A stretch of 64,000 nucleotides of DNA, from sequence record NC_054905.1; one strand, written 5' to 3'. The stretch is from Enterobacteria phage Kha5h. The notes under the pieces were generated by a model. It was given only the letters and a program-made list of their open reading frames with translations. It was not told the origin of the DNA and ran no database searches. Of the stretch, positions 1 to 64,000 are shown piece by piece. Both the position numbers and the translations under genes were made by a program. How positions within the stretch are numbered: position 1 is the first letter of the stretch; every line of letters starts with the position of its first letter.

Positions 1-6
1 GTTATT

Positions 7-879
<873 letters not shown>

Positions 880-890
880 ATTATCTCCTA

Positions 891-1223
891 TTAAAAAGGA
901 TCAGGAACATATCCACTAGCTTTAATCATTTTAACTAATGTTACCATTCCTTTGTTAACTGCTTGTGAGATTTCATCAAAAACTTCATCATTAAAAAGTT
1001 CTAGCACACCCTTCTGAACTTTTAATTTACAGCCAACAATTTCGTCATCGCCTATAGTAAATTCATTACCGCCAATTCCACCGAAAAACTTAATTACCCC
1101 AGTTAACTGTCTTCCACGAGAATATGGGTCATGTGATAAAGTAATATGAGTCACCCCAGGTACAGTTTTAAATTGACAGCGAATGTTTACTTGAGAAATT
1201 CCAGTTACATGAATGTCAGACAT
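891..1223 (-). CDS. hypothetical early protein (110 aa)
   Basis: track ORF in compact head-to-tail array. Confidence 0.55.
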   Translation of the reverse strand: MSDIHVTGISQVNIRCQFKTVPGVTHITLSHDPYSRGRQLTGVIKFFGGIGGNEFTIGDDEIVGCKLKVQKGVLELFNDEVFDEISQAVNKGMVTLVKMIKASGYVPDPF

Positions 1224-1233
1224 AATATTTTCC

Positions 1234-1476
1234 TCAAACAGACTTTTTCACAATTTTCCAATCAGCTTTAAACTGTTCAACGTCAGAATGGTAAATCCAG
1301 AATCCTGCGCTTTCTCCATCCTCATAAAGAGGGCATCCATCACATTCATCTTCCCACCCCATGTCACGTAAAAGATGTTCAGCTTTTTCAACAAGTTCAG
1401 AATCTTTACCGATGATATTAAAATACCATTTACCTTTAACTTCTGAATCTTTGATGCTCTGACGTTGTAATCTCAT
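1234..1476 (-). CDS. hypothetical early protein (80 aa)
   Basis: track ORF immediately downstream of an early-promoter-like motif. Confidence 0.55.
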   Translation of the reverse strand: MRLQRQSIKDSEVKGKWYFNIIGKDSELVEKAEHLLRDMGWEDECDGCPLYEDGESAGFWIYHSDVEQFKADWKIVKKSV

Positions 1477-1501
1477 TTTATTCTCCTTAGTTGATAGGGT
1501 A

Positions 1502-1531
1502 ATAGTATCACACTACTACCCTTCTGTAAAC
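1502..1531 (-). promoter_or_regulatory. sigma70-type phage early promoter (-35 GTTTAC, 18-nt spacer, -10 TACTAT)
   Basis: minus-strand GTTTAC at 1526..1531 and TACTAT at 1502..1507; same cassette recurs through the window. Confidence 0.5.
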
Positions 1532-1917
1532 TACTTTTTGAAAGTTTTTCGCAAAAGTTCAATGATTTCATCTACATTGTTTTCGTCTACAATGCAGTGA
1601 ATTTTTGTTACGCCAGAAACTATACCTTCATTAGCGGATTGAGGCTTTTCTAAAGTTACCTCAGTAAAGTATTTGAATTCTTCAGAGTAAATCTCAAAAT
1701 ACGTCTCAAGTGGGCCACCCGCCATGTATTCAGTGCCATCTTCCATAGTTACACGTACCACACATTCACCAGCACAATCATCACTTTCCATTTCATCTAC
1801 AACAAAACTAGGTCCGTGCTTCTCTATTAAATTTAGCATCATTACATTGCAACGACACTCGTTAGCAAAGTCATTTTTAAATAAAGGGTTAATGATATAA
1901 GTTTTTCCAACTTCCAT
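1531..1917 (-). CDS. hypothetical early protein (128 aa)
   Basis: track ORF. Confidence 0.55.
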   Translation of the reverse strand: MEVGKTYIINPLFKNDFANECRCNVMMLNLIEKHGPSFVVDEMESDDCAGECVVRVTMEDGTEYMAGGPLETYFEIYSEEFKYFTEVTLEKPQSANEGIVSGVTKIHCIVDENNVDEIIELLRKTFKK

Positions 1918-1963
1918 TTTGATTTCCTCATTTTAACGGGGCTATCAAATAGCCCCTTGATAA

Positions 1964-2191
1964 TTATTGTTCAATCAATCCCATGTAAAATTCTGCGTCT
2001 TCAGAATCCATGCCATCACAATATTCATTAGCCATAAAGCGGGTGAGGTCTTCAAGAGGACCTTCAATAACGATTTGAATACTCCAAAACTTAGAATCTT
2101 GCACGCTTGTGATACTAAGTTCAGGATAACGATTACGAATAATTTCTTCAATATATTCAAAATCAACGATGTCAATATCAACTTTAGCCAT
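1964..2191 (-). CDS. hypothetical early protein (~75 aa; start moved to internal ATG with strong SD AAAGAGGAAA)
   Basis: track ORF 1964..2254 extends into the promoter; ATG at 2189..2191 is preceded by a Shine-Dalgarno. Confidence 0.5.
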
Positions 2192-2234
2192 ATTATTTTC
2201 CTCTTTAATCATCAGCAGTATTGCCGATAGTTGT

Positions 2235-2264
2235 ATAGTACCACGGAAGAACAAGGATGTAAAC
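2235..2264 (-). promoter_or_regulatory. phage early promoter (GTTTAC, 18 nt, TACTAT)
   Basis: minus-strand GTTTAC 2259..2264, TACTAT 2235..2240. Confidence 0.5.
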
Positions 2265-2297
2265 CGTTTTGTGAAAAAAAATTTTTGAAATAAAAAA

Positions 2298-2316
2298 GGG
2301 GACCCTAGAGGTCCCC
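2298..2316 (-). terminator. rho-independent terminator downstream of gene 32
   Basis: 7-bp GC stem ggggacc/ggtcccc with 5-nt loop, followed on the minus strand by a T-run. Confidence 0.7.
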
Positions 2317-2338
2317 GATTAATTAGTAATATAATCTA

Positions 2339-3247
2339 TTAAAGGTCATTCAAAAGGTCATCCAGGTCCGTGTCATCAGCACTAGATGAACTACCAGAGC
2401 TTGAGCTCATAAAATCATCTTCAGTTTTTGTATTGAAGTCATCAACATTGAATGCATCCAAATCATCAGCAACTTTATCAGCTTTCTTAGCAGCAGTTGC
2501 AGCGGCACCGCCCATCACAGCAGTTCCCATGACTTGACCGAATTTAGTGCTCAGTTCTTCAAATGATTTGAATTTATCTTTAGAAGTCATTTCAGAAAGG
2601 TCAACCATTTGTTCGAACAGTTCTTTCTGGAAAGATTCATCATCAATGTTTGGAATCGCAGATTGATTCAGGAATTTAGATTCGTCGTAGTTACTAAAAC
2701 CAGAAACTTGTTTAACTTTCAGTACAAAGTTAGCACCTTCCCACGGACAAGTTACATCAACCGGAGTTTCACCCATTTCAACATCAACTGCAATCATTGC
2801 ATTGATTTTATCCCAGATTTTCTTACCGAAACGGTATTTAAATACTTTACCTTCGTTTTCTGGAGCAGCTGGGTCTTTTACTACAAGAATGTTAGCCCAG
2901 TAAGAAGTTTTACGTTTAACAAGACCGTACTCTTTATTGTCAGTGTTGTACAGATCATTTTTACTGATGTACTGACATACTGGGCAAGAATCGTAATCAC
3001 CGTGGGTAGATGAACAGTTTTCAATATACCATTTACCATTTTTCTTGAAACCGTGATTTACAAGAATTGCGAATGGTGCTTGTTCATCATTTTTAGACGG
3101 AAGAAAACGAATTACTGCTTGACCGTTACCCGCATTGTCGAGTTTCAGTTTCCACTCGCCTTTATCTTCAGAAGAAAAACCGCCTTTATTTCCAGCCAGT
3201 TTAGCCATTTGTGCAGCGAGTTCAGCAGTAGATTTACGTTTAAACAT
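2339..3247 (-). CDS. 32: single-stranded DNA-binding protein gp32
   Basis: 302 aa; [19 protein letters not shown]... matches T4 gp32 from memory, acidic C-terminus. Confidence 0.97.
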
Positions 3248-3330
3248 TTTTATTTCCTTTTTAATTTAATTAACAGTTGGTGCTATGACGATGTATGACC
3301 TCATAGCTGGTCAGTGAGATAATTATAATC
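3248..3330 (-). promoter_or_regulatory. gene 32 autoregulatory translational operator (5' leader pseudoknot plus AU-rich tract)
   Basis: minus-strand leader reads GCUAUGAGGUCAUACAUCGUCAUAGCACCAACUGUUAAUUAAAUUAAAAAGGAAAUAAAAAUG, as remembered for the T4 gene 32 operator. Confidence 0.75.
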
Positions 3331-3338
3331 TATTTATA
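3331..3338 (-). promoter_or_regulatory. late-promoter-like TATAAATA box upstream of gene 32
   Basis: exact TATAAATA on the minus strand. Confidence 0.45.
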
Positions 3339-3346
3339 ATAAGCAA

Positions 3347-4000
3347 TTAATACTTGCAAGATTTCACAGTTTCAATAAAAACACTTTTAGCTTTCTGTGA
3401 ATCAATATTTAAAATTTTTCTATAAGCCTTTAACTTTATAGAATAATTATTCCAGACTAAATTATCAGTCTGTTCATCATGTTTATCAATTATATTTAAA
3501 AACGAATCAAGCAAGATAAACGTCTCAAACGAAATTATGTTCGATTGCAGAAGTTTAAAAATATAACTTGACTGAACCTTTGGATTATATTCAAAGATTT
3601 CTTTAAAAGCAGAAACTTCAACTTTTTTACTAAAATAATAAATGTTGCGAATATCTTCTTCAAACTTAAATTTAATTTGCTTTAAGCGTCCGATATATTC
3701 ACGATAAAACACAAGTGCATCAGCGTCAGAGATGTCACCAATCCAAGCATCTTGGTTAGCAACCAAATTGCTTATAAAGATTAAAGCAAGTTCCTTTAAT
3801 TTATATTTTTCTGATAACTTCTGGAAAAAATACTTATCCCTTCGCTTTTGATAAGCGGCATCAGACACCCGCATGCACCAATTATACTTAATAACATCAT
3901 ACTTTCCATTCATATGCTGTTTTATCATTAAGTATAATTTATAAACTGATTTACCATCAATGTATCTTTCACCACCAGCAGGCATGCGGAGTTTAATCAT
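3347..4000 (-). CDS. 59: gp59 helicase loader
   Basis: 217 aa, matches T4 gp59 from memory. Confidence 0.93.
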   Translation of the reverse strand: MIKLRMPAGGERYIDGKSVYKLYLMIKQHMNGKYDVIKYNWCMRVSDAAYQKRRDKYFFQKLSEKYKLKELALIFISNLVANQDAWIGDISDADALVFYREYIGRLKQIKFKFEEDIRNIYYFSKKVEVSAFKEIFEYNPKVQSSYIFKLLQSNIISFETFILLDSFLNIIDKHDEQTDNLVWNNYSIKLKAYRKILNIDSQKAKSVFIETVKSCKY

Positions 4001-4335
4001 AGCAGAAAATCTAATGTATTAGTTTTTTCACAACGAACAACAGAAGGACGTAAAAGATTTTCGTCAATGGCTTCTGACTGAATTTTTTCAATTATACCCG
4101 AAGGAATAAATTTAGCAAATTGAGTTTCAGGAATAGAATTTTCTTCCAAGAATGCTGTTGTAGCTTCAAGATAACTCATTCCAAACTCTTCTACCATTTT
4201 TTCAATAATAAATCCATTTTCTTGACGATCAAGAAGCTTTGCTATTTCATCCTTTTCTTTCTTAATTGAAAGTTCTTTTTCTGAAAGACCGGTCTCATCG
4301 ACCGGACGAATATCATTTAGAGAAAACTGTGTCAT
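3997..4335 (-). CDS. 33: gp33 late-transcription co-activator
   Basis: 112 aa from ATG 4335 (MTQFSLNDIRPVDETGLSEKELSIKKEKDEIAKLLDRQENGF...); track ORF starts 3 codons upstream. Confidence 0.88.
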   Translation of the reverse strand: MTQFSLNDIRPVDETGLSEKELSIKKEKDEIAKLLDRQENGFIIEKMVEEFGMSYLEATTAFLEENSIPETQFAKFIPSGIIEKIQSEAIDENLLRPSVVRCEKTNTLDFLL

Positions 4336-4582
4336 AAAGTTCAACTACCTCTTCAGTTTCAGCTTCAAACACATCACGGTTATCTTTATGATACAAAGCT
4401 AATAGACGATTAAACATCTTACCATCAACGCCAAGTTCATCTTTAGCACGAATTCGAATATCTTTAATCAGTTCATTATAACCGGAAATTTTCAGTTTAT
4501 GATCAGATGCTTCTTTAATAAATTTAGCCAAATCTTCGCCGTGGATAGCTTCATCAAATTCAACCATTTCTTTTTTAGCCAT
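4313..4582 (-). CDS. dsbA: dsDNA-binding protein DsbA
   Basis: 89 aa, T4 position between rnh and 33. Confidence 0.8.
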   Translation of the reverse strand: MAKKEMVEFDEAIHGEDLAKFIKEASDHKLKISGYNELIKDIRIRAKDELGVDGKMFNRLLALYHKDNRDVFEAETEEVVELYDTVFSK

Positions 4583-4590
4583 TATTCACC

Positions 4591-5508
4591 TCAAAATTCA
4601 TTAATGCTATTAGTTAATTTAGAAAGACCCGCTTTTACAAAATATGAATAAATTTTGCCACGCGGTGGTAATTTATATGAATTATAGTAATTCACAATGT
4701 TTGAAGCAATATTATCAGGAATATAATCAAAATCAATTAGAACTAAATTTTCTTTATAACGATTATATTCAGATTCTGTGAGAAGCACCTTAGCTTGCTC
4801 ACGGTCATTAGCAATAGCTTCAACGATTGAAGTTTTCATTGAAGGAGTTCGTTCACCTTCAACTTTGGTAAACCAAAAGTCAGATCGTACTTTAACTGAA
4901 GCAACGTTATCCTTTTTGTCGCCTTTAAGGATTTTAGTCATGCAATCAATTTCAGCAGAACCGCTTTTAATTTTAACCCATTTCTTATGCATCGGTGACC
5001 ATTGCTTAACATTTGGGTATTTGTGAAGCTGTGTAAAGTCACCATCCGACGAAATGATTAAAATCTTATGTCCTTCTAAAGAGAACTTTTTAACAAGAAC
5101 AGCAATATGGTCATCTGCTTCATACTTATCAATATCCATAACAATGTATGGCATATAAGCTTTCAATTCATCTATAACTTTATGGCTGGATTCAAAATAA
5201 CCTTCCCAGTCCCAAGTAGATTCTTCTCGTGCTTTTCCACGGTTTTTCTTGTAATAATACGCAAAATCACGACGCCAGTATCCAGATTTCGCGTTATCAA
5301 TACACAGTACAATTTTAGTGTATCCAAGCGTTTTTGCTTTTTTGACATTAAACTTAATTGAGTTCAATATCAAATGACGAACCATTGATAAATTAATTTT
5401 TTCTTTATCTGGGAAGTTTACCAAAGCAGTTGAAAGCGCAATTTGACTAAAGTCAATAAAGCAAATTCCTTCTTTGTAATCTTCATCCAGCATCATTTCT
5501 AAATCCAT
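4591..5508 (-). CDS. rnh: RNase H (5'-3' exonuclease, FEN family)
   Basis: 305 aa from ATG 5508 (MDLEMMLDEDYKEGICFIDFSQ...); track ORF begins at an upstream TTG. Confidence 0.93.
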   Translation of the reverse strand: MDLEMMLDEDYKEGICFIDFSQIALSTALVNFPDKEKINLSMVRHLILNSIKFNVKKAKTLGYTKIVLCIDNAKSGYWRRDFAYYYKKNRGKAREESTWDWEGYFESSHKVIDELKAYMPYIVMDIDKYEADDHIAVLVKKFSLEGHKILIISSDGDFTQLHKYPNVKQWSPMHKKWVKIKSGSAEIDCMTKILKGDKKDNVASVKVRSDFWFTKVEGERTPSMKTSIVEAIANDREQAKVLLTESEYNRYKENLVLIDFDYIPDNIASNIVNYYNSYKLPPRGKIYSYFVKAGLSKLTNSINEF

Positions 5509-5570
5509 ATGAACCTCGTTCAATTAGTGAGATTTCTATTATATACCATCCAAATCTTAAAGTAAACAAG

Positions 5571-5578
5571 TATAAATA
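5571..5578 (+). promoter_or_regulatory. late promoter (TATAAATA) for gene 34
   Basis: exact TATAAATA 35 nt upstream of the gene 34 ATG. Confidence 0.7.
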
Positions 5579-5612
5579 CTTATTATTGAAAACACAATAG
5601 GAGCCCGGGAGA

Positions 5613-8600
5613 ATGGCCGAGATTAAAAGAAAGTTCAGAGCAGAAGATGGTCTGGACGCAGGTGGTGATAAAATAATCAACGTAGCTTTAGCTGATCGTA
5701 CCGTAGGAACTGACGGTGTTAACGTTGATTACTTAATTCAAGAAAACACAGTTCAACAATACGATCCAACTCGTGGATATTTAAAAGATTTTGTAATCAT
5801 TTATGATAATCGCTTTTGGGCTGCTATAAATGATATTCCAAAACCGGCAGGAGCTTTTAATAGCGGACGCTGGAGAGCATTACGTACCGATGCTAACTGG
5901 ATTACGGTTTCATCTGGTTCATATCAATTAAAATCTGGTGAAGCTATTTCGGTTAACACCGCAGCTGGTAATGATATTACATTTACTTTACCATCTACCC
6001 CAATTGATGGTGATACTATCGTTCTCCAAGATATTGGAGGAAAACCTGGAGTTAACCAAGTTTTAATTGTAGCTCCAGTGCAAAGTATTGTAAACTTCAG
6101 AGGCGAACAAGTACGTTCAGTACTAATGACTCATCCAAAGTCACAGTTAGTTTTAATTTTTAGTAATCGTCTGTGGCAAATGTATGTAGCTGATTATAGT
6201 AGAGAAGCTGTAGTTGTAACACCAGCGAATACTTATCAAGCGCAATCCAACGACTTTATCGTACGTAGATTTACTTCTGCTGCACCGATAAATATTAAAC
6301 TTCCGAGATTTGCTAATCACGGCGATATTATTAATTTCGTCGATTTGGATAAATTAAACCCTCTTTATCATACAATTGTTACGACATACGATGAAACGAC
6401 ATCAGTACAAGAAGATGGAACTCATTCCATTGAAGGCCGTACATCGATTGATGGCTTTTTAATGTATGATGATAACGAAAAATTATGGAGACTGTTTGAC
6501 GGGGACAGTAAAGCACGTTTACGCATTATAACAACCAATTCTAATATTCGTCCAAATGAAGAAGTTATGGTATTTGGTGCGAATAATGGAACAACCCAAA
6601 CAATTGAACTTCAGCTTCCAACTAATATTTCTGTTGGTGATACTGTTAAAATTTCCATGAATTACATGAGAAAAGGACAAACAGTTAAAATCAAAGCTGC
6701 CGGTGAAGATAAAATTGCTTCTTCGGTTCAATTGTTGCAATTCCCAAAACGCTCAGAATATCCGCCTGAAGCTGAATGGGTTACAGTCCAAGAATTAGTT
6801 TTTAACGGTGAAACTAATTATGTTCCAGTTTTACAACTTGCTTATATTGAAGATTCTGATGGAAAATATTGGGTTGTACAGCAAAACGTTCCAACTGTCG
6901 AAAGAGTAGATTCTTTAAATGATTCTACTAGAGCAAGATTAGGCGTAATTGCTTTAGCTACACAAGCTCAAGCTAACGTCGATTTAGAAAATTCTCCACA
7001 AAAAGAATTAGCAATTACTCCAGAAACATTAGCTAACCGTACTGCTACAGAAACTCGTAGAGGTATCGCAAGAATAGCAACTACTGCTCAAGTGAATCAG
7101 AACACCACATTCTCTTTTGCTGATGATATTATCATCACTCCTAAAAAGCTGAATGAAAGAACTGCTACAGAAACTCGTAGAGGTGTTGCTGAAATTGCTA
7201 CGCAACAGGAAACTAATGCAGGTACTGATGATACTACAATCATCACTCCTAAAAAGCTTCAAGCTCGACAAGGTTCTGAATCATTATCTGGTATTGTAAC
7301 CTTTGTATCTACCGCAGGAGCTACTCCAGCTTCTAGCCGTGAATTAAATGGTACGAATGTTTATAATAAAAACACTAATAATTTAGTTGTTTCGCCAAAA
7401 GCTTTGGATCAATATAAAGCTACTCCAACGCAACAAGGTGCAGTAATTTTAGCAGTTGAAAGTGAAGTAATTGCTGGACAAAGCCAAGAAGGATGGGCAA
7501 ATGCGGTTGTAACGCCAGAAACGTTACATAAAAAGACATCAACTGATGGAAGAATTGGTTTAATTGAAATTGCTACGCAAAGTGAAGTTAATACAGGAAC
7601 TGATTATACTCGTGCAGTCACTCCTAAAACTTTAAATGACCGTAGAGCAACTGAAAGTTTAAGTGGTATAGCTAAAATTGCTACACAAGTTGAATTCGAC
7701 GCAGGCGTCGACGATACTCGTATCTCTACACCATTAAAAATTAAAACTAGATTTAATAGTACTGATCGTACTTCTGTTGTTGCTCTATCTGGATTAGTTG
7801 AATCAGGAACTCTCTGGGACCATTATACCCTTAATATTCTTGAAGCAAATGAGACACAGCGTGGTACACTTCGTGTAGCTACACAGGTTGAAGCTGCTGC
7901 AGGAACATTAGATAATGTTTTAATAACTCCTAAAAAGCTTTTAGGTACTAAATCTACCGAAGCACAGGAAGGTGTTATTAAAGTTGCAACTCAGTCTGAA
8001 ACTGTAGCTGGAACGTCAGCGAACACTGCTGTATCTCCAAAAAATTTAAAATGGATTGTGCAGAGTGAACCTACTTGGGCAGCTACTACTGCAATAAGAG
8101 GTTTTGTTAAAACTTCATCTGGTTCAATTACATTCGTTGGTAATGATACAGTCGGTTCTACCCAAGATTTAGAACTGTATGAGAAAAATAGCTATGCGGT
8201 ATCACCATATGAATTAAACCGTGTATTAGCAAATTATTTGCCATTAAAAGCAAAAGCTGCTGATACAAATTTATTGGATGGTCTAGATTCATCTCAGTTC
8301 ATTCGTAGGGATATTGCACAGACAGTTAATGGTTCACTAACCTTAACCCAACAAACGAATCTGAGTGCCCCTCTTGTATCATCTAGTACTGGTGAATTTG
8401 GTGGTTCATTGGCCGCTAACTCAGCATTTACTATCCGTAACACAGGAACTATGACGCCCCGTATCGTTTTCGAAAAAGGTCCTGCATCTGGTGCAAACCC
8501 GGCACAGTCAATGAGTATTCGTGTATGGGGTAACCAATTTGGTGGCGGTAGTGATACGACTCGTTCGACAGTGCTTGAAGTTGGCGATGAAACATCTTAT

Positions 8601-9485
8601 CACTTTTATTCTCAACGTAATAAAGACGGTAATATAGCGTTTAGCATTAATGGTACTGTAATGCCAATAAATGTTAATGCTTCCGGTTTGATGAATGTGA
8701 ATGGCACTGCAACATTCGGTCGTTCAGTTACAGCCAATGGTGAATTCATTAGCAAGTCTGCAAATGCATTTAGAGCAATTAGTGGTGATTACGGATTCTT
8801 TATTCGCAATGATGCTGCTAATACCTATTTTATGCTCACTGCATCTGGTGATCAGACTGGCGGATTTAATGGATTACGTCCTTTAGCTATTAATAATGCA
8901 TCTGGTCAGGTTACGATTGGTGAAGGCTTAATCATTGCCAAAGGTGTTACTATAAATTCAGGTGGTTTGACTGTTAACTCGAGAATTCGTTCTCAGGGTA
9001 CTAAAACAGCTGATTTATATACCCGTGCGCCAACATCTGATACTGTAGGATTCTGGTCAATCGATATTAACGATTCAGCCACTTATAACCAGTTCCCAGG
9101 TTATTTTAAAATGGTTGAAAAAACTAATGAAGTGACTGGGCTTCCATACTTAGAACGTGGCGAAGAAGTTAAATCTCCTGGTACACTGACTCAGTTTGGT
9201 AACACACTTGATTCGCTTTACCAAGATTGGATTACTTATCCAACGACGCCAGAAGCGCGTACCACTCGCTGGACACGTACATGGCAGAAAACCAAAAACT
9301 CTTGGTCAAGTTTTGTTCAGGTATTTGATGGAGGTAACCCTCCTCAACCATCTGATATCGGTGCTTTACCATCTGATAATGCTACAATGGGGAATCTTAC
9401 TATTCGTGATTTCTTACGAATTGGTAATGTTCGCATTATTCCTGACCCAGTGAATAAAACGGTTAAATTTGAATGGGTTGAATAA
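5613..9485 (+). CDS. 34: long tail fibre proximal subunit gp34
   Basis: 1290 aa; length and sequence as T4 gp34. Confidence 0.96.
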   Translation: MAEIKRKFRAEDGLDAGGDKIINVALADRTVGTDGVNVDYLIQENTVQQYDPTRGYLKDFVIIYDNRFWAAINDIPKPAGAFNSGRWRALRTDANWITVSSGSYQLKSGEAISVNTAAGNDITFTLPSTPIDGDTIVLQDIGGKPGVNQVLIVAPVQSIVNFRGEQVRSVLMTHPKSQLVLIFSNRLWQMYVADYSREAVVVTPANTYQAQSNDFIVRRFTSAAPINIKLPRFANHGDIINFVDLDKLNPLYHTIVTTYDETTSVQEDGTHSIEGRTSIDGFLMYDDNEKLWRLFDGDSKARLRIITTNSNIRPNEEVMVFGANNGTTQTIELQLPTNISVGDTVKISMNYMRKGQTVKIKAAGEDKIASSVQLLQFPKRSEYPPEAEWVTVQELVFNGETNYVPVLQLAYIEDSDGKYWVVQQNVPTVERVDSLNDSTRARLGVIALATQAQANVDLENSPQKELAITPETLANRTATETRRGIARIATTAQVNQNTTFSFADDIIITPKKLNERTATETRRGVAEIATQQETNAGTDDTTIITPKKLQARQGSESLSGIVTFVSTAGATPASSRELNGTNVYNKNTNNLVVSPKALDQYKATPTQQGAVILAVESEVIAGQSQEGWANAVVTPETLHKKTSTDGRIGLIEIATQSEVNTGTDYTRAVTPKTLNDRRATESLSGIAKIATQVEFDAGVDDTRISTPLKIKTRFNSTDRTSVVALSGLVESGTLWDHYTLNILEANETQRGTLRVATQVEAAAGTLDNVLITPKKLLGTKSTEAQEGVIKVATQSETVAGTSANTAVSPKNLKWIVQSEPTWAATTAIRGFVKTSSGSITFVGNDTVGSTQDLELYEKNSYAVSPYELNRVLANYLPLKAKAADTNLLDGLDSSQFIRRDIAQTVNGSLTLTQQTNLSAPLVSSSTGEFGGSLAANSAFTIRNTGTMTPRIVFEKGPASGANPAQSMSIRVWGNQFGGGSDTTRSTVLEVGDETSYHFYSQRNKDGNIAFSINGTVMPINVNASGLMNVNGTATFGRSVTANGEFISKSANAFRAISGDYGFFIRNDAANTYFMLTASGDQTGGFNGLRPLAINNASGQVTIGEGLIIAKGVTINSGGLTVNSRIRSQGTKTADLYTRAPTSDTVGFWSIDINDSATYNQFPGYFKMVEKTNEVTGLPYLERGEEVKSPGTLTQFGNTLDSLYQDWITYPTTPEARTTRWTRTWQKTKNSWSSFVQVFDGGNPPQPSDIGALPSDNATMGNLTIRDFLRIGNVRIIPDPVNKTVKFEWVE

Positions 9486-9493
9486 GAGGTATT

Positions 9494-10609
9494 ATGGAAA
9501 AATTTATGGCAGAGTTTGGACAAGGATATGTCCAAACGCCATTTTTATCGGAAAGTAATTCAGTAAGATACAAAATAAGTATAGCGGGTTCTTGCCCGCT
9601 TTCTACTGCAGGACCATACGTTAAATTTCAGGATAATCCTGTAGGAAGTCAAACATTTAGCGCAGGTCTTCATTTAAGAGTTTTTGACCCTTCCACCGGA
9701 GCATTAGTTGATAGTAAGTCATATGCTTTTTCGACTTCAAATGATACTACATCAGCTGCTTTTGTTAGTTTCATGAATTCTTTGGCGAATAATAGACTTG
9801 TTGCTATATTAACTAACGGAAAAGTTAATTTTCCTCCTGAAGTAGCATCTTGGTTAAGAACCGCCGGAACGTCTGCTTTTCCATCTGATTCTATATTGTC
9901 AAGATTTGACGTATCATATGCTGCTTTTTATACTTCTTCTAAAAGAGCTATCGCATTAGAGCATGTTAAACTGAGTAATAGAAAAAGCACAGATGACTAT
10001 CAAACTATTTTAGATGTTGTATTTGACAGTTTAGAAGACGTCGGAGCTACCGGGTTTCCAAGAAGAACGTATGAAAGCGTTGAGCAATTCATGTCAGCGG
10101 TTGGTGGAACTAATAACGAAATTGCAAGATTACCAACTTCAGCTGCTATAAGTAAATTATCTGATTATAATTTAATTCCCGGAGATGTTCTTTATCTTAA
10201 AGCTCAGTTATATGCTGATGCCGATTTACTTGCTCTTGGAACTACAAATATATCTATCCGTTTTTATAATGCATCAAATGGATATATTTCTTCAACACAA
10301 GCTGAATTTACTGGGCAAGCTGGGTCATGGGAATTAAAGGAAGATTATGTAGTTGTTCCAGAAAACGCAGTAGGATTTACGATATATGCACAAAGAACTG
10401 CACAAGCTGGTCAAGGCGGCATGAGAAATTTAAGTTTTTCTGAAGTATCAAGAAACGGCGGTATTTCAAAACCTGCTGAATTTGGCGTCAATGGTATTCG
10501 TGTTAATTATATCTGTGAATCTGCTTCACCTCCGGATATAATGGTACTTCCTACACAAGCATCGTCTAAAACTGGTAAAGTGTTTGGACAAGAATTTAGA
10601 GAAGTATAA
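9494..10609 (+). CDS. 35: long tail fibre hinge protein gp35
   Basis: 371 aa, synteny. Confidence 0.93.
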   Translation: MEKFMAEFGQGYVQTPFLSESNSVRYKISIAGSCPLSTAGPYVKFQDNPVGSQTFSAGLHLRVFDPSTGALVDSKSYAFSTSNDTTSAAFVSFMNSLANNRLVAILTNGKVNFPPEVASWLRTAGTSAFPSDSILSRFDVSYAAFYTSSKRAIALEHVKLSNRKSTDDYQTILDVVFDSLEDVGATGFPRRTYESVEQFMSAVGGTNNEIARLPTSAAISKLSDYNLIPGDVLYLKAQLYADADLLALGTTNISIRFYNASNGYISSTQAEFTGQAGSWELKEDYVVVPENAVGFTIYAQRTAQAGQGGMRNLSFSEVSRNGGISKPAEFGVNGIRVNYICESASPPDIMVLPTQASSKTGKVFGQEFREV

Positions 10610-10614
10610 ATTGA

Positions 10615-10640
10615 GGGAGCCTTCGGGTTCCCTTTTTCTT
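10615..10640 (+). terminator. hairpin plus T-run after gene 35
   Basis: gggagccttcgggttccc followed by tttttcttt. Confidence 0.55.
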
Positions 10641-10648
10641 TATAAATA
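10641..10648 (+). promoter_or_regulatory. late promoter (TATAAATA) for genes 36-37
   Basis: exact TATAAATA 23 nt upstream of the gene 36 ATG. Confidence 0.7.
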
Positions 10649-10671
10649 CTATTAAAATAAAGGGGCATATA

Positions 10672-11334
10672 ATGGCTGATTTAAAAGTAGGTTCAACAAC
10701 TGGAGGCTCTGTCATTTGGCATCAAGGAAATTTTCCATTGAATCCAGCCGGTGACGATGTACTCTATAAATCATTTAAAATATATTCAGAATATAATAAA
10801 CCACAAGCTGCTGATAACGATTTCGTTTCTAAAGCTAATGGTGGTACTTACGCCGCGACTGTTCGATTTAATGGAGGAGTACATGTTCCTACTATAGGTA
10901 GTAGTCAACAGTGCGGTGTTTATCCAGGTAACGGTGATGCAGCTACTTTTGCTATGGCAAATATTGACATCGTTTCGTGGAATGGTATTGGTTTTAAATC
11001 ATCACAAGGTTCAGCAGACCGAACTGTTGTAATTAATGCACGTAATGGTGATATTAGTACAAAAGGCGTTATGACAGCAGTAGGTCAAATAAGAAGTAAT
11101 GCAGTTGCTCCTATAGCAGTGAATGACCTTACTAGAAAGGACTATGTTGATGGAGCAATAAATACTGTTACGGCAAATGCGAACTCTAGGGTGCTACGAT
11201 CTGGTGACACCATGACAGGTAATTTAACAGCGCCAAACTTTTTCTCGCAGAATCCTGCATCTCAACCTTCACATGTTCCACGATTTGACCAAATCGTAAT
11301 TAAGGATTCTGTTCAAGATTTCGGCTATTATTAA
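10672..11334 (+). CDS. 36: long tail fibre distal connector gp36
   Basis: 220 aa, synteny. Confidence 0.93.
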
Positions 11335-11342
11335 GAGGACTT

Positions 11343-14300
11343 ATGGCTACTTTAAAACAAATACAATTTAAAAGAAGCAAAACCGCAGGTGCACGTCCTG
11401 CTGCTTCAGTATTAGCCGAAGGTGAATTGGCTATAAACTTAAAAGATAGAACAATTTTTACTAAAGATGATACAGGAAATATCATTGATCTAGGTATTGC
11501 TAAAGGCGGTCAAATTGATGGAAATGTAACTATTGATGGAACTTTACGCGTCAATGGACCAATAAACAACTTTGGAAATTTTTCTACAAGTGGTACTATT
11601 ACGGCAAGTAATATTGTTTCTGCTACAGTATTCAGATCAACATCCGGTTCATTTTATACAAGAGCAATAAATGATACTGCAAATGCCCATCTTTGGTTTG
11701 AAAATACGAATGGATCGGAGAGAGGGGTTTTATATTCAAAACCACAGTCTGAAAATGAAGGCGTAATTACAATGCGCGTTCGCCAAGGAACCGCAGCAGG
11801 GGCTCAAAATTCAGAATTTCATTTCATTTCTACTGATGGCGGTATCTTCCAGGCACGCAAATTAACTGCTTTAACTTCTATTAGTACACCAACTATTAGT
11901 GTTAATTTAATTAATCATGATTCTAAAGCCTTTGGACAATACGATTCACAATCATTAGTTCAGTATGTTTATCCTGGAACCGGTGAAACAAATGGTGTAA
12001 ACTATCTTCGTAAAGTTCGAGCTAAATCAGGTGGCACTATGTGGCATGAGCTTTGTACTGCTCAGACTGGCCAGGCTGATGAAATGTCTTGGTGGACAGG
12101 TAATACTCCATCATCTAAACAATATGGCATTCGTAATGACGGACGAATGGCAGGCCGTAATAGCCTTGCATTAGGTACATTCACTACAAATTTCCCGTCT
12201 AGTGATTATGGCAACGTCGGTGTAATGGGCGATAAATATCTTGTTCTCGGTGACACTGTAACTGGCTTGTCATACAAAAAAACTGGTGTATTTGATCTAG
12301 TTGGCGGTGGATATTCTGTTGCTTCTATTACTCCTGACAGTTTCCGTAGTACTCGTAAAGGTATATTTGGTCGTTCCGAGGACCAAGGCACCACATGGAT
12401 TATGCCTGGCACTAATGCCGCTTTCTTGTCTGTTCAAACGCAAGCTGATAATAACAATGCTGGAGACGGCCAGACGCATATTGGGTACAATGCTGGCGGT
12501 AAAATGAGTCATTATTTCCGCGGTAAAGGCAAAACTAATATTAATACTCAGGAAGGTGTAGACGTTAACCCAGGTATATTGAAGTTAATCACCGGCGGTG
12601 AAAGTATTAGCTTTAATGCCGCAACTGGAAGTATTAATTCTACATTAGCTTTTCGTCTTAATAAAGGCATAATTATTGATGGACCTGATAATCAGGGATT
12701 CCAGTTTAACGCCCCGACCGCTGCAGATGGTACTAGAAGTATATATTGGAACAGTGGTACTCGCGCAGGTCAAAACAAAAGCCCTGTTACAGTTAAAGCA
12801 TGGGGAAATTCATTTAACGCATCTGGTGATCGTAATCGTGAAACAGTCTTTGAAGTATCAGATGGGCAAGGTTACCATTTTTATTCTCAACGCGTAGCTC
12901 CTGCACCTGGTTCGACTGTCGGGCCTATTCAACTCCGAGTTAATGGTGGTTTATTAACTTCAGGTAGTATTGTTACTTCTGGTTCTATTACAACCGAATC
13001 AAGCTTAGTTGCAAATAATGGATTATCTGTAAACGGACAAGCTAAATTTGGTGGAACAGCAAATGCATTAAGAATTTGGAACGCCGAATATGGCGCTATT
13101 TTCCGTCGTTCTGAAAGTAACTTTTACATTATTCCAACCAATCAAAATGAAGGCGAAAGTGGAGACATTCACAGCTCTTTAAGACCTGTGAGAATAGGAT
13201 TAAGCGATGGCATGGTTGGGTTAGGAAGAGATTCTTTTATAGTAGATCAAAATAATGCTTTAACTACGATAAACAGTAACTCTCGCATTAATGCCAACTT
13301 TAGAATGCAATTAGGGCAGTCGACATATATTGATGCAGAATGCACTGATGCCGTTAGACCTGCAGGGGCTGGTTCATTTGCCTCGCAAAATAATGAAAAC
13401 GTCCGTGCTCCGTTCTATATGAATATTAATCGCACAGATACAAGTACTTACGTTCCAATTGTTAAACAGAGATACGTACAAAATAATAGTTGCTATTCTA
13501 TTGGTACTTTAATTAATGGCGGTAATTTTAGAGTTCATTATCATGAAGGTGGTGATGGCGGTTCTACTGGCGCGATTATAAAGGATTTAGGTTGGGAATT
13601 TAATAAAAACGGTGATTTTTACTCTCCTGGTAAATTAGGTGCTGGAAATATTCGTATCGGAACAGACGGTAATATTACAGGTGGTTCTGGTAATTTTGCT
13701 AACTTGAATACCACATTAAACCGTAAGGTCAATTCCGGATTTGTAACATACGGTGCAACTGCTGGATGGTATAAATTCGCTACAGTAACGATGCCACAAT
13801 CTACTTCTACTGTTTCATTTACTATAACTGGTGGTAAAGGATTTAATACTGGACTGTTTACACAGTGTGCTATAACAGAAATTGTTCTTCGTACTGGTAA
13901 TGACCGCCCAGCAGGTTTAAACGCCGTGATGTATACCAGAACAGCTGCAGGTCTTACTGATATTGCTGTAGTTAATACCTCAGGAAATACATATGATATC
14001 TATGTTGAATCGGGTACTTATGCCAACCAATTAGCTTATACTTGGCATACAGTTGATAATGCTACCGTAGAAGTTATCGGCGCTTTTGGTCCTACTCAAG
14101 ACCCGGTAGATTCTTTGCCGGCTAATTATGTTAAAGGCCAAGTAGCTAACATGCTTAACAACCTGGTAGACACAGGTAAAGTAAAACGTTATGTAGCAGA
14201 ATCTGAAATTGCTATTAATAACCAAACGGGTCTTCGTATTACGAGTAATTCTGATAGATCAGGTTCTAATTCCGTTTTATTTCGAAATGACGGTGGAAGC

Positions 14301-15281
14301 TTCTATATTTTACTGACTGACAAAAACTCTTCAGACGGCGATAATAAAGCAACTGAAGGTGATTGGAATGGAAAACGACCGTTTTCAATCGATATGACTG
14401 CTGGTACTGTTCGTCTTGGCGAAAATACTTCTTTTGATAAAGATATTACTATTAATGGAAACATTAATTCACGAGTTAAAGCTGCCGGACAATGGAGTGT
14501 TAGCTTTTCTGCTATTTCAGATGTGACTCGCGACAATTCTGCATTCTTAGCGAATACGGGTGGCATTTCCAAGACAAGTCAAGCTTATTACCCGCTATTT
14601 TCTGGATACAGTTTTTTAACTGACGCGGGTTATCGACAATCGTTTGAATTTGGATGGTTAGGTGTTTCTGGTACTTGGCGCCAAGGCATTATTCGCATGC
14701 GTGGTGACAGCGCATCGGGGCAACAGGCTCGTTGGACTTTTGATATGGATGGAACATTTTATGCTCCTATACTATCATGCGGATCTGCGAGAGCATTCGG
14801 TGTCAATACATCAAATGGTCTCGGTGGAAATAGTATAACATTTGGTGATAGCGATACTGGTATTAAGCAAAATGGCGATGGATTATTAGACATATATGCG
14901 AACAGCGTACAAGTATTCCGTTTCCAAAACGGTGATTTGTACTCATACAAAAATATAAATGCTCCAAACGTTTATATTCGTTCTGATATTCGTTTAAAAT
15001 CCAACTTCAAACCTATCGAAAATGCGCTTGATAAAGTTGAAAAACTTAACGGTGTCATTTACGATAAAGCTGAATATATCGGTGGAGAGGCAATTGAAAC
15101 TGAAGCGGGTATTGTGGCTCAAACGTTACAAGACGTTTTACCAGAAGCTGTCCGTGAAACAGAAGACAGTAAGGGTAATAAAATACTCACTGTTTCTTCT
15201 CAAGCCCAGATTGCTCTTCTGGTTGAAGCTGTGAAAACACTTTCTGCTCGTGTAAAAGAACTTGAATCTAAACTTATGTAA
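11343..15281 (+). CDS. 37: long tail fibre distal subunit gp37, T2-type with C-terminal extension
   Basis: 1312 aa (T4 gp37 is ~1026 aa); conserved N-terminus [39 protein letters not shown]. Confidence 0.95.
14982..15281 (+). other. C-terminal intramolecular chaperone-like domain of gp37 (peptidase S74-like, predicted auto-cleaved)
   Basis: last ~100 aa begin [30 protein letters not shown], resembling the Ser-Lys motif of endosialidase / T5 pb1 chaperone domains. Confidence 0.6.
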
Positions 15282-15282
15282 A

Positions 15283-15300
15283 AGAGGGCTTCGGCCCTCT
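15283..15300 (+). promoter_or_regulatory. intercistronic stable hairpin between genes 37 and 38
   Basis: agagggc ttcg gccctct. Confidence 0.4.
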
Positions 15301-15311
15301 AAGGATTTTTA

Positions 15312-16103
15312 ATGGCAATTGTAGGTGTTCCTGGCTGGATTGGTGAATCTGCCGTGAATGAAACTGGACAACGCTGGATGGATGCTGCAATGAAAGCAGT
15401 TCGCGTTTCAGTTCCTGGCTGGATGAGTTCAATGGCTGGACAATCTAAAGAAGTATATTATAGTGTTGGTGCTAGTAATTCTTATAATAAAGACACACTA
15501 ATAAATTGGATAAAAGCTCAAGGCAGTACTCCTGTTGTTATTACTATTACAGGAAATATTGTTTCTCAATCTACTGGTGTTCCATGCTTAGATTTTCCTA
15601 GCTCATTAACTAATGCGTATGTTACCTTAAATATTAATAGCGGGGTTCATGTATTAGGTCGGGGAGGAAATGGCGGAAGTAACTCTGCTGGTAGAGCAGG
15701 AGGAACTGCAATAAATAACGGAATTGGAACTCGTTTAAGAATAAACAATAACGGTATTATTGGTGGCGGTGGCGGTGGCGGCGCTGGTGCTAGATACCAT
15801 CCTTTCCCTCAAATGGATATGATATTTGGTGGCGGCGGAGGTCGTCCATTTGGCGCTGCTGGCGCAGCAGGAGGTGGCGCAGCGGCAGCATCTGCTGGTA
15901 CAATTTCTGCTCCTGGTAAAGGTACTGTTTCTGGGGTTCACTATGGAGGAAATGGTGGAGATTTGGGAGCTGCTGGCAAATCTTCATATATTCAAGGTGG
16001 TACTGGAGGAACTGTTCACTCGGGTGGTGCTGCGGGTAAAGCTGTTACTGGTAATGCTCCAACTTGGACTAAAGTTGGTACAATATACGGTTCAAGAGTA
16101 TAA
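15312..16103 (+). CDS. 38: receptor-recognising adhesin gp38, T2/T6 type
   Basis: 263 aa; conserved MAIVGVPGWIGESAVNETGQRW and ...GNAPTWTKVGTIYGSRV ends; several glycine-rich motifs separating variable segments. Confidence 0.88.
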   Translation: MAIVGVPGWIGESAVNETGQRWMDAAMKAVRVSVPGWMSSMAGQSKEVYYSVGASNSYNKDTLINWIKAQGSTPVVITITGNIVSQSTGVPCLDFPSSLTNAYVTLNINSGVHVLGRGGNGGSNSAGRAGGTAINNGIGTRLRINNNGIIGGGGGGGAGARYHPFPQMDMIFGGGGGRPFGAAGAAGGGAAAASAGTISAPGKGTVSGVHYGGNGGDLGAAGKSSYIQGGTGGTVHSGGAAGKAVTGNAPTWTKVGTIYGSRV

Positions 16104-16135
16104 TTTTTGAATAAATATCCTTAAAAGGAGGGTCT

Positions 16136-16792
16136 ATGGCAGCACCTAGAATATCATTTTCGCCCTCTGATATTCTGTTTGGTGTTCTAGATCGCTTGTT
16201 CAAAGATAACGCTACCGGGAAGGTTCTTGCTTCCCGGGTAGCTGTCGTAATTCTTTTGTTTATAATGGCGATTGTTTGGTATAGGGGAGATAGTTTCTTT
16301 GAGTACTATAAGCAATCAAAGTATGAAACATACAGTGAAATTATTGAAAAGGAAAGAAATGCACGCTTTGAATCTGTCGCCCTGGAACAACTCCAGATAG
16401 TTCATATATCATCTGAGGCAGACTTTAGTGCGGTGTATTCTTTCCGCCCTAAAAACTTAAACTATTTTGTTGATATTATAGCATACGAAGGAAGATTACC
16501 TTCAACAATAACTGAAAAATCACTTGGAGGATATCCTGTTGATAAAACTATGGATGAATATACAGTTCATTTAAATGGACGTCATTATTATTCTGACTCA
16601 AAATTTGCTTTTTTACCAACTAAAAAGCCTACTCCCGAAATAAACTACATGTACAGTTGTCCATATTTTAATTTGGATAATATCTATGCTGGAACGATAA
16701 CCATGTACTGGTATAGAAATGATCATATAAGTAATGACCGCCTTGAATCAATATGTGCCCAGGCGGCCAGAATATTAGGAAGGGCTAAATAA
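16136..16792 (+). CDS. t: holin
   Basis: 218 aa, MAAPRISFSPSDILFGVLDRLFKDN..., matches T4 holin T. Confidence 0.96.
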   Translation: MAAPRISFSPSDILFGVLDRLFKDNATGKVLASRVAVVILLFIMAIVWYRGDSFFEYYKQSKYETYSEIIEKERNARFESVALEQLQIVHISSEADFSAVYSFRPKNLNYFVDIIAYEGRLPSTITEKSLGGYPVDKTMDEYTVHLNGRHYYSDSKFAFLPTKKPTPEINYMYSCPYFNLDNIYAGTITMYWYRNDHISNDRLESICAQAARILGRAK

Positions 16793-17065
16793 TTATTTGT
16801 TCGTATACATCTCTAGATATCGATATACACCCTCAAAACCCTCGTTGAATTCGTCGATGAGGGTTTTCTTATCTTCCTGAGTTAATTCAGAAACAATTTT
16901 ACGGAATGAATTCTGATTTAATTTTCTACCTTCATGCGTTACTCCAATCTCATTCAGAAATGCAATAAAATTAGCACGATTCTCAACAATATCTTCTCTG
17001 GAAAATTTAATCAAAATAGACGCAACAGTAATAATTTCACGAACTGTATCAATGTTTTTATTCAT
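16793..17065 (-). CDS. asiA: anti-sigma70 factor AsiA
   Basis: 90 aa, MNKNIDTVREIITVASILIKFSREDIVENRANF... Confidence 0.95.
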   Translation of the reverse strand: MNKNIDTVREIITVASILIKFSREDIVENRANFIAFLNEIGVTHEGRKLNQNSFRKIVSELTQEDKKTLIDEFNEGFEGVYRYLEMYTNK

Positions 17066-17077
17066 TAACTATACCAC

Positions 17078-17230
17078 TCAATTAGTTGACTTTATTATAA
17101 TATCATCAGACGCTTGATTTGTAAACTGGTCTGTGTTATTTTCTTCAAAAATTTTTTCTACGAATTCCTTGAACGACTCGCGTTCCTGAGCTACATTATG
17201 CTCAATTACCATTTCAAGATTATGACTCAT
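17078..17230 (-). CDS. possible small protein (50 aa)
   Basis: ATG overlaps the arn stop; no Shine-Dalgarno; acidic. Confidence 0.3.
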   Translation of the reverse strand: MSHNLEMVIEHNVAQERESFKEFVEKIFEENNTDQFTNQASDDIIIKSTN

Positions 17231-17505
17231 TCGAAATAATCTTCAATTTCATAATCATGGACATAAAACATTATAGTTTTTAATACATCATCGATACTTT
17301 TTCCTGGAGCTGGAATTACGTAAAAATATCCTGCTTTTGAGAGGTCTTTATAAGTTCCAATCAAGAAATCATTATTCTCGAGATGTAGTTCTTCAACTAA
17401 TTCATTAACAATTGAGTGGTATAAATTTGGTAGAAACTTATATAGCTTTTCTAGAATATCAATTTTGATTGTGTATTGAACCACGGACTGAGAATCAATA
17501 ATCAT
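17227..17505 (-). CDS. arn: anti-restriction protein Arn (McrBC inhibitor)
   Basis: 92 aa, MIIDSQSVVQYTIKIDILEKLYKFLPNLYHS... Confidence 0.85.
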   Translation of the reverse strand: MIIDSQSVVQYTIKIDILEKLYKFLPNLYHSIVNELVEELHLENNDFLIGTYKDLSKAGYFYVIPAPGKSIDDVLKTIMFYVHDYEIEDYFE

Positions 17506-17588
17506 AGACCTTCCCCTTATGTTTCTGTTTGCGATTAGATTCTTTAAACGCTTTCTTCTTATCCTTATGAACAGAAGCTTTATTAAAA

Positions 17589-17807
17589 TTATGTTTTGCG
17601 ACTAAATTGTTCATAGTGCTGAATTACCTCTCTCAAACATTTGCATGTGAATGAAAACTTTTTAGCTACACCACATTCAAATATATGTTCTCTTAAATCA
17701 CGTGTATCGGTATATCCCATCTCAACAATAAAATGCCGTATTAAATTTTTATCTTTATCATTGAGAGAATTAAAATAGTCAGATTTTGAATTAATTTCCC
17801 TGGCCAA
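17589..17807 (-). CDS. hypothetical protein (72 aa), arn-motA interval
   Basis: track ORF; Cys-containing. Confidence 0.5.
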   Translation of the reverse strand: MAREINSKSDYFNSLNDKDKNLIRHFIVEMGYTDTRDLREHIFECGVAKKFSFTCKCLREVIQHYEQFSRKT

Positions 17808-18087
17808 ATTGAATCACCTTCAGTTGACGTTTTAATTCTTTTATCATTTCTTCGTTCATCGCAATATAAAGATCGCGTAAAGCAGGTTTTAGCATTCCAT
17901 TTATTGGAGAACTAAATGGACATACATAATCTTTTCCTACGAGCTTTTTGGTGAATTCCATATTACAGAACTTAAATCCCGGTTCATTGGCATAAATTCC
18001 CCAATTAGTTGACATCATTTTATTGGCATATTCCAATGCCTGGATTTGATTCATAATTCCATCAATTTGAAACTTTTTAATATTCAT
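17791..18087 (-). CDS. hypothetical protein (98 aa)
   Basis: track ORF, overlapping start/stop with neighbours. Confidence 0.55.
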   Translation of the reverse strand: MNIKKFQIDGIMNQIQALEYANKMMSTNWGIYANEPGFKFCNMEFTKKLVGKDYVCPFSSPINGMLKPALRDLYIAMNEEMIKELKRQLKVIQFGQGN

Positions 18088-18548
18088 TAGTAAAGATCCT
18101 CAGAGTAAAGTTCTTTTTCACTACCACCGCGTTCAATACGTACTTGTCCGGCGTAAGTTGCAATAATCATTGCTTCTTCACGTGTCCAATAATTACTATA
18201 TTGGTCAATAAACCCTTGGTCATCATCACAAACTTGCTGAGTAACTAATTGAGGTTTAACTACATCTAAAACTTCTGCCATATCTTTAGAATAATGACGA
18301 GCACCTGGAATAATAAGAGTTCGTCCATCTTTTAATTTAAAACGGTTGGCTGCGCAAACAATTCGTCGTTGATATTTTTGATTTTCGTCCCAATATGCAG
18401 ACTGCCAACAGATTTCAGGAACTTCTTTCAGAATATCTTCTTCTGTGCATTTATAACCATGCGCTTTAAATTTTTCAACAAGACTTTCTGGAGTCTCACG
18501 AGATAAAGGAACATTCAACATTTTTAAACGATTAATAAATGGGTTCAT
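18087..18548 (-). CDS. hypothetical protein (153 aa)
   Basis: track ORF. Confidence 0.55.
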
Positions 18549-18874
18549 TTAAACCATCCTTTAATACGCTGCCACAAAGTTTTCTGTTGAGCTTTGTTAA
18601 CACCAATTGAGCGAATAACTGGTTGAGATTCCTGGAATTCTTTATAATCAGCAAGGTAAATTTCATAAGCCGCTTGAACAAAAGTACTGATCGCTGCCAT
18701 AAAGTTCTTGCGAATTCCCATAGAGGCTTCAGAACCGCCACGGATGATTAAATATTTACCAGTCTTAATCTTTACGATACTTCCAAGATAAGCTCCATGG
18801 TACCAGATATCCCAACCCTCTTGAGTAGGTTCTGCACAACGACGAAGTTCATTGATAATTTCTAACTTGTTCAT
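18545..18874 (-). CDS. hypothetical protein (109 aa)
   Basis: track ORF. Confidence 0.55.
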
Positions 18875-18884
18875 TATTTATTCC

Positions 18885-19520
18885 TCACAGTTCAGATGCT
18901 ACAGTGATTACAGCTTCAATGTTTTCTGCTGAACGTTTAATGTCAAGATACACATTACCGTTTTTAGCGATTTTACATGACATTCCGATATCAGTAAATT
19001 TCTGAATATGATGTTCCATCATTTTGTATCCAAAAATTCGCATATTTCCATTATTGTTAATTTCAAAATTACGAATTCCGTGAGTGCGTTTTTCTAAAAT
19101 AGCGAGATAGTTACTGCGATAAGTTTCAACCTTTTTAAGAACAAATCCATTTTCATCTAAAAGTTTTAACATGAAGTCTTTATCTTCTTCCATATCAGAA
19201 GTAATCTCACGAGATTTACGAGTTGCTCGTTTTTTCAGCAGTTCCGGAGCATTTTCCTGTGCGTATAAAGTTGCTGCGTTTGAAATAATATCCTGAGCTT
19301 CACCAGTAATGATTAATCCATCACCAGATTTCTCTACCAGGCCCTTTTTAATCAATACACCAATATTACTATTAACTACTGCGTTACCTAAATCTGGATG
19401 CACCTCACGAACTTCTGCAGCTGTAATGAAATCTTTCTTAGCAATAGTAATTAAAATCGCAGCAGTTTTTTCATTCAGAACATCGTTAGAAGCTTTGATG
19501 ATGTAAGTTACTTTAGACAT
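18885..19520 (-). CDS. motA: middle-transcription activator MotA
   Basis: 211 aa, MSKVTYIIKASNDVLNEKTAAILITIAKKDFITAAEVREV... Confidence 0.95.
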   Translation of the reverse strand: MSKVTYIIKASNDVLNEKTAAILITIAKKDFITAAEVREVHPDLGNAVVNSNIGVLIKKGLVEKSGDGLIITGEAQDIISNAATLYAQENAPELLKKRATRKSREITSDMEEDKDFMLKLLDENGFVLKKVETYRSNYLAILEKRTHGIRNFEINNNGNMRIFGYKMMEHHIQKFTDIGMSCKIAKNGNVYLDIKRSAENIEAVITVASEL

Positions 19521-19561
19521 TTTCTAATCTCCGTAATTCTGTATCAGTAGTTGATAGTTGT

Positions 19562-19591
19562 ATAGTACCATAGAATGCTTTGGTTGTAAAC
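19562..19591 (-). promoter_or_regulatory. phage early promoter (GTTTAC, 18 nt, TACTAT) upstream of motA
   Basis: minus-strand GTTTAC 19586..19591, TACTAT 19562..19567. Confidence 0.55.
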
Positions 19592-19620
19592 CGTTTTGTG
19601 AAAAAATTTTAAAATAAAAA

Positions 19621-19640
19621 GGGAGAGCCGAGGCTCTCCC
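19621..19640 (-). terminator. rho-independent terminator
   Basis: gggagagcc tcgg ctctccc followed on the minus strand by tttttatttt. Confidence 0.65.
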
Positions 19641-19645
19641 TAAAA

Positions 19646-19795
19646 TTACTGCATGACTGTGATAACTGTCATGATAACACGTTGAATTCCGAACGCAAGA
19701 AGACCTCCTGCTACGGCTGGAACAACGCCTAAACCCGCCAGTAAAATGCTACCAGATACTAATGCAGCACTTGTAATACCAATGAATGGACTCAT
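19646..19795 (-). CDS. small hydrophobic membrane protein (49 aa)
   Basis: MSPFIGITSAALVSGSILLAGLGVVPAVAGGLLAFGIQRVIMTVITVMQ; ATGA overlap with gene 52 stop. Confidence 0.5.
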   Translation of the reverse strand: MSPFIGITSAALVSGSILLAGLGVVPAVAGGLLAFGIQRVIMTVITVMQ

Positions 19796-21120
19796 TTGAT
19801 TTCCTCTAAATCTTTAGTGTATTCAGTAACTACATCAGTAGTTTTCCAATATTCGTTTTCTTCTTTTTTGGCTTTAGCTTCTTCGGCAAGTTTCTTCGCT
19901 TCATCGGAAGTCATATGAAAAATATTCATTCCAACTAGTTTATCAACATAAGAAGAATACATATCGATTTTAGAAAGTTCTTCGGTCAGTTCTTTACGAG
20001 TTTTACCCTGCACAACAATTTCACCTGAAATTACTTTCTTAATGAAATGTGCCTTGGCAAAAGCTAAACGAAAAGCTGACTCAGTTTCTTTAATTTTATT
20101 ATCAATTCGTTTTTGGACATAAGTTTTACGAACTTCAACAAAGTCTTTAATTAAATCGACTACGTTATCGTAAACTTGTAGTTTTCCTTTCTCATTAATA
20201 ACCGTAATATTCTGGGAACGACGCTCAATCAACCCGAAGTCTTTCATAATTTTTGCATGGCGTTCTTCTTCGTTATCGCTCAAAGAATATTCTTTACGGA
20301 ATTTAACTTTGAATCCAAACCCGTGCTCACCGCAAGCATCATCCCATGTAATGAAGCCTTTATCTTCAAGTGGGTCTAAGATTTTACTCACATAAGTTTC
20401 ACGATCATACTTATACGGAATCTCAGTGATATGCATTTGAGTTCGTGAAGTAAACTTATATGTTCCACGAATTTCATATTGCCCATCAATTTCAACGACT
20501 TCACCACGAAATTCTGGGAATTCTACCTTCGGTTTAGTTACTTTCTTTCCTTGAAGAGCTTGCAGTACAGCTTTCTTAACAGAAGAAACACTATGAGGAA
20601 GAATGTAAGTTGCATAACCAGTTGCAATACCGGAAACGCCATTAAGAAGAACAGTAGGAATAATAGGCAAATAGAAAGCAGGCGGAATGTGTTCTTTATC
20701 TTGATGTACCGGAGCATATTCAGTATCTTTATATACGTTATAGAAATTTTTACTTACACGAGCAAAAATATAACGACTTGCCGCTGCCTTTTGGACAGTA
20801 CGAGAACCAAAGTTTCCTTGACCATCTAACAGAGGAAAGTTATTATTCCAAGTATTAGCCATCAAAGCACCTGCATCTTGTGCAGAGTTTTCGCCATGGT
20901 GATATCCAAGGTCCGCTACACCGCCTGCAATAGAAGCGAGTTTGTGAAACTTATCTTTATTTCCTCGTGCCAAATCAAGAGCTCGAGCAATAACAAATCG
21001 TTGAACTGGCTTAAATCCGTCAATCATATTTGGGATAGCACGATTTTCAACCGTGTACATAGCATAAGCCAGTGCTTCATTATCAATGATACTTTTTAAA
21101 TCGCGATTATTCAGTTGCAT
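19792..21120 (-). CDS. 52: DNA topoisomerase II medium subunit gp52
   Basis: 442 aa, type IIA topoisomerase A-subunit-like. Confidence 0.93.
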   Translation of the reverse strand: MQLNNRDLKSIIDNEALAYAMYTVENRAIPNMIDGFKPVQRFVIARALDLARGNKDKFHKLASIAGGVADLGYHHGENSAQDAGALMANTWNNNFPLLDGQGNFGSRTVQKAAASRYIFARVSKNFYNVYKDTEYAPVHQDKEHIPPAFYLPIIPTVLLNGVSGIATGYATYILPHSVSSVKKAVLQALQGKKVTKPKVEFPEFRGEVVEIDGQYEIRGTYKFTSRTQMHITEIPYKYDRETYVSKILDPLEDKGFITWDDACGEHGFGFKVKFRKEYSLSDNEEERHAKIMKDFGLIERRSQNITVINEKGKLQVYDNVVDLIKDFVEVRKTYVQKRIDNKIKETESAFRLAFAKAHFIKKVISGEIVVQGKTRKELTEELSKIDMYSSYVDKLVGMNIFHMTSDEAKKLAEEAKAKKEENEYWKTTDVVTEYTKDLEEIK

Positions 21121-21124
21121 AAAT

Positions 21125-21265
21125 TTACCATACTAGTGAATGTAGTGCCATAATAACATCAGAAATGAAAAGCACGACTTGAATTAATCCGAACATTACT
21201 CCATAATATAGTGCTACTAATAAAGTAGCAAGGGCTAATGAATAGCCCAAGATTTTCTTAATCAT
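21125..21265 (-). CDS. small hydrophobic membrane protein (46 aa)
   Basis: MIKKILGYSLALATLLVALYYGVMFGLIQVVLFISDVIMALHSLVW; start overlaps the ac stop. Confidence 0.45.
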   Translation of the reverse strand: MIKKILGYSLALATLLVALYYGVMFGLIQVVLFISDVIMALHSLVW

Positions 21266-21416
21266 TAGTAGATAACAACACAAGTGTTAAATATGCACAC
21301 ATACCCTGGGCTAAAGCTTGTGAAAACACACTGCTAGCATCAATACAGATAGTTAAAACACATGCTACTATCCAACAAATAAATGAAATAACTCCTAATA
21401 ATTTTGCGATATTCAT
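21258..21416 (-). CDS. ac: small membrane protein, probable acridine-sensitivity protein Ac (52 aa)
   Basis: hydrophobic 52-aa ORF at the T4 ac position between 52 and stp. Confidence 0.5.
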   Translation of the reverse strand: MNIAKLLGVISFICWIVACVLTICIDASSVFSQALAQGMCAYLTLVLLSTND

Positions 21417-21423
21417 ATTTTCC

Positions 21424-21504
21424 TCACTGGCGTCCGAAGACGCCTTTAGTTTTAAGATTGTTACGATAAAACTGCATCACATGTTCGTTGTGGAAATTAC
21501 TCAT
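21424..21504 (-). CDS. stp: Stp peptide (26 aa)
   Basis: translation [26 protein letters not shown] matches T4 Stp as remembered. Confidence 0.85.
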
Positions 21505-21947
21505 TAATATGCCTGCAAAACGAATTTAAAGTTATCAGCCAACATACGGTTCATTTCTTCAAGTGTTTGATACTCAGAATGATGATTACGAGTAAACGCC
21601 AAAGCTAACTGACCTTTACCAAATCCTGTCGTCAGAGGTTTCATCTTAGAAGCAGGCAGATAAAATACTGTGTATGGAACATTGTTATTTGCAATAGTAC
21701 GCGCAAGTTGAGACCGGCGTTGACGAATATGACTTAGAACTGCGCTGAATCCTTGCTTAGAACGCTGATTACCCACATAAAATCGTGCGGATACGCATGA
21801 ACCATCGAATTCATTTACTAAAAAGTAAAATCCAGGTTTAGATAAAATATCTTTATGCGGAGTTCCCAAAAACCACTCACCGCCCTTGATTGTACCAATA
21901 ACAGTAGCGCCTGCGTTGTTCAGATCAGTAACAGCCATATATTTCAT
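21504..21947 (-). CDS. ndd: nucleoid disruption protein Ndd
   Basis: [42 protein letters not shown]...; track ORF extended upstream. Confidence 0.85.
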
Positions 21948-22007
21948 TTTAATTTCCTCTAAATTATTTTCTACTCCAAGGCCGCATGAATACATACGGC
22001 CGATAAA

Positions 22008-22223
22008 TTAATCGTCGCAGTCGACGCTCAATTCCCAAAACTCTTCTACAGTATAAGTTTCAGTATCATTTTCAATACAGAAACGTTCATTACTATTATT
22101 TGCTAAAGTAGCATTAGCTGTCGGTTTCTCGCTAGTGCTCTTAAGAGGTGAAATACGAATTAACTGATCACCATTATCTAAACAGAAAATTTCACCAACT
22201 TTTACATCTTTAAAACTTTTCAT
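22008..22223 (-). CDS. hypothetical protein (71 aa)
   Basis: track ORF. Confidence 0.5.
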   Translation of the reverse strand: MKSFKDVKVGEIFCLDNGDQLIRISPLKSTSEKPTANATLANNSNERFCIENDTETYTVEEFWELSVDCDD

Positions 22224-22338
22224 AATTCACCTCAAGGAGTATAAAATCCAAATGCAGTTGTTGACCATCCCATCCAATATGGGAAATTTGCACCAATGTA
22301 AAACATGAGAATATAAAACCAACCACTCAGCAAATTCA

Positions 22339-22557
22339 TCATTTTACACCATTCCAAATTGTTTCAACCACAGATTTTAAACCATTTTGATGAATATCCA
22401 TTCCGACTACCGCCATCAAATAGATTCCAACTACAACTGAACCTAAGGCAAAAATCAGCATGAAAATGAATAAAGCCGGAAAAATATTATCGAAAAACCA
22501 TTCAATAAATGTAAAAGCACTACGTTTACGCTTCATATTTTCCTCACATAAATCCAA
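22339..22557 (-). CDS. hypothetical membrane protein (72 aa)
   Basis: track ORF, hydrophobic core. Confidence 0.5.
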   Translation of the reverse strand: MDLCEENMKRKRSAFTFIEWFFDNIFPALFIFMLIFALGSVVVGIYLMAVVGMDIHQNGLKSVVETIWNGVK

Positions 22558-22657
22558 AATAAGCGTTTAATACATCAATCATTAAAACGATTGGGAATAT
22601 ACTCAAAACTATTAGTATTATAACTACATTCCATATAGCTTTAATAATCTTTTTCAT
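22544..22657 (-). CDS. small membrane peptide (37 aa)
   Basis: ATG at 22657 preceded by GGAGGAACAGAAA; MKKIIKAIWNVVIILIVLSIFPIVLMIDVLNAYFGFM. Confidence 0.5.
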   Translation of the reverse strand: MKKIIKAIWNVVIILIVLSIFPIVLMIDVLNAYFGFM

Positions 22658-22685
22658 TTTCTGTTCCTCCGTAGTTGATAGGGTA

Positions 22686-22715
22686 ATAGTACCACGGAAG
22701 AACAGTCTTGTAAAC
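22686..22715 (-). promoter_or_regulatory. phage early promoter (GTTTAC, 18 nt, TACTAT)
   Basis: minus-strand GTTTAC 22710..22715, TACTAT 22686..22691. Confidence 0.5.
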
Positions 22716-22900
22716 AACTTTTTTAAAAATATTCGTAATAAATGTGAATACCAACTACTACCGCTGAAACCTGTGCAACCCACCACGCACAAGCAATAAG
22801 TACAGAATTCAAAATTTTCATAATAACCTCATCACAAAAGTAAATGTTAAACAAATTACTGGAATACTAATTAACCAAACAAAACACCACCATAATGAAC

Positions 22901-23164
22901 TCATAGCTCAATCTCAGCGATTTTCATTTCATTACTATTAATAGCCTCTTTAAGACTATCTGAAAGAATTACATTCCAGTGGTCATTCATATGACCATTA
23001 ACTAAGCGTGTAATTTCTTCAGGAGTTGAAAAATAAGGCTGATCAGACTCCCAATGCGATAATCCTAAGCGAGTATAAATCATGCCTTCATCATCGCTCG
23101 AATATTCAACTGACACAAACTCATCAGTTATTTTATGTTTAGCGTAATAAAATTTAAATTTCAT
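22901..23164 (-). CDS. hypothetical protein (87 aa)
   Basis: ATG 23164 preceded by GGAG; track ORF begins at upstream TTG. Confidence 0.55.
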   Translation of the reverse strand: MKFKFYYAKHKITDEFVSVEYSSDDEGMIYTRLGLSHWESDQPYFSTPEEITRLVNGHMNDHWNVILSDSLKEAINSNEMKIAEIEL

Positions 23165-23201
23165 TTTATTCTCCAAATCCGTATCAGTAGTTGATAGTTG
23201 T

Positions 23202-23231
23202 ATAGTACCACGGTCCTTGTGGTATGTAAAC
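23202..23231 (-). promoter_or_regulatory. phage early promoter (GTTTAC, 18 nt, TACTAT)
   Basis: minus-strand GTTTAC 23226..23231, TACTAT 23202..23207. Confidence 0.5.
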
Positions 23232-23249
23232 CGTTTTGTGAAAAAAATT

Positions 23250-23807
23250 TTAAATGGAAAGATACCATCCGTTGTAGTTGCTTTTTCTTACAACCTTACG
23301 AAGGTCTTCTCTGTCACCGATGAACTTCGGAGTGTACTGGATGACACCTGGATGAATTTCTTTAGTGTTGAATATAATTATACAGTCAGCGACTTGATGA
23401 TTTAGAATGGGCCCTAAATTTATTCCAGAACCATATGGATACTCTCCGCTGCATCCCGTTGTTACCGAAATCCAACGCGAGTCAGTTTGATGTGTTTTGA
23501 CTTCTACACGAAGCCCGCAATATTTTGGATGCGCTAAAACATCCCATGCATACGTGTACGGATCATCGACATTTTCTTGGCCTTTATTGACATATCCGCT
23601 TAGCCAATCTGCCACAAAAAACTCTGCGTACACAGCGATACGGCATCTTTCGATAACTTCTGCTTTATCCTGGTTCGGGTTTTGTTTTAAAGAGTATCTT
23701 GCTGTATCAGCAATTTTGACCTTCATTTCACTAGTCAAGTCACTGTTCGATAGGGTAAATGTCGGAATCTGAAATAGTCTCTGTAAACCCGGATTCGTTT
23801 TCTGCAT
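23250..23807 (-). CDS. denB: endonuclease IV (DenB)
   Basis: 185 aa, MQKTNPGLQRLFQIPTFTLSNSDLTSEMKVKIADTARYSL... Confidence 0.9.
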   Translation of the reverse strand: MQKTNPGLQRLFQIPTFTLSNSDLTSEMKVKIADTARYSLKQNPNQDKAEVIERCRIAVYAEFFVADWLSGYVNKGQENVDDPYTYAWDVLAHPKYCGLRVEVKTHQTDSRWISVTTGCSGEYPYGSGINLGPILNHQVADCIIIFNTKEIHPGVIQYTPKFIGDREDLRKVVRKSNYNGWYLSI

Positions 23808-23853
23808 TTAAACTTTCCTTTATGTCGGAATCATAATTTCTCTTAAAACAAAA

Positions 23854-23865
23854 GGGCCGAAGCCC
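23854..23865 (-). terminator. UUCG-tetraloop hairpin with flanking U-runs
   Basis: minus strand gggc uucg gccc. Confidence 0.5.
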
Positions 23866-23870
23866 TTATT

Positions 23871-24065
23871 TTATTTGAATTGTGCGATTCTTTTCTCTAG
23901 ACACTCAGCATAAGATTTCATTGAGATGAACTGCGAAAGTAGCAGTTCTTGCTCAACTGCGTTAACTGTTAGAAACTTTGCGCTTTCTAAAAATTTGCTC
24001 AGTGCATTAATTTTGAGCATTAATTGATCGTATTCTTCTTTTACTCGTGCTTGATAACCTAACAT
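23871..24065 (-). CDS. hypothetical protein (64 aa)
   Basis: track ORF between rIIB and denB. Confidence 0.5.
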   Translation of the reverse strand: MLGYQARVKEEYDQLMLKINALSKFLESAKFLTVNAVEQELLLSQFISMKSYAECLEKRIAQFK

Positions 24066-24085
24066 AATTTTCCTTAATATGATAA

Positions 24086-24097
24086 GGGCCGAAGCCC
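24086..24097 (-). promoter_or_regulatory. UUCG-tetraloop hairpin directly after the rIIB stop
   Basis: minus strand gggc uucg gccc. Confidence 0.5.
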
Positions 24098-25036
24098 TTA
24101 TTTAAATTGTTCAGTAACGTCTTCAACTACTTCGTATTGGCAGGTACGCATTTTAGCATCGTTGTAATCAATCGGAATTGATACTACATCACGTGGATGT
24201 ACTTTAACTTTTACAACTCGGCTGGTTGAACTGCCAAAGTGACGAATATAAGATTTAGAACATACATGCAGACCACGAGAACAAGTTTGTGTATCATCGT
24301 CATTCACACGAGTACGCGGCATTTTAACTACTTTACCAGGACTGTTATCAAAGGTGTTTGAGTGACAGTCAAAGTAGTTGTCACGAACTACTTTCCAAGC
24401 ATAGAAGTAACCATCTTCTGTAATTTCAATATCGTTTGCTACCAAGAAATCAAAGAGTCGAGATACCGCTTTCTGGCTTGGGTTTTCCAGCAGATTTTCC
24501 AAGAACGGAAAATAAAATTCAAAGTTTTCACCTTTTTCCATCGAATCGAGAATACGATCAACTAAACCAGACCGTAATTCGATATTTTGATAGAACAAGC
24601 TTCCGCCTTCAATTCGAACATCGCCGGAAATATATTTTTCAACAGCGCGACGAACATTAATTTTTTGTGCCGCTTCTTCCAACTTATCTGCTACAAGCAG
24701 ATTAAGAATTTCCTGGAAGTTTGAATGAGTATTAGGAGTTGCGTTATAAGTTACACCGTCAACAGTAATTGAAATGAATTTTTTAGATGCATTCCAAATA
24801 ATGTCAGATTTAGCAACTGGAGCAATAACTGCATCGCTATTAACTTTAACTGTAATATCACCGCTAATAGTAACTTTAGGGCGTTTAGCTTCTTCAGCAT
24901 TTTTCAAAACACGACGGATTGTGTCAACCGATACATCCTTCCAATAAGCTAATTCCTGCTGAGTGTAATTACCACTTGAATACAGTTTAACAATTTCAGC
25001 TTGTTCGTTTTTGGTCAGGCATTTAATATTGTACAT
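24098..25036 (-). CDS. rIIB: rIIB protein
   Basis: 312 aa, MYNIKCLTKNEQAEIVKLYSSGNYTQQELA... Confidence 0.95.
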   Translation of the reverse strand: MYNIKCLTKNEQAEIVKLYSSGNYTQQELAYWKDVSVDTIRRVLKNAEEAKRPKVTISGDITVKVNSDAVIAPVAKSDIIWNASKKFISITVDGVTYNATPNTHSNFQEILNLLVADKLEEAAQKINVRRAVEKYISGDVRIEGGSLFYQNIELRSGLVDRILDSMEKGENFEFYFPFLENLLENPSQKAVSRLFDFLVANDIEITEDGYFYAWKVVRDNYFDCHSNTFDNSPGKVVKMPRTRVNDDDTQTCSRGLHVCSKSYIRHFGSSTSRVVKVKVHPRDVVSIPIDYNDAKMRTCQYEVVEDVTEQFK

Positions 25037-25047
25037 AATTTTCCTTA

Positions 25048-27225
25048 TTAGGCCGCAAGGGCCTTCATAGTTTTAGCGATTTGGGAAACTTCATCATCAC
25101 TTAAAGAACTGCGATATCCGATGAAGTCGGAAACAATACGGAATTTCTTGGTAAACTCAGCAACCATTTTATCACTGTTTTTTGAAGCATTATTTGATAA
25201 TACATCAAAGAGATTAGTTACTGTCCAGATATCATGACCGATGGTATCTTTTCCACCATTGAAATACACACCGCGTAATGAACTAACCATATTACCAAGT
25301 CGTGTATATTCTTCAGAAACTTCATCTGTACTGAAGTACTTCATCATAAAATCTAGTTCAGGATACTTGATAATTTTATCAATATATCGTTGAGCTGAAC
25401 TTGAATAACCTACATACTTATCATAATCTACATCATCAAAAGCATCTACATATAAATCACGCAAAGCTTCAAAAATACATTGGCACTGACCGAGTTCTTT
25501 TACCTTTTTCTGTAAAAGCGGACGAATAACATAAAATTCATTAATGCCAATAAGATTAGCCATACGAATCAAAATATTCATAGATGGATGACAAAGTGAT
25601 GTAGTACCATCCATAGAGAAAATATCAGAACGATGCATATACGCTACATAACCAGTAATTTCATCTGCTTCTGACGTAAGTGTAAATAGTTCCTCTTTTT
25701 CCCAGCGCCCATCTTTAATTTCAAACTTAAATGCTGTAGCAGCTTTAGGACGAGGAGCTTTACTTTTAACTACCTTTGGAATATAGTTTTTAACTAAAGC
25801 TTCAATTTCTGACAAATAATGAATGTTAACTTCATCACTTTCAAACATCGCCATAATATCAGGAAGCAAATCAATCTGCGATTCTACTTCTGGGTTAATA
25901 AACAGAAGGCGTTCGTTGTGATGAATATTCAAAGTGTTATTAAATTCACTATCATCTAACGCACGTGCTAATCCACGGACAATATTAACACGATTTTTAA
26001 TATTATCAATAACGATATTAATTTTTGTTGTATTAATACCAAACAGACGATAACTTGATGCAACGGCTGAAGTTTCATGACTTTGCTTAATGCGTTTCAG
26101 TCGAGGGTCAAGATTTACTTCATACACAACTCCTGCATTGCATAACTTACTGTCAGGTTCAAACATGCTCTGCATCTTTTTATATGACAGATTTTTAGTC
26201 GTGAATTTGACTGAATTACTAATCATATAATCTCGAGCAGAATACCCCATCTTCATTAATTCGCGATATGTATGACGAGGAGATGTAGATTCTTTAAATC
26301 GTTTTACATCTTCATTAAATGCTTGCTCACTGAGTTCTTTAACTCGTTCAATGATATTTTTACGAGTGCGATCATCTAGTGAAAGAGCCTCGCGAGATGG
26401 AGCAATATCAAGTGAACCCATTGGAAACTTAATGTAATTCACTTCATTGCGAATGCTTAGCCAGTTACGGTCTCTAATAACACCATCGATAGGATAAACA
26501 ATACCGCCATAGATAGCATATAATCCACCACGATCAGGCCAGTATCTTTCTGGATTTACACCATAATAATCATCAAAATCAGGAAAATAATCAATTTCGC
26601 GGTCAAGACCATTAATGATAGCCAAATCTTTGAACGGTCGCATGATATAAGAAACTTCATAAGCAAAGTTTCTAAAGTCTTTTTCTTCAACTGGAACTAC
26701 GATTTCAATACCAGTTTTATCATCTGGACCCATTTCTTTTACGAATGTAGGTTTAATCTGTGGGCCATCACCATCCATGTAAGCTACATAACCACGAATT
26801 TCACCTTTATGATACGAAGTAATACTAAACGTATCAGTATAACTAAACGGAGATTTAGAACCTAAACCAAATCCGCCAATAAAGTCATTAGATTCAGCCT
26901 TAGATGAACTGAAGTATGAATTATACAGCCCAGGAGAATTATCATCACCCTGAATATCAAAATCACTCATACCCGGACCAAAATCTCGACAAACAAATCG
27001 TGGATCTAATCGTCCTGGAACTTGAATGATAAATTTTTCAGGATTTCCATTAAGTGCATGAGCATCAATCATGTTAGTAATCAATTCACGGACTACTGCG
27101 CGAATCTTGTTTGTATACAAATCAGATGACAGAATTTTAAATACTTTAGGAGATGCTGTGATGCTAAATGCTTTTGATTTAGAACCATTACCAAGAATTG
27201 TTTCTTTTTCAGTGGTGATAATCAT
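25048..27225 (-). CDS. rIIA: rIIA protein
   Basis: 725 aa, sequence and synteny. Confidence 0.95.
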
Positions 27226-27235
27226 AATTTCCTCA

Positions 27236-27439
27236 TTAATTCATATTACGCTTAATAACTTCAGCAACTTCTAGTAGTTCATCTTTAGTTGCGGTGTCGG
27301 ATTGAATTTTATCTCTAATATCTTTAAAGCGGTTTTTAAATTCTTCGGCTTCTCCCATATCGAAAAAGCGTTGAATGATTCTATATTCTCGATGAACTGC
27401 TTTATCAAAAAGTTCTAAATTTACTCTATATGATTTCAT
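27236..27439 (-). CDS. hypothetical protein (67 aa), rIIA.1-like by position
   Basis: track ORF. Confidence 0.55.
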
Positions 27440-27493
27440 TTCAATATCCTCATTTGCTCAATTAATTATACCACATCCTTGTGGTAAAGTAAA

Positions 27494-29314
27494 CTACTGG
27501 CTCATCCATTCTTTACGAAGGTCAGCGTTATCTCCCATGAGCATTTCAAAAAGCTCTTTCCAGTTCTCAGGAAGTTTAACAACGTCATATACTGGATTTT
27601 GAATCATTTCACGATATTCAGATTTTTCCAAAGAGCCAAGTCCTTTAATATAACGGATGCTATGTTTAGGTAGAGCATCTTTGGCACTCTCATATTCAGC
27701 GACTGTATAAAACCATTCTTGTTTTTTACCGACCTGAGCGATGATTACAGGAGTTTTGACAAAGCGAATTCGTCCTTGCTCAAACAATTCTGGCCAATTA
27801 CTAAAAAATCCGAGCAGAGAAGGATAAATGCTTCCTAGACCATCATGGTCAGCATCAGTCATAATAGCAATATTGCGATAATTCAAGTTTTCAGCTTTTT
27901 CACCAAGAACTAGACCAGTGATTGCGCAAATATCAAATAGTTCTTTGTTTTTAAGCATATCTGCATAAGACATACCCCAACTGTTGAGAACTTTACCACG
28001 CAATGGATAACCACCGTGAAGTTCTTTATCACGAACATCAATAAGATATCCGATAGCCGAATCACCCTCGGTTAAGAACAATGTAGTATCAGCATCTTTA
28101 CCGCAAAGATTCGCTTTGATATGTTTATGAACCTTAGCTTTAGAAGCCTTTTTAGCTGCTTTAGTTTCTGCTGCTTTTTCTGCTGCCAATTTACGAGCTA
28201 ATGCTGCTTCAATAATTGGCATCAAAATTGCTTCATTATTTAGAATAGCGCGTGAAATCTTTTTAGCATCAAGTTGAATATGACTACGGATTTCACCAAA
28301 TGGAGAAGTCAAACGCTCTTTAGTCTGAGAATCAAATCGCATGTTTTTCATATCACGAACAAACATAACGATAGTCAAACATTCTTTAACACGTGCTTTA
28401 GTTACATCAATTTTGAACTTACGTTTGATTTGTGGAATAAGGTCTTCACAAATATCATCCATAACACAGTCAATGTGATGGCCACCATTCTTAGTATGAA
28501 TGTTATTGACGTACGTCAACTGACGAAAACCATCCGGTGAACGACCAACCGCAATAGAACAATTTTCTTGTTCTTGAACAATAGCATGTTCATCATACTG
28601 TCGTGCATATTTCTTAAAATTGCCCTGAACCTTTTTACCATTAAAGGTAAATTGAATATCAGGATAAACAACAGCAAGTGTCTGGAGACGATCCAGTGTA
28701 ATGTCAAGATAAACTTGGGACAGCTCATTAGTTTCAAATGACATAAAATCAGGAATGAAAGTAACACGGGTTCCTTTCCATTTTCCAGGAATATCTTCCC
28801 ATGATTTATTTTCCATGCCATTTGAACAACGAACTACAATATTATTTTGACCATCGCCAGTTTCACCAACAAACATCACAGAAAAAATGTTTGTCAAACT
28901 AGAACCAACACCGTTCATACCACCGGTGACGCGTTCTTTATCATCACCGAAGTTACCACCTGCTTTTGGAATAGTCCACGCAGCAACAGGACCAGGAATT
29001 TCTTCACCGGTAGGTGTTTTAACCATCGCTTGTGGAATACCACGACCGTTATCTTCAACTGTTACTTGATTGTTTTTAATAGTAACATTAATTTTATTTG
29101 CGAATTTAAACTTAGTACGAATACCTTCATCTACTGAGTTATCGATAATTTCATCAATAAGCTTAACAAGACCAGGTACATACTGAACACTTTCCCATTT
29201 ACCAAACAGAAAGCGCTCATGCATTTCATTAGCAGAAGAGCCAATGTACATGCCACTACGCTTTTTGATATGTTCAATATCGCTCAGAATTTTAATTTCA
29301 TTCTTAATCATCAC
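27494..29314 (-). CDS. 39: DNA topoisomerase II large subunit gp39, uninterrupted form (equivalent to T4 gp39 plus gp60)
   Basis: 606 aa with GyrB-like ATPase and Toprim regions in one ORF. Confidence 0.9.
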   Translation of the reverse strand: MMIKNEIKILSDIEHIKKRSGMYIGSSANEMHERFLFGKWESVQYVPGLVKLIDEIIDNSVDEGIRTKFKFANKINVTIKNNQVTVEDNGRGIPQAMVKTPTGEEIPGPVAAWTIPKAGGNFGDDKERVTGGMNGVGSSLTNIFSVMFVGETGDGQNNIVVRCSNGMENKSWEDIPGKWKGTRVTFIPDFMSFETNELSQVYLDITLDRLQTLAVVYPDIQFTFNGKKVQGNFKKYARQYDEHAIVQEQENCSIAVGRSPDGFRQLTYVNNIHTKNGGHHIDCVMDDICEDLIPQIKRKFKIDVTKARVKECLTIVMFVRDMKNMRFDSQTKERLTSPFGEIRSHIQLDAKKISRAILNNEAILMPIIEAALARKLAAEKAAETKAAKKASKAKVHKHIKANLCGKDADTTLFLTEGDSAIGYLIDVRDKELHGGYPLRGKVLNSWGMSYADMLKNKELFDICAITGLVLGEKAENLNYRNIAIMTDADHDGLGSIYPSLLGFFSNWPELFEQGRIRFVKTPVIIAQVGKKQEWFYTVAEYESAKDALPKHSIRYIKGLGSLEKSEYREMIQNPVYDVVKLPENWKELFEMLMGDNADLRKEWMSQ

Positions 29315-29363
29315 TTATCCTCGTTTGGTTTCGGGAATATTATACTCCGGTAATCATAAAGCT

Positions 29364-29381
29364 AAAGGCCCGAAGGCCTTT
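29364..29381 (-). promoter_or_regulatory. UUCG-tetraloop hairpin
   Basis: aaaggcc cgaa ggccttt. Confidence 0.45.
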
Positions 29382-29651
29382 TTATTTAAAGCGGATAGTT
29401 GAATCCTTAAAGAAAAGCCCAGAACATACTGTTCCTTCTACTTTCTGCCCGGTAGGTCCAATAGCACGAAATCCAGTATGTTGGAAATCATTTTCAGAAC
29501 AACCGAACCAATTATATCCAGTGATTTCAATATTAGTAAAACCACTTGATGATAAAATTTTAGTTGCATTATCAGCATCAGTACATCCTACTAAAGATAC
29601 TGCTAATACTAATGCTGCGATAGAACGATTAATATATTTCATAATTTTCAC
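29382..29651 (-). CDS. putative lipoprotein (89 aa)
   Basis: signal peptide with lipobox LVGC: MKIMKYINRSIAALVLAVSLVGCTD... Confidence 0.6.
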   Translation of the reverse strand: MKIMKYINRSIAALVLAVSLVGCTDADNATKILSSSGFTNIEITGYNWFGCSENDFQHTGFRAIGPTGQKVEGTVCSGLFFKDSTIRFK

Positions 29652-30019
29652 TTAAATTTAATAGCTTGAAGAAGACTAATAATTCTCAAGCGACTTCTTT
29701 CATCTTTAACTGTAAAAGAAAGAGGGTCACCAGATTTCATAGTAATAGTACATTCAAAATCAAAATCTTCTGTGACTTCTTCGAAGAAGTCAAATTCTTC
29801 ATCATAAATTAGAACATTACTCTGAAAACTGTGAAGAATTTTTCCATCATTTCCAGATGCTGTACTAATCATTGTAACATTATTACCTTTCATATCTTCA
29901 ACGATAAATTCGCTTGTAGATATTACAGCATTAATAGAACCATTCCTATAAATAGCAGACATTAGATATTTCTTTTCTTCGCCTTTGCGAATATGATACT
30001 TCTTACCAATTTTAAACAT
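29648..30019 (-). CDS. hypothetical protein (123 aa)
   Basis: track ORF. Confidence 0.55.
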   Translation of the reverse strand: MFKIGKKYHIRKGEEKKYLMSAIYRNGSINAVISTSEFIVEDMKGNNVTMISTASGNDGKILHSFQSNVLIYDEEFDFFEEVTEDFDFECTITMKSGDPLSFTVKDERSRLRIISLLQAIKFK

Positions 30020-30021
30020 AA

Positions 30022-30198
30022 TTATCCTTTAAGTAAGTCGTAAAATCCGCCATTCACATGCTTAGGAGCAGAAGGCCGACGAGTAGACAAACGATGACAT
30101 TTAGGGCAAACATCATTTTCTCGTTCAGAAATCTTTTTAATTTTTTCATATTCATGCCCGCAATCTTCGGATTGGCATTTATAATCATACATTGGCAT
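30022..30198 (-). CDS. small zinc-ribbon protein (58 aa)
   Basis: hand-translated MPMYDYKCQSEDCGHEYEKIKKISERENDVCPKCHRL..., two CxxC pairs; fills the gap between flanking ORFs. Confidence 0.45.
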   Translation of the reverse strand: MPMYDYKCQSEDCGHEYEKIKKISERENDVCPKCHRLSTRRPSAPKHVNGGFYDLLKG

Positions 30199-30200
30199 AA

Positions 30201-30626
30201 TTATTCCTTAAAGTGTGCTTTCAACATCTGATACAAGGACCATGCCTGTTCATTATTTTCAATAGTAACTTTCATGACTGGGAATTCTGTGAAATCTTCT
30301 ATTTGTTCTTGCTCTTTCTCTTCCTGCTCTTGTTCTTCAGCTGCCTGGTATGGATTTTCAACTTCATCAAAGAATTCAGCTTCGCTAGTAGAAAGCCAAA
30401 TAAAATCTTCATCCAAAATATCTTTACCGGAGGATAATGCCAATCTTCCAGTAGATGTCACAATTTTAGTAGGACGACCAAGATAGTCAATATCTATAAC
30501 TTTAAAAGGTTCCATACCTAAACGTCGTGCATAAATTCCGTTTTCAGTATGGTCTTTAATAAAAGCTTCTTGAGCTTGTTTATTTTTAAATTGATACCAT
30601 TTATTGACTTCAAATCTAATAGCCAT
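30201..30626 (-). CDS. goF: GoF (comC-alpha) protein
   Basis: 141 aa, acidic [12 protein letters not shown] tract, T4 position. Confidence 0.75.
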
Positions 30627-30841
30627 TAATAAATTTCCTTCCAGTAAGTTGTACCGTCTTCAGTGATTTCACGGAATACACCATAAATCGGTTGTTTATC
30701 ACCAACCTTTTCATACACATAAACCGAAGTCAAGTGAGTAAACTTGATGGTGTGTTCCTTTTGAACTACTACCAAATCTGGATCGAATAATACATCTTCA
30801 AATTCGTCATTAGTGCAGTTCTGAACAATTTTACGTTTCAT
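30626..30841 (-). CDS. cef: Cef (modifier of suppressor tRNAs)
   Basis: 71 aa at the T4 cef position. Confidence 0.65.
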
Positions 30842-30854
30842 TACAATTTCCTCA

Positions 30855-31124
30855 TTAATTGAACAGTGGAGCGATGCGTTTCAGAAGAGTAGCAGCACCT
30901 TTGGCAAATTTTACATCATGAAAAACAGTTTCTTCTTCCGTTACAACACGAGCTTTAATGTTTTCACAATCCCAATTTTTACGAACAATCTTCAAAAGCT
31001 GCAGTAAATCTTTACATTCAGCAATATCGATAACACATCCACGAGAATCTTCCATTATCGCACGATAACCGTAAGCCATACCATAATCATTGAAAGATTG
31101 CTCGATGATAATTAAATTTTCCAT
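30855..31124 (-). CDS. hypothetical protein (89 aa)
   Basis: ATG 31124 preceded by the conserved leader GGAGAATAAA. Confidence 0.55.
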   Translation of the reverse strand: MENLIIIEQSFNDYGMAYGYRAIMEDSRGCVIDIAECKDLLQLLKIVRKNWDCENIKARVVTEEETVFHDVKFAKGAATLLKRIAPLFN

Positions 31125-31221
31125 TTTATTCTCCAAGTTGTTTTCTGTATCAGTAGTTGATATTGATATAGTACCATAATCAACTACTGATGTATATAGT
31201 TTTATGAAAAAATTTTAAACT

Positions 31222-31713
31222 TTATGCATAGCGAGCTTTGCTGTAGTGTTTAATCCAACTTTCAGGAATGACTTTGTATGTTCCTAAAAATACCGCGTTG
31301 TATAACTTAACGCCATCTTCTACCCATTGATCAGTAATGTATGCACACATAGCGCGAGTACGGTTAACAACACCTTCCTCACCTTCAGTAAATTCAAACT
31401 CATAAGGAGCAACGAACTTGATAGCTTGACCGAGTTTCCACTTAAAGTCTACACCTACATGCGAAGTATCAATCGTTTCAATTCCTTTAGCGGGAACAGC
31501 TTTCAAAAACGCAGGCTCAAGAAATTTCCATCGAACATAACCAAACTGAGGTTTAGACATTCCATCTTTAGGAATGATACGCACTTTTACTTCAGAATCT
31601 TCATCTTTAACACCATGTTTAAGCTGAATGCTTACGACTTCAACCAATTTTCCTGCTGCTTTAGAACGGGATTTATCAGATACACGAGCAATTTCACCGA
31701 TATTAATATTCAT
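31222..31713 (-). CDS. motB: MotB (modifier of transcription)
   Basis: 163 aa, MNINIGEIARVSDKSRSKAAGKLVEVVSIQLKHG... Confidence 0.8.
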   Translation of the reverse strand: MNINIGEIARVSDKSRSKAAGKLVEVVSIQLKHGVKDEDSEVKVRIIPKDGMSKPQFGYVRWKFLEPAFLKAVPAKGIETIDTSHVGVDFKWKLGQAIKFVAPYEFEFTEGEEGVVNRTRAMCAYITDQWVEDGVKLYNAVFLGTYKVIPESWIKHYSKARYA

Positions 31714-31786
31714 AATTATCTCTCACTTGTTAAAAAGATTTTATACTCCGCAGGACCATTATACTCTGGTCCCAAGAGTTTGTAAA

Positions 31787-32224
31787 CTAGCTTACACGAA
31801 CATTAATCACTGCGCTACGAGGAACTACAGAGTATTCTCCAGCATGAACTACGTTCAGAAGTTCAACACCATCTTCAATCCACTGATCAGTCACCCATCC
31901 ACCCACAGGATTCGCGAATGGACGACGAATATAAACTGCCTTACACAGCAGATCAGTTGGATCTTCAGGTTTTTCAATTTCTGTCAATAGACTAAAATCT
32001 TTTTCATAAATAATAAGCGATGATACCATTCCATAATAGTTTCTAATTTCAATATACATCATACCGATAAGAATTCCGCTATTAACACTAATAACAGTAA
32101 AAGGATATCCGCCAGTTAAACCAAGAAGTTCACAAAACTTATTATGAGCTGTATTAGACAGTACCGAAAAATTCTTAATTTCATCAAATTTTTTCAATTG
32201 ATAAACAGCATTATTTTTAATCAT
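31787..32224 (-). CDS. hypothetical protein with MotB C-terminal-like domain (145 aa)
   Basis: C-terminus VTDQWIEDGVELLNVVHAGEYSVVPRS aligns with MotB ITDQWVEDGVKLYNAVFLGTYKVIPES. Confidence 0.6.
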   Translation of the reverse strand: MIKNNAVYQLKKFDEIKNFSVLSNTAHNKFCELLGLTGGYPFTVISVNSGILIGMMYIEIRNYYGMVSSLIIYEKDFSLLTEIEKPEDPTDLLCKAVYIRRPFANPVGGWVTDQWIEDGVELLNVVHAGEYSVVPRSAVINVRVS

Positions 32225-32234
32225 GATTTTCTCT

Positions 32235-32777
32235 TTAATCTAAAGTAATAAAGCCTTTTAATTCGGCATGTGATTTGCGGAACATTACTTGGTGCCCGCC
32301 AATGATAACTTGGTCATCAGGTACTTCGTATACAGCGAGATAAAATCCTTTAGAAGCTAATTCTTCACGCTCTTCTCGTGTGAACCATCTCATCATATCA
32401 TATTCGCTAGCGAAAGCAAAATGATAAAGAGCTATAAACCATCCTGGAATATAGTGATCTACGCCTACATATTCTTCTTTCTCAAAATTAGTATTAATTG
32501 CTATATTAGCATTTTTAACTAATAATTTGTCTTCATGCGGCACAGGAATTCTTTTATTATCATTACTATGATGCATAAAATTGGGTCTGTCATAACCTAC
32601 GCGTAATAACCACTCTTCACTCCATGAATCTATTATACTCCTGTACGGAGTTATTTGAACACAAAGATTTCGACGTATTGTTATAGCATCTTCATAATTA
32701 AGAATACTAAACGATGATTCAACACGATAAATTTTCATTTTATTATCCTCAGTAGCTATGGTGTTATAATACCACAA
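32235..32777 (-). CDS. hypothetical protein (180 aa)
   Basis: track ORF. Confidence 0.55.
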   Translation of the reverse strand: MWYYNTIATEDNKMKIYRVESSFSILNYEDAITIRRNLCVQITPYRSIIDSWSEEWLLRVGYDRPNFMHHSNDNKRIPVPHEDKLLVKNANIAINTNFEKEEYVGVDHYIPGWFIALYHFAFASEYDMMRWFTREEREELASKGFYLAVYEVPDDQVIIGGHQVMFRKSHAELKGFITLD

Positions 32778-32801
32778 CTAACCGAGGAAGTAAACAACTT
32801 T

Positions 32802-33485
32802 TTATCGTTTTGTTGGAAGAGACAGAGGATCGCACTCTTCCTCTGACGGAGCATCTTCAAGACCCATAGCATAGCGCAAAGCATACTTCATCATCAGGAT
32901 GTCTTTCGCACAGTCATGAATAGAATCATGTGCAACGAATCCATCTAAGGTTCCCTTTGGAAGAGGACAAGTGGTCATATCACGAACAAGGAGAAGTGCT
33001 TCAATTCTAGTACGAATGTCGCGTTGATTCCAGAATTTACACGGTTCTAACTTAAATGTATCAAGCTCATTCTCGGAAACGCCGTTAAGACGTTGAATAT
33101 CGCGAATGAGATCGACTAAAATTGGAAAATCAAACGACATTCCACGGCACCAACCTTGAGATTTCCAAGGATCGATATTATGTGCATTGATGTAATCATT
33201 AAATTTTGCAATACCGTCAATAGTGCTTACATCTTCATCTGATGGTGCAATATTTTTTCTAGCTTCAGGTGATTGATTTTTCCACCATTCGATAGTGCTT
33301 TTAGTAAAAAGACGATGTCCTTTTTGGCTTTTTAAATCAAATTTGATTTTAATGCCACGTGAAACTAATTCATCAAACGTTTCAACGACTTCTGGATTAG
33401 GGTCAAAAGCAATTACAGCCAAATCAATAACAGCTGCTTTTTCACCACTTCCCATTGTTTCAAAATCTATAATAAAATCAAACAT
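32802..33485 (-). CDS. dexA: exonuclease A (DexA, 3'-5' DEDD-type)
   Basis: 227 aa, MFDFIIDFETMGSGEKAAVIDLAVIAF... Confidence 0.9.
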   Translation of the reverse strand: MFDFIIDFETMGSGEKAAVIDLAVIAFDPNPEVVETFDELVSRGIKIKFDLKSQKGHRLFTKSTIEWWKNQSPEARKNIAPSDEDVSTIDGIAKFNDYINAHNIDPWKSQGWCRGMSFDFPILVDLIRDIQRLNGVSENELDTFKLEPCKFWNQRDIRTRIEALLLVRDMTTCPLPKGTLDGFVAHDSIHDCAKDILMMKYALRYAMGLEDAPSEEECDPLSLPTKR

Positions 33486-33760
33486 TAAACTTTCCTCGCT
33501 AAATCGCGAATTTGACCTACAGTATAATCTTGGATATAAACTTTATTAATAGGCTCATCAATAAATTTTGCCATAGATTCAATATCTTTTTGTATCTCTT
33601 CAAGACTGTATACTATCTTTAAAGCTTTTTCGCGAATAGTAATATTTTCAGGACTAGAATTTTCCTCAATGACAGCTTTAACATTTGTCATAAGAGATTT
33701 AAACTGATGCAAACTTAATTCAATCATTAATAACCGCCTTATAAAGATGGCTAATTTCAC
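33485..33760 (-). CDS. hypothetical protein (91 aa), member of a tandem paralog trio
   Basis: C-terminal half LEEIQKDIES...VYIQDYTVGQIRDL resembles the next ORF. Confidence 0.5.
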   Translation of the reverse strand: MKLAIFIRRLLMIELSLHQFKSLMTNVKAVIEENSSPENITIREKALKIVYSLEEIQKDIESMAKFIDEPINKVYIQDYTVGQIRDLARKV

Positions 33761-33980
33761 CTAAAACATAATCACTGATTGTGACAGTTTTCACTTCACC
33801 ACAAAAGAATTCTAACGCAATTAAATCTCGTTCAATTTCTTCTAATTGAAGCATTAACTTACCAGATTCAATTTTTACATTTCTACGATTTTTACTATAA
33901 GCTATTTCATAAATTTCGCTCACTTTATCTTGAAGTAGATAAAACTGGTCTTTAGTTATTTCCACGAATAGCTTCCTCAA
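33720..33980 (-). CDS. hypothetical protein (86 aa), tandem paralog
   Basis: LEEIERDLIA...VTISDYVLGEISHL. Confidence 0.5.
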   Translation of the reverse strand: MRKLFVEITKDQFYLLQDKVSEIYEIAYSKNRRNVKIESGKLMLQLEEIERDLIALEFFCGEVKTVTISDYVLGEISHLYKAVIND

Positions 33981-34212
33981 ATTTAATTAGTAATTTACAG
34001 ACACTTTCATCTAGTGTAATTACCGTATCTGTATTACTGTGATATGATTGTTTTTCAATTCGTTTAATTGCTAATATAGTATCACTTATAAGATAAAGCT
34101 TATGAAGGAGCTCAGCTCCTGTTACCATAACATCGAGATTATCTTGCTTATTAGTATGCTTCCTTATACCATCTATTAGACGATTTAAATATTTTGAATT
34201 GATGTTAATCAT
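33952..34212 (-). CDS. hypothetical protein (86 aa), possible third paralog
   Basis: weaker similarity (IKRIEKQ...VITLDESVCKLL). Confidence 0.45.
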   Translation of the reverse strand: MININSKYLNRLIDGIRKHTNKQDNLDVMVTGAELLHKLYLISDTILAIKRIEKQSYHSNTDTVITLDESVCKLLIKFEEAIRGNN

Positions 34213-34218
34213 ATAGCC

Positions 34219-35538
34219 TCACACATAAAATACATCATAACGACCACGAGTTACACCAACATAAAGAAGTTGTTGAGCTAATTCAGCATCTGCATAATGA
34301 ATACAAGGTGTATAAATGAAAGCACGGTCTACAGACATACCCTGAGCTTTATGGAATGTTGATGCAGGAAGTGCTTTCACTTTACTGAACTGTGATTTAG
34401 CATCCCAAAAATCACTCCACGGAGCTTTTCCGCCTTTGTTCCAATTTTTATAAGTTTCTGCCGTTTTACCTAAAAATAAATTAAACTTATATAGCTCTTC
34501 ATCAGATGAAATTATTTTAATCTTTTCACGATAATATTCATCATCGCCGTAAGTTTCTACTGTTAAATCCCAATGACGAATTAAGTATTCTCCAGGAACA
34601 CCACGAGCTTTAACAAACGTTGATGTATACTCTGCTTCTATAATACGAACTAATTGTCCGTTATTAAAAATAATTTCTGACACAGGCTTTCCATCAATTT
34701 TATATGTTTTAATTAATGGTTCCTGCATTACAATAATTTCACCAACAATAAAATCTTTATCAGTTTCAAAAATCTTTTTACGAATAATGCTATTTAACTT
34801 GTCAACAGATTTATTCGTAAATGCCATTACGCGATTTTCAAACAAATCATCTAAAGATTTGACGATTGAAAAATAATTTACCATAAAATCGCGTAAAGCG
34901 GTATCACCAGTAAATCCACGTACTCCATGCCCGTCAACAACTTTATCATAAATCCACTTACCGTTACGAACATCAGTAGCTACATCAATAATAGGAGCAT
35001 TACTGCGTTTAACTTCAGTAAGTTCACACTGATAAAAATCTTTGTGTGTAAAGAATGGACTGATATAAGCAGTATTTTCTCCTGGATCAACAGGTCTAAT
35101 TTGCTTATTATCACCTATTCCAATTATAGTACACCAAGGTGGAATAGTTGAAAGCAGAATTTTAAATAGCTTTCTATCATACATTGACACTTCGTCGCAG
35201 ATTAATACCCTGCATTTAGCTAAATCTGGTACTTCCTTCTGCTCAAAGAGGACATTTTCTTCATATGTTACCGGGTTAATTTTGAGAATACTGTGAATAG
35301 TACTCGCTTCTTTCCCTGATAGTTTTGAAAGAATCTTTTTAGCCGCATGAGTAGGAGCTGCTAAAATAATACCAGTTTCACCCGTAGATATTAAAGCTTC
35401 AATGATGAACTTAGTAAGAGTAGTCTTACCAGTACCAGCAGGTCCATTAATAGTTACATGATGTTTCTTTTCTTTAATAGCATTCATAACAATGTTAAAG
35501 ACATTTTTCTGGCCTTCGGTCAAATCATCAAATGTCAT
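34219..35538 (-). CDS. dda: Dda DNA helicase (SF1B)
   Basis: 439 aa, Walker A GPAGTGKTT. Confidence 0.95.
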   Translation of the reverse strand: MTFDDLTEGQKNVFNIVMNAIKEKKHHVTINGPAGTGKTTLTKFIIEALISTGETGIILAAPTHAAKKILSKLSGKEASTIHSILKINPVTYEENVLFEQKEVPDLAKCRVLICDEVSMYDRKLFKILLSTIPPWCTIIGIGDNKQIRPVDPGENTAYISPFFTHKDFYQCELTEVKRSNAPIIDVATDVRNGKWIYDKVVDGHGVRGFTGDTALRDFMVNYFSIVKSLDDLFENRVMAFTNKSVDKLNSIIRKKIFETDKDFIVGEIIVMQEPLIKTYKIDGKPVSEIIFNNGQLVRIIEAEYTSTFVKARGVPGEYLIRHWDLTVETYGDDEYYREKIKIISSDEELYKFNLFLGKTAETYKNWNKGGKAPWSDFWDAKSQFSKVKALPASTFHKAQGMSVDRAFIYTPCIHYADAELAQQLLYVGVTRGRYDVFYV

Positions 35539-35846
35539 CGGAAAGTCCCTGCAATTGGAATACTAACAATACGCCCAGTATCTAGAATTCGTTGATATAA
35601 TCTTTGTGTATCTACATCAGGCTTAACATGTTTAACTTCTATTTTATTAAACCAAAATTTACGTGGAGTCTCAACTAATCTTGGAATTCCCTTACCTAAA
35701 GCTAGTTGATACTGCTCTTTAAGAGTGGTAAATACTTTGTCAGCAATATTCCATTCAAAAAATACAGCAGGACGATGTTCATCAAGCGGAACTGGCGCCG
35801 TAAATCCGTCTTTGTCTCGGTAAACTATCGCATATACATAAACCAT
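35535..35846 (-). CDS. hypothetical protein (103 aa)
   Basis: track ORF. Confidence 0.55.
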   Translation of the reverse strand: MVYVYAIVYRDKDGFTAPVPLDEHRPAVFFEWNIADKVFTTLKEQYQLALGKGIPRLVETPRKFWFNKIEVKHVKPDVDTQRLYQRILDTGRIVSIPIAGTFR

Positions 35847-35847
35847 A

Positions 35848-36594
35848 TTATCCTCGGATAAGTTTAAAAATTGAACAATTTAGCGGGTATCCTCTTTTTA
35901 ATTTGAGTTTATCAATAAATGATAAGTTTTGAAACCGCTCTACACCTTGAATAATTTTATCACACATATCATATTGCATTTCTGCTTCTGACAACTTTTT
36001 CACAGTTTTCCAATCCGAGCCTTTAAGAAGAACGTTCAATTTAACAACTTCAGCGCCTTCTGCTATACGAGAACCATCAATACGAGCTTTAAGTGCTATA
36101 ATTCTTAGCTTAATGTCAGAGGTCTGTTTTGATTTAGAAAGCTGAGAAATGTGTTCAATTCGGTTTTCACGTTTTTTCTGTATAGCTTTAATTTGATTAT
36201 AAGTCTTTTTGATTTTAGCCCATTTCTTTTCATCTAAATTTAGTTTATGAACTTTTTTCGCAGATGAACGACCAATTCGCAAAGCAAATAAATCACGCTT
36301 TTCAATCAACTCTTCTAAAGTATAATCAGAACGAAATGTATTATACTTTTTCTTTACTGCAATAACATTCCCTTTAATGTATCCAACGTTATTATCAAAA
36401 CGTTCTAATGATAATTTCTCTCCTTCAATACGATTATCAAAAGGTTCTCCCGAGTAAGCGCAAACTTTTTGATCTAAAATGTTCTTAATGTAATTGAAGT
36501 CTAAGTTAAAATCTTTAGAACGTCTTTTTGCAGATGCCTGAGTATGCTCTAAACGACGTTTAATTTTACGAATTTGGTTATTAGACAGCTTCAT
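35848..36594 (-). CDS. srd: Srd-like protein
   Basis: 248 aa basic protein at the T4 srd position. Confidence 0.6.
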   Translation of the reverse strand: MKLSNNQIRKIKRRLEHTQASAKRRSKDFNLDFNYIKNILDQKVCAYSGEPFDNRIEGEKLSLERFDNNVGYIKGNVIAVKKKYNTFRSDYTLEELIEKRDLFALRIGRSSAKKVHKLNLDEKKWAKIKKTYNQIKAIQKKRENRIEHISQLSKSKQTSDIKLRIIALKARIDGSRIAEGAEVVKLNVLLKGSDWKTVKKLSEAEMQYDMCDKIIQGVERFQNLSFIDKLKLKRGYPLNCSIFKLIRG

Positions 36595-36630
36595 ATTTTT
36601 CTCACATCTTACGGACGGTTAACTACTTAT

Positions 36631-36660
36631 ACTATAACATTTTTACTTTAACCTGTAAAC
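36631..36660 (-). promoter_or_regulatory. phage early promoter (GTTTAC, 18 nt, TATAGT) upstream of srd
   Basis: minus-strand GTTTAC 36655..36660, TATAGT 36631..36636. Confidence 0.5.
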
Positions 36661-36717
36661 AACTTTATGTAAAAATGCTTTAAAAATTTCATGGTATAAT
36701 GAATCTAAGTCCTTCCA

Positions 36718-37320
36718 TTATAGATTAAATCCTTCAAAATCAAGAGTATAGATAGTGTATGTTGAATACTTTTTGTACTCATATCTATCTGCAATTCTAA
36801 ATACACTTCCAGCTGGTATCATTACTTCTTGTTCATCTGAAACTAATTCCATATTACGATAACGATGGCTATCCGGAAACTTAAAGTTTGGATTGTATTC
36901 TTTACAGCGTAGAGCTTTTATAGCATACTCCTGGAAATTGAATACCATAGGAGCTTTGAATTCAAAAATAACTTGTGTGTTATACTCTAAACCGGAAGCA
37001 AAATGTAGAGCTATATTTTTATCATATGAAGCTGATACTACTTTATCAAATGTAATAATATCAATTCCTTGATTTAACACTTGCTTAGTCTCGACTGGAA
37101 CACCTCTCCAAAGAGGTTTATCGTTTGGAACCAAACGAGATTTGATTATTTCATTTAACCAAGTATGGTCATCTGGTTTGTTGGTAATACAATGAATTAA
37201 AAGTTCAATTTCAGATAAATTAAACCCTTCAGAAAGTAATTCTTCACGAATAGAAGCACGCACCGATGCATCCATTGATTTTATTTTAAAATCTTTTAGT
37301 TGCATTACTGAGTATTTCAT
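36718..37320 (-). CDS. modA: ADP-ribosyltransferase ModA
   Basis: 200 aa, size and position as T4. Confidence 0.75.
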   Translation of the reverse strand: MKYSVMQLKDFKIKSMDASVRASIREELLSEGFNLSEIELLIHCITNKPDDHTWLNEIIKSRLVPNDKPLWRGVPVETKQVLNQGIDIITFDKVVSASYDKNIALHFASGLEYNTQVIFEFKAPMVFNFQEYAIKALRCKEYNPNFKFPDSHRYRNMELVSDEQEVMIPAGSVFRIADRYEYKKYSTYTIYTLDFEGFNL

Positions 37321-37940
37321 TCAATTACCTCAATATCATAAACTTTAAATGTTCCAAATGAATCGTGTAATTTTTCTTTTGAAATAGAAGTTATTTTATA
37401 CTTTCCAATTGGAATCATCCATTCTTGTTCATGTACAATCATCATTAAGTTATCAGTTCTTTCTGAATCTAACCCATCAGTATCTTCATACGTGTACTTA
37501 AACTCAGTGTTAGGAGAAGAAAGTATAATATCGCTGATATGGTCAGAATAATTAAAAGCTTTATCAGTTTTTAAACGAAGTATTGTTTCAGTGAAATATT
37601 CAGCATAAGAAAAAGAACACGCTGTATGCAAACTAGTAGTAAATGAATCTACTCTGTTCGTTGAAAACACTTCTCCAACTTGTAAATCTTTAATAAGTTC
37701 TTTTGTCGATTTTGATATACCACGATATAATTGATAAGGCGATTTAGTTAAATGCTTTTTAATGATTTTATTCAACTGCCTATGAAGAGCTTCATTCTTT
37801 TTGGCTTCCATACATTGCCAAAGAACAGACTGCTCGAAGTCAGTAAATTTTTCACAGACTTTTTTATACATATCATGTTGAAAATCAACGCTTTCAGCTT
37901 TTATAGATAACTGTTCAACATCTGCAGGATTAATAATCAT
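37317..37940 (-). CDS. modB: ADP-ribosyltransferase ModB
   Basis: 207 aa, adjacent paralog of modA. Confidence 0.75.
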   Translation of the reverse strand: MIINPADVEQLSIKAESVDFQHDMYKKVCEKFTDFEQSVLWQCMEAKKNEALHRQLNKIIKKHLTKSPYQLYRGISKSTKELIKDLQVGEVFSTNRVDSFTTSLHTACSFSYAEYFTETILRLKTDKAFNYSDHISDIILSSPNTEFKYTYEDTDGLDSERTDNLMMIVHEQEWMIPIGKYKITSISKEKLHDSFGTFKVYDIEVIE

Positions 37941-38007
37941 GATAGCCTCCGTATACTTCAGAAGCTATCATATCATCGTTAGAAAGGAAAGTAAACAACT
38001 TTTTGAA

Positions 38008-38190
38008 TTATTTTGCCCAGGGAGCCCAAGGCGGAGGGTCAAGATGGTATGAAGCTAGTTCTTCTAGAAGAGCATCTGGGGCTTCAATTCCATAATTCTG
38101 TAATACTATACGGTACTCTTTCTTATAATCACTAGAATCATTCTGGATATTCGTAGAATGATTATCTTCTAACATCTCAAATAAATCCAT
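38008..38190 (-). CDS. hypothetical protein (60 aa)
   Basis: track ORF. Confidence 0.5.
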   Translation of the reverse strand: MDLFEMLEDNHSTNIQNDSSDYKKEYRIVLQNYGIEAPDALLEELASYHLDPPPWAPWAK

Positions 38191-38198
38191 ATTAATTC

Positions 38199-38669
38199 CT
38201 AGCGATAAAAACCAAAGTGACGATTAGCTTCAACAATCTTTCTTTCTTCTTCAGACATTCTCCAGCGTAGTCCAACATCAAAATGAGCCCAGACCATCCT
38301 AACAAATGCATTTATATCTTTAATATCTTCAATAATGAATGTTTTACTTTTAGAAGGTTGACTCGCTAATTTAACTTTATCGTCTTCAAACATGTCAAAA
38401 AGACCATATTCATGAGCTCTTTTATAGCCTTTAATAGTTAAAGCTTCAGAAGAAGAAAACGGTGAATCAGTATTCTGCAAAATATCTTCAGTATGCTTTA
38501 TAATTAGAATAATATTTTCTGGATATTTTCTTTCTTTTATATCTTTAATTAAAATATCCGGATTTTCTGCTAAAGGAATAATTAACGAGCAATTTTTATC
38601 AAGTGTATTTACCGATTTACCTTCTTTAGACATAAATTCTATTGAATAATGTTTTGCTACTTCAATCAT
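38199..38669 (-). CDS. hypothetical protein (156 aa)
   Basis: track ORF. Confidence 0.55.
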
Positions 38670-38826
38670 GGGATTTCCTTTTGCCTACTAATGGACCATC
38701 GGGAATTTTGTTTTCCTGGATATATTTCTCATTTTCTTCCATCATTTTACTACCAATTTTAAGAAGCAAATCCATTGCTTCATTTGCTTTTGCTTTAGCC
38801 TCTTCCAATGTCATATCTTTGCTCAT
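38662..38826 (-). CDS. possible small protein (54 aa)
   Basis: hand-translated [32 protein letters not shown]...; overlapping start/stop with neighbours. Confidence 0.4.
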
Positions 38827-39026
38827 GATTTATCACCATAGATGTCTCTCATCAATTTAAGCGCTGAGCGTTCTAATTTCTTTTCTTTCTCAACGCTAAT
38901 CATTGATTTCATCCATTCTTCTGATTCATTCTGCATTTCTTTATTTGCTTGTTCAACCCAACCGTCGTCAATGTACATTGAGTTTGGTCTATTGAACCAT
39001 TCAAACATTTTCTTCAGAACTTTCAT
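38823..39026 (-). CDS. hypothetical protein (67 aa)
   Basis: track ORF. Confidence 0.5.
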
Positions 39027-39498
39027 TTGTTTTACCTAAAACAACAGTAGGAGCATCATCAAATTCATGAATTTTTAGCAAATTTGGATGTAAACTATTC
39101 CATACAGAAGAAATAAAGTATGATAACGCATCTTCACTCGCAATTATAAATTTGTTTCCTTTGTCTATTTTCCAGTTATATACTGAATCGTACGAATAAA
39201 AAGATAAGGGTTTATCATTATATTGTTCTGCGCTAACATTAATGTATTCGGATTTAGTAAATGCTTCAATTGCTCTAAATGGAATATTTGGTACAGTTTC
39301 AATAATTCCGATCTTTTTAAGTTTTATTTCAGCATCTTCTGGAACTGGCATTGAAACGAAATTTTCTACGAGATACATTGGGTCACAATAACCCTTATCA
39401 ATCATTACGGCTACAGTAATTGGAACATCTTTAGCAAACGACATGCTATTACTGCTAATATACATTTCAAACAAAATCGCTTCCATAATTTTCCTCAA
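39001..39498 (-). CDS. hypothetical protein (165 aa)
   Basis: track ORF. Confidence 0.5.
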
Positions 39499-39836
39499 TC
39501 ACAAGATGTAGATGAACAACTAGAATCACAAGAACTTCCGCATGAATCGCCCGTCCATACATGAACAGGAACATTAGTATCATATGAATCAGAACTAGAT
39601 CGTGTATTCTGTGTGTTAGATGATGTAGTAGGTGTTGACCAGCGCCAAGGATTTTTATAATATTCTTGGGCTTCTTCATAAGTCATAGTAACTGCTTCTA
39701 CTGTTCCATCTCCCATATAAACATACTCAACTACAGTTAAAGGAAGGTAGTCATTTGAAATAGGAACTACACCTTCCCCAGGAGTCGTAGAGAAAAAATC
39801 CGTAAAGAAACTTTTAAACCAATTAAAGATAAACAT
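39495..39836 (-). CDS. hypothetical protein with Ser/Thr-rich linker and Cys-rich C-terminal tail (113 aa)
   Basis: ...[20 protein letters not shown]...[18 protein letters not shown]. Confidence 0.5.
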
Positions 39837-40042
39837 TACAAAAAGCCTCTCTTAAATTCGACTTGCTTCTCGCCATAATCATATCGAATCTCTGCATTAA
39901 ATTCGACAGAACCATCTGCGTACATCATAAATGAATGTACAACAACTTCTGTAGACCATGGCTGTAGTTCATATTTCTTCATTACATGCCGTGAAATGAT
40001 AATATCTAAATCTTCATTTGGTTTAATCCAGCGATTTAACAT
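39836..40042 (-). CDS. hypothetical protein (68 aa)
   Basis: track ORF downstream of an early promoter. Confidence 0.5.
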   Translation of the reverse strand: MLNRWIKPNEDLDIIISRHVMKKYELQPWSTEVVVHSFMMYADGSVEFNAEIRYDYGEKQVEFKRGFL

Positions 40043-40068
40043 AGTGCTCTCCTCTATAAGATAATTCT

Positions 40069-40098
40069 ATTATACCATACTCATTTTGGAAAGTAAAC
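40069..40098 (-). promoter_or_regulatory. phage early promoter (GTTTAC, 18 nt, TATAAT)
   Basis: minus-strand GTTTAC 40093..40098, TATAAT 40069..40074. Confidence 0.55.
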
Positions 40099-40113
40099 CG
40101 TTTAAATGAAAAA

Positions 40114-40133
40114 AGGACTCCCGAAGGAGTCCT
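40114..40133 (-). terminator. UUCG-tetraloop hairpin after soc
   Basis: aggactcc cgaa ggagtcct. Confidence 0.5.
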
Positions 40134-40140
40134 TGAATTA

Positions 40141-40377
40141 TTAACCACCTATTTCTGTAGGCGTAAACATTGCAGCATTCTTAGTTTTCCAGTCAGCTGC
40201 ATCAGAAACTACAGTAGAATATGCCGCCTTTTCAGAAGGAAAGGTCTGATAATAAGAATCTGCAATACGATGCTCGTTAGAATAGATTTCAAATGGAACA
40301 GAAACTTCCATACCTTTAACTTCTTTGCCTTCACCTGCTGGATGAGTAAAGGTCTTGATGTTAACGAAACCACCCAT
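40141..40377 (-). CDS. soc: small outer capsid protein Soc
   Basis: 78 aa; ...YQTFPSEKAAYSTV... resembles T4 Soc. Confidence 0.75.
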   Translation of the reverse strand: MGGFVNIKTFTHPAGEGKEVKGMEVSVPFEIYSNEHRIADSYYQTFPSEKAAYSTVVSDAADWKTKNAAMFTPTEIGG

Positions 40378-40411
40378 AATAAACTCCTTTATTGTTTAAT
40401 TACAAGTGTAT

Positions 40412-41248
40412 TTATAAACCATTTTCAAACCTCTTTATCATATTTATATAGTTTTCATCGGGATAACCTAGACTAACTGCTAACTTTCTAAAATTGACAT
40501 ATTTAGGTTTGTTGTTATTAATCCATAATTCTCTAAGCTCTTTTTCATAATTCCATTTAAGTTGATTTCTGCGTGCAGTTTTGCTTAAAGTTTTTCCTTT
40601 AGCTTTTAAAGCTTTTTCGGATGATTGTTTTAATTTTTGAATATTTAAAACTTCTTCTATAGATAAATTATTTTCCTTTGAATACCTTATGCAAAAATCT
40701 TTTACTACGGCTATTAGGCAATTTTTGTGAGTACCTAAAATTTCTGGGTTATTTTCTTCAACTAAAATTCCCCAATATCTTCGGTAGCGAGGCATATCCC
40801 TTGAAATCCAGTCATTATACCAAAAATCAAAGTTGGAATACATGAAAGATTTTCTTTTGCGAAGAGTATCTTGGTTTATCCATTGCTCACGTTTATCAGC
40901 CCATAACTTAATAGTAAAGTCTTTCTCTAAGTCAGAAAGCTTCTTAAATTGCGAGCTATTTACTGAGGTCATTCTCTGGAATGCATTCAGCAATCCAAAT
41001 CTTCCAGTTGAACATAAGAGATAGTGAACATATATGTGTTGATATATTGGGAGATATACTCTATTCCAAGGATATATTTTAAAATCACTATACTCAGGAA
41101 ATGCGCATTTAGGAAGTATATGATGGGCTTCTGTTTTAGATTTAATGTGAGTGTTTAACTTATACTTATCTATAATTTTTAAGTACTCATCTAAAAGTTC
41201 CCATTGCGGGAACTTTTCTTTAAGAGCAGATTTGAAATTAATATCCAT
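40412..41248 (-). CDS. putative HNH-family homing endonuclease
   Basis: 278 aa from ATG 41248; EAHHILPKCAFPEY...NRVYLPIYQHIYVH fits an HNH motif, basic C-terminal half; start overlaps the 3' end of gene 56. Confidence 0.65.
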   Translation of the reverse strand: MDINFKSALKEKFPQWELLDEYLKIIDKYKLNTHIKSKTEAHHILPKCAFPEYSDFKIYPWNRVYLPIYQHIYVHYLLCSTGRFGLLNAFQRMTSVNSSQFKKLSDLEKDFTIKLWADKREQWINQDTLRKRKSFMYSNFDFWYNDWISRDMPRYRRYWGILVEENNPEILGTHKNCLIAVVKDFCIRYSKENNLSIEEVLNIQKLKQSSEKALKAKGKTLSKTARRNQLKWNYEKELRELWINNNKPKYVNFRKLAVSLGYPDENYINMIKRFENGL

Positions 41249-41756
41249 TATCTTGACGTTCAAAATTATGTTTGTTCTTCAGATAATAAAGTTTAAAGAT
41301 TTCTTCAGCCGTAAGACCGAGACCTTGGAACATGTTCAGAACGAAATGAAGAATATCAATCATTTCGAATTTAATTTCCAACTGGTCTTGTGGAGACAAA
41401 TCAGTAATTAAAGTTTCACGACGTTCACCATGTTGAGCTTTCCAAGGCTTCCATACAGCAGATGCATCTTTTTCGCCATTGCTCATACCACCAAGAGAAG
41501 TCAATAGTTCGCGGAATTCATCATCAATATAATCTTTCTGATTACGCAGCCAATCAACAACTTCACCCGCAGTAGCCAAATCATCAGGATGACGGTTATA
41601 TTCAGGTTTATCTTTAGCTAAACGAACCTGAAGAGATTTCTGCATATCAAGCATAACTTGCAGCGGGTCTTTTTCATCACCGAGAATATCCCAGTATTCA
41701 TTTTGAGCTTTATCAGCGCCTTCAATCAGTTGACTACATTCGTTGAAATGTGGCAT
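41238..41756 (-). CDS. 56: dCTP pyrophosphatase gp56 (MazG-like)
   Basis: 172 aa, sequence and position. Confidence 0.88.
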   Translation of the reverse strand: MPHFNECSQLIEGADKAQNEYWDILGDEKDPLQVMLDMQKSLQVRLAKDKPEYNRHPDDLATAGEVVDWLRNQKDYIDDEFRELLTSLGGMSNGEKDASAVWKPWKAQHGERRETLITDLSPQDQLEIKFEMIDILHFVLNMFQGLGLTAEEIFKLYYLKNKHNFERQDNGY

Positions 41757-41829
41757 GTTATTTTTCCTTTCAATTCATGGGTTAGTAGATTAATTATACA
41801 ATAAATATATAAAGCAATAAGGAGGACAT

Positions 41830-42030
41830 ATGGTACAAAAATTAATGGCACTTGTTAATGCCATAAAAGGTAATAAAAAGCGTATAGCTTTTACTATTTC
41901 TGCTATGGTAGGAATTTTACTCTGGAACTTTATTCTATCACCTGTTGCAATTGCGCATGGTATTAATATTCCAGTAGTTACTCTTGATACATTTGTAGAT
42001 TTAGCATTTGCTTTAGTTGGGTTGATTTAA
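41830..42030 (+). CDS. small hydrophobic protein (66 aa) on the opposite strand to the surrounding early genes
   Basis: strong SD AAGGAGG 7 nt before ATG; two hydrophobic segments; AT-rich TAAATATATAAAG upstream. Confidence 0.45.
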   Translation: MVQKLMALVNAIKGNKKRIAFTISAMVGILLWNFILSPVAIAHGINIPVVTLDTFVDLAFALVGLI

Positions 42031-43055
42031 ATCTTAGCATATTTAGATAGCCGCATTTTAGCCATCAACCCCTGGGCAATATTATTTTTCATATATTCCA
42101 TAATTTGTTCAGGGGTTGCACCTTCCTTTCTAATCATATCATTGACATCTTTTGATTTCCAGGGAGATTTATCCCAAAACATAACCCTTTCTCCTGCATC
42201 AACTAATTTAGTCATTCGCTTAATAGTGTCAGGATGACGAGGTTCATTATCTAAAACCCACACACGTCTATCTTTAAATGGAACAACTTCTAGGTCTAAT
42301 TGACCACCCGTAATAGCTATACCATTTTCAATAAAAAGTGAATCTATAGGTCCTTCTAGAACATATACATCACCATCTTTAACTCGTTCGACTCCATAGA
42401 TTTTTGTTGCTTCAGGATAAGCTTTGATGGTGATATATTTTTGAGGAGCATCTTTCTTTAATGCACGTCCTTGAAAAGACTCAGCTTTTCCATTAGCATT
42501 ATAAATTGGAATAACAAGACGAGGCTCAGAAATTTCCTTTTTGTATGTTCCTGGTGCTATGCTATTAACTAATTTAGGCCATTCGGTTGTAAACCAAAGA
42601 TATTTCCATTTATCCTTTGGAATACAACGAGCTTTTACATATTTTATAATTGCATGGTCTTCCGCCAGTTTATCTAATCGAACACATGACGGAAGAGATT
42701 TAATTATTTTCTTCTCAGGTTGTTTAGGAAGTTCTTTAGGTTTTTCTACTGGACGACTTTTACCTTTTTCTTTTCTTATTTCAAAGATATACTCACGATA
42801 TAAATCAGGTTCAAACTCCTTTAAATATATTCCGATTGGTGCATGATAGTTACAGTTATAACAATGAATATTTCCTTCATTATTATCACCATAATACCAT
42901 CCACGAGCTTTATTCTGGTCGGTTTTTGAATCTCCACAAACAGGACATCTAAACCGTAATTTAAAAGTTGAACTATTATTTACTTGTGTGAATTTAGGTA
43001 AATGAGCTAATGCACGGTATGCAAACTCATTATCAATCCAAGGTATTGATGACAT
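42027..43055 (-). CDS. 61: DNA primase gp61
   Basis: 342 aa; zinc-ribbon CPVC...CYNC and Toprim region. Confidence 0.95.
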   Translation of the reverse strand: MSSIPWIDNEFAYRALAHLPKFTQVNNSSTFKLRFRCPVCGDSKTDQNKARGWYYGDNNEGNIHCYNCNYHAPIGIYLKEFEPDLYREYIFEIRKEKGKSRPVEKPKELPKQPEKKIIKSLPSCVRLDKLAEDHAIIKYVKARCIPKDKWKYLWFTTEWPKLVNSIAPGTYKKEISEPRLVIPIYNANGKAESFQGRALKKDAPQKYITIKAYPEATKIYGVERVKDGDVYVLEGPIDSLFIENGIAITGGQLDLEVVPFKDRRVWVLDNEPRHPDTIKRMTKLVDAGERVMFWDKSPWKSKDVNDMIRKEGATPEQIMEYMKNNIAQGLMAKMRLSKYAKI

Positions 43056-43057
43056 TT

Positions 43058-43222
43058 TTACTCTTCTTTTTCTTTAGATTCCTCTTTTTTCTTTTTAGGA
43101 ATCTGCTCAGGGCCTTTATTTACTACAGCGCCTGACGTTGTTCCAGTAGAGATATTTTCAGGATTACCACCTGAATCTCCAGCGACCATATCTTCTTTAA
43201 TAAATTCTTTATATGTTTTCAT
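43058..43222 (-). CDS. possible small protein (54 aa)
   Basis: hand-translated MKTYKEFIKEDMVAGDSGGNPENISTGTTSGAVVNKGPEQIPKKKKEESKEKEE; ATG lies inside the 49-bp junction repeat. Confidence 0.45.
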   Translation of the reverse strand: MKTYKEFIKEDMVAGDSGGNPENISTGTTSGAVVNKGPEQIPKKKKEESKEKEE

Positions 43223-43268
43223 ATTAACCTCTATTCATAAAAGCATTAAAAATTTGGTCATCAATAGA
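43220..43268. repeat. 49-bp direct repeat, copy 1 (gene-junction repeat)
   Basis: 48/49 identical to 43578..43626; covers the last 14 codons, stop, and next start codon. Confidence 0.9.
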
Positions 43269-43580
43269 TGGAATAGCAACCTTTTCGGCATCATTTAGCA
43301 AATCATTAATTTCATCAGATAGCATAACACATGTGCCTTTATTTCCTGTAATTGTTACTGCACAATTACGAACGTTTTCTTTATCAAATTTTAGGTTAAT
43401 ATTTTCGTAGTGAAAATCCTTTAATGCCGAATATATCTTTAAAATGAAATTGTCTTTTACTACAATAAACCCAACTTCACTATTAAAACGTGGTTCATGG
43501 AAACTGTAATAAACCTTTTCATCTATAAAATCGTATGAAATTTTTTCCATTTTTAAATATGAAAATTCAGAACTATACAT
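43224..43580 (-). CDS. hypothetical protein (118 aa), paralog of the adjacent 208-aa protein
   Basis: shares C-terminal SIDDQIFNAFMNRG and an F(I/V)VKDNxI motif with 43582..44208. Confidence 0.6.
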   Translation of the reverse strand: MYSSEFSYLKMEKISYDFIDEKVYYSFHEPRFNSEVGFIVVKDNFILKIYSALKDFHYENINLKFDKENVRNCAVTITGNKGTCVMLSDEINDLLNDAEKVAIPSIDDQIFNAFMNRG

Positions 43581-43626
43581 ATTAACCTTTATTCATAAAA
43601 GCATTAAAAATTTGGTCATCAATAGA
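43578..43626. repeat. 49-bp direct repeat, copy 2
   Basis: see copy 1. Confidence 0.9.
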
Positions 43627-44208
43627 AACATTTACTTTAGACTGTTTTTCAGATGGCAATTCATATCCACATATTACAATTTTATGATCAATATTAAAAT
43701 ACACAGAAGCAATATGATTAATGATATTTTCAGTGAAGTCTAAATCGACATCAATATCTTTTTGACCAAAGCCCAAAGGATAAATAATGCGAGTAATTCG
43801 ATTATCTTTAACAAAGATTCCACCGACATACTCTGTACTGCGTTTAAAGTCTACACGCCGACGAAATGAAAAATATTCAGGCTCTCTATGAGCTCGGCTC
43901 ATAGGACACAACGAGTAACTAGAATAAGAGATGTCAAATCCTACACCTTCGATATGAGCCAAAGTGTTATGATTAAACCAATTATAATCGTACGCCAAAT
44001 CCATTAGATTATAATATGTAAAAGGCACCGGATTAACATCATTAGTCACAAGCATATAATTAGCAACTGCTATAATTTCATTGTTTTTAACGAATACAAA
44101 CCGTGATTGATGCGAATGACCTGGACCCGCGTTTTCACGATTAATGATATAACACTGGGCACCTTTATATTTGTATGTATCTTTGCACTTGTGCATTTGA
44201 TAGAGCAT
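43582..44208 (-). CDS. hypothetical protein (208 aa), 61.2-like by position
   Basis: track ORF with two internal copies of the FVKNN/FVKDN motif; C-terminal SIDDQIFNAFMNKG. Confidence 0.6.
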   Translation of the reverse strand: MLYQMHKCKDTYKYKGAQCYIINRENAGPGHSHQSRFVFVKNNEIIAVANYMLVTNDVNPVPFTYYNLMDLAYDYNWFNHNTLAHIEGVGFDISYSSYSLCPMSRAHREPEYFSFRRRVDFKRSTEYVGGIFVKDNRITRIIYPLGFGQKDIDVDLDFTENIINHIASVYFNIDHKIVICGYELPSEKQSKVNVSIDDQIFNAFMNKG

Positions 44209-44501
44209 TATTCACCTACCACTTCAGCGATGATATTTTTGTTATTAAAGTTTTTATCGCAATACAGAACATAATTATACTGCATTACACCACCAGACTT
44301 AAGTTGTTTTTGCACTTCAGCTTTCATTTCAGGACGATCGCGCTCAACGATATTCATAATATCCGCTTCAATTTGAGTTTCAACTTCAGTCTGATCTGCA
44401 GTCATAGACCATTCACACAAATCTTTATCATATCCTGCCATAGCAGGCTGAGCAGCGCAAGAAGCTAAAGCAAAAATTGTGGCAAAGATAAATTTTTTCA
44501 T
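44208..44501 (-). CDS. sp: periplasmic protein Spackle-like (superinfection exclusion)
   Basis: 97 aa with N-terminal signal peptide MKKFIFATIFALASCAAQPAMA, size and position as T4 sp. Confidence 0.7.
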   Translation of the reverse strand: MKKFIFATIFALASCAAQPAMAGYDKDLCEWSMTADQTEVETQIEADIMNIVERDRPEMKAEVQKQLKSGGVMQYNYVLYCDKNFNNKNIIAEVVGE

Positions 44502-44561
44502 GATAATCTCCTCAGTAGTTTATGTTTATATAGTATCTCAATTTCCAACAAAAGTAAACAG

Positions 44562-44861
44562 CTATTTTAAAACTTCTGCGTAATCACATGTTACAAACTG
44601 TTTCTCTAGCTTAACGATTTTACGAAAATACCTTTTATACTGACGAATCTGCCTCTTCGTAGGACGTACAGCAAACTTAATAAATTCCACTAGACCAAAT
44701 GGAGGACTTTCTTCTGCTGGAATATCTAACACCAATTCCCACGTATCTGCAATAAGTGCTTTGAATTGCGTATTTTTCCTGACGTTATACGGAGTAGGTT
44801 TAAATAAAACAATATGCATATTATCCTCGGCAATCCACTTCGCACACTTTCTTGTCATCAA
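44562..44861 (-). CDS. hypothetical protein (99 aa), 61.4-like by position
   Basis: track ORF. Confidence 0.5.
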   Translation of the reverse strand: MMTRKCAKWIAEDNMHIVLFKPTPYNVRKNTQFKALIADTWELVLDIPAEESPPFGLVEFIKFAVRPTKRQIRQYKRYFRKIVKLEKQFVTCDYAEVLK

Positions 44862-45003
44862 TGAAAGCTTTAACTAATGCTTTATTAACTTCAGCATACT
44901 GAGTAGTAGCCCATTGAACGTCATCTTTCATCATTGTGGTTTCTTTAGTAAACATGCTTTCATTCTTAAACCACCCCATAAAAACTACCTTTACCAATTC
45001 CAT
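44821..45003 (-). CDS. dmd: Dmd-like antitoxin (discriminator of mRNA degradation)
   Basis: 60 aa at the T4 dmd position next to gene 41. Confidence 0.65.
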   Translation of the reverse strand: MELVKVVFMGWFKNESMFTKETTMMKDDVQWATTQYAEVNKALVKAFIDDKKVCEVDCRG

Positions 45004-45032
45004 AACAATCTCCTCATTTAACCAACAAGACT

Positions 45033-45062
45033 ACTATACCATAGTCTCGTCAGCTTGTAAAC
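45033..45062 (-). promoter_or_regulatory. phage early promoter (GTTTAC, 18 nt, TATAGT) upstream of the dmd-like gene
   Basis: minus-strand GTTTAC 45057..45062, TATAGT 45033..45038. Confidence 0.5.
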
Positions 45063-46489
45063 TAAAATTTTAATTCATTCGCCAAAGCATCTAACTGAGC
45101 TCGAGTCGATTCGTTTCTTTGATAGCGATTCTGTTCAGCCTGAATCTGTTGTGAACCTGCTACCTCACTCACTTCAGTTGGAGTAGAATCTTGTTCAATT
45201 TCTACCCATTTCTGATTTCCCTTTTGAACACCCATCAAAAACTTATTCCACTTATTCTTATCGCCATATCGTGATTTGATTTGCTTAATGAGTTGTTGTT
45301 CAGCAGCTGCTAGCTCCTCGGTTTCAATGACCGCAAGCATAAAATCAGCTGTTGCTGGAAGACCAGCAGATTCTGCAATATCGCTCATGTTAACATCAGA
45401 AGAGTCCCAAGCTTGTTTACCGACCTGTGCTGCAGTCCAAAGAACAGTTTCGGTTTCAACAGCCAGAGCACGCAATTCCTCTGCAATAGCTTTAACAGTT
45501 GTGTAACTATTTTCTGAATAAACTCTGATGCGGCAAGATTTACAAATACCTAGATAGTCGACAATAATGATTGTTGGAACAAAATTCTTTTTGAGCTTTA
45601 ATTCATTTAAAAGTGATCGAAATGTATTAGCATCTGCTCCACCAGTAGGGTACTGTTTAACGATTAAACGACCAAGAGTAGATTTCTCACGCCATTTTTC
45701 CATTTTTCCTTTATACTCGGCGTAAGAAATATGTCCATCATCAATATCGTCAAGAGAAACATCGAGCATATTAGCATCAATACGTTTAGCGCAGACTTCT
45801 TCTGCCATTTCCATGGAGATATAAAGAACGTTATGACCAAGCTGCAAATAATCTGCTGCTAATGAACAAAGTCCTAATGATTTACCAACGTTAACGCCAG
45901 CCATTAAAACGTTCAGTGTTCCAGTCTCAGCTCCGCCTTTAGTAATTTTGTTTAGAATTCTGAGTTTAAATGGAACCTTACGAGCTTTATTCATATAAGA
46001 TAGCCAACGCGCTTCGTAGTCATCCATCCAATCATGACCAACGTAACTATCAAATGAAATTGATAATGCTTGGCGCATGATGTCAGGAATAGCACCTACA
46101 TCTGGCATTTTCTTATTTCGTTTTTCCGGAGGAAGCTCAGCATTAGTTTGAATTTCGATTATTTTAGACGTAGCATTAAACATCGCCCTTTGCTGAACAT
46201 ATTTTTCTGTTTCTTTTACTAACCAACTGTGGTCTTCCGGAGAATCAGCTAGTTTTGAAATAAGTGTTTTTACACCAGAATATTCTGTTTCAGTAAATGA
46301 ACTATTTTCTAATGCAACATTTAACGCATTAATAGATGGAACGCTATGATACTCATTGACATGAGATTTAATTAATTTGAATGTATTTTTAGCTGGACCA
46401 CTTTCAAAATATTCTGAATCCATATATGGCCAAACTTTTGAAAAATAAGCTTGATCAAATATGAGATGAGAAAGAATAATTTCTACCAC
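45062..46489 (-). CDS. 41: replicative DNA helicase gp41 (DnaB-like)
   Basis: 475 aa; Walker A GVNVGKS. Confidence 0.95.
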   Translation of the reverse strand: MVEIILSHLIFDQAYFSKVWPYMDSEYFESGPAKNTFKLIKSHVNEYHSVPSINALNVALENSSFTETEYSGVKTLISKLADSPEDHSWLVKETEKYVQQRAMFNATSKIIEIQTNAELPPEKRNKKMPDVGAIPDIMRQALSISFDSYVGHDWMDDYEARWLSYMNKARKVPFKLRILNKITKGGAETGTLNVLMAGVNVGKSLGLCSLAADYLQLGHNVLYISMEMAEEVCAKRIDANMLDVSLDDIDDGHISYAEYKGKMEKWREKSTLGRLIVKQYPTGGADANTFRSLLNELKLKKNFVPTIIIVDYLGICKSCRIRVYSENSYTTVKAIAEELRALAVETETVLWTAAQVGKQAWDSSDVNMSDIAESAGLPATADFMLAVIETEELAAAEQQLIKQIKSRYGDKNKWNKFLMGVQKGNQKWVEIEQDSTPTEVSEVAGSQQIQAEQNRYQRNESTRAQLDALANELKF

Positions 46490-46498
46490 ACTTACTCC

Positions 46499-46840
46499 TT
46501 AAAAGAATTTAAATTTTTTCTTTGACCTTTTATTAAATGCATCTTGCAGTTGCATTGTAATACATTTTTCTACATGAGGAGCTAACTCAGCTTTTCTTTC
46601 TTGGTCAAGAACAGCAAAGTCCATTACAACCTTTCCATCAACCCAATCCAGTTTAGTTACATACACTATATGTGTAGAACCATCTTCTAGTTTAATGACA
46701 ATCTCCTGGATAACATTTTCCATGGCAGATTTAATTATCTTAAGAGACTCGTTAAAAAGACGTTCTTTTCTTTCTTCCCCCTCCGAAGAGGGGGATTCAT
46801 CGATAATTTCTAGATCTAAGTCTAAATCATCTTTATTCAT
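46499..46840 (-). CDS. 40: gp40 head vertex assembly chaperone
   Basis: position between uvsX and 41; acidic N-terminus; start set to internal ATG. Confidence 0.65.
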   Translation of the reverse strand: MNKDDLDLDLEIIDESPSSEGEERKERLFNESLKIIKSAMENVIQEIVIKLEDGSTHIVYVTKLDWVDGKVVMDFAVLDQERKAELAPHVEKCITMQLQDAFNKRSKKKFKFF

Positions 46841-48014
46841 TAAATTCTTCCATATCACTTAACTGCTCGAGGTCAGTTTCTAAATCAGCTGCTGATTTAC
46901 TTTTACTTTCTGGAGATTTAAATTTTTCAACCTTTGAGTTAATCAATTCATCAACTTCAGCTTCAACAATTTCATTACTATCAATAGCACCTAACTGATA
47001 AGCACGTTTAATAGCATCTCGGAATGGTTGATGCTTAAATAAAGGACCCCAGAATGTAGTGCAGTTGGTATCTTTTGCACGCCAAGATTTTTCTTCGCGA
47101 ATCATCTCGCCAGTTTCTTCGTCAAGAAATTCACGAGCATACCAACCATTCTTAGGTTTTACAACAAATCCTAATTCTAGAGCCATATCTAACAATCCAG
47201 AATAAGGATCGATACCACCGTCAAATTTAACATCAATAAAGAATTTACTTTTTTCTTTAACGGTACGAGATTTTTCTACATTTAGAACAAATTGATACCC
47301 CTGAAGATCAGAACCATCTTTAATCTGGCGTTTACCGATAATGAATACAGTATCAGCCGAATACATTACGCCTGTACCACCTGTCATCACGGTTTTACTA
47401 AACATTTCAATTGTTTCAATTGTATGGTTAACCGCAACACATGGAATATTTTTAATGCTAAAATAAGGAGTAACAATACGGAATAATGACTTCAGTGATT
47501 TAGCACGAGTCATATCTGCCACAGATTTTTCATTCAAGGCATCTTCCGTTTCTTTCTTAGAAGCCATATTACCGATTGAGTCGATGAATACAATAACCTT
47601 TTCACCACGCTCAATAGCTTCAAGCTGGTTCACCATATCAATTTTCAGCTGTTCAACTGACTGAATTGGCGTATGAATTACTCGTTCCGGGTCAACTCCC
47701 ATGGATCGTAAATAAGCTGGAGTAATACCAAATTCGCTATCATAGAATAGACAAACCGCGTCAGGATATTTGTTCAAATATGCCGCAACCATAGTCAAAG
47801 ACATATTTGATTTAAAGTGTTTAGAAGGCCCTGCGAAAATAGTTAAACCAGACTGCATGCCGCCATCAATCGCACCAGAAATAGCAATATTAAGCATTGG
47901 GATTTTTGTACGGATTACATCCTTTTCATTAAAGAATTTAGATGTAGTCAGTTCAGCAGTCATTTTAGAAGTGGAAGCTTTAATCAAACGGGATTTTAAA
48001 TCTGCAATAGACAT
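46833..48014 (-). CDS. uvsX: UvsX recombinase (RecA-like)
   Basis: 393 aa, MSIADLKSRLIKASTSK..., Walker A GPSKHFKS. Confidence 0.95.
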   Translation of the reverse strand: MSIADLKSRLIKASTSKMTAELTTSKFFNEKDVIRTKIPMLNIAISGAIDGGMQSGLTIFAGPSKHFKSNMSLTMVAAYLNKYPDAVCLFYDSEFGITPAYLRSMGVDPERVIHTPIQSVEQLKIDMVNQLEAIERGEKVIVFIDSIGNMASKKETEDALNEKSVADMTRAKSLKSLFRIVTPYFSIKNIPCVAVNHTIETIEMFSKTVMTGGTGVMYSADTVFIIGKRQIKDGSDLQGYQFVLNVEKSRTVKEKSKFFIDVKFDGGIDPYSGLLDMALELGFVVKPKNGWYAREFLDEETGEMIREEKSWRAKDTNCTTFWGPLFKHQPFRDAIKRAYQLGAIDSNEIVEAEVDELINSKVEKFKSPESKSKSAADLETDLEQLSDMEEFNE

Positions 48015-48091
48015 TCATTTTTTCCATAGGCATCATTATATTTTCCTCACTGGTTAAAGATAGAGTAATTATAACACAATAAATTTAGGCA

Positions 48092-48940
48092 TTAATCAAC
48101 TGCTATTGGATGAATAGCATTAAACTTATGAAATGCTTCTGATTTTTCTTTACGTGAAACACACATGCGAAGAACCTTTAATGGCTCGTCTTCTTCACCC
48201 AACGATTTTCGTTTTTCAATATTAGAAGTTTTCCAACGAGCTTGCTCTGGAAACTCTCTATTGATTTGCTCAAGCGCTCTATTATGTTTAGAATTACTGC
48301 GAATTGAACTACACCCGCCAGGAGCTTGTGCTTTTCCAGATACAACCAGATATTTGAACAAGGCCAAATGCGGATAACCTTGACTAATTAAATTGAGAAA
48401 TGCATACATATCTTCGCATAAATCAATTTTTCCATACCCAATTTGTTCTGTAGTAAGTTTTCCGAGGTCATACCATGTATTCGTGAATCCATATGAATTT
48501 TCACGATAATTACCCCAAGATGAAGTAATTTTAAAAATAGGTAGACGAGCATGGCCATGATAATACCCACAATCCATGGCATCCTCAACATATTGAATCA
48601 ATTCATAGAACTGTTCATGAGTCAATTGATTGACTTTATCCACACAACGACGGTCATCTCTTTTTCGCATTGAACTCATACGAATAGTAGTATCATCGTC
48701 AATCATCCAAATTCGTTGACCTGCATACATATCAGTAATTGCTTTACGAGTACCGGCAATTCCGTTTACATCATCAGGAATAGTTATAATTTTAGCTCTA
48801 GACCCATAAGCATCATAATAAGCTTTTTCTTCGTGTTCACGCACTACAATATGGGGTTCATAATCAGTCGGAAACATATTAAGGGCAGAAACTGCCCCTA
48901 CACGCTGATAACTTGGAATTACGAATTGAATCATTTCCAC
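48092..48940 (-). CDS. putative DNA-modifying glycosyltransferase at the beta-gt locus (not T4 beta-gt-like)
   Basis: 282 aa with DXD-like motif WMIDDDTT; T4 beta-gt at this locus is ~351 aa. Confidence 0.45.
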   Translation of the reverse strand: MEMIQFVIPSYQRVGAVSALNMFPTDYEPHIVVREHEEKAYYDAYGSRAKIITIPDDVNGIAGTRKAITDMYAGQRIWMIDDDTTIRMSSMRKRDDRRCVDKVNQLTHEQFYELIQYVEDAMDCGYYHGHARLPIFKITSSWGNYRENSYGFTNTWYDLGKLTTEQIGYGKIDLCEDMYAFLNLISQGYPHLALFKYLVVSGKAQAPGGCSSIRSNSKHNRALEQINREFPEQARWKTSNIEKRKSLGEEDEPLKVLRMCVSRKEKSEAFHKFNAIHPIAVD

Positions 48941-49671
48941 TCACCGTTATAATCTTTTTTCACAATATGAGTTTCGCCAGTATTCCACCAATGATCAACC
49001 AAGTAAAAATGACGAGAATATACATGAAGACTTCCAACATTCCATATAATAGAACCTGCTTTATACTGACGAGTTGAATCGCCTGCATTCAAATCAGATA
49101 CTAATTTATCTAATACGTATTTTTGCCATGCATAATCATTACGGAATCCGAAGACCACGTCATTTGAGCGCATGCTTACTACTGCATTGACTTTCTTATC
49201 ACGAATCAGGTACTGTACTGTATTAGTACACATGAAATCTGACATACCATCTTTATTGTAGTCAAATTGCATGGATGGACGAGTATAAATCATGATACCA
49301 CGCCGAGAATCAGGATTTTGACCAAGTTCAGCTAAACACATATCATACTGGGCATAGTTATCTTCTGACCAAATAGCCCAACCATAATTCGAGTTAATTT
49401 CGCCTTTAGAAGATGCTACCTGCTGCCAAATCTTTGGTGTTTCACCTGGAATATCTTTAACAAACAAGCTCTTAGATTTATACCATTCAAGTTCGCGCTG
49501 AATGTATTCATCATTAAGAGCGCCAAAAATAAACGGTTCATCTGCTACAAATGATGCGCCAATAATTTCAATAGTTTTAACACCAGTTTTATCAACTACG
49601 AAATCTTTTTCCTTTAATGCAAGCCCCAAATGAAGACGGATTTCTTCAACTGTCATAGAGTCACTAATCAT
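48931..49671 (-). CDS. 42: dCMP hydroxymethylase gp42
   Basis: 246 aa, thymidylate-synthase-like fold sequence. Confidence 0.95.
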   Translation of the reverse strand: MISDSMTVEEIRLHLGLALKEKDFVVDKTGVKTIEIIGASFVADEPFIFGALNDEYIQRELEWYKSKSLFVKDIPGETPKIWQQVASSKGEINSNYGWAIWSEDNYAQYDMCLAELGQNPDSRRGIMIYTRPSMQFDYNKDGMSDFMCTNTVQYLIRDKKVNAVVSMRSNDVVFGFRNDYAWQKYVLDKLVSDLNAGDSTRQYKAGSIIWNVGSLHVYSRHFYLVDHWWNTGETHIVKKDYNGEWK

Positions 49672-49697
49672 TTAAACCTCAATTGATGCATTCATAT

Positions 49698-49829
49698 TTA
49701 AATTGTAACAGTAATAAACCCCACCCCTATGATAAGAGTTGGAATCATAGCAGGAACTGTTACGCTATAGTATATACTTATTATAACCATCAAGATTAAA
49801 AGCAACACTGTTATAATTTTGCTTTTCAT
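49698..49829 (-). CDS. small membrane peptide (43 aa)
   Basis: MKSKIITVLLLILMVIISIYYSVTVPAMIPTLIIGVGFITVTI; ATGA overlap with imm stop. Confidence 0.4.
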   Translation of the reverse strand: MKSKIITVLLLILMVIISIYYSVTVPAMIPTLIIGVGFITVTI

Positions 49830-50077
49830 TCTTTCTCTCTGATGATAATTACCTGATTTGGCTGTGCAGACTTTTTAGTTTCACCAGCAATTGACCAAAT
49901 AAATGTAATAAACCAACCAATAATTGACCAGTTAAACAGTAAAGATGTGAAAAAGATTCCTACTGTCGATTTTGACCCACGCATCAAGGCGATAAACCAT
50001 GGAAGCATGTATATAATAATAGCCAACACACCTGAAACTAAAACCATAAAAATTGAACCTGCTACTAAAGTTTCCAT
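49826..50077 (-). CDS. imm: superinfection immunity protein Imm
   Basis: 83 aa membrane protein, METLVAGSIFMVLVSGVLAIIIYMLPWFIALMRG... Confidence 0.85.
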   Translation of the reverse strand: METLVAGSIFMVLVSGVLAIIIYMLPWFIALMRGSKSTVGIFFTSLLFNWSIIGWFITFIWSIAGETKKSAQPNQVIIIREKE

Positions 50078-50084
50078 GTTTTCC

Positions 50085-50465
50085 TCACTTAGTCAAATTT
50101 TTTACACATGAATTATAAGAATTCACTACATACTCCATCGGAGCATTTTTACCAGTACGCCATTGGTAATTATTAGCCCAATTAGCCCAAATTTCGGCGC
50201 AGTAGTTTTCAATTTTTTCTTCGCGTGTAATTACATCAGAATTACGATATGCTTGAGCAGATTCATCTGGACGAATAGCTTCGTCAAAATTCGCCTGCAT
50301 TTGTTCGACTGTTTGCTTTGGAGCTTCTTTATAACACTTGACATTAGGATTATAAAATTTGCTTGAACAGTTTACAATTTTTCCTACATCAGACTGATTT
50401 ACTACCGGTCCTTGAGCTACACAACCAGTAAGACCTAATGCAATAACCAAAATAGCGATTTTCAT
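50085..50465 (-). CDS. putative lipoprotein (126 aa)
   Basis: signal peptide with lipobox LTGC: MKIAILVIALGLTGCVAQ... Confidence 0.6.
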   Translation of the reverse strand: MKIAILVIALGLTGCVAQGPVVNQSDVGKIVNCSSKFYNPNVKCYKEAPKQTVEQMQANFDEAIRPDESAQAYRNSDVITREEKIENYCAEIWANWANNYQWRTGKNAPMEYVVNSYNSCVKNLTK

Positions 50466-50475
50466 AATAATTTCC

Positions 50476-50712
50476 TCAAATGCAAGTAGTAATTACTCCA
50501 GTAGTGCTTATGCAGGTATTACCCATTTGCACACCTAAAGATCCATTTGTATTCACATGAAGATTATCATCAATTTTAACTGATATTTTACCATTAGTGT
50601 GAATAACGGTGCTAGATTCAATCACAGGTTGAGTATCATTTTCAACACTAACAAATGGAACTGCTGCTAATGCAACTAAACAAACTGCTAAGCATCCCAT
50701 AACAATTTTCAT
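50476..50712 (-). CDS. putative secreted Cys-containing protein (78 aa)
   Basis: ATG 50712 after conserved leader; MKIVMGCLAVCLVALAAVPFVSVEN... Confidence 0.55.
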   Translation of the reverse strand: MKIVMGCLAVCLVALAAVPFVSVENDTQPVIESSTVIHTNGKISVKIDDNLHVNTNGSLGVQMGNTCISTTGVITTCI

Positions 50713-50746
50713 TTTATTCTCCAAATCCGTATTAGTTGATAGTTGT

Positions 50747-50776
50747 ATAGTACCATGGAAGAACAGTCTTGTAAAC
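50747..50776 (-). promoter_or_regulatory. phage early promoter (GTTTAC, 18 nt, TACTAT)
   Basis: minus-strand GTTTAC 50771..50776, TACTAT 50747..50752. Confidence 0.5.
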
Positions 50777-50862
50777 AGTTTTGTGAAAATTTTTTAGGGA
50801 ATTCTAAAGGTCCAGAATCATCTGTTTTTCATAAGTATAGATTTATATTACTTGTATGAAAA

Positions 50863-50880
50863 AGGGACCCGGAGGTCCCT
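50863..50880 (-). terminator. hairpin after gene 43
   Basis: agggacc cgga ggtccct. Confidence 0.5.
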
Positions 50881-50892
50881 AGATTTATTCTA

Positions 50893-53589
50893 TCAGCCAA
50901 ACAGGAAGTCTAACGAAGCTTTTTCTTCATAGTCCATGCCAGCCGATTCACACATACCCGCAAGCGGTTTAACAAACGATTTTTGGAACAAAGTTGAGTA
51001 GTCAATCCAAGACAGTACGTCAGAACGAATTTCTTTTGGAAGTTCTGTACCCGACGGCCAAGCAATGCATTTGTCACCAAATGGATTTCCTTCACGCAAT
51101 GGAAGAACCATTACTTTATTTCCATCCAAAATTGGAGCTACACCTAAACCGCTAACAGCTCGACGATAAGTTAGCACACCACGAATATGGAACGGACATT
51201 TAAATCCTGGCCAACCTTTATCATCATATTTCGCTATATCGTTCGCAGTTTTTACTTCAGCAATAACTTTATAGTCAAGTTGACGATATTCTTTCTCGAA
51301 GTTCTTGTAATATTCTTGGACAGACTCTTCACCTTCCTGAAGAATACGACGAATACTTTCTTCGAGAGCTTCTTGAACCGCTTTAGGCGTTGAACTTTGC
51401 TGAGTTTCCATACCCATGATTTTTAGATGCGGTTCAGCAAATCGCTTATCTTCCATATCATAAACGTTCAGAGCATAACGCTTTTTCGCTTTCCAAAATC
51501 CACCAACACCCTTTGAACCAAGCGGAGGGCAAGAAATAGCTTCACGGTCCATATGCATCAGATGCTCGCGGTTATTCATATAATCACATAACTCACGATA
51601 TGCAACATCAATCATAGGTTCCATCTTTTTCTTACCGAACTGATTCATAAATTCAACCAAATCGTTCTGCTCTTTGAATCGGTCAAGACCTACTTTTTCA
51701 ATAACTTTATCTACGCAAACATATACCGAATCAGTATCACCTGCTGCGATGAAATCTTCGCCATTAGTTCCGCACACTTTATTCAGATACTCATTAATTT
51801 TACGAGCAATCCACTGAATACCAACTTGGCCGAAAATTGTGATAGCAGTAGCATTTCGCAAATCATAGTAACGGAAATGAATATTACCAAGAGCACCGTA
51901 AAGGCTGTTAATAAGAATTTTACGGTTCAGCTGATTTGTATTAGCAAGTGTAGCTGCTTTTTCACATTCCTCAATCAGACTATTGAGAACAGATTCAGTA
52001 TAATTCGATAGTTCATTTAAGAAATCATCATTGAACTTAACATATCGTTCAACTTCTGGTTTAGTTGAACAAGACCCTGCGCCTTTCATAATAATCTTTT
52101 TAATAGCTTCGGCATTCATTTCTTCAGCGAACATTTTCTTTTTCCAATCTTTACGCTGGAAAAATACTTTAGCGATTTCCTTTGGAATGATACCTTCTTG
52201 ATGCTTATCGTACATCCATCCATTCGGAGAACAAGAATATTCATCACTCGGTTTAGGAGCTGTTCCTGCGATATATTCATGAATTGGATGAACTTTAAAC
52301 TGACCACGAATAGTCTCAGGACTAATGTTAACCTGACGAATAATGCTCGGATACAGAGACGTCAAGTCAAAACTCATAATATATCGACGAGCAATTGGTT
52401 TAGGTTCAAATACAAATGCACCCGGAAAACTTTGTTTAACGTGCGAACCTTGTTGAGGAATAACCTTGTGTTCACCTTTCAATGAGTTAAAAATAATAGC
52501 ATCCCAAGTTTTAATAGGACTCATTACACCAGAAAAAGGCATTTTAGCGTAATAAGACATACTTAAAACTAGATCGATAAACCCGCGAATTTTATCAATT
52601 GCTTGAACTGATTCTACGTCAATGATGTTATAACTAATGTATCGTTGATGATTAGTCTCACGAAGTTTATTAATAGGACCGTCGTATGGTAATTTACCTT
52701 TTTTGGTTTCATGTTGAGCAACTGATTCCAAAGAGAATGACGGCAAATTAGTAAAAGCAAATTTCTTGTACAAATCTAAATAATCAAGAATAGATACGCC
52801 ATCAATAGAATAAATTTCTTTGCTGCCGTACATATTTTGAATTAGTTTAGATTTTACTCGACCGATTGGAGAGAAGCGTTTCATACTACGTTCACCGAGA
52901 ACCATTTTAACGCGATTCATGATATACGGAACGTCAAATCCCTCAATATTCCAACCAGTAAAAATAGCAGGTCGTTTCTGTTCCCAGAGATTGATATATT
53001 CCATGAGCATATCACGCTCATTATCGAATGGCATATAAATTACTCGGTCAAGAATTTCTTGAGGAACTTCATCACCACCTTCACAGTCAAGCTTAGCAGC
53101 TAACTTTGCATCCCATTTTGATACTGAACCGTACATTGAATTCAAAAGGTCGAAAACATAAAAACGATCATCAATTGAATCGTAATGAGTGATAGCATCA
53201 ATTTCATATTCAGCTTTCATTGGGTCAGGAAATTTATCACCAGTAACCTCAATGTCACAGTTAGCTACACGAACAAATTTTCGGTCATAAACAATTTCTG
53301 AACCGTATGTATCACTGATATAAGCGAGTTTAAAATCGTTCATACCGAGAGCTTCGAGACCGATGTCTTCCATTCGTTTCATCCAATCTCGAGCATCTTT
53401 CATTGATGGAAATTTTTGAGGAGCGCAGTTTTTACCATAGATGTCTTTGTATTTTGACTCTTCCTTACAATGCCTAAACATAGTTGGAAGATATTCTACT
53501 TCACGAGTACGTTCCTTTCCGTTTTCATCAATATAACGTTCAACAATGTTATTTCCAACTGTTTCGATAGAGATATAAAATTCTTTCAT
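50893..53589 (-). CDS. 43: DNA polymerase gp43 (family B)
   Basis: 898 aa, sequence and length as T4 gp43. Confidence 0.97.
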   Translation of the reverse strand: MKEFYISIETVGNNIVERYIDENGKERTREVEYLPTMFRHCKEESKYKDIYGKNCAPQKFPSMKDARDWMKRMEDIGLEALGMNDFKLAYISDTYGSEIVYDRKFVRVANCDIEVTGDKFPDPMKAEYEIDAITHYDSIDDRFYVFDLLNSMYGSVSKWDAKLAAKLDCEGGDEVPQEILDRVIYMPFDNERDMLMEYINLWEQKRPAIFTGWNIEGFDVPYIMNRVKMVLGERSMKRFSPIGRVKSKLIQNMYGSKEIYSIDGVSILDYLDLYKKFAFTNLPSFSLESVAQHETKKGKLPYDGPINKLRETNHQRYISYNIIDVESVQAIDKIRGFIDLVLSMSYYAKMPFSGVMSPIKTWDAIIFNSLKGEHKVIPQQGSHVKQSFPGAFVFEPKPIARRYIMSFDLTSLYPSIIRQVNISPETIRGQFKVHPIHEYIAGTAPKPSDEYSCSPNGWMYDKHQEGIIPKEIAKVFFQRKDWKKKMFAEEMNAEAIKKIIMKGAGSCSTKPEVERYVKFNDDFLNELSNYTESVLNSLIEECEKAATLANTNQLNRKILINSLYGALGNIHFRYYDLRNATAITIFGQVGIQWIARKINEYLNKVCGTNGEDFIAAGDTDSVYVCVDKVIEKVGLDRFKEQNDLVEFMNQFGKKKMEPMIDVAYRELCDYMNNREHLMHMDREAISCPPLGSKGVGGFWKAKKRYALNVYDMEDKRFAEPHLKIMGMETQQSSTPKAVQEALEESIRRILQEGEESVQEYYKNFEKEYRQLDYKVIAEVKTANDIAKYDDKGWPGFKCPFHIRGVLTYRRAVSGLGVAPILDGNKVMVLPLREGNPFGDKCIAWPSGTELPKEIRSDVLSWIDYSTLFQKSFVKPLAGMCESAGMDYEEKASLDFLFG

Positions 53590-53649
53590 AGATATTCCTT
53601 AGTTTATAGCCCGAGTTATTAGGCTCTTGATATATTATACTCCAAATAA

Positions 53650-53663
53650 GGGGCCGAAGCCCC
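53650..53663 (-). promoter_or_regulatory. UUCG-tetraloop hairpin
   Basis: ggggc cgaa gcccc. Confidence 0.45.
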
Positions 53664-53669
53664 TTTGCT

Positions 53670-53906
53670 TTAAATTTCTACTGTACAACGCGATATAACG
53701 GACTTGCCATCTTTATTTGTGGTTTTGATAATCGCATGAAATGCGCGTTGGCGTGGGTAAACTAATCGTTGGAATTCTTTTTGGAATTCTATTTGTTTAT
53801 CTTCCGGGAGGTCAAAAACCAGTTGGGTAGAAGACAGACCATATGTTTGTTTTAGATTTTCGAATATTAGAAAAGCTTCGGTAAACTGAATCTCTGATTG
53901 TGTCAT
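53670..53906 (-). CDS. hypothetical protein (78 aa)
   Basis: ATG 53906 preceded by AAGGT; track ORF extends upstream into regA. Confidence 0.5.
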   Translation of the reverse strand: MTQSEIQFTEAFLIFENLKQTYGLSSTQLVFDLPEDKQIEFQKEFQRLVYPRQRAFHAIIKTTNKDGKSVISRCTVEI

Positions 53907-53916
53907 ATAATTTACC

Positions 53917-54285
53917 TTAATTACCAATCGTATATTTAGGAACGAGTTTCCATTCATGTTTTTGTTTAAAAGAAATAACTCGGAAGTTATTAGTTAAATC
54001 TTTCATAAAAGTTCTTTGACCAGGAACGATTTCAATCAGTCCCCAATCTTCTAACAACCATGCAATCGAATCACGACGAACTTCATCTTCTTCTGTCATT
54101 TCAACTTGACGGCCATCCATACGAAGCATTTCTTTAAAATGAACGATATAGTATAGTCCTTTTTTCTGAAGAATATGACAGGACTGATACAGAACTTTAT
54201 CTTTATTATTAGCAATTCCCATACGAGTCAAAGTTTCTTTTACTTTCAGAAAATCTTCAGGTTTTTTAAGAGTAATTTCAATCAT
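53917..54285 (-). CDS. regA: translational repressor RegA
   Basis: 122 aa, MIEITLKKPEDFLKVKETLTRMGIANNKDKVLYQSCHILQKKG... Confidence 0.92.
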   Translation of the reverse strand: MIEITLKKPEDFLKVKETLTRMGIANNKDKVLYQSCHILQKKGLYYIVHFKEMLRMDGRQVEMTEEDEVRRDSIAWLLEDWGLIEIVPGQRTFMKDLTNNFRVISFKQKHEWKLVPKYTIGN

Positions 54286-54286
54286 T

Positions 54287-54850
54287 TTACCATTCCAATG
54301 CTAGTTTTTTGAGTTGTTTCTGTTCTTTTACGTTCTTAGTCACTTCTTTTAAAAAATCATCCGTGACTAATCCTTTAAGTTCTTTTAATACTAAAGGTAG
54401 TTTTCCATTTTTAGTAAGAATTGATTTATAGTTAATTGCATCATTTGTATTAACTTGATACCGCTTAGCAAGTAACTTAATAATCAATACTTCGGTGGAA
54501 TCTTCAACTAGTTTTGCCCATTTACCATATCTTTTACCACGAGGAACTGCAGCCATTAGATAATTAAAATGAGCTTCATCACTTAAGCCTGATCCAATTA
54601 AATTCATAGCATATACAGCTGGCATGCACTCTGGAAATTGTGATAATGCATTTTCAACCATGAATTTTGAATAATCTTTTTGAGCAATAGAGCATTTAGT
54701 TTTATTATTAATAGCTCCAATTATTTCAAAAAATTCATTTTCAGCTTTTTCTTTAAAAGTATCAGCAGCAGATTGGACAGCTGTCCAATCTTTAGAATAC
54801 CAAGCAACTTGATGCTCGTTTAATTGAATATCATCTTCAAATAAGCTCAT
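54287..54850 (-). CDS. 62: clamp loader small subunit gp62
   Basis: 187 aa from ATG 54850 ([22 protein letters not shown]...). Confidence 0.9.
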
Positions 54851-54851
54851 A

Positions 54852-55811
54852 TCACTTCCACTGCATTTCACATGCTAATTGAATGAAAAGATAAACTAAA
54901 TGTAATTCAGTGTTAGCTGCAATTCCATGATACTGATTATTTTCACCAACAATTTCGTACATACGAATAATACTTTGTGGAGTTACACGTGAATAGATTT
55001 CTTCGGCAAGTTTACCCACGAACCACGAATAATCGGCTGCATATTTTGGTGCTAAAGCTCTGAGTTGTTTAACATCTTTATTTTTGAGAGACTCAAGAAC
55101 ATCATCAATAGCACCACGATCGTTAGTAACCAGTGATAAAATACCAGCATCCAAAACACCTTTAGATGAATAACTATCGAGCTCGCCAATAGTTTTACGA
55201 AAATCAGGAAAATTCTTTTTAACCAAAGCTGCTACAACTTTCATATCAGCTATAGCAATACCTTCATGTTTACAGATTTCAGTCAATCGACGAATCATCT
55301 GCTTCATCATTTCAATTTTATCTTCATCGGTCGGTTGACCGAATGTAATAACTCGGCAGCGTGACTGAAGTGGTTTAATAATACCATCAATATTGTTAGC
55401 AGTAATAATAATACTACAGTTTGAACTATAAGCTTCCATAAAGGAACGAAGATGTCGCTGAGATTCTGCTAAACCTGAACGGTCAAATTCATCAATAACA
55501 ATTACCTTTTGACGACCATCAAATGAAGCGGCGCTGGCAAAATTAGTCAAAGGACCACGAACGAAATCAATTTTACAGTCTGATCCATTCACAAACATCA
55601 TATCAGCATTTACATCATGACACAATGCTTTTGCTACAGTTGTTTTACCTGTTCCTGGAGAAGGAGAATGAAGAATAATATGTGGAATCTTACCTTTACT
55701 TGTAATAGATTTAAAGGTTTCTTTATCAAAGGCGGGAAGAATACATTCATCGATAGTAGATGGACGATATTTCTGTTCAAGAATGTGTTCTTTTTCATTT
55801 ACGGTAATCAT
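54852..55811 (-). CDS. 44: clamp loader ATPase gp44
   Basis: 319 aa from ATG 55811; Walker [11 protein letters not shown]. Confidence 0.95.
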
Positions 55812-55846
55812 AATTTCCTCATTCAAGTTTTAGTGTAAATTATAAA

Positions 55847-55858
55847 GGGCCGAAGCCC
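55847..55858 (-). promoter_or_regulatory. UUCG-tetraloop hairpin between genes 45 and 44
   Basis: gggc cgaa gccc. Confidence 0.45.
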
Positions 55859-55862
55859 TCTA

Positions 55863-56549
55863 TTAAAAATCGTGGGTAGAATCAGCTTCAAGAGCTACTA
55901 CATAATTCGCGTGTTCACCTTCAAATTTAGCAGCGCCTTGTTTACCTTTTGCCCAGAGCAGAAGTTTATAATTTCCTGGTTGCATTTTCATATTTGCCAT
56001 ATTGATAATGAAATTAAATGTATTTTCACCATCATAATCACCAAGAGTCAAAGAATATTTAACACGGGTCAGAGCAGAATCTTCTACTTTATTAAAACCG
56101 TTAATTACGATTTTACCTTCTTTTACCGTGATAGCAATTGTATCAATTTGCAGACCACGAGATACACGCAACAGTTGTTGAAGGTCTTCAGCTTTAATTT
56201 CAGTAACAACAGATGCTACCGGGAATGGAATTGGTTTATTAGGAGCAACTACTGTACTCGGATCGGCTGCTGGCCAAAAAATTGTTGAACGAGCATCAGC
56301 AATTTTAATATTTCCATCTTCTGACTGGGAAATTTCTGCATCATCATTAACTAGCGACAGAATACCGAGAAAACCGTTCAAATCGTAAATTGCTACATCA
56401 AAATCAATAACGTCAGAAATATTTGCTTCCGCATAAGTTGTACCATTAACTGCGCGAGTCATAATAAATTGACCGGATTTAAGCATAATACCAGAGTTAA
56501 TAGTAGCGAAATTTTTAAGCAGAGCAGTAGTATCTTTAGACAGTTTCAT
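55863..56549 (-). CDS. 45: sliding clamp gp45
   Basis: 228 aa, sequence and length. Confidence 0.95.
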   Translation of the reverse strand: MKLSKDTTALLKNFATINSGIMLKSGQFIMTRAVNGTTYAEANISDVIDFDVAIYDLNGFLGILSLVNDDAEISQSEDGNIKIADARSTIFWPAADPSTVVAPNKPIPFPVASVVTEIKAEDLQQLLRVSRGLQIDTIAITVKEGKIVINGFNKVEDSALTRVKYSLTLGDYDGENTFNFIINMANMKMQPGNYKLLLWAKGKQGAAKFEGEHANYVVALEADSTHDF

Positions 56550-56604
56550 GTAATTTCCTTCAATTCAAATGAGATTTAATTTTATAACTAATTTAATAAA
56601 GCAA

Positions 56605-56994
56605 TTAACGATTAAAATCAGCTGCGATTGTTTCGGCAACAATTTGAGCAGCAACAATCAGACGTTCATCTGCATTGCCGCAATATTCATCTTCAAGGCG
56701 TTCACCACATGAAGTCATAATAAATTTAGCACCGGCGTTTAGGGATTCTGCAGTATGTTTGCGCATTAGTTCAATCCATTTATTACTTACTTCACGATCG
56801 ATAGCTTCATAATACGCATGACGAGCAGGTGCAGATTTAATTTTGTTCTGAATAACTTCCATTGCGTTATCAGAAAGAGACAAAACCCATGCTCGACGAA
56901 TTTTATTTTGGTTTTGTGGATTTGATTCAGAACGCACGTGTTTTGGCTGAATATCTTTTACATCAACAGTATAATTCACAGTAATTTTAGTCAT
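56605..56994 (-). CDS. rpbA: RNA polymerase-binding protein RpbA
   Basis: 129 aa at the T4 rpbA position. Confidence 0.75.
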
Positions 56995-57003
56995 AATACA
57001 CCT

Positions 57004-57192
57004 TTAGTCATAATAATCAGTAACAGTCCAAGCTTCATTTCTATTGGACATTATTTTTGTATATTCTGCTTTAAATGCATTCCTAAGCATAGATTCAGTA
57101 ACTATATGCTCTTCATTAGAAAAATTATTTCTCAGAATATATCGTTTTATTTCAGGAAAAGTTAATAGATGCTGTCCAGTTGAATATTCCAT
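57004..57192 (-). CDS. hypothetical protein (62 aa)
   Basis: track ORF. Confidence 0.55.
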   Translation of the reverse strand: MEYSTGQHLLTFPEIKRYILRNNFSNEEHIVTESMLRNAFKAEYTKIMSNRNEAWTVTDYYD

Positions 57193-57247
57193 GTTTTTCC
57201 TCCATAGAGATTATACTCTAATAAATTAAAGCATAATCTCTTATAAA

Positions 57248-58930
57248 TTAAACCATTACAGTAAATCGACCAACTTTCTTCATTTGAAGATGCTGACCGT
57301 ATGCTTGCGGGTCATGGTCTCTATGTGAAATAACAAAAACATTAGTATTTTTTAAACTATCTAAAATAGTTGAAATAGCTTTTACACCTTCAACGTCGGT
57401 CGCTGAATCAAAAACTTCATCAAGAATTAGTGTGTTTATTTTAACACCTGAAACTTTTTCAGCAATATCACGCCAAGTAAATAAAAGAGCAATATCAATT
57501 CGCGCTTTTTCACCTTGACTGAATGAAGCATAACTAAAATCTTCACGACCACGGGATTTAATTGTCTCATTAAATTCTTCATCTAATGTAAACACATAAT
57601 CCGCTTCCATTATTTTAAGATAATGGTTAATCTGCTTATTAAATAATGGAATGTACTTTTTAATAATAGCACCTTTAATACCAGAATCTTTGAGCATATC
57701 AGTCAAAATTCCTCTGTGGTATTTTTCCATTACTAAATTAGTTTTTGTCTTAACAATTTTATCAAGTTCTTCTTGAAGCAGTGCTATTTCATCAGCATGG
57801 TCAATAAACTCAGAAGATGCTTTTTCTATAGCCGCTTTAACCTTTTTAGCTTTATCTACTGTCGTGATTAGAGATTGCTTTTTATTGCGAATATCATTTG
57901 CCAACGACTGTTGGGTTTTAATATTATCTCGGTATTCATCAACAAGAACTTTTAAATTATCACGATGTGTTGAAAGCTGTTCAAACGAATGCGTACATTC
58001 AGAAACTTTATCTTTAATTTTAGAAACAACTTTATCACCTGAACTTAATTGTGACAAGCAGGTTGGACATAATCCACCTTCGTGATACATATTAATGACT
58101 TTATTATACGAGTCAATTTTTGATTTAATTAAAACTGCTTCTTGACCGATTTTATTAAATGCATCAGTTGGGTCTTCATCCAAAACAATATTAACTAATC
58201 TTTCATTAGCTTCTTCTATTTCCGATTTTAGCGTTCTAGCTTCTTTTGCCAAATCATCATACATATTTTGTAGACGAGTAAGGTTGTCACCAGTTAATTT
58301 TTTCTGGCGTTCAACGTTATCATTATATATTTTAATTTGTTGGATAATACTATCTTTTTTAACATCAAGCACTTGGTTCTGCGAATTTAATTCACGTATT
58401 AGTGCTTTATTAAGCTTATCCATTTCAGCTAATGTTCCTACCTCAAGCAGGTCTTCCACAAGCTTTCTTCGTGCAGGGGTCGACAAACCCATGAAAGGGG
58501 TATACCCTGCTGTACCAAGGACAACAATCTGCTTGAAACTGGCATATGACATTCCGATAAGCTGTTCAAATTCTGCTTGGAAATCTTTACTGCTGGCAGA
58601 TTCATTAAGACGTGTACCGTTAACGGTGATTTCGAAAACGTTTGGTTTTTGTCCTCTTTTGATATAATACTTTTTCTCATCATATTCCATCCACAGTTCA
58701 ACTAAAAGTTCTTTCTTATTTGTGCTGTTTATTAATTGACCTTTCTTTACATCACGAAATGGCTTGCCAAAAAGCCCAAATGTGATGGCTTCTAACATAG
58801 TAGACTTACCACCGCCATTTCGTCCAGTAATAAGAGTTTTTTGAACCTTATCTAGTTGAATGTCAATAGGATTTCCACCTACTGACATTATATTTTGATA
58901 CCTAACTCGGTTTAGTTTAAAATTCTTCAC
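57248..58930 (-). CDS. 46: recombination endonuclease subunit gp46 (Rad50/SbcC-like)
   Basis: 560 aa; Walker A GRNGGGKST, coiled-coil middle, CPTC zinc hook. Confidence 0.95.
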   Translation of the reverse strand: MKNFKLNRVRYQNIMSVGGNPIDIQLDKVQKTLITGRNGGGKSTMLEAITFGLFGKPFRDVKKGQLINSTNKKELLVELWMEYDEKKYYIKRGQKPNVFEITVNGTRLNESASSKDFQAEFEQLIGMSYASFKQIVVLGTAGYTPFMGLSTPARRKLVEDLLEVGTLAEMDKLNKALIRELNSQNQVLDVKKDSIIQQIKIYNDNVERQKKLTGDNLTRLQNMYDDLAKEARTLKSEIEEANERLVNIVLDEDPTDAFNKIGQEAVLIKSKIDSYNKVINMYHEGGLCPTCLSQLSSGDKVVSKIKDKVSECTHSFEQLSTHRDNLKVLVDEYRDNIKTQQSLANDIRNKKQSLITTVDKAKKVKAAIEKASSEFIDHADEIALLQEELDKIVKTKTNLVMEKYHRGILTDMLKDSGIKGAIIKKYIPLFNKQINHYLKIMEADYVFTLDEEFNETIKSRGREDFSYASFSQGEKARIDIALLFTWRDIAEKVSGVKINTLILDEVFDSATDVEGVKAISTILDSLKNTNVFVISHRDHDPQAYGQHLQMKKVGRFTVMV

Positions 58931-59190
58931 AAAAGATTCCTTTTAATGTATCTTTTAGACCATTCTATCATATCATCATAATCTAAAAAGTATTCATCAA
59001 ATTCAGCCATGCAAACAACACCTTGTGCTGTTTTTGATGTAATATAAATTATTCCAACATATCTAGAATCTTCTTCGGTATAATCAATGTTTGCTATGAA
59101 TTCATCATTAATGTCAAATGTCGAAAACTTCACAGTATGCATCCTTAATACAAGATACAGCCATATCTCGTAATGATTTAGGTGTGTCAT
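58927..59190 (-). CDS. hypothetical protein (87 aa)
   Basis: track ORF. Confidence 0.5.
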   Translation of the reverse strand: MTHLNHYEIWLYLVLRMHTVKFSTFDINDEFIANIDYTEEDSRYVGIIYITSKTAQGVVCMAEFDEYFLDYDDMIEWSKRYIKRNLL

Positions 59191-59377
59191 TATCTAAAAT
59201 GTTGAAGTTAAAAGATACAGCCCAGTCAGTGCAGACTGTAACCTTTTTAATACAATTATCTTCAACCTCTAGCGGTTCAAACCAATATTCAATAATTTCT
59301 TTATGACCAATATCATCTTTTACTTCGCATTCAAAATGCTGACTCATCATAACATTTTTAAATTCATCAAAAGTCAT
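59114..59377 (-). CDS. hypothetical protein (87 aa)
   Basis: track ORF. Confidence 0.5.
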   Translation of the reverse strand: MTFDEFKNVMMSQHFECEVKDDIGHKEIIEYWFEPLEVEDNCIKKVTVCTDWAVSFNFNILDNDTPKSLRDMAVSCIKDAYCEVFDI

Positions 59378-60393
59378 TGTGTTGCCTCTACATATAGCTG
59401 ATTTGCATATTGAATAAGTGCTTCACGGTCAGAATCAGTGATGTCTGGAATTGCATTAATGTATTCTTCCATCAACGTCTGAAGAGATTGAACTTCAACT
59501 TCTTCACTATCATCTGACTCGACAGAGTTATCAATCTTTGACACAACTCGTAACGAATGCACAACTTTTTCTAGTTCAGATTCGAACTTCGTTAGATTTT
59601 TGTCTACTTCAGTTACTATAACACGTACTGATAGATTTGTAAAATCTTTATAGTCAATTTTTCCTTTAAATGGATAATGAATTCTACGATGCCAGGTAGT
59701 ATTGTTTGGAATAAATTCCATTCGTTCTGTTTCTGTATCAAACATCCAGAACCCACGAGGGTCATTCTCGTCACCTGCAGTTAGTGTCCATGGTGTCCCA
59801 ATATATCTGACGTTTGCAGCCTCAGAAATAGTATGGAAGTGACCAGACCACACTTCTTTATAAGTCTTAAGGAAATCAGGTTCAAGACCGTGAGATTTCA
59901 TTCCTTTATAAAAATAAAATCCATTCAGTTCCCAGTGACCAACACAAAAAGAAGCAGATGAAGTTTTGATGTGCTCAAGAATTTCACCAGTATTTTCTTC
60001 ACACATCCAAGGAATTAAATCAATTAAACATCCGTCAAAATCTACTGTTGTAGGCTTATCATATACTTTAACATTGGGATATTTAGCCAAAAGCTCAGTA
60101 GAAGCATTTGGATGCATTACATTTTTGTAGTGGAGATCGTGATTTCCTACAATAGTATGTAATGTGATTCCAGCATCATCAAGCATTTGAACTATTTCGC
60201 GAGCGAACTCCATAGTTTTATGCGTGATTGCTTTTCGCACATCAAAAATATCGCCGTATTGAATCCATGTAGTAATTCCATTTTTCTTAGAATATTCTAT
60301 TGCTTGTTTAATTCCATCAATTTGAATACCGCGAATCCACTCATCATCAGCTTTAACGCCTAAATGCCAATCACCTAAATTTAAAATTTTCAT
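59374..60393 (-). CDS. 47: recombination endonuclease subunit gp47 (Mre11/SbcD-like)
   Basis: 339 aa; phosphoesterase motifs GDWH, GNHD. Confidence 0.95.
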   Translation of the reverse strand: MKILNLGDWHLGVKADDEWIRGIQIDGIKQAIEYSKKNGITTWIQYGDIFDVRKAITHKTMEFAREIVQMLDDAGITLHTIVGNHDLHYKNVMHPNASTELLAKYPNVKVYDKPTTVDFDGCLIDLIPWMCEENTGEILEHIKTSSASFCVGHWELNGFYFYKGMKSHGLEPDFLKTYKEVWSGHFHTISEAANVRYIGTPWTLTAGDENDPRGFWMFDTETERMEFIPNNTTWHRRIHYPFKGKIDYKDFTNLSVRVIVTEVDKNLTKFESELEKVVHSLRVVSKIDNSVESDDSEEVEVQSLQTLMEEYINAIPDITDSDREALIQYANQLYVEATQ

Positions 60394-60530
60394 ATATCAA
60401 GAACCGTCATTGAAATGCAAAATAAAATTATTGAAATAAATCCATCTGGAGTGCTAAAGAACCCAATCCAACATGCTCTAGTGAATAGATAAAATGCAAG
60501 AAAAAGTATCACATATCCAAGAAATATCAT
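60390..60530 (-). CDS. small membrane peptide (46 aa)
   Basis: MIFLGYVILFLAFYLFTRACWIGFFSTPDGFISIILFCISMTVLDI; stop overlaps gene 47 start. Confidence 0.4.
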   Translation of the reverse strand: MIFLGYVILFLAFYLFTRACWIGFFSTPDGFISIILFCISMTVLDI

Positions 60531-60553
60531 TATATCAAACTCCGTATAAAGCT

Positions 60554-60571
60554 AAAGGGCCGAAGCCCTTT
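60554..60571 (-). terminator. UUCG-tetraloop hairpin after alpha-gt
   Basis: aaagggc cgaa gcccttt followed by T-run. Confidence 0.5.
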
Positions 60572-61772
60572 ATTTTGTAATAATGTCAAATTGCTCTTTA
60601 AAGCAGAAGCTTGAATCTTGATGCTGATACAAAAATTCATACGCTTTTTCTCGCTCACGGTCATAAAGAGCTCGGTCAGATGACAGTTCTTTAATACGCT
60701 CGAATGTTGATTCCATATCATTTTCATCAAACCAAACGATACCGCTATCATGCGAAATTAGCGGAGTATTATCAACACGGAATTTTAAATTTTCGCCAGT
60801 AGATTTCCAAAATACCGGAATTGTTCCACATGCACCAAGCTCGAGATGAGTATATTCTAAAGAACGCTGTAGATATTTTTTATCCAACTTACTCAACTGA
60901 TAACCAAATCCGGATTTACTCATACGTTCAAGCATTTCGCTATTTACATAACGGTCAAGAATTTGCGTTGGCAAATTAGGAGCAATTTTAATTTGGTCTA
61001 CTTGATGAAGACGATAATACTCGTATGGAATTCCTTTTTCTTTAATAGGAATGAACGCTGGAGAACGTTCCAGACCTTCCATAATAGTACTTAGTCCTGC
61101 AGGTTTAAGATGTTTTTCGTGAAAATCAAACATCTGATAAAAACCTTTCCATGTAGTCGTACGACCAATCCAACGGTTGATATTCATGTTAATTTCAGAA
61201 ACATCTTTCCAGTAAGTTGACCGAACCTTCGCAATATCCATAGGAGGCTGAAAGTTATATACTGTCGGTGCTTCTTCAATATCATCAAACAGAGAAACAG
61301 TTTCTGGATACCATTCTTTCATCAGAACTTTATTAAAATCACCATTATCAGAATGGCTAAAAATAACATCAGCTCGACGAACAGTTTCTTCTAATCCCAA
61401 ATTTCGGCGCAAAGAAAGAGAAGAATGGTCATGTTGATAAACTACAACACGAACAGAAGGTTTAATGTTATCAATAATTTTTTTATAGTTATTAATCGTG
61501 TCTTCTTCAACCGAAGTAGCAGGAACTGAATTGATAATTAGAATATCACAATCATTTACCAGCTTAAGTGTTTTATCATATTCTTTTGCCAATAAAACCG
61601 GAATTGAAAATGATTTATAATCATGCGCGCAATTACGAGTAAATGATTTATCTTTAGCATAAACCAAAGTCACTTCATGACCATTTTTAATAAACCAATC
61701 ACGTTGCTCGAGTGAGAATTTTGTTACACCACAACCTTCAAGACCTCGAGCCATAAAAATACATACTTTCAT
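60570..61772 (-). CDS. a-gt: DNA alpha-glucosyltransferase
   Basis: 400 aa, MKVCIFMARGLEGCGVTKFSLEQRDWFIKNGHEVTLVYAKDK... Confidence 0.9.
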   Translation of the reverse strand: MKVCIFMARGLEGCGVTKFSLEQRDWFIKNGHEVTLVYAKDKSFTRNCAHDYKSFSIPVLLAKEYDKTLKLVNDCDILIINSVPATSVEEDTINNYKKIIDNIKPSVRVVVYQHDHSSLSLRRNLGLEETVRRADVIFSHSDNGDFNKVLMKEWYPETVSLFDDIEEAPTVYNFQPPMDIAKVRSTYWKDVSEINMNINRWIGRTTTWKGFYQMFDFHEKHLKPAGLSTIMEGLERSPAFIPIKEKGIPYEYYRLHQVDQIKIAPNLPTQILDRYVNSEMLERMSKSGFGYQLSKLDKKYLQRSLEYTHLELGACGTIPVFWKSTGENLKFRVDNTPLISHDSGIVWFDENDMESTFERIKELSSDRALYDREREKAYEFLYQHQDSSFCFKEQFDIITK

Positions 61773-61824
61773 TTAATATCCTCTTTGTTTTGGTTTATTT
61801 TACCAAAAATTTATAAAGCAATAT

Positions 61825-61840
61825 AGGAGCCGAAGCTCCT
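61825..61840 (-). promoter_or_regulatory. UUCG-tetraloop hairpin
   Basis: aggagc cgaa gctcct. Confidence 0.4.
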
Positions 61841-62015
61841 ATCCGCATAATACGCCACACAGAGGCTCGTTAGAACTTTTAAATTTTATGCGCTTATATG
61901 TTATAGTTCCTTCTGCTTTAGCTTTATCATGAGACTCTTTAAAGCGTCTCATCATTTCCTCTTTAGAGGAACGAATTTTATTATAATCTATTTCAGAAGT
62001 CTGGGTGTTCATCTT

Positions 62016-62222
62016 TCATAACTGCCACCATTTTTTGACTTGATAAGAATCAACCCACACTTTCATATTAGGGTCTGCTCTTACAATAGGAGGATTAACT
62101 TCTTTAATTGAACTATCATGGTATTCTTTTTCAGAAATTTTCACACAAAGATGACCATTCAAAGATTCAGTAAATCCTGCATTAATTTTAAGACGCTTGA
62201 ATTTTACGTGTGTAAGCATCAA
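62016..62222 (-). CDS. hypothetical protein (68 aa)
   Basis: track ORF. Confidence 0.5.
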   Translation of the reverse strand: MMLTHVKFKRLKINAGFTESLNGHLCVKISEKEYHDSSIKEVNPPIVRADPNMKVWVDSYQVKKWWQL

Positions 62223-62505
62223 TCATATCCTCAATTTGCGATCTAGTAGTCTTCCAAAGAATACTGATGAGTTCATCGTTATATGGCTGTTTTAGAATAT
62301 CCCGACTTTTCTTGATAGCATATTCGTATTGAGCAAAATTATTATTTTCAGCTGCAATCTGAGCGTGCTTATAAAGACGATTCAGTTCACGTTTGTTTTT
62401 AGACAATAACTTATTTGCTTTTCTTTCTGCTTCAAGACGGTTCTTTTCTTCAATAGAAGAAATAAGCTTTTCCACTTCATCATTAATTTCGGGTTTATCA
62501 GTCAT
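62188..62505 (-). CDS. hypothetical protein (105 aa)
   Basis: track ORF. Confidence 0.5.
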   Translation of the reverse strand: MTDKPEINDEVEKLISSIEEKNRLEAERKANKLLSKNKRELNRLYKHAQIAAENNNFAQYEYAIKKSRDILKQPYNDELISILWKTTRSQIEDMIDAYTRKIQAS

Positions 62506-62506
62506 A

Positions 62507-62725
62507 TTATTTCTCTAATATAAAATAAAAATCATCATCTGTTAAATGATACCGATAGTTTAATTCTACACCATTAGATTTAAAAGCGGTATCATACGGA
62601 TTTTCTGGATCAATATCAATGTCAAGAGCTAAAACTTCCCTGAGATACATTTTAAGTAAATAGGGAATAGCTTCAACTTCAGGTATTTCTTCCAAGAATC
62701 CGGAGAGGTTAATCGTTAGCCTCAT
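62507..62725 (-). CDS. hypothetical protein (72 aa)
   Basis: track ORF. Confidence 0.5.
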
Positions 62726-63266
62726 ATAAAAAATCCAAACTAGGAGAATCGTCTACAACACTTTTCTTTTCAGCCCCCGGTGTTCTATAGGTTGATTCTT
62801 CGTAATGCGTCATTTTATCGTAGATGTCTTGAATAAAAGTTTCATCTACTAACGCAACCATATCGTCGTCACGACTGTCATAGACATTGTGAACGAAGTA
62901 ACTATATTTCTTTGCAACTTCCTTACGTTCTTTTTTAATACGCTGGACGAATGCATTAAAACAAGCTTGAGTTATATACGCATGTGGGTTTTTATATTTC
63001 GTTTCATCAAAATTATGAAGCCCCTTAATAGAAGCTTCTATACCATCTGCAATCATTTCTTGTTTCCAAGACTGGGTGTATCCTGAAAAGTTGAAACGTT
63101 TAGATAAGCCTTCTGCAATAAGCATAATGGCTAATCCGATAGTATCATTCTGACGAACTACTTTATTTGGGTCTTTATTATTTGCTAATTCTGTTTTCCA
63201 ATCAATAATAGCTTGTAAAAGCTCTTTATTGTTTACGTAATTATATTTAGGCTTAGTTTCTGACAT
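62709..63266 (-). CDS. 55: late-gene sigma factor gp55
   Basis: 185 aa from ATG 63266 ([24 protein letters not shown]...). Confidence 0.9.
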
Positions 63267-63344
63267 TTTCACCTCTTAGCTCAATTCATAGATCTATTAT
63301 ATCATAATATTTGAAGATCTATCTTAAAGCATAGAGGATATCAG

Positions 63345-63614
63345 TTATCTAAGTAAACAGTATGCTTGGAACACTTTTTCCATCATCTTTTTAAATTCAT
63401 GAATATCTATGTAATGACTAGTTAAATCAGCATGATATAAAAAGTCTAAAAACTTTTCATGTGTACTAACATATTCACTTTCATTTAATTCAGAAACATG
63501 GCTTTCCCAATATCCAACACCAGTCTTATTTGGGAAAAATGAAATTTTCATGTATTGGTCAACATAGAAAATGCCACAATTTTCAATAGTAATAGAAATA
63601 TTAATAAATTTCAT
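63345..63614 (-). CDS. hypothetical protein (89 aa)
   Basis: track ORF. Confidence 0.5.
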   Translation of the reverse strand: MKFINISITIENCGIFYVDQYMKISFFPNKTGVGYWESHVSELNESEYVSTHEKFLDFLYHADLTSHYIDIHEFKKMMEKVFQAYCLLR

Positions 63615-63826
63615 ACATTCATCAACTTAGCCGCTCCAAGAGCTGCATCTAGTGAATCAAATTGGTCAACATATTCAATCAATTCGCCGTAATTGGCATA
63701 TAACCACCATTGGCTAAATTCATACTCAAGGATGAATCCGTTTCCTTCAATTTGAGTTAAACCAATGCCATTTGTATTTACTTCATACCCAGCAAGACGT
63801 AAATCGTTAATAAGAGCTTCGTTCAT
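63611..63826 (-). CDS. hypothetical protein (71 aa)
   Basis: track ORF. Confidence 0.5.
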   Translation of the reverse strand: MNEALINDLRLAGYEVNTNGIGLTQIEGNGFILEYEFSQWWLYANYGELIEYVDQFDSLDAALGAAKLMNV

Positions 63827-63828
63827 AA

Positions 63829-64000
63829 TTATACCTTAGTAATTTTCAGGTCTGCAAATTTTTTCTTGCGTTGATTTTTCATGCGACGAATAGTTTTATC
63901 GGAAATTTCATGCTTTTGATAAGCTTTAGATTCTACGCCAAAAGCTTTAACATCAAATTCCGACAAGATATATTGAACCAGCAATTCACGGACAGTATTA
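63829..64000 (-). CDS. partial ORF (C-terminal 56 codons; gene continues beyond the window)
   Basis: open frame from the window edge to stop at 63829..63831. Confidence 0.4.
   Translation of the reverse strand, partial: NTVRELLVQYILSEFDVKAFGVESKAYQKHEISDKTIRRMKNQRKKKFADLKITKV

What the first reader, a model, noticed from the sequence alone, without database searches (positions are those of the whole stretch)
41790..42030. Opposite-strand small membrane protein gene between genes 56 and 61
Within a long run of leftward early genes, a 66-aa plus-strand ORF at 41830..42030 has a near-perfect Shine-Dalgarno (AAGGAGG, 7-nt spacing) and two hydrophobic segments. Its stop overlaps the primase stop codon region convergently. 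Upstream is an AT-rich TAAATATATAAAG that loosely resembles the late TATAAATA box. An independently transcribed small membrane protein here is unusual and could act in lysis timing, superinfection exclusion or defence evasion.
Basis: seen in the sequence. Interest (0 to 1): 0.5.

Follow-up and report, generated by a model that had tools for sequence, protein, structure and literature searches.

The report
Overlooked late membrane-protein gene in T-even phages
The small opposite-strand reading frame next to the primase gene is a real, conserved T4-family gene for a 66-residue membrane protein, probably switched on late in infection; many phage records list it as "hypothetical", the reference T4 annotation omits it, and its function is unknown.

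Summary
ORF 41830..42030 (+) is a genuine gene. It lies tail-to-tail with primase gene 61 in at least ten genera of T4-like phages, including T4 itself (98.5% identical). It evolves under clear purifying selection: Bp7 vs JS98 gives pS 0.79 and pN 0.09.

Every first-copy ortholog examined has a T4 late-promoter box 13-22 nt upstream of the start codon, followed by a Shine-Dalgarno site. In this window the box is AATAAATA at 41800-41807. The holin gene t in the same window carries the same box and the same AAGGAGG with a 4-nt spacer.

The product is predicted as a basic N-terminal segment, one long membrane helix with invariant Trp-Asn...Pro, a Gly/Pro turn and a short acidic C-terminal helix. 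Charge bias suggests N-in, C-out.

The family is PHROG 2024 (unknown function), also named RB32ORF030w and bas37_0144. T4 RefSeq NC_000866 does not annotate it, so the T4 omics and CRISPRi screens read here did not score it. A transposon screen classed the apparent Bas37 ortholog as non-essential.

Distant relatives in non-T4 phages follow endonuclease VII, often near a T4-type lysozyme.

Function is unresolved. My best guess is a dispensable late envelope or lysis accessory. The ORF is catalogued but uncharacterised; interest is moderate to low.

The parts
41800..41807 (+). Predicted gp55-type late promoter -10 box, AATAAATA (the A(-13) variant of TATAAATA)
   Evidence: Sequence. It is one of only 5 AATAAATA in 64 kb, against 13.8 expected. 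All 15 first-copy T4-like orthologs examined have xxTAAATA ending 13-22 nt before the ATG. The same variant precedes the holin gene t at 16110-16117. A(-13) is the commonest natural variant, at 9 of 50 sites. Promoter activity itself was not measured.
41811..41815 (+). Inferred transcription start, about 41813 (6 nt after the -10 box), giving a leader of about 17 nt
   Evidence: Inferred from the published geometry of T4 late promoters, where the box occupies -13 to -6. Not mapped.
41819..41825 (+). Shine-Dalgarno site AAGGAGG, 4 nt before the ATG
   Evidence: An SD (GGAGG, AGGAGG or AGGAG) is kept before every ortholog. The holin gene t in this window has the identical AAGGAGG with a 4-nt spacer.
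41830..42030 (+). Coding sequence, 66 codons plus TAA; PHROG 2024 member
   Evidence: phrog_2024 E = 1.4e-31. Purifying selection. 691 phage records including T4 and T6.
41830..41883 (+). Residues 1-18: short amphipathic helix (2-11) and a basic patch (K13, K16, K17, R18); predicted cytoplasmic
   Evidence: AlphaFold helix 2-11. Across 25 family members the N-terminal segments hold 120 K+R against 48 D+E.
41884..41955 (+). Residues 19-42: membrane helix with invariant W32, N33 and P38, and nearly invariant A40
   Evidence: Hydropathy. AlphaFold helix 15-42, pLDDT 86-88. Invariant columns.
41956..42027 (+). Residues 43-66: Gly/Pro turn (G44, P48, V50), then a short hydrophobic helix with acidic residues D53 and D57; predicted periplasmic or interfacial
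   Evidence: Across 25 members the tails hold 13 K+R against 37 D+E. A second membrane pass cannot be excluded.
42027..42030 (.). Convergent 4-nt overlap of the two stop codons (this ORF and primase gene 61)
   Evidence: The tail-to-tail link to gene 61 is kept in T4, Mosigvirus, Gaprivervirus, Dhakavirus JS98, Marfavirus, Kanagawavirus, Mosugukvirus, Gelderlandvirus and Moonvirus. The junction ranges from a 24-nt overlap to a 2-nt gap. In Bp7 a homing endonuclease gene is inserted between the two.
42027..43055 (-). Neighbour: gene 61 DNA primase (342 aa)
   Evidence: annotations, weak DNAG_N match.
41238..41756 (-). Neighbour: gene 56 dCTPase. T4's dam gene, which lies between 56 and this ORF in T4, is absent here
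42066..42118 (+). Possible 3' hairpin of the late mRNA (14-bp stem) inside the antisense of the gene 61 3' end; status uncertain
   Evidence: The 121-nt stretch that contains it folds at -29.8 kcal/mol, z = -3.1. A similar hairpin appears in many but not all lineages. The covariation test was not better than shuffles and RNAalifold gave no consensus structure. No canonical U-tract follows it.
41845..41864 (-). Terminator-like hairpin with a T-run on the minus strand (downstream of gene 61), lying inside codons 6-12 of the ORF
   Evidence: One search found one such site, against 1.2 expected by chance, so it is weak evidence.

Best explanation
This is a genuine, conserved gene of the T-even phage group (PHROG 2024; RB32ORF030w in RB32/RB51; apparently bas37_0144 in Bas37). 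The reference T4 annotation lacks it.

Shown by comparison:
- It encodes a 66-residue protein under purifying selection.
- It stays tail-to-tail with primase gene 61 in every lineage examined.
- It carries its own T4 late-promoter box and a strong ribosome-binding site.

Inferred:
- Late in infection, gp55-RNA polymerase starts at about 41813 and makes a short clockwise mRNA. This mRNA runs antisense into the end of gene 61.
- The product inserts into the inner membrane with its basic N-terminus in the cytoplasm.
- It has one membrane helix, and its short acidic C-terminal helix sits on the periplasmic side.
- The invariant Trp-Asn...Pro in the membrane helix is the kind of polar motif that drives helix-helix association. 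The protein therefore most likely works by self-association or by docking onto another membrane protein.

Most likely role (about one chance in three): a dispensable accessory of the late envelope or lysis stage, tuning rather than causing lysis. It is not a canonical holin.
For: Reality of the gene:
- tblastn finds it in 691 phage records, including T4 at 98.5% and T6.
- Orthologs at 20-55% identity occupy the same position in Mosigvirus, Gaprivervirus, Dhakavirus, Marfavirus, Kanagawavirus, Mosugukvirus, Gelderlandvirus and Moonvirus.
- Substitutions follow a coding pattern: Bp7 vs JS98 differ at codon positions 1/2/3 by 8/4/35, with pS 0.79 and pN 0.09. Window vs T4 gives dN/dS of about 0.1.
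- The HMM match to phrog_2024 is full length, E = 1.4e-31.

Late expression:
- All 15 first-copy orthologs have xxTAAATA ending 13-22 nt before the ATG. The box is perfect TATAAATA in Bp7, F48 and IME523, and ATAAATA is intact in 13 of the 15.
- The octamers are depleted in the window: AATAAATA 5 observed vs 13.8 expected, TATAAATA 6 vs 9.7.
- In the same window, TATAAATA or AATAAATA sits just upstream of a 1290-aa ORF, a 220-aa ORF (which I read as tail-fibre genes 34 and 36), soc and the holin t.
- Gene t has the same AATAAATA box, the same AAGGAGG and the same 4-nt spacer.
- The A(-13) variant is the commonest one, and late transcripts run in either direction.

Membrane protein and topology:
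- Hydropathy profile.
- AlphaFold model, pLDDT 79, helices 2-11, 15-42 and 52-63.
- Charge bias: 120 K+R vs 48 D+E before the membrane helix, and 13 vs 37 after it.
- Invariant W32, N33 and P38.

Accessory, non-essential role:
- bas37_0144 has the same strand, the same 201 nt and the same 4-nt overlap with primase. Transposons hit 20 of its 24 TA sites and it was classed non-essential. Holin t and lysozyme e are essential in the T4 library.
- The second tandem copy present in VR26 has decayed in TH40.

Link to the envelope or lysis stage:
- Distant members hit only phrog_2024.
- In non-T4 phage and prophage contigs they sit in a module: a tail-tip protein, then a ~94-aa protein with one membrane segment and a coiled coil, then endonuclease VII, then the member, then a 180-aa and a 105-aa protein.
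- A T4 e-type lysozyme follows directly in two context types and lies within 4 kb in two more.
Against: - No transcript, ribosome or protein data for this ORF could be found. The T4 omics and CRISPRi studies read here used NC_000866, which lacks it. The T4 table of the transposon screen also lacks it.
- The functional guess rests only on neighbourhood and shared expression signals. The most constant neighbours of distant members are endonuclease VII and two unknown soluble proteins, not the lysozyme.
- In T4-like phages the gene is not next to any lysis gene.
- Matches to holin PHROGs are weak (best E = 5e-4, 2 of 13 distant members, none of the 28 closer ones). Hydrophobic composition alone could produce them.
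- The C-terminal hydrophobic helix could be a second membrane pass, which would change the topology.
- The Bas37 ortholog assignment is by position, strand and length. I did not check its sequence.
Confidence: 0.55

Rival explanations
1. It is a true holin or pinholin. The protein accumulates in the inner membrane and at a set time forms lethal holes that depolarise the cell and fix the time of lysis.
For: It is a small membrane protein with the same late promoter variant and SD as holin t. One submitter or UniProt label reads 'Holin' for a close homolog. There are weak hits to holin PHROGs among distant members. In the non-T4 contigs no Pfam holin family is recorded near the e-type lysozyme, and the member is one of only two membrane-protein candidates there.
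Against: There is no charged hydrophilic C-terminal tail; the tail is hydrophobic and acidic. The apparent Bas37 ortholog tolerates transposon insertions, whereas t is essential. T4-like phages already have holin T; this window's copy is at 16136, Pfam Phage_holin_T E = 3.6e-117. No significant match to any curated holin family.
Confidence: 0.07
2. It is a host-range or counter-defence factor, or protects against secondary phage adsorption late in infection. It would matter only on particular hosts or under superinfection.
For: It is non-essential on E. coli K-12 yet conserved under purifying selection across about ten genera, which is the usual signature of a conditionally useful accessory gene. 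It is a membrane protein, and the known envelope-protection gene sp lies 2 kb away at 44208-44501.
Against: A late promoter is the wrong timing for classical exclusion; by my recollection Imm and Sp are early. bas37_0144 is not among the genes the HIDEN-SEQ paper reports as conditionally essential on clinical isolates or cloned defence systems. The two comparison rows I could read gave log2FC +0.33 and +0.20, q = 1.
Confidence: 0.2
3. It serves virion assembly or DNA maturation at the membrane, for example by anchoring or organising a late assembly or packaging step.
For: In distant relatives its start overlaps the stop of endonuclease VII, the homolog of T4 gp49, which by my recollection is the packaging-associated resolvase. 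It follows the tail genes within what looks like a late operon. By my recollection, T4 prohead assembly starts on the inner membrane.
Against: It is non-essential in Bas37. No homology or contact with any structural or packaging protein was found. In T4-like phages it is not near gene 49 or the head genes.
Confidence: 0.1
4. The functional product is the late antisense transcript. Transcription from the late promoter runs into gene 61 and lowers primase expression late in infection, and the ORF is incidental.
For: The convergent 4-nt overlap leaves no room for a terminator between the genes, and the scan found no plus-strand terminator in 41000-43200. [quoted passage not shown]
Against: The reading frame, the SD and specific residues are conserved while synonymous sites are saturated, which a purely antisense function cannot explain. 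Distant members in other phages sit co-directionally inside operons with no convergent partner. An antisense side effect in addition to the protein remains possible.
Confidence: 0.04
5. It is a chance ORF in AT-rich intergenic DNA with a fortuitous SD.
For: Many ORFs of this size occur by chance in the window, and the T4 reference annotation does not call it.
Against: It is conserved across genera at 20-55% identity with a coding substitution pattern. Eight columns are invariant in the 11-sequence alignment and four in the 28-sequence alignment, with four more nearly invariant. The promoter and SD are conserved. A tandem paralog exists in VR26. Homologs occur in unrelated phages.
Confidence: 0.01

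Closest known systems
PHROG 2024 / RB32ORF030w / bas37_0144 (hypothetical proteins of T4-like phages)
   Same: It is the same family. The HMM match is full length (E = 1.4e-31). The position, strand and overlap with primase match. All source names read 'hypothetical' or 'uncharacterized'.
   Different: Nothing differs; this is the family itself. No function has been assigned to it. The reference T4 records NC_000866 and AF158101 leave the ORF unannotated.
T4 holin T (gene t) and small holins such as lambda S
   Same: It is a late-expressed inner-membrane protein. In this window, t and the ORF share the AATAAATA late box, the AAGGAGG SD and a 4-nt spacer. Distant relatives lie near a T4 e-type lysozyme.
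   Different: No sequence relationship to Phage_holin_T or any curated holin family. No charged C-terminal tail. The apparent ortholog is non-essential whereas t is essential. It is 66 aa, against 218 aa for T.
T4 lysis-timing accessories (antiholins RI and RIII; rI.-1 and rI.1)
   Same: These are small, dispensable proteins scattered around the genome that modulate rather than cause lysis (background). That matches the conserved but non-essential profile seen here.
   Different: No homology was detected. By my recollection, RI is a periplasmic domain on a releasable signal-anchor and RIII is cytoplasmic. This protein is predicted to be almost entirely membrane-embedded. No lysis phenotype is known for it.
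T4 Imm and Sp (superinfection exclusion and envelope protection)
   Same: These are small envelope-located proteins of T-even phages. The sp gene lies 2 kb away in the same window (44208-44501).
   Different: By my recollection, Imm and Sp are early genes on the leftward strand. This gene is on the opposite strand behind a late promoter box. No sequence similarity.

Membership tests
PHROG 2024 (uncharacterised phage protein family) | Significant full-length match to the family HMM | tested here: met
   E = 1.4e-31, residues 2-66 on profile positions 1-65 of 65. All 28 and all 13 aligned relatives also hit it as their best family.
PHROG 2024 (uncharacterised phage protein family) | Shared core motif [WY]-N-x4-P-x-A-x3-G-x3-P inside and after a single long hydrophobic helix, preceded by a basic N-terminus | tested here: met
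   W32, N33, P38, A40, G44, P48 and V50 are invariant or nearly so. The motif is kept in distant members.
T4 late genes (gp55/gp33/gp45-dependent transcription) | TATAAATA-type box at -13 to -6, close upstream of the gene | tested here: met
   AATAAATA at 41800-41807, 22 nt before the ATG. The A(-13) variant accounts for 9 of the 50 listed T4 late sites.
T4 late genes (gp55/gp33/gp45-dependent transcription) | The box is conserved in orthologs although the flanking sequence has diverged | tested here: met
   15 of 15 first-copy orthologs have xxTAAATA ending 13-22 nt upstream. 13 of 15 have ATAAATA and 3 have perfect TATAAATA. Operon-embedded homologs in non-T4 phages lack it.
T4 late genes (gp55/gp33/gp45-dependent transcription) | An RNA 5' end about 6 nt downstream of the box that appears late and depends on gp55, gp33, gp45 and DNA replication | not testable with these tools
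   A dRNA-seq TSS list for T4 exists (150 TSSs, 22 of them antisense), but the table is not among the held files.
Holins | Small protein with at least one transmembrane segment | tested here: met
   Hydropathy and AlphaFold helix 15-42.
Holins | Hydrophilic, highly charged (usually basic) C-terminal tail | tested here: not met
   The tail after the membrane helix has 0 K+R and 2 D+E here, and 13 K+R against 37 D+E across 25 members. It is otherwise hydrophobic.
Holins | Encoded next to the endolysin in a lysis cassette | tested here: inconclusive
   Not so in this window or in any T4-like phage; the neighbours are genes 56 (or dam) and 61. T4 lysis genes are scattered anyway. In non-T4 relatives an e-type lysozyme lies within 4 kb in 4 of 7 context types, and in two of those (L023 group, DCP80) it follows the member/180-aa/105-aa module.
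Holins | Required for lysis; null mutants fail to release phage | tested here: not met
   No experiment was run here. Published data class the apparent Bas37 ortholog as non-essential (20 of 24 TA sites hit), whereas t has zero insertion counts and e is classed essential in T4. The ortholog is assigned by position only.
Holins | Sequence membership of a described holin family | tested here: not met
   No Pfam or NCBIfam match. Only weak PHROG holin hits in 2 of 13 distant members, best E = 5e-4, and none in the 28 closer members.
T4 superinfection-exclusion proteins (Imm, Sp) | Sequence similarity to Imm or Sp, and early expression from the leftward strand | tested here: not met
   The only PHROG match is 2024. 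The gene is on the opposite strand behind a late-type box.

The most novel reading that the evidence does not exclude
The protein is a so-far-missed membrane-embedded component of the T-even lysis clock. By my recollection, RI acts on the periplasmic domain of holin T and RIII on its cytoplasmic domain. This protein would dock through its Trp-Asn...Pro helix onto the single membrane helix of T, or onto another envelope protein. It would tune hole formation, or help relay the still unidentified signal of secondary adsorption that triggers lysis inhibition. It went unnoticed because the reference T4 annotation lacks it and because loss is tolerated in the laboratory.
Probability: 0.07. Interest if true: 0.7.

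Novelty: already known. Interest (0 to 1): 0.33.

Why it matters
T4 is the reference phage for this whole group. Its RefSeq and GenBank records leave a 310-bp gap exactly where this conserved gene lies. The time-resolved T4 transcriptome and proteome study and the CRISPRi-ART screen both worked from that annotation, and the T4 gene table of the transposon screen also lacks the ORF. None of them scored it.

Adding the gene is a simple correction. It would put one more late membrane protein on the list of candidates for T-even lysis control and envelope biology. Tryptic digestion would leave essentially one usable peptide (LMALVNAIK) and a 48-residue hydrophobic fragment, so standard proteomics would probably miss it even if it were in the search database (my inference from the sequence).

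Otherwise this is an ordinary case of a small "hypothetical" phage membrane protein.

Tried and rejected
- **Curated families and structures.** Pfam, NCBIfam and PDB sequence searches with the protein and the family profile found nothing credible.
- **Fold search.** A Foldseek search of the AlphaFold model against viral structures returned only the protein's own family. A three-helix 66-residue model is too simple for fold matching to be informative.
- **Exhaustive profile search.** Searching 1.84 billion representative proteins found only 19 clusters, all 33-82 aa. The family is narrow and has no large characterised relatives.
- **Downstream RNA hairpin.** I asked whether the hairpin at 42066-42118 is a conserved terminator. 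It folds well here (z = -3.1) and recurs in many lineages. RNAalifold gave no consensus structure, and pair counts were no better than shuffles (70.3% paired vs 69.4%). Conservation of the overlapping primase codons can explain it, so I do not claim it.
- **Literature.** Searches for RB32ORF030w, phrog_2024, '61.-1' and 'dam.-1' found nothing relevant. Miller et al. 2003 (PMC150520) is not held, so I could not check whether a late promoter near T4 17.7 kb is in the published list. The T4 dRNA-seq TSS table is not held.
- **rIV.** I considered that the old rIV lysis locus, which I recalled as mapping in this part of the T4 genome, might be this gene. rIV is sp.
- **More contexts for distant members.** Single-protein scans added only three loci of context types already seen.
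- **Dual-start motif.** M1...K4...M6 resembles the lambda S dual start, and T6 has ATT at codon 1. The second Met is absent outside Tequatrovirus, so I give it no weight.

Full report
**What is in the sequence**

The window is a T4-type phage (genus Tequatrovirus). The 1.9 kb around the finding is 99.2% identical to Shigella phage Sf22 and 96-98% identical to many others. Locally the genes run leftward:
- soc at 40141..40377
- a 283-aa ORF at 40412..41263
- gene 56 (dCTPase) at 41238..41756
- gene 61 (primase) at 42027..43055
- 61.1, two 61.2-like ORFs, and sp at 44208..44501

T4 has dam between 56 and 61. This phage does not.

ATG is at 41830, TAA at 42028-42030, and the product is 66 aa. AAGGAGG lies at 41819-41825. 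The stop codon interlocks with the primase stop, giving a 4-nt convergent overlap. The SD-to-ATG gap is 4 nt, not 7.

**Is it a gene?**

Size alone says nothing, because one search lists 42 ORFs of at least 30 aa in 5 kb. Conservation settles the question.

- tblastn finds the frame in 691 phage records, including T4 (98.5%) and T6. About 190 records are below 60% identity.
- I fetched representatives of Mosigvirus, Gaprivervirus, Dhakavirus, Marfavirus, Kanagawavirus, Mosugukvirus, Gelderlandvirus and Moonvirus, plus an IMG/VR contig.
- In all of them a 61-74-aa frame lies on the same strand with its end against the end of the primase gene. What lies on the other side varies: 56, dam, a MazG-like gene or homing endonucleases.
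- Pairwise codon analysis gives the signature of a protein. Bp7 vs JS98 differ at codon positions 1/2/3 by 8/4/35, with pS 0.79 and pN 0.09. Window vs T4 gives dN/dS of about 0.1. More distant pairs have saturated synonymous sites and pN of 0.2-0.35.
- M1, W32, N33 and P38 are invariant. A40, G44, P48 and V50 are nearly invariant.
- VR26 carries two tandem paralogs, and the second copy has decayed in TH40.

The chance-ORF reading is excluded.

**How it is expressed**

Upstream of the start codon every first-copy ortholog has a T4 late-promoter-like box, then 6-14 nt, then an SD:
- AATAAATA: this window, Mosigvirus, JS98
- GATAAATA: T4, L018, PM2
- CATAAATA: VR26, TH40, VR20, L022
- perfect TATAAATA: Bp7, F48, IME523
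- ATTAAATA: CGG4-1, CF1

The box ends 13-22 nt before the ATG in all 15. The second copy in VR26 has no box of its own and starts 8 nt after the first copy ends, so it is presumably co-transcribed.

According to the Geiduschek and Kassavetis review, 50 late promoter sites are listed for T4. Of these, 32 are perfect, 9 have A at -13, and one carries a TA-to-AT change. Late transcripts run in either direction.

In this window the octamers are rarer than expected: AATAAATA 5 vs 13.8, TATAAATA 6 vs 9.7. The copies that sit just before an SD-ATG mark the following:
- a 1290-aa ORF and a 220-aa ORF, which I read as tail-fibre genes 34 and 36
- soc
- the holin gene t
- this ORF

The holin gene t is a useful internal control. 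Its upstream reads AATAAATA-tccttaa-AAGGAGG-gtct-ATG. This ORF reads AATAAATA-tataaagcaat-AAGGAGG-acat-ATG.

I therefore infer a gp55-dependent late start near 41813. This is inference only; no RNA data were available.

No plus-strand terminator was found. A stable hairpin lies at 42066-42118 inside the antisense of gene 61, and similar hairpins appear in many lineages. It failed the covariation test, so I list it only as a possibility. Without a terminator, the late mRNA must run antisense into the 3' end of gene 61.

**The protein**

AlphaFold, run with a 28-sequence alignment, gives pLDDT 79 and three helices: 2-11, 15-42 and 52-63.

Across 25 family members the segment before the long helix carries 120 K+R against 48 D+E. 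The tail after it carries 13 K+R against 37 D+E. By the positive-inside rule the N-terminus is cytoplasmic. The tail is periplasmic or interfacial, although a second membrane pass is not excluded.

The invariant Trp-Asn in mid-helix, followed by Pro, is the sort of polar motif that mediates helix-helix association in membranes. This is established knowledge applied to the sequence, so it is an inference.

There is no match to Pfam, NCBIfam or PDB sequences. The only PHROG match is 2024, of unknown function. Foldseek finds only the family itself.

**Distribution and neighbours elsewhere**

An exhaustive profile search of 1.84 billion representative proteins finds only 19 clusters, all 33-82 aa. 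Several lie outside T4-like phages. They hit only phrog_2024 and keep the motif.

Their contexts recur in this order:
- a lambda-J-like tail-tip protein
- a ~94-aa protein with one membrane segment and a coiled coil
- endonuclease VII
- the family member, whose start overlaps the endonuclease VII stop
- a basic ~180-aa protein
- a ~105-aa protein

A T4 e-type lysozyme follows directly in two context types and lies within 4 kb in two more. One contig ends in an integrase, and another places the member at a prophage edge. In phage DCP80 the member is present but unannotated (L033 5786-5959).

This places the family among late genes and near, though not always beside, an endolysin.

**Experimental information**

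Names from all sources are "hypothetical" or "uncharacterized". One submitter label reads "Holin".

- The T4 reference records do not annotate the ORF.
- The T4 time-course omics study and the CRISPRi-ART screen used that annotation, so they did not score it.
- The HIDEN-SEQ transposon study also lacks it in its T4 table. Its Bas37 annotation does contain bas37_0144, at 91945..92145 on the plus strand, overlapping primase by 4 nt.
- bas37_0144 had 20 of 24 TA sites disrupted and was classed non-essential. In the same paper's T4 tables, holin t has zero insertion counts and lysozyme e is classed essential. The two conditional comparisons I could read showed no effect (log2FC +0.33 and +0.20, q = 1).
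- I assign orthology by position, strand and length, not by sequence.

**Interpretation**

Firm conclusions:
- It is a real gene and a small membrane protein.
- Its synteny with gene 61 is conserved.
- Its late-type promoter box and SD are conserved.
- It belongs to PHROG 2024.
- It is missing from the T4 reference annotation.

Probable: late, gp55-dependent, monocistronic expression, and N-in orientation.

Tentative (about one in three): a dispensable accessory of the late envelope or lysis stage that acts by membrane-helix association.

It fails the holin tests that could be applied. It has no charged C-tail, its apparent ortholog is non-essential, and it matches no holin family. I therefore do not file it as a holin.

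The rivals that remain open are a conditional host-range or defence role, an assembly or packaging-linked role suggested by endonuclease VII, and an added antisense effect on gene 61.

**Verdict**

The ORF is already catalogued as a hypothetical protein in many genomes, so its existence is not new. What this analysis adds:
- the conserved late promoter
- signals that match those of the holin gene in the same window
- the predicted topology and core motif
- the wider family context
- the point that the reference T4 annotation, and the screens built on it, omit the gene

Interest is moderate to low.

Noticed in passing
T4 NC_000866 17738-17938 (L003 3239-3439); AF158101 likewise: The reference T4 records leave this conserved ORF unannotated, in a 310-bp gap between dam and 61. 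A newer Pharokka-annotated T4 assembly (OZ209023) does call it. The T4 omics and CRISPRi studies read here, and the T4 table of the transposon screen, inherit the omission.
   Followed up: yes
window 16110-16138: The holin gene t (16136..16792) is preceded by AATAAATA, AAGGAGG and a 4-nt spacer. These are the same three signals as the ORF under study.
   Followed up: yes
window, whole: The late-promoter octamers are under-represented relative to dinucleotide shuffles: AATAAATA 5 vs 13.8 expected (no shuffle had fewer than 5), TATAAATA 6 vs 9.7. This fits selection against stray late promoters.
   Followed up: partly
L005 (VR26) 1495-1692 and 1701-1901; L006 (TH40) about 1759-1917: Gaprivervirus VR26 carries two tandem, divergent paralogs of the gene: an A type as in T4 and a B type as in JS98 and Klebsiella phages. 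In TH40 the B copy is broken. Tequatrovirus and Mosigvirus keep only A, and the Dhakavirus, Marfavirus, Kanagawavirus, Mosugukvirus and Gelderlandvirus phages sampled keep only B.
   Followed up: partly
L002 (T6, AP018814) 2501-2701: T6 has ATT in place of the ATG start, behind an intact SD. Its annotators started the gene at Met6 and named it 'putative head morphogenesis protein', apparently through a transferred label.
   Followed up: no
L033 (Escherichia phage DCP80, PQ671644) 5786-5959: An unannotated 57-aa family member overlaps the end of the endonuclease VII gene. The record is labelled Gaprivervirus, but this region, with a lambda-J-like tail-tip protein, does not look T4-like. The assembly or the label may be wrong.
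   Followed up: partly
window 42066-42118: A 14-bp-stem inverted repeat lies inside the 3' end of gene 61, formed by the codons for ATPEQ and AQGLM. It is stable (z = -3.1) and recurs in many lineages, but it is not supported by covariation.
   Followed up: yes
window 43224-43580 and 43582-44208: Two adjacent minus-strand ORFs (118 and 208 aa; the second matches T4 61.2 in size and position) end in nearly the same sequence, SIDDQIFNAFMNRG and SIDDQIFNAFMNKG. This suggests a partial duplication or a shared C-terminal module.
   Followed up: no
window 40412-41263: A 283-aa minus-strand ORF with a TTG start lies between soc and gene 56, where T4 has segF, and overlaps the end of gene 56. It has no Pfam match. 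Related records annotate homing or HNH endonucleases in this part of the match.
   Followed up: no
L027 129-1383: In one short metagenomic contig a distant family member (P0125, 59 aa) sits directly upstream of a 352-aa RelA/SpoT-domain protein. This is a different context from all the others.
   Followed up: no

Follow-up and report, generated by a model that had tools for sequence, protein, structure and literature searches.

Organization of the locus

Two near-identical 49-bp direct repeats bracket an open reading frame of 118 aa in Enterobacteria phage Kha5h (NC_054905.1), and the question raised by this arrangement is whether the ORF was inserted as a cassette or has long stood beside its neighbor. 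A preliminary description of the 64,000-nt stretch analysed here (the window) had read it as a cassette insertion by recombination at a conserved junction. We consider it probable, taking the evidence as a whole, that AdfA-family genes form a small tandem array here, within the 'anti-TA island' of T-even phages.

The repeat search returned a single family of direct repeats of 49 nt, with copies at 43220-43268 and 43578-43626 (48 of 49 nt identical, 98%; spacing 358 nt) that differ only at 43231/43589, an Arg versus a Lys codon. Each copy is made of the final 14 codons of one gene, its TAA stop, a single T and the ATG of the following gene. The ORFs of 54, 118 and 208 aa are all on the minus strand, the 118-aa ORF being flanked by gene 61.1 and by gene 61.2, which encodes 208 aa. 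The preliminary description had already given the repeats, the 358-bp unit, the ORF and the terminal peptide common to the 118-aa and 208-aa proteins, all of which were borne out; the two proteins end in SIDDQIFNAFMNRG and SIDDQIFNAFMNKG, respectively, with one Arg/Lys difference. A back-translated DDQIFNAFM pattern matched exactly twice in the window, with zero matches expected from 100 shuffles. The features of the region are as follows.

43058-43222, minus strand: gene 61.1, 54 aa, from the ORF list; PHROG 1823 (7e-34) and T4 synteny; its start codon is formed by the final 3 nt of repeat copy 1 (ATG)
43220-43268, minus strand: repeat copy 1, the 3' tail of the 118-aa gene (SIDDQIFNAFMNRG and stop), an SD (GAGG) and the 61.1 ATG; orthologue of the T4 middle promoter P61
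43224-43580, minus strand: 118-aa short AdfA-family paralog, orthologue of RB32ORF033c; one domain followed by the conserved tail helix
43578-43626, minus strand: repeat copy 2, the 3' tail of adfA (...NKG and stop), an SD and the ATG of the short gene; second set of P61 promoter elements
43582-44208, minus strand: adfA (gene 61.2), anti-DarT factor A, 208 aa; Pfam PF23813 (449 bits)
44208-44501, minus strand: sp (spackle), 97 aa; Pfam T4_Spackle (1.3e-44)
44562-44819, minus strand: tifA (gene 61.4), ToxN inhibitor, 85 aa; Pfam DUF7279 (6.5e-20), T4 synteny (Srikant et al.)
44821-45003, minus strand: dmd, RnlA/LsoA antitoxin, 60 aa; Pfam Dmd (1.8e-45)
45033-45061, minus strand: sigma-70-type early-promoter-like site upstream of dmd, TTTACA-17-TATAGT with TG, from a consensus scan only

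By these Pfam matches the genes earlier described as Spackle-like and Dmd-like are genuine sp and dmd orthologues, and the interval earlier described as an anti-defence hotspot is the published T-even 'anti-TA island', formed by dmd, tifA, sp and adfA. For T4, an early promoter ahead of dmd-tifA has been reported (Srikant et al.), and the early-promoter-like site of the window is consistent with it.

AdfA and its short relative

The 208-aa protein matches the Pfam AdfA model over its full length and is 96% identical to T4 gp61.2; the model match and the literature on AdfA confirm the earlier statement that 61.2 has been reported as an anti-DarT factor. AdfA is a published anti-DarT1 factor that binds DarT1, with residue 164, in a helix of the C-domain, switching the binding; a His at the equivalent of RB69 residue 164 enables it. 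Residue mapping places His165 of the window AdfA at this position, the DarT1-neutralising allele type. The T4 adfA allele has been reported to have no phenotype on DarTG1. The structural model of AdfA is mediocre (pLDDT 70.7) and predicts two five-strand-plus-helix units followed by a tail helix. AdfA looks like the product of an internal duplication, mainly on this predicted topology, the homology between its N-half and C-half being weak (hhalign probability 11-29%). The F(I/V)VKDNxI motif, said to occur in both proteins and twice in the larger one, is indeed present in the short protein (FIVVKDNFI) and in the AdfA C-half (IFVKDNRI), but the copy in the N-half is degenerate (FVFVKNNEI).

The family is a small one. 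Among 1.84 billion representatives, searched exhaustively with a profile, only about nine belong to it, with no bacterial relative from which a function could be borrowed. Three weaker matches (E 3e-4 to 6.5e-4) were two long multi-stretch proteins, which we have treated as spurious, and a 63-aa fragment. AdfA had no match among solved structures, and NCBIfam holds no model for the family.

The 118-aa protein is a single-domain relative of the C-terminal half of AdfA. It matches PF23813 with 34.1 bits (cut-off 27; E 2.3e-8) at profile positions 113-211 only; having no region that matches positions 1-112, it departs from the two-domain architecture of 206-216 aa. It also matches PHROG 4122 (6.7e-73). 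The paralogy of the two ORFs that had been proposed was confirmed by BLASTP against AdfA (35% identity over 103 aa, E 9e-10) and by hhalign against the AdfA C-half (probability 97.9%, E 4e-13). A recent whole-gene duplication, against which the preliminary description had argued, is indeed contradicted by the limitation of the DNA-level identity to the junction, the bodies being about 35% identical. The protein also lies between sp and 61.1 and carries the C-terminal DDQIFNAFM tail, two features expected of an AdfA-family member. Its AF2 model (pLDDT 83 overall, above 90 in the core and about 50 in the tail helix) shows one five-strand-plus-helix unit: the five strands are followed by a helix, a further strand, a second helix and finally the tail helix. 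We count the ORF as a real gene because it is under purifying selection (dN/dS 0.18-0.38) and has a confident predicted fold; it is found at 60% identity or more in 297 phage records.

Compared with AdfA (T4 gp61.2, RB69 AdfA), the short protein has the same locus, C-terminal domain, invariant terminal peptide and translational-coupling junction, and probably belongs to the same early transcription unit, but it is half as long and has one domain instead of two. The residue aligned with the specificity position, which is His, Arg or Asn in AdfA, is an invariant Cys in the short paralog (Cys73 in the window protein). The gene is not a new discovery: it has been annotated since RB32, the annotations of RB32, RB18 and Sf21 already call it similar to gp61.2, and the Pfam AdfA model captures its product above threshold. 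Our literature search turned up no characterisation of the short gene, in which the preliminary description had seen a candidate uncharacterised anti-defence gene.

A third branch of the family is formed by the proteins of 145-146 aa of Gaprivervirus and Dhakavirus (PHROG 8539), which resemble the short protein in their tail and in their position after sp (hhalign probability 98% between the short protein and the 145-aa type). They differ in a longer insert before the tail and in the body, and are likewise uncharacterised.

The repeat is a constrained gene end that contains a promoter

Every family member that we have examined ends in (S/A)(I/V)DDQIFNAFM(N/K)(R/K)(G/D), and DDQIFNAFM is invariant in 21 of 21 tails from four groups across T4-like genera. 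The 49-bp repeat is therefore no insertion scar but a 3' end common to two old paralogs and under several constraints at once; its treatment as a mere conserved junction had overlooked this family-wide peptide. A scan of IMG/VR with the back-translated tail gave 16 loci only, adding little beyond the GenBank phages. A resemblance of the tail to the gp45-clamp-binding C-termini of gp43 and gp55 (SLDFLF/Y) was considered and found too weak to claim.

The preliminary description had also missed that a mapped middle promoter lies within the repeat. Copy 1, which is identical to T4 over 49 of 49 nt, is by orthology the promoter P61, whose start has been mapped in T4. P61, a promoter of the MotA/AsiA sigma-appropriation type, is the middle promoter of the essential primase gene and is listed with a start at T4 position 19122 (Hinton, 2010, Table 1); the T4 sequence has TAATAT at -12 to -7 of this start and TGCTTTT 12 bp further upstream. 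MotA promoters were recognised by a box 12 ± 1 bp upstream of a TAnnnT -10. In copy 1 the MotA box (TAATGCTTTT, 43239-43248) is followed by a 12-bp spacer and the -10 TAATAT (43221-43226), with a predicted start at about 43214. The box sequence, spacer length and -10 are the same in copy 2 (box 43597-43606, -10 43579-43584, predicted start at about 43572-43574). Both boxes have a single mismatch, at the last box position, to the (a/t)(a/t)(a/t)TGCTTtA consensus, so that in sequence both copies conform to a MotA-dependent middle promoter. In the annotation of phage Lutter, each repeat copy bears a 27-nt 'promoter' feature. In Tequatrovirus the overlap with the coding sequence is close, since the MotA box overlies the codons for N-A-F and the -10 consists of the TAA stop, the single T and the AT of the next ATG. 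The P61 sequence lies in the 3' end of each gene, so phages with both genes carry it twice, as a side effect of having the paralogs in tandem.

Unlike T4 P61, copy 2 precedes the short gene and not 61.1, has a different initiation region and is a predicted promoter. It may be active, judging from its conserved elements, but its predicted start falls inside codons 3-4 of the short ORF, downstream of the ATG, and therefore it cannot drive the full-length short protein. The conserved terminal peptide and P61 explain much of the conservation of the repeat. Gaprivervirus tails encode the intact peptide but have a degraded MotA box (TGCCTTC), and so the promoter cannot explain conservation outside Tequatrovirus.

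Within one Tequatrovirus genome the tails of the two paralogs differ by 1-3 of 49 nt, against 6-8 of 49 nt for orthologous tails from different genera; the paralogous gene bodies are only 35% identical. This pattern suggests that the tails are kept alike within Tequatrovirus by concerted evolution, a signal that rests on few sites because the tails are short, and part of which may be parallel promoter constraint.

Locus states and direction of change

The locus occurs in four states: with both genes, with adfA only (T4), with the short gene only (T2, 141 records) and with neither (W143). Against T4, the alignment shows a difference of exactly 358 bp, by which T4 lacks the 118-aa gene. At least 80% of the 2.1-kb query is covered by 258 records, a count that mixes two-gene and T4-type loci since the T4 type covers 83%; the counts of locus states were taken from protein and junction-specific searches.

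Several observations bear on the direction of change. The T2 junction, present in the 141 records, is scarred by a 14-nt remnant of the adfA tail (TAGAGGTTAGTATG) before the short gene. Gaprivervirus and a Yersinia phage have orthologues of the short gene (44-50% identity) at the same position, paired with a second tail-bearing family member, and in phage Sf21 both genes occur as diverged alleles with the arrangement unchanged. Because of the T2 remnant and of the paired orthologues in other genera, we take the two-gene state to be the older one, and T4 is more likely to have shed the short gene when the repeats recombined with each other. All four of the adfA-only Tequatrovirus phages examined have the Arg codon of the distal copy. 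Phage Lutter is a mosaic, its adfA body being 88% and its short-gene body 98.6% identical to those of the window.

The directly repeated tails would serve as recombination substrates and, together with microhomology deletions, could give rise to the four locus states. T4 is known to amplify and delete the dmd-tifA segment by recombination at short homologies (Srikant et al., 2022). The polymorphism of the short gene resembles this process in that copy number changes through short direct homologies in the same island, but the T4 change was experimentally evolved and recent, whereas that described here is natural, old and in part mediated by a 49-bp functional repeat.

Alternative explanations

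The insertion first proposed, in which an adfA-only, T4-like ancestor recently gained the 118-aa cassette from another phage at the conserved junction, has some appeal: the presence/absence difference to T4 is exact, with the break hidden within the repeat, identity is confined to the junction, and alleles of adfA and of the short gene assort independently (e.g., in Lutter), so exchange at the tails does occur. We nevertheless regard it as unlikely, given the paired arrangement in Gaprivervirus, the Yersinia phage and Sf21 and the adfA remnant upstream of the short gene in T2-type genomes; moreover, homologous recombination at direct repeats should delete a gene at least as readily as add one. 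A mobile cassette or homing element with a target-site duplication was rejected, since the 358-bp unit contains no mobility gene (no endonuclease or integrase domain was found in it with Pfam or PHROG) and the repeats consist of coding tails that different genera have in common.

Could purifying selection by itself, acting on the overlapping peptide, promoter, SD and start codon, keep the tails nearly identical with neither recombination nor conversion? The invariance of the peptide throughout the family, the role of P61 in driving an essential gene and the constancy of the stretch from MotA box to ATG in both copies across the Tequatrovirus loci examined, except for the K/R and G/D codons, all point that way. 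Yet six of the nine DDQIFNAFM codons vary synonymously between genera and match between the window paralogs, the promoter-free codons upstream of the MotA box co-vary by lineage and not by paralog, and the deletion states indicate that recombination at the tails happens, all of which makes selection acting alone quite improbable. The idea that the 118-aa ORF is a decaying, functionless remnant of a duplicated adfA C-half, which might account for its half size, its absence from T4 and W143 (i.e., its dispensability) and the lack of a known phenotype, has very little likelihood when the low dN/dS, the high-confidence core of the model and the gene's own SD and coupled start are considered, together with the retention of the full-length ORF in the 297 records and across genera, and as the sole family member in the 141 T2-type records.

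Possible function and significance

Under the tandem-array explanation, the short protein would be expressed early, on the sp/adfA transcript, and by analogy with AdfA might bind and inhibit a toxin, of the DarT type or another, in stoichiometric fashion and with a specificity unlike that of AdfA. It may not bind DarT1 at all because an invariant Cys replaces the specificity His. The conserved tail helix could be a constant functional element and the body a variable recognition part. AdfA is among the few known phage inhibitors of DarT, and a half-size relative present in about 300 sequenced T-even phages is a candidate neutraliser of other DarT variants or of other toxins.

A more speculative picture, which we think doubtful, is that of the AdfA family as modular inhibitors, with a fast-evolving recognition body and an invariant amphipathic C-terminal helix as effector or docking element, the DNA of the helix being at once a promoter, a translation-coupling signal and a portable recombination site, so that in T-even phages anti-toxin cassettes would be gained, lost or swapped at a single junction, as in an integron. 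In such modular inhibitors, the helix might plug the active site of the toxin or anchor the inhibitor on a conserved partner from the phage or the host, for instance the replisome.

Here a conserved peptide, a middle promoter that has been mapped and a repeat prone to recombination coincide, a compact illustration of how portable homology can arise from functional constraint and drive the gain and loss of genes in an anti-defence island. The short gene extends the known AdfA family and is a modest lead, not a new kind of system. It also corrects the treatment of T2 as having no adfA homologue (Johannesman et al.), since T2 carries the short family member, and with it the RefSeq label '61.2' for the T2 gene.

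Organization of the island

The window belongs to a T4-like (Tequatrovirus) genome, and over the 2.1 kb around the repeat-bearing locus its identity is 99.4% to Shigella phage Sf22 and 98% to RB18. The genes are arranged as follows.

42027-43055, minus strand, primase gene 61
43058-43222, minus strand, 61.1
43224-43580, minus strand, 118-aa ORF (short gene)
43582-44208, minus strand, 208-aa ORF (adfA, gene 61.2)
44208-44501, minus strand, sp
44562-44819, minus strand, 61.4/tifA
44821-45003, minus strand, dmd
45062-46489, minus strand, helicase gene 41

The interval with dmd, tifA and adfA has been named the "anti-TA island" (Srikant et al.), in keeping with the anti-defence role assigned to it in the preliminary description. 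The mechanical call of tifA (44562-44861, minus strand) runs to a TTG start (99 aa) and overlaps dmd; the start equivalent to that of T4, an ATG at 44819, gives a product of 85 aa (Pfam DUF7279). Just downstream of gene 56, and overlapping its 3' end, lies a 283-aa ORF (40412-41263, minus strand) that matches homing-endonuclease PHROG 655 (9e-34) and an HNH PHROG, and gave no match in a Pfam search. Between gene 56 and primase 61 (41756-42030) T4 has a dam methyltransferase gene; the window lacks it and carries in that place a 66-aa plus-strand ORF (41830-42030; PHROG 2024, RB69ORF029w-like), the same as in RB18 and RB32.

A repeat search of the window recovered a 49-nt direct repeat (43220-43268, copy 1, and 43578-43626, copy 2; 48/49 identical, 358 nt apart), each copy consisting of a gene's final 14 codons, TAA, one T and the ATG of the next gene. 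A degenerate DDQIFNAFM pattern gave 2 matches against 0 expected and, together with the junction sequence, these results reproduce the repeat and ORFs originally described in every detail. DDQIFNAFM followed by (N/K)(R/K)(G/D) formed the C-terminal end in all 21 tails examined, which were drawn from Tequatrovirus, Mosigvirus, Gaprivervirus and one Yersinia phage. They belong to proteins of three lengths: AdfA (206-216 aa), the short forms (116-122 aa) and a third type (145 aa). Synonymous variation occurs at 6 of the 9 peptide codons, yet the amino acids never change, direct evidence for selection on the protein.

A middle-promoter sequence within the repeat

The coding strand of the repeat reads TCTATTGATGACCAAATTTT-TAATGCTTTT-ATGAATARAGGT-TAATAT-G. 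It holds the three elements that define a T4 middle promoter: a MotA box, for which (a/t)(a/t)(a/t)TGCTTtA is the consensus, then a 12-bp spacer, then a -10. P61, the middle promoter of gene 61, is among the mapped promoters in Hinton's table, where T4 coordinate 19122 is given as the start (original reference cited: Marshall, Sharma and Hinton 1999). TAATAT lies in T4 at exactly -12 to -7 from this position, and since the T4 49-mer is identical to copy 1, copy 1 is the orthologue of P61. Copy 2, with box, spacing and -10 all as in copy 1, is a second, predicted P61, and both copies are marked as promoters in the annotation of phage Lutter. Transcription from copy 2 is predicted to start a few codons into the short ORF (ca. 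43572-43574), so it would supply 61.1 and 61 with further middle-mode transcripts but give no full-length short protein. For that protein the sp/adfA message from upstream would have to serve, translated via the coupled TAA-T-ATG start.

AdfA and its short paralog

The 208-aa ORF encodes AdfA (Pfam PF23813, 449 bits; ca. 96% identity to T4 gp61.2), found as an anti-DarT factor via RB69 escape mutants. R164H turns on DarT1 binding in the RB69 protein, and T4-type alleles have His; a T4 phage deleted for adfA nevertheless shows no phenotype on DarTG1, since that task falls to AdfN (gp30.3). The predicted model (pLDDT 70.7, weaker than that of the short protein) has two units, each of five strands plus a helix, and ends in the tail helix that the short protein also has. 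Sequence similarity between the halves is marginal, making an internal duplication plausible rather than shown.

That the two genes are paralogs, as proposed, was borne out by 35% identity of the short protein to AdfA residues 109-208 (E 9e-10) and by profile-profile comparison (probability 97.9%). The short protein forms its own PHROG (4122) and matches the Pfam AdfA model at 34.1 bits (threshold 27), restricted to the model's C-terminal half. The gene itself had already been annotated as "similar to gp61.2" in RB32, RB18 and Sf21; being annotated and captured by Pfam, it is a new, uncharacterised member of the known AdfA family. It is under purifying selection (dN/dS 0.18-0.38). A profile search run exhaustively over 1.84 billion representatives returned only ca. 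9 family clusters, and all members with a named source came from T4-like enterobacterial phages.

The AlphaFold model of the short protein (pLDDT 83, core > 90) shows five strands, helix, strand, helix and a poorly anchored C-terminal helix (residues 106-115); fold searches gave no informative relative. The protein corresponds in essence to the AdfA domain bearing the specificity-switch residue, to which an invariant Cys aligns, plus the invariant tail. Our best inference, of moderate confidence, is that it is a putative toxin binder, expressed early and acting stoichiometrically, whose target would differ from DarT1. The tail helix of the family, modelled with low confidence, amphipathic and invariant, looks like a putative docking element. 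The C-termini of gp43 (KASLDFLFG; 50893-51012, minus strand) and gp55 (62709-62828, minus strand) are of the type SLDFLF/Y and are the known sliding-clamp-binding tails. The family tail, SIDDQIFNAFM, is like them a helix at the extreme C-terminus, acidic and aromatic in character; this is a weak likeness, and a resemblance to clamp-binding termini would be speculation.

Gain or loss of the paralogs

The preliminary description had read the locus as a repeat-bracketed insertion. T4 does lack exactly 358 bp relative to the window, and T2 has the short gene only, having been taken as without an adfA homologue (Johannesman et al.). The T2 junction retains, after the sp stop region, the final 14 nt of an adfA tail (TAGAGGTTAGTATG), which means that adfA was once present there. 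This junction occurs in 141 phage records. Counting duplicate GenBank and RefSeq entries, the short gene (at least 60% identity) was found in 297 records and full-length AdfA in 485, with both genes in ca. 150, the short gene only in ca. 140 and adfA only in ca. 330. Phage W143 (MZ189262) has neither gene, the T2 scar being joined directly to 61.1. In Gaprivervirus-type phages the gene order is the same, with a 145-aa member and then an orthologue of the short gene at 44-50% identity, and in Sf21 both genes are present as diverged alleles.

The tails themselves also bear on the direction of change. In Lutter adfA is divergent from that of the window (88% over part of the gene) and the short gene near-identical (98.6%), which places a break at the tail. 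Paralog tails within Tequatrovirus genomes differ at 1-3 of 49 nt, and orthologous tails between genera at 6-8, with gene bodies saturated; this indicates that tails have probably been homogenised between paralogs. Lys is found on adfA in 5 of 6 two-gene loci, and at all four adfA-only Tequatrovirus loci examined the codon is Arg, as in the distal copy, the expectation for deletion by crossover inside the repeat. Amplification and deletion of this island through recombination at short homologies are known from T4. Taken together, these sequence comparisons make an old tandem pair that repeatedly lost members more likely than a recent insertion. The preliminary description was thus right about paralogs, island and an uncharacterised candidate, but the repeat reads better as the common, multiply constrained tail of both paralogs, which bears a promoter and also mediates gene loss: a neat overlap of peptide, promoter and recombination site.

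The comparison also corrects the gene label and adfA status of T2 (NC_054931, 2194-2857 of its locus), where the RefSeq label "61.2" is wrong, the gene being an RB32ORF033c orthologue and not adfA. A 1-nt insertion near the 3' end of T2 sp shortens Sp to 92 aa. The W143 arrangement (1550-1640) is a fourth locus state, sp leading to 61.1 via the T2-type scar GGTGAATAAT/TAGAGGCTAATATG, with both AdfA-family genes and the MotA box of P61 absent. Gaprivervirus-type phages (VR25, L004 2859-3080, and the loci L025-L027) have a second tifA-like gene (73 aa, PTKRQIR motif) between the short paralog and 61.1, so their island has two tifA-family genes.

Follow-up and report, generated by a model that had tools for sequence, protein, structure and literature searches.

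An early block of T4-like phages combines the superinfection-immunity gene imm with three small envelope-directed genes: imm.1, orf78, and a gene for a small membrane peptide, represented here by the shortened allele orf43. The block was analyzed in a 64,000-nt stretch of Enterobacteria phage Kha5h (NC_054905.1), referred to below as the window. We read it as a conserved early imm.1–imm unit in which Imm.1 and the small peptide are envelope accessories, with orf78 as a dispensable exported accessory, and would give this reading a probability of about 60%.

The region is that of a T2/T6-like Tequatrovirus and is 99.6% identical to the corresponding part of phage Aplg8. It is matched by 514 records, mostly named as Escherichia or Shigella phages, and the cluster is found at 90% or higher DNA identity in more than 500 sequenced phages. 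As a sequence feature, then, the imm.1–imm cluster is already known and ordinary, being present in hundreds of genomes. The four small ORFs reported for it in the initial annotation were all recovered on the minus strand with the same boundaries (Table 1), and all four match PHROG families, which is more than chance ORFs do.

Table 1. Features of the imm region and other exported proteins encoded in the window.
Feature	Position	Strand	Remarks
Predicted 86-aa lipoprotein (phrog_902)	29382..29642	-	lipobox LVGC; intact form of T4 gene 39.1
sp (Spackle, gp61.3), periplasmic inhibitor of gp5 tail lysozyme	44208..44501	-	PF25676
Gene 42 (dCMP hydroxymethylase)	48931..49671	-	next gene, same transcription unit
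Full stretch showing homology to the normal, unshifted 49-aa ORF	49679..49829	-	from alignment with T4, Aplg8, and IMG/VR loci
orf43, frameshifted allele of the 46–49-aa membrane peptide (phrog_3610), 43 aa	49698..49829	-	hydrophobic almost throughout
imm, superinfection immunity protein, 83 aa, inner membrane	49826..50077	-	PF14373
imm.1 (T4 gp Imm.1, DUF5481), predicted lipoprotein, 126 aa	50085..50465	-	lipobox LTGC, Cys15
orf78 (phrog_4189), predicted to be exported or membrane-anchored, 78 aa	50476..50712	-	N-terminal hydrophobic segment; Cys7, Cys11, Cys67, Cys77
Predicted T4-type early promoter	50747..50775	-	-35 (G)TTTACA, 17-nt spacer, TG-extended -10 TACTAT, upstream A-tract
Intrinsic terminator after gene 43 (DNA polymerase)	50863..50880	-	AGGGACCTCCGGGTCCCT then TTTTT; conserved in T4

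Gene Order and Transcription Signals

Read along the minus strand, the order is gene-43 terminator, early promoter, orf78, imm.1, imm, orf43, gene 42. The T4 annotation has imm.1, imm, 42, and 43 in the same arrangement (NP_049661 and NP_049660 for imm.1 and imm), with the same terminator and early promoter. The two loci differ in that the window has orf78 added between promoter and imm.1, and a frameshifted 43-aa peptide where T4 has one of 49 aa. Upstream of the block there is a single promoter and a single terminator, both conserved in T4; the record of phage DalCa annotates a terminator at the equivalent site.

The promoter (AAAAAATTTTCACAAAACTGTTTACA) is predicted to be of the sigma-70/T4-early type, with the elements expected of T4 early promoters. 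Its near-identical T4 counterpart sits straight before imm.1, orf78 being absent there, and since T4 keeps the promoter without orf78 it was assigned to the whole operon. The initial annotation had described orf78 as a secreted, Cys-containing protein with an early promoter cassette of its own: the ORF, the signal-like N-terminus, the Cys residues, and an early-type promoter are indeed present, but the promoter belongs to the operon rather than to orf78. As predicted, this one early promoter would drive orf78, imm.1, imm, the small peptide, gene 42, and a glucosyltransferase gene. Scans for tandem repeats and promoters inside the coding regions found none beyond chance.

Imm

Lu and Henning are said to have found in 1989 that immunity is conferred by cloned imm alone. 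The window protein is a small, very hydrophobic, full-length member of the Imm family (58.2 bits against PF14373, Imm_superinfect, with a cut-off of 27.9, E = 7.7e-16; E = 3.6e-32 against phrog_1039, “immunity to superinfection”), and its gene has 98.0% nucleotide identity to T4 imm and a dN/dS of 0.04. A possible 94-aa, N-terminally extended form of T4 Imm could not be produced from the window. Residues R33 and W50 are both present, and are invariant in our Imm alignment (A3); they are functionally important, in that their mutation lowers exclusion (bioRxiv 10.64898/2026.03.06.709160). According to the same preprint, Imm binds the tape-measure protein gp29 of the superinfecting phage, so that genome translocation is blocked, and Imm expressed by itself from a plasmid excludes T4. 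Imm.1 is therefore dispensable for the core exclusion activity; neither “imm.1” nor “lipoprotein” occurs in that text.

The Imm.1 Lipoprotein

The gene preceding imm, which ends 7 nt before the imm ATG, was initially annotated as encoding a 126-aa lipoprotein with lipobox LTGC. Both ORF and lipobox were confirmed; what had gone unrecognized is that this is the already-annotated T4 Imm.1. The protein matches DUF5481 (PF17578) over profile positions 1–103 of 103 (237.6 bits, E = 1.7e-71), the gene has 96.6% nucleotide identity to T4 imm.1, and the Aplg8 counterpart is annotated as similar to T4 Imm.1. The name “iduronate sulfatase,” also attached to imm.1, is spurious.

Lipoproteins were recognized by a lipobox, [LVI][ASTVI][GAS]C, falling in roughly the first 25 residues, after n- and h-regions. 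The Imm.1 N-terminus (MKIAILVIALGLTGC), with a basic n-region, a hydrophobic h-region, and the lipobox, is a predicted lipoprotein signal of this kind. At position +2 the window protein has Val, and its relatives have G, A, S, or Q; because there is no Asp at +2, sorting to the outer membrane is predicted. The lipobox Cys is kept in five of six representatives of the Imm.1 family, and the lipobox is retained in RB69, in metagenomic relatives, and in the remote homologs of VR26, CGG4-1/STML-198, Merlin/Moon, and KpV477. In one relative (P0004) an ordinary signal peptide replaces it, and lipid anchoring is therefore not universal in this group. Of the other cysteines, Cys89 and Cys120 are invariant and Cys33 and Cys44 covary, a pattern that supports periplasmic disulfides, of which such conserved or covarying pairs are typical. 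Conservation is very high overall: across about 500 Tequatrovirus records, under Escherichia, Shigella, Yersinia, Salmonella, and Citrobacter names, the identity of Imm.1 is 95% or more, and imm.1 has a dN/dS of 0.04.

AlphaFold2 modeling gave a pLDDT of 61 from the single sequence and 64.5 from an alignment of six; the only confident part is a C-terminal helical hairpin (about 85–89). Fold searches with these moderate models (pLDDT 61–65) returned matches to the family itself only. A word-indexed sequence search found three clusters, and an exhaustive HMMER search only six representatives among 1.8 billion; there were no bacterial homologs in either. Apart from DUF5481, no family match was found in Pfam, NCBIfam, or PADLOC, and PDB sequence searches with Imm.1 and orf78 gave nothing significant. 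The literature searched gives no function to Imm.1 and does not mention DUF5481; where it pairs imm.1 with superinfection this is speculation only, and the main text of HIDEN-SEQ discusses neither imm nor imm.1.

Co-occurrence of imm.1 and imm

All T4-like loci examined have an Imm.1-type lipoprotein gene adjoining imm, although the surroundings and the order of the genes differ. In T4-like phages, imm.1 is beside imm between genes 43 and 42; RB69 has 61.4, imm.1, imm, and sp in one contiguous run; VR26-type phages have the arrangement imm–peptide–lipoprotein; and KpV477 also has a lipoprotein–imm pair. The two genes also lie side by side in metagenomic relatives of three lineages, with identities of 32–46%. 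Around non-T4-like PF14373 genes, by comparison, only one locus in 33 has an adjacent lipoprotein gene. Synteny among related phages is partly a matter of common descent, yet the pair outlasts at least two relocations or inversions.

Relationship of the remote lipoproteins to Imm.1 was assessed by hhalign with mature sequences (probability 88%, E = 3e-6, score 39.6, where shuffled sequences reached no more than 16.6), and comes chiefly from a motif of about 32 residues at the N-terminus. A first comparison with full-length Imm.1 had given 97.5%, a value inflated by the signal peptides. As far as gene neighborhoods indicate, imm.1 accompanies imm in many genera of phages. What points to a possible role in superinfection exclusion for Imm.1 and the small peptide is solely this synteny with imm.

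The Small Membrane Peptide

A small peptide is encoded directly after imm in 21 loci from several lineages, the window among them; the orf43 ATG overlaps the imm stop codon (ATGA). The initial annotation had it as a 43-aa membrane peptide, and the ORF and its hydrophobicity stand, but it is a truncated allele of a longer peptide. Against Aplg8 and 18 further loci, a single additional G is present in the window, within ATAGGGGTGGGG (a CCCC run on the plus strand, 49724..49727). Unshifted loci encode 46–49 aa ending in LQxKYEC(I/F)N, while the window allele ends in GVGFITVTI, the conserved C-terminus having been lost to this +1 frameshift; the out-of-frame remnant still encodes QFKYECIN and a stop codon. 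The 43-aa form accordingly stops short of a full-length match to phrog_3610 (54 bits, profile positions 1–38 of 47), whereas the repaired peptide covers all of it (92 bits, 1–47 of 47).

Only two of the 21 loci have the frameshifted form: that of the window and that of phage teqhad, which was sequenced independently. In this form the initial 33–34 of 49 residues remain, with the first hydrophobic helix and a P-x-MIPT turn among them. For the full-length form, pS is about 2–4 times pN both within and between genera, indicating purifying selection; T4 carries a 49-aa version that is unannotated in its RefSeq record. The sequence features support a membrane hairpin or anchor.

A Variable Gene at the Promoter-Proximal End

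orf78 is preceded by a ribosome-binding site, GGAG, 7 nt upstream of its ATG. Its N-terminus is hydrophobic, and signal peptidase I might cleave it near ALAA|V. The length of the h-region varies by 7-aa duplications, and in some alleles a LAAC lipobox arises; the protein may thus be an uncleaved anchor or lipidated. The mature part is Thr-, Asn-, and Gly-rich with a conserved C-terminal pair, Cys67/Cys77. Sequence searches found no family or structural analog.

About 65% of Tequatroviruses have orf78. It is missing from T4 and about 35% of records, is scrambled in phage CT01, and evolves 3–5 times faster than its neighbors. The difference between T4 and the window is a clean ATG-to-ATG indel of 247 bp, bounded by the repeat ATGAAAAT, by which T4 lacks orf78. 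All full-length alleles nevertheless keep an open frame, with indels in multiples of three, and dN/dS is 0.33 for the gene and 0.26 for the mature part. By these measures orf78 is a real gene, but a variable, dispensable, and accessory one; it is hypervariable, at a recombination-prone junction. Being variable and absent from T4, it has no syntenic support for a role in exclusion.

Possible Functions

That the proteins next to imm are directed to the envelope, as the initial annotation proposed, is supported by their sequences: the lipobox and Cys pairs of Imm.1, the signal-like N-terminus of orf78, and the hydrophobic small peptide. Identities, signals, operon structure, synteny, and selection are described above as observed; from here on, localization and every functional role other than that of Imm are ones we infer. 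Imm.1 would most likely leave the cytoplasm through Sec, receive its lipid on Cys15, and be carried by Lol to the outer membrane, on whose periplasmic face the mature part would form a disulfide-stapled, mostly helical domain. Because it is co-inherited with imm, it may be a periplasmic accessory of an entry-blocking or envelope-protecting function, and its likely target would be either the local envelope or the incoming tail-tip/tape-measure complex. For the 46–49-aa peptide, translation would be coupled to that of imm, and a role as a small partner in the inner membrane is probable; in the window phage the frameshift has removed its conserved C-terminus. orf78 would be a fast-evolving, dispensable exported accessory.

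More tentatively, Imm.1, Imm, and the 46–49-aa peptide might together be a conserved three-part exclusion module of T4-like phages that spans the envelope, although we would not favor so much. Imm.1 would then capture or misdirect the tail-tip/tape-measure complex in the periplasm, Imm would stop insertion of the tape measure into the inner membrane, and the peptide would tune Imm. On such a scheme Imm would be the core only, and the larger machine could have been overlooked with imm alone giving the plasmid phenotype.

At the other extreme, Imm.1, the small peptide, and orf78 could be envelope proteins unrelated to exclusion, neighbors of imm through a common early promoter and timing; lysis timing or lysis inhibition, envelope stabilization, control of outer-membrane vesicles or debris as decoys, and defense evasion are examples of such jobs. 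This would agree with the exclusion of T4 by plasmid-borne Imm alone, and with the lack of homology to characterized exclusion proteins in Pfam, NCBIfam, PADLOC, and PDB sequence searches. Other small exported early proteins, the 39.1-type lipoprotein and Spackle (Table 1), are scattered elsewhere, so envelope-directed early genes are common and not always linked to imm. It is harder to reconcile with a lipoprotein–imm pair that survives both relocation (in RB69, next to sp) and reversal (VR26-type), with the contiguity of imm.1, imm, and sp in RB69, and with the absence of the pairing, but for the one case in 33, around non-T4-like PF14373 genes; we consider it unlikely. Loss of function is another possibility, with orf43 an inactivated, frameshifted remnant and orf78 a decaying accessory ORF heading for loss, as in T4. 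The missing LQxKYEC(I/F)N terminus and the rarity of the orf43 allele would fit, as would the patchy presence of orf78, its scrambling in CT01, and its rate of change. However, 33–34 of the 49 residues of the peptide are kept, the same allele recurs in teqhad, and the full-length peptide is under purifying selection, while full-length orf78 alleles have only in-frame indels, an open frame throughout, and a mature-part dN/dS of 0.26; we consider this loss of function very improbable.

Receptor masking is the best-known job of phage outer-membrane lipoproteins (T5 Llp, Cor of T1 and phi80), and Imm.1, as a predicted outer-membrane lipoprotein made early, might similarly bind the phage's outer-membrane receptor, blocking irreversible adsorption of further virions and sparing progeny from loss on cell debris. 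T-even phages use different protein receptors (OmpC, Tsx, OmpF/FadL, OmpA), however, and a receptor-specific blocker should co-vary with the receptor, whereas Imm.1 is extremely conserved across hosts, as its identity and dN/dS values above attest. Exclusion by T-even phages has also classically been attributed to post-adsorption steps, and the searches described found no sequence or fold similarity of Imm.1 to known families except DUF5481. A masking role is accordingly the least probable of these alternatives, and the preferred reading of Imm.1 as an accessory of the imm unit is retained.

Comparison with Other Exclusion Proteins

Besides Llp and Cor, known exclusion lipoproteins include Ltp of Streptococcus TP-J34, which blocks tape-measure-dependent DNA entry and acts on the same step as Imm. 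By analogy, Imm.1 as predicted would resemble Llp, Cor, and Ltp in being phage-encoded, lipid-anchored, and facing the compartment that the incoming tail crosses. No sequence or family relationship to them was found in Pfam, NCBIfam, PADLOC, or PDB sequence searches, and Imm.1 differs in always occurring with a separate inner-membrane exclusion protein.

The window also encodes Spackle, which acts in the periplasm to inhibit the gp5 tail lysozyme (PMC7677548); the “Spackle-like” protein of the initial annotation is a full-length match to PF25676 (151.1 bits, E = 1.3e-44, positions 1–96 of 96). Its resemblance to the predicted Imm.1 lies in small size, early expression, export, and a helical mature domain stabilized by disulfides. 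Although Spackle carries LASC, which resembles a lipobox, its processing yields a soluble protein of the periplasm (PMC7677548), so motif-based lipoprotein calls can mislead; the lipobox of Imm.1, by contrast, is canonical and conserved. Homology between the two was rejected, since hhalign aligns only residues 1–19, the signal peptides. The further lipoprotein listed initially (29382..29651, minus strand) does have a lipobox, LVGC.

How T-even phages exclude superinfecting phages is a classic problem, in which the mechanism of Imm has been clarified only by a 2026 preprint (bioRxiv 10.64898/2026.03.06.709160). The published Imm–gp29 mechanism involves Imm alone, whereas the window has a neighboring lipoprotein and peptide as well. 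If this lipoprotein and an unannotated micro-protein take part, the Imm model would be incomplete, with factors at both membranes, and there would be consequences for phage–phage competition and for the design of phage cocktails. For annotation, corrections are indicated in two places, the 49-aa ORF (orf49) missing from the T4 annotation and the misnaming of imm.1 as “iduronate sulfatase”; the peptide allele of the window phage is flagged as frameshifted.

Gene content and transcription signals of the imm region

The imm.1–imm locus is already known, and hundreds of genomes carry it; the main new observation here is a conserved pairing of a lipoprotein gene with imm. The 1.3-kb region matches 514 phage records, with at least 90% identity to all except two and 99.6% to Enterobacteria phage Aplg8. 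Most of them bear Escherichia or Shigella phage names, and the example records fetched are classified as Tequatrovirus. The T4 RefSeq annotation of the corresponding interval lists 43, imm.1, imm, and 42; in the window, gene 42 is followed by a T2/T6-type glucosyltransferase gene. All ORFs named in the initial annotation are present on the minus strand at the coordinates given there, each with a plausible ribosome-binding site upstream, and the envelope targeting proposed there for the small proteins holds as a sequence-based prediction. Two product names in the T4 record (NC_000866) appear to be artefacts of annotation transfer: “iduronate sulfatase” for imm.1 (2637..3014), already copied to other phage records (e.g., JLBYU31), and “thymidylate synthase” for gene 42 (1480..2220).

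Features of the window discussed in the text, with positions and strand
Feature	Coordinates	Strand	Remarks
Lipoprotein gene (T4 39.1)	29382..29642	minus	86 aa; lipobox LVGC; phrog_902
sp (Spackle, gp61.3)	44208..44501	minus	PF25676, E=1.3e-44
Gene 42	48931..49671	minus	dCMP hydroxymethylase; flanks locus
Small peptide ORF	49698..49829	minus	43 aa; PHROG family 3610, of unknown function
imm	49826..50077	minus	PF14373, E=7.7e-16
Site of extra C in T4	50078..50098	minus	5' of imm ATG
imm.1	50085..50465	minus	126 aa; DUF5481 end to end, E=1.7e-71
Top sigma-70-like match	50349..50377	minus	TTGTAA, 17 nt, TATAAT; 10/12
orf78	50476..50712	minus	78 aa; PHROG family 4189, of unknown function
Promoter	50775..50747	minus	After terminator; -35 (G)TTTACA, 17-nt spacer, TG-extended -10 TACTAT, upstream A-tract
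Intrinsic terminator	50880..50863	minus	After gene 43
Gene 43	50893..53589	minus	DNA polymerase; flanks locus

The early promoter had been assigned to orf78 as its own cassette. On alignment, however, terminator and promoter are almost unchanged in T4, where orf78 is absent; the promoter therefore belongs to the operon. Exactly 247 bp, from the orf78 ATG to the imm.1 ATG, are missing from T4, so that T4 imm.1 uses the ribosome-binding site that is orf78's in the window. Both ends of this gap fall in a repeated octamer, ATGAAAAT, and an IMG/VR Tequatrovirus contig has a junction identical to T4's: the transcription unit starts with a gene, orf78, that is polymorphic as an indel. Promoter-like matches in the region are no more numerous than expected from shuffling; the highest-scoring is internal to imm.1 and 5' of imm. 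In Shigella phage CT01 (OK018184.1, 880..1750) the locus is scrambled, with the promoter, the first 31 codons of imm.1, and a middle fragment of orf78 preceding a second copy of the -10 region and ribosome-binding site and then a complete imm.1. Recombination may have left this arrangement as a scar, or it may be an artefact of assembly; the mosaic suggests that the promoter/orf78 junction is prone to rearrangement.

A total of 324 phage records contain orf78, and about 500 contain a Tequatrovirus-type Imm.1, which puts orf78 at ~65%. The gene shows 10–17% nucleotide divergence from the window in genomes that differ from it by only 0–4% in imm.1, imm, and gene 43, but it is under purifying selection (dN/dS 0.33 overall and 0.26 for the mature part; 0.04 for both imm.1 and imm). 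All its length differences preserve the frame; among them are duplications of 7 residues in the hydrophobic N-terminus, and certain of these generate a canonical LAAC lipobox. This N-terminus could be either an anchor or a signal that is cleaved, possibly at ALAA|V. The mature part contains much Thr, Asn, and Gly, and its Cys67/Cys77 pair is conserved.

Imm and the small membrane peptide

Window Imm has both R33 and W50. T4 has one extra C just 5' of the imm start, which opens an in-frame N-terminal extension; the resulting 94-residue protein is the form in a 2026 cryo-EM preprint (bioRxiv 10.64898/2026.03.06.709160). In the window, an in-frame TGA 18 nt 5' of the imm ATG permits only an 83-aa Imm, and the extension is thus not conserved.

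The peptide ORF, whose start codon and the imm stop codon overlap in the sequence ATGA, does exist as initially described, but at 43 aa it is a frameshifted allele of a 46–49-aa peptide, with one additional G in window ATAGGGGTGGGG compared to Aplg8. The longer form (MKSKII...P-x-MIPT(L/I)I(L/I)GW...LQxKYEC(I/F)N) is encoded in 19 of the 21 loci with the gene; the 43-aa form, which ends GVGFITVTI and has lost the conserved C-terminal motif, occurs only in the window and phage teqhad. It may be a genuine mutation common to both, or a homopolymer sequencing error. Frame repair gives a whole-length match to phrog_3610 (92 bits, vs. 54 for the 43-aa form). The gene is directly 3' of imm in Tequatroviruses, among them T4 (whose RefSeq record has no annotation in the 153-bp interval), in two metagenomic lineages (L005 and L007/L008), and in VR26-type phages (L016, L017, L020). 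Within Tequatrovirus (dN/dS 0.35), and also from one lineage to another, synonymous differences outnumber non-synonymous ones ~2–4 fold; the peptide is therefore a genuine, conserved micro-protein. The Aplg8 record places a “cos sites” misc_feature within this gene.

Imm.1 and other predicted lipoproteins

The 126-aa ORF belongs to the T4 Imm.1 family, and its earlier designation as a predicted lipoprotein is supported by a canonical lipobox in the N-terminus, MKIAILVIALGLTGC. In E. coli, the residue after the lipidated Cys governs lipoprotein sorting; here it is Val rather than Asp, so outer-membrane sorting would be expected. The family has very few members: HMMER, run exhaustively, found six representatives among 1.84 billion, and the cultured phages comprise ~500 Tequatrovirus records at ≥95% identity and 155 RB69-type records at ~33%. 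Cys89 and Cys120 are invariant, while Cys33 and Cys44 co-occur or are both missing, a pattern that fits periplasmic disulfides. In one metagenomic relative, an ordinary signal peptide (…SAHA|SDK) takes the place of the lipobox, so the constant feature of the family is the periplasm and not lipid anchoring.

Motif-only lipoprotein calls can mislead. The “Spackle-like” ORF is Spackle itself, and its signal peptide has a lipobox-like LASC (Cys15; AVSC in the RB69 counterpart); published mature Spackle is a soluble 75-aa periplasmic protein (PMC7677548). The further lipoprotein initially placed at 29382..29651 is intact in the window, whereas T4 gene 39.1 is split by a frameshift and annotated in RefSeq as 65 aa, without a signal peptide.

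Lipoprotein–imm pairing across T4-like phages

In RB69-type phages, imm.1, imm, and sp are contiguous (2495..3530 in RB69) in the order 61.4 – imm.1 – imm – sp – 61.2, away from the 43/42 interval; in T4-type genomes these genes are ~5 kb apart. RB69-type phages have no small peptide gene after imm. In the metagenomic lineages L005, L006, and L007/L008, a DUF5481 gene (Imm.1 32–46% identical) is directly 5' of a PF14373 gene. A lipoprotein gene is also directly 5' of imm in CGG4-1, STML-198, Merlin, Moon, and KpV477; VR26-type phages have the order imm – peptide – lipoprotein, and in UGJNEcP3 the lipoprotein gene is ~145 nt 3' of imm. The pairing has outlasted at least one relocation and one gene-order change. 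Among non-T4-like viral loci with a PF14373 gene, 1 of 33 has a neighboring lipoprotein, so the pairing is specific to T4-like phages.

The lipoproteins of the five named phages and the VR26 type have in common two C-terminal Cys, helical content, and the motif QG-x-VV-x-x-S-x-VG(K/Q) after the Cys. When the mature sequences are compared profile to profile, they are related to Imm.1 (probability 88%, E=3e-6, score 39.6; column-shuffled controls ≤16.6), with the alignment confined to the N-terminal ~32 residues. A full-length figure of 97.5% was set aside, the score being inflated by signal peptides.

Possible roles in superinfection exclusion

Imm co-purifies with the tape-measure protein gp29, its exclusion is lowered by W50A and R33A, and plasmid-borne Imm alone is enough for exclusion (bioRxiv 10.64898/2026.03.06.709160); any contribution from Imm.1, the peptide, or orf78 would therefore be auxiliary. 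Spackle blocks the gp5 tail lysozyme in the periplasm (PMC7677548). The searchable literature yielded no functional study of Imm.1, only a single speculative sentence tying it to exclusion (PMC5885020).

Co-transcription and conserved synteny with imm, and in RB69 with sp too, suggest that Imm.1 has a periplasmic role complementing Imm. After Sec export, lipidation, and outer-membrane anchoring, it would most likely act on the tail-tip or tape-measure complex of an incoming phage, or protect the local envelope. The peptide, translationally coupled to imm, would most simply be a membrane partner or modulator of Imm, and orf78 an accessory protein that is exported and variable. Synteny makes a part in exclusion plausible for Imm.1 and the peptide; for orf78 it is unsupported. 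We would give about one chance in four to an exclusion module of three components that spans the envelope and is conserved across T4-like phages. Imm.1 could instead mask a receptor, as Llp/Cor-type proteins do. T-even phage receptors differ, however, while Imm.1 hardly varies among phages from Escherichia, Shigella, Yersinia, Salmonella, and Citrobacter hosts, which makes masking of this type unlikely.
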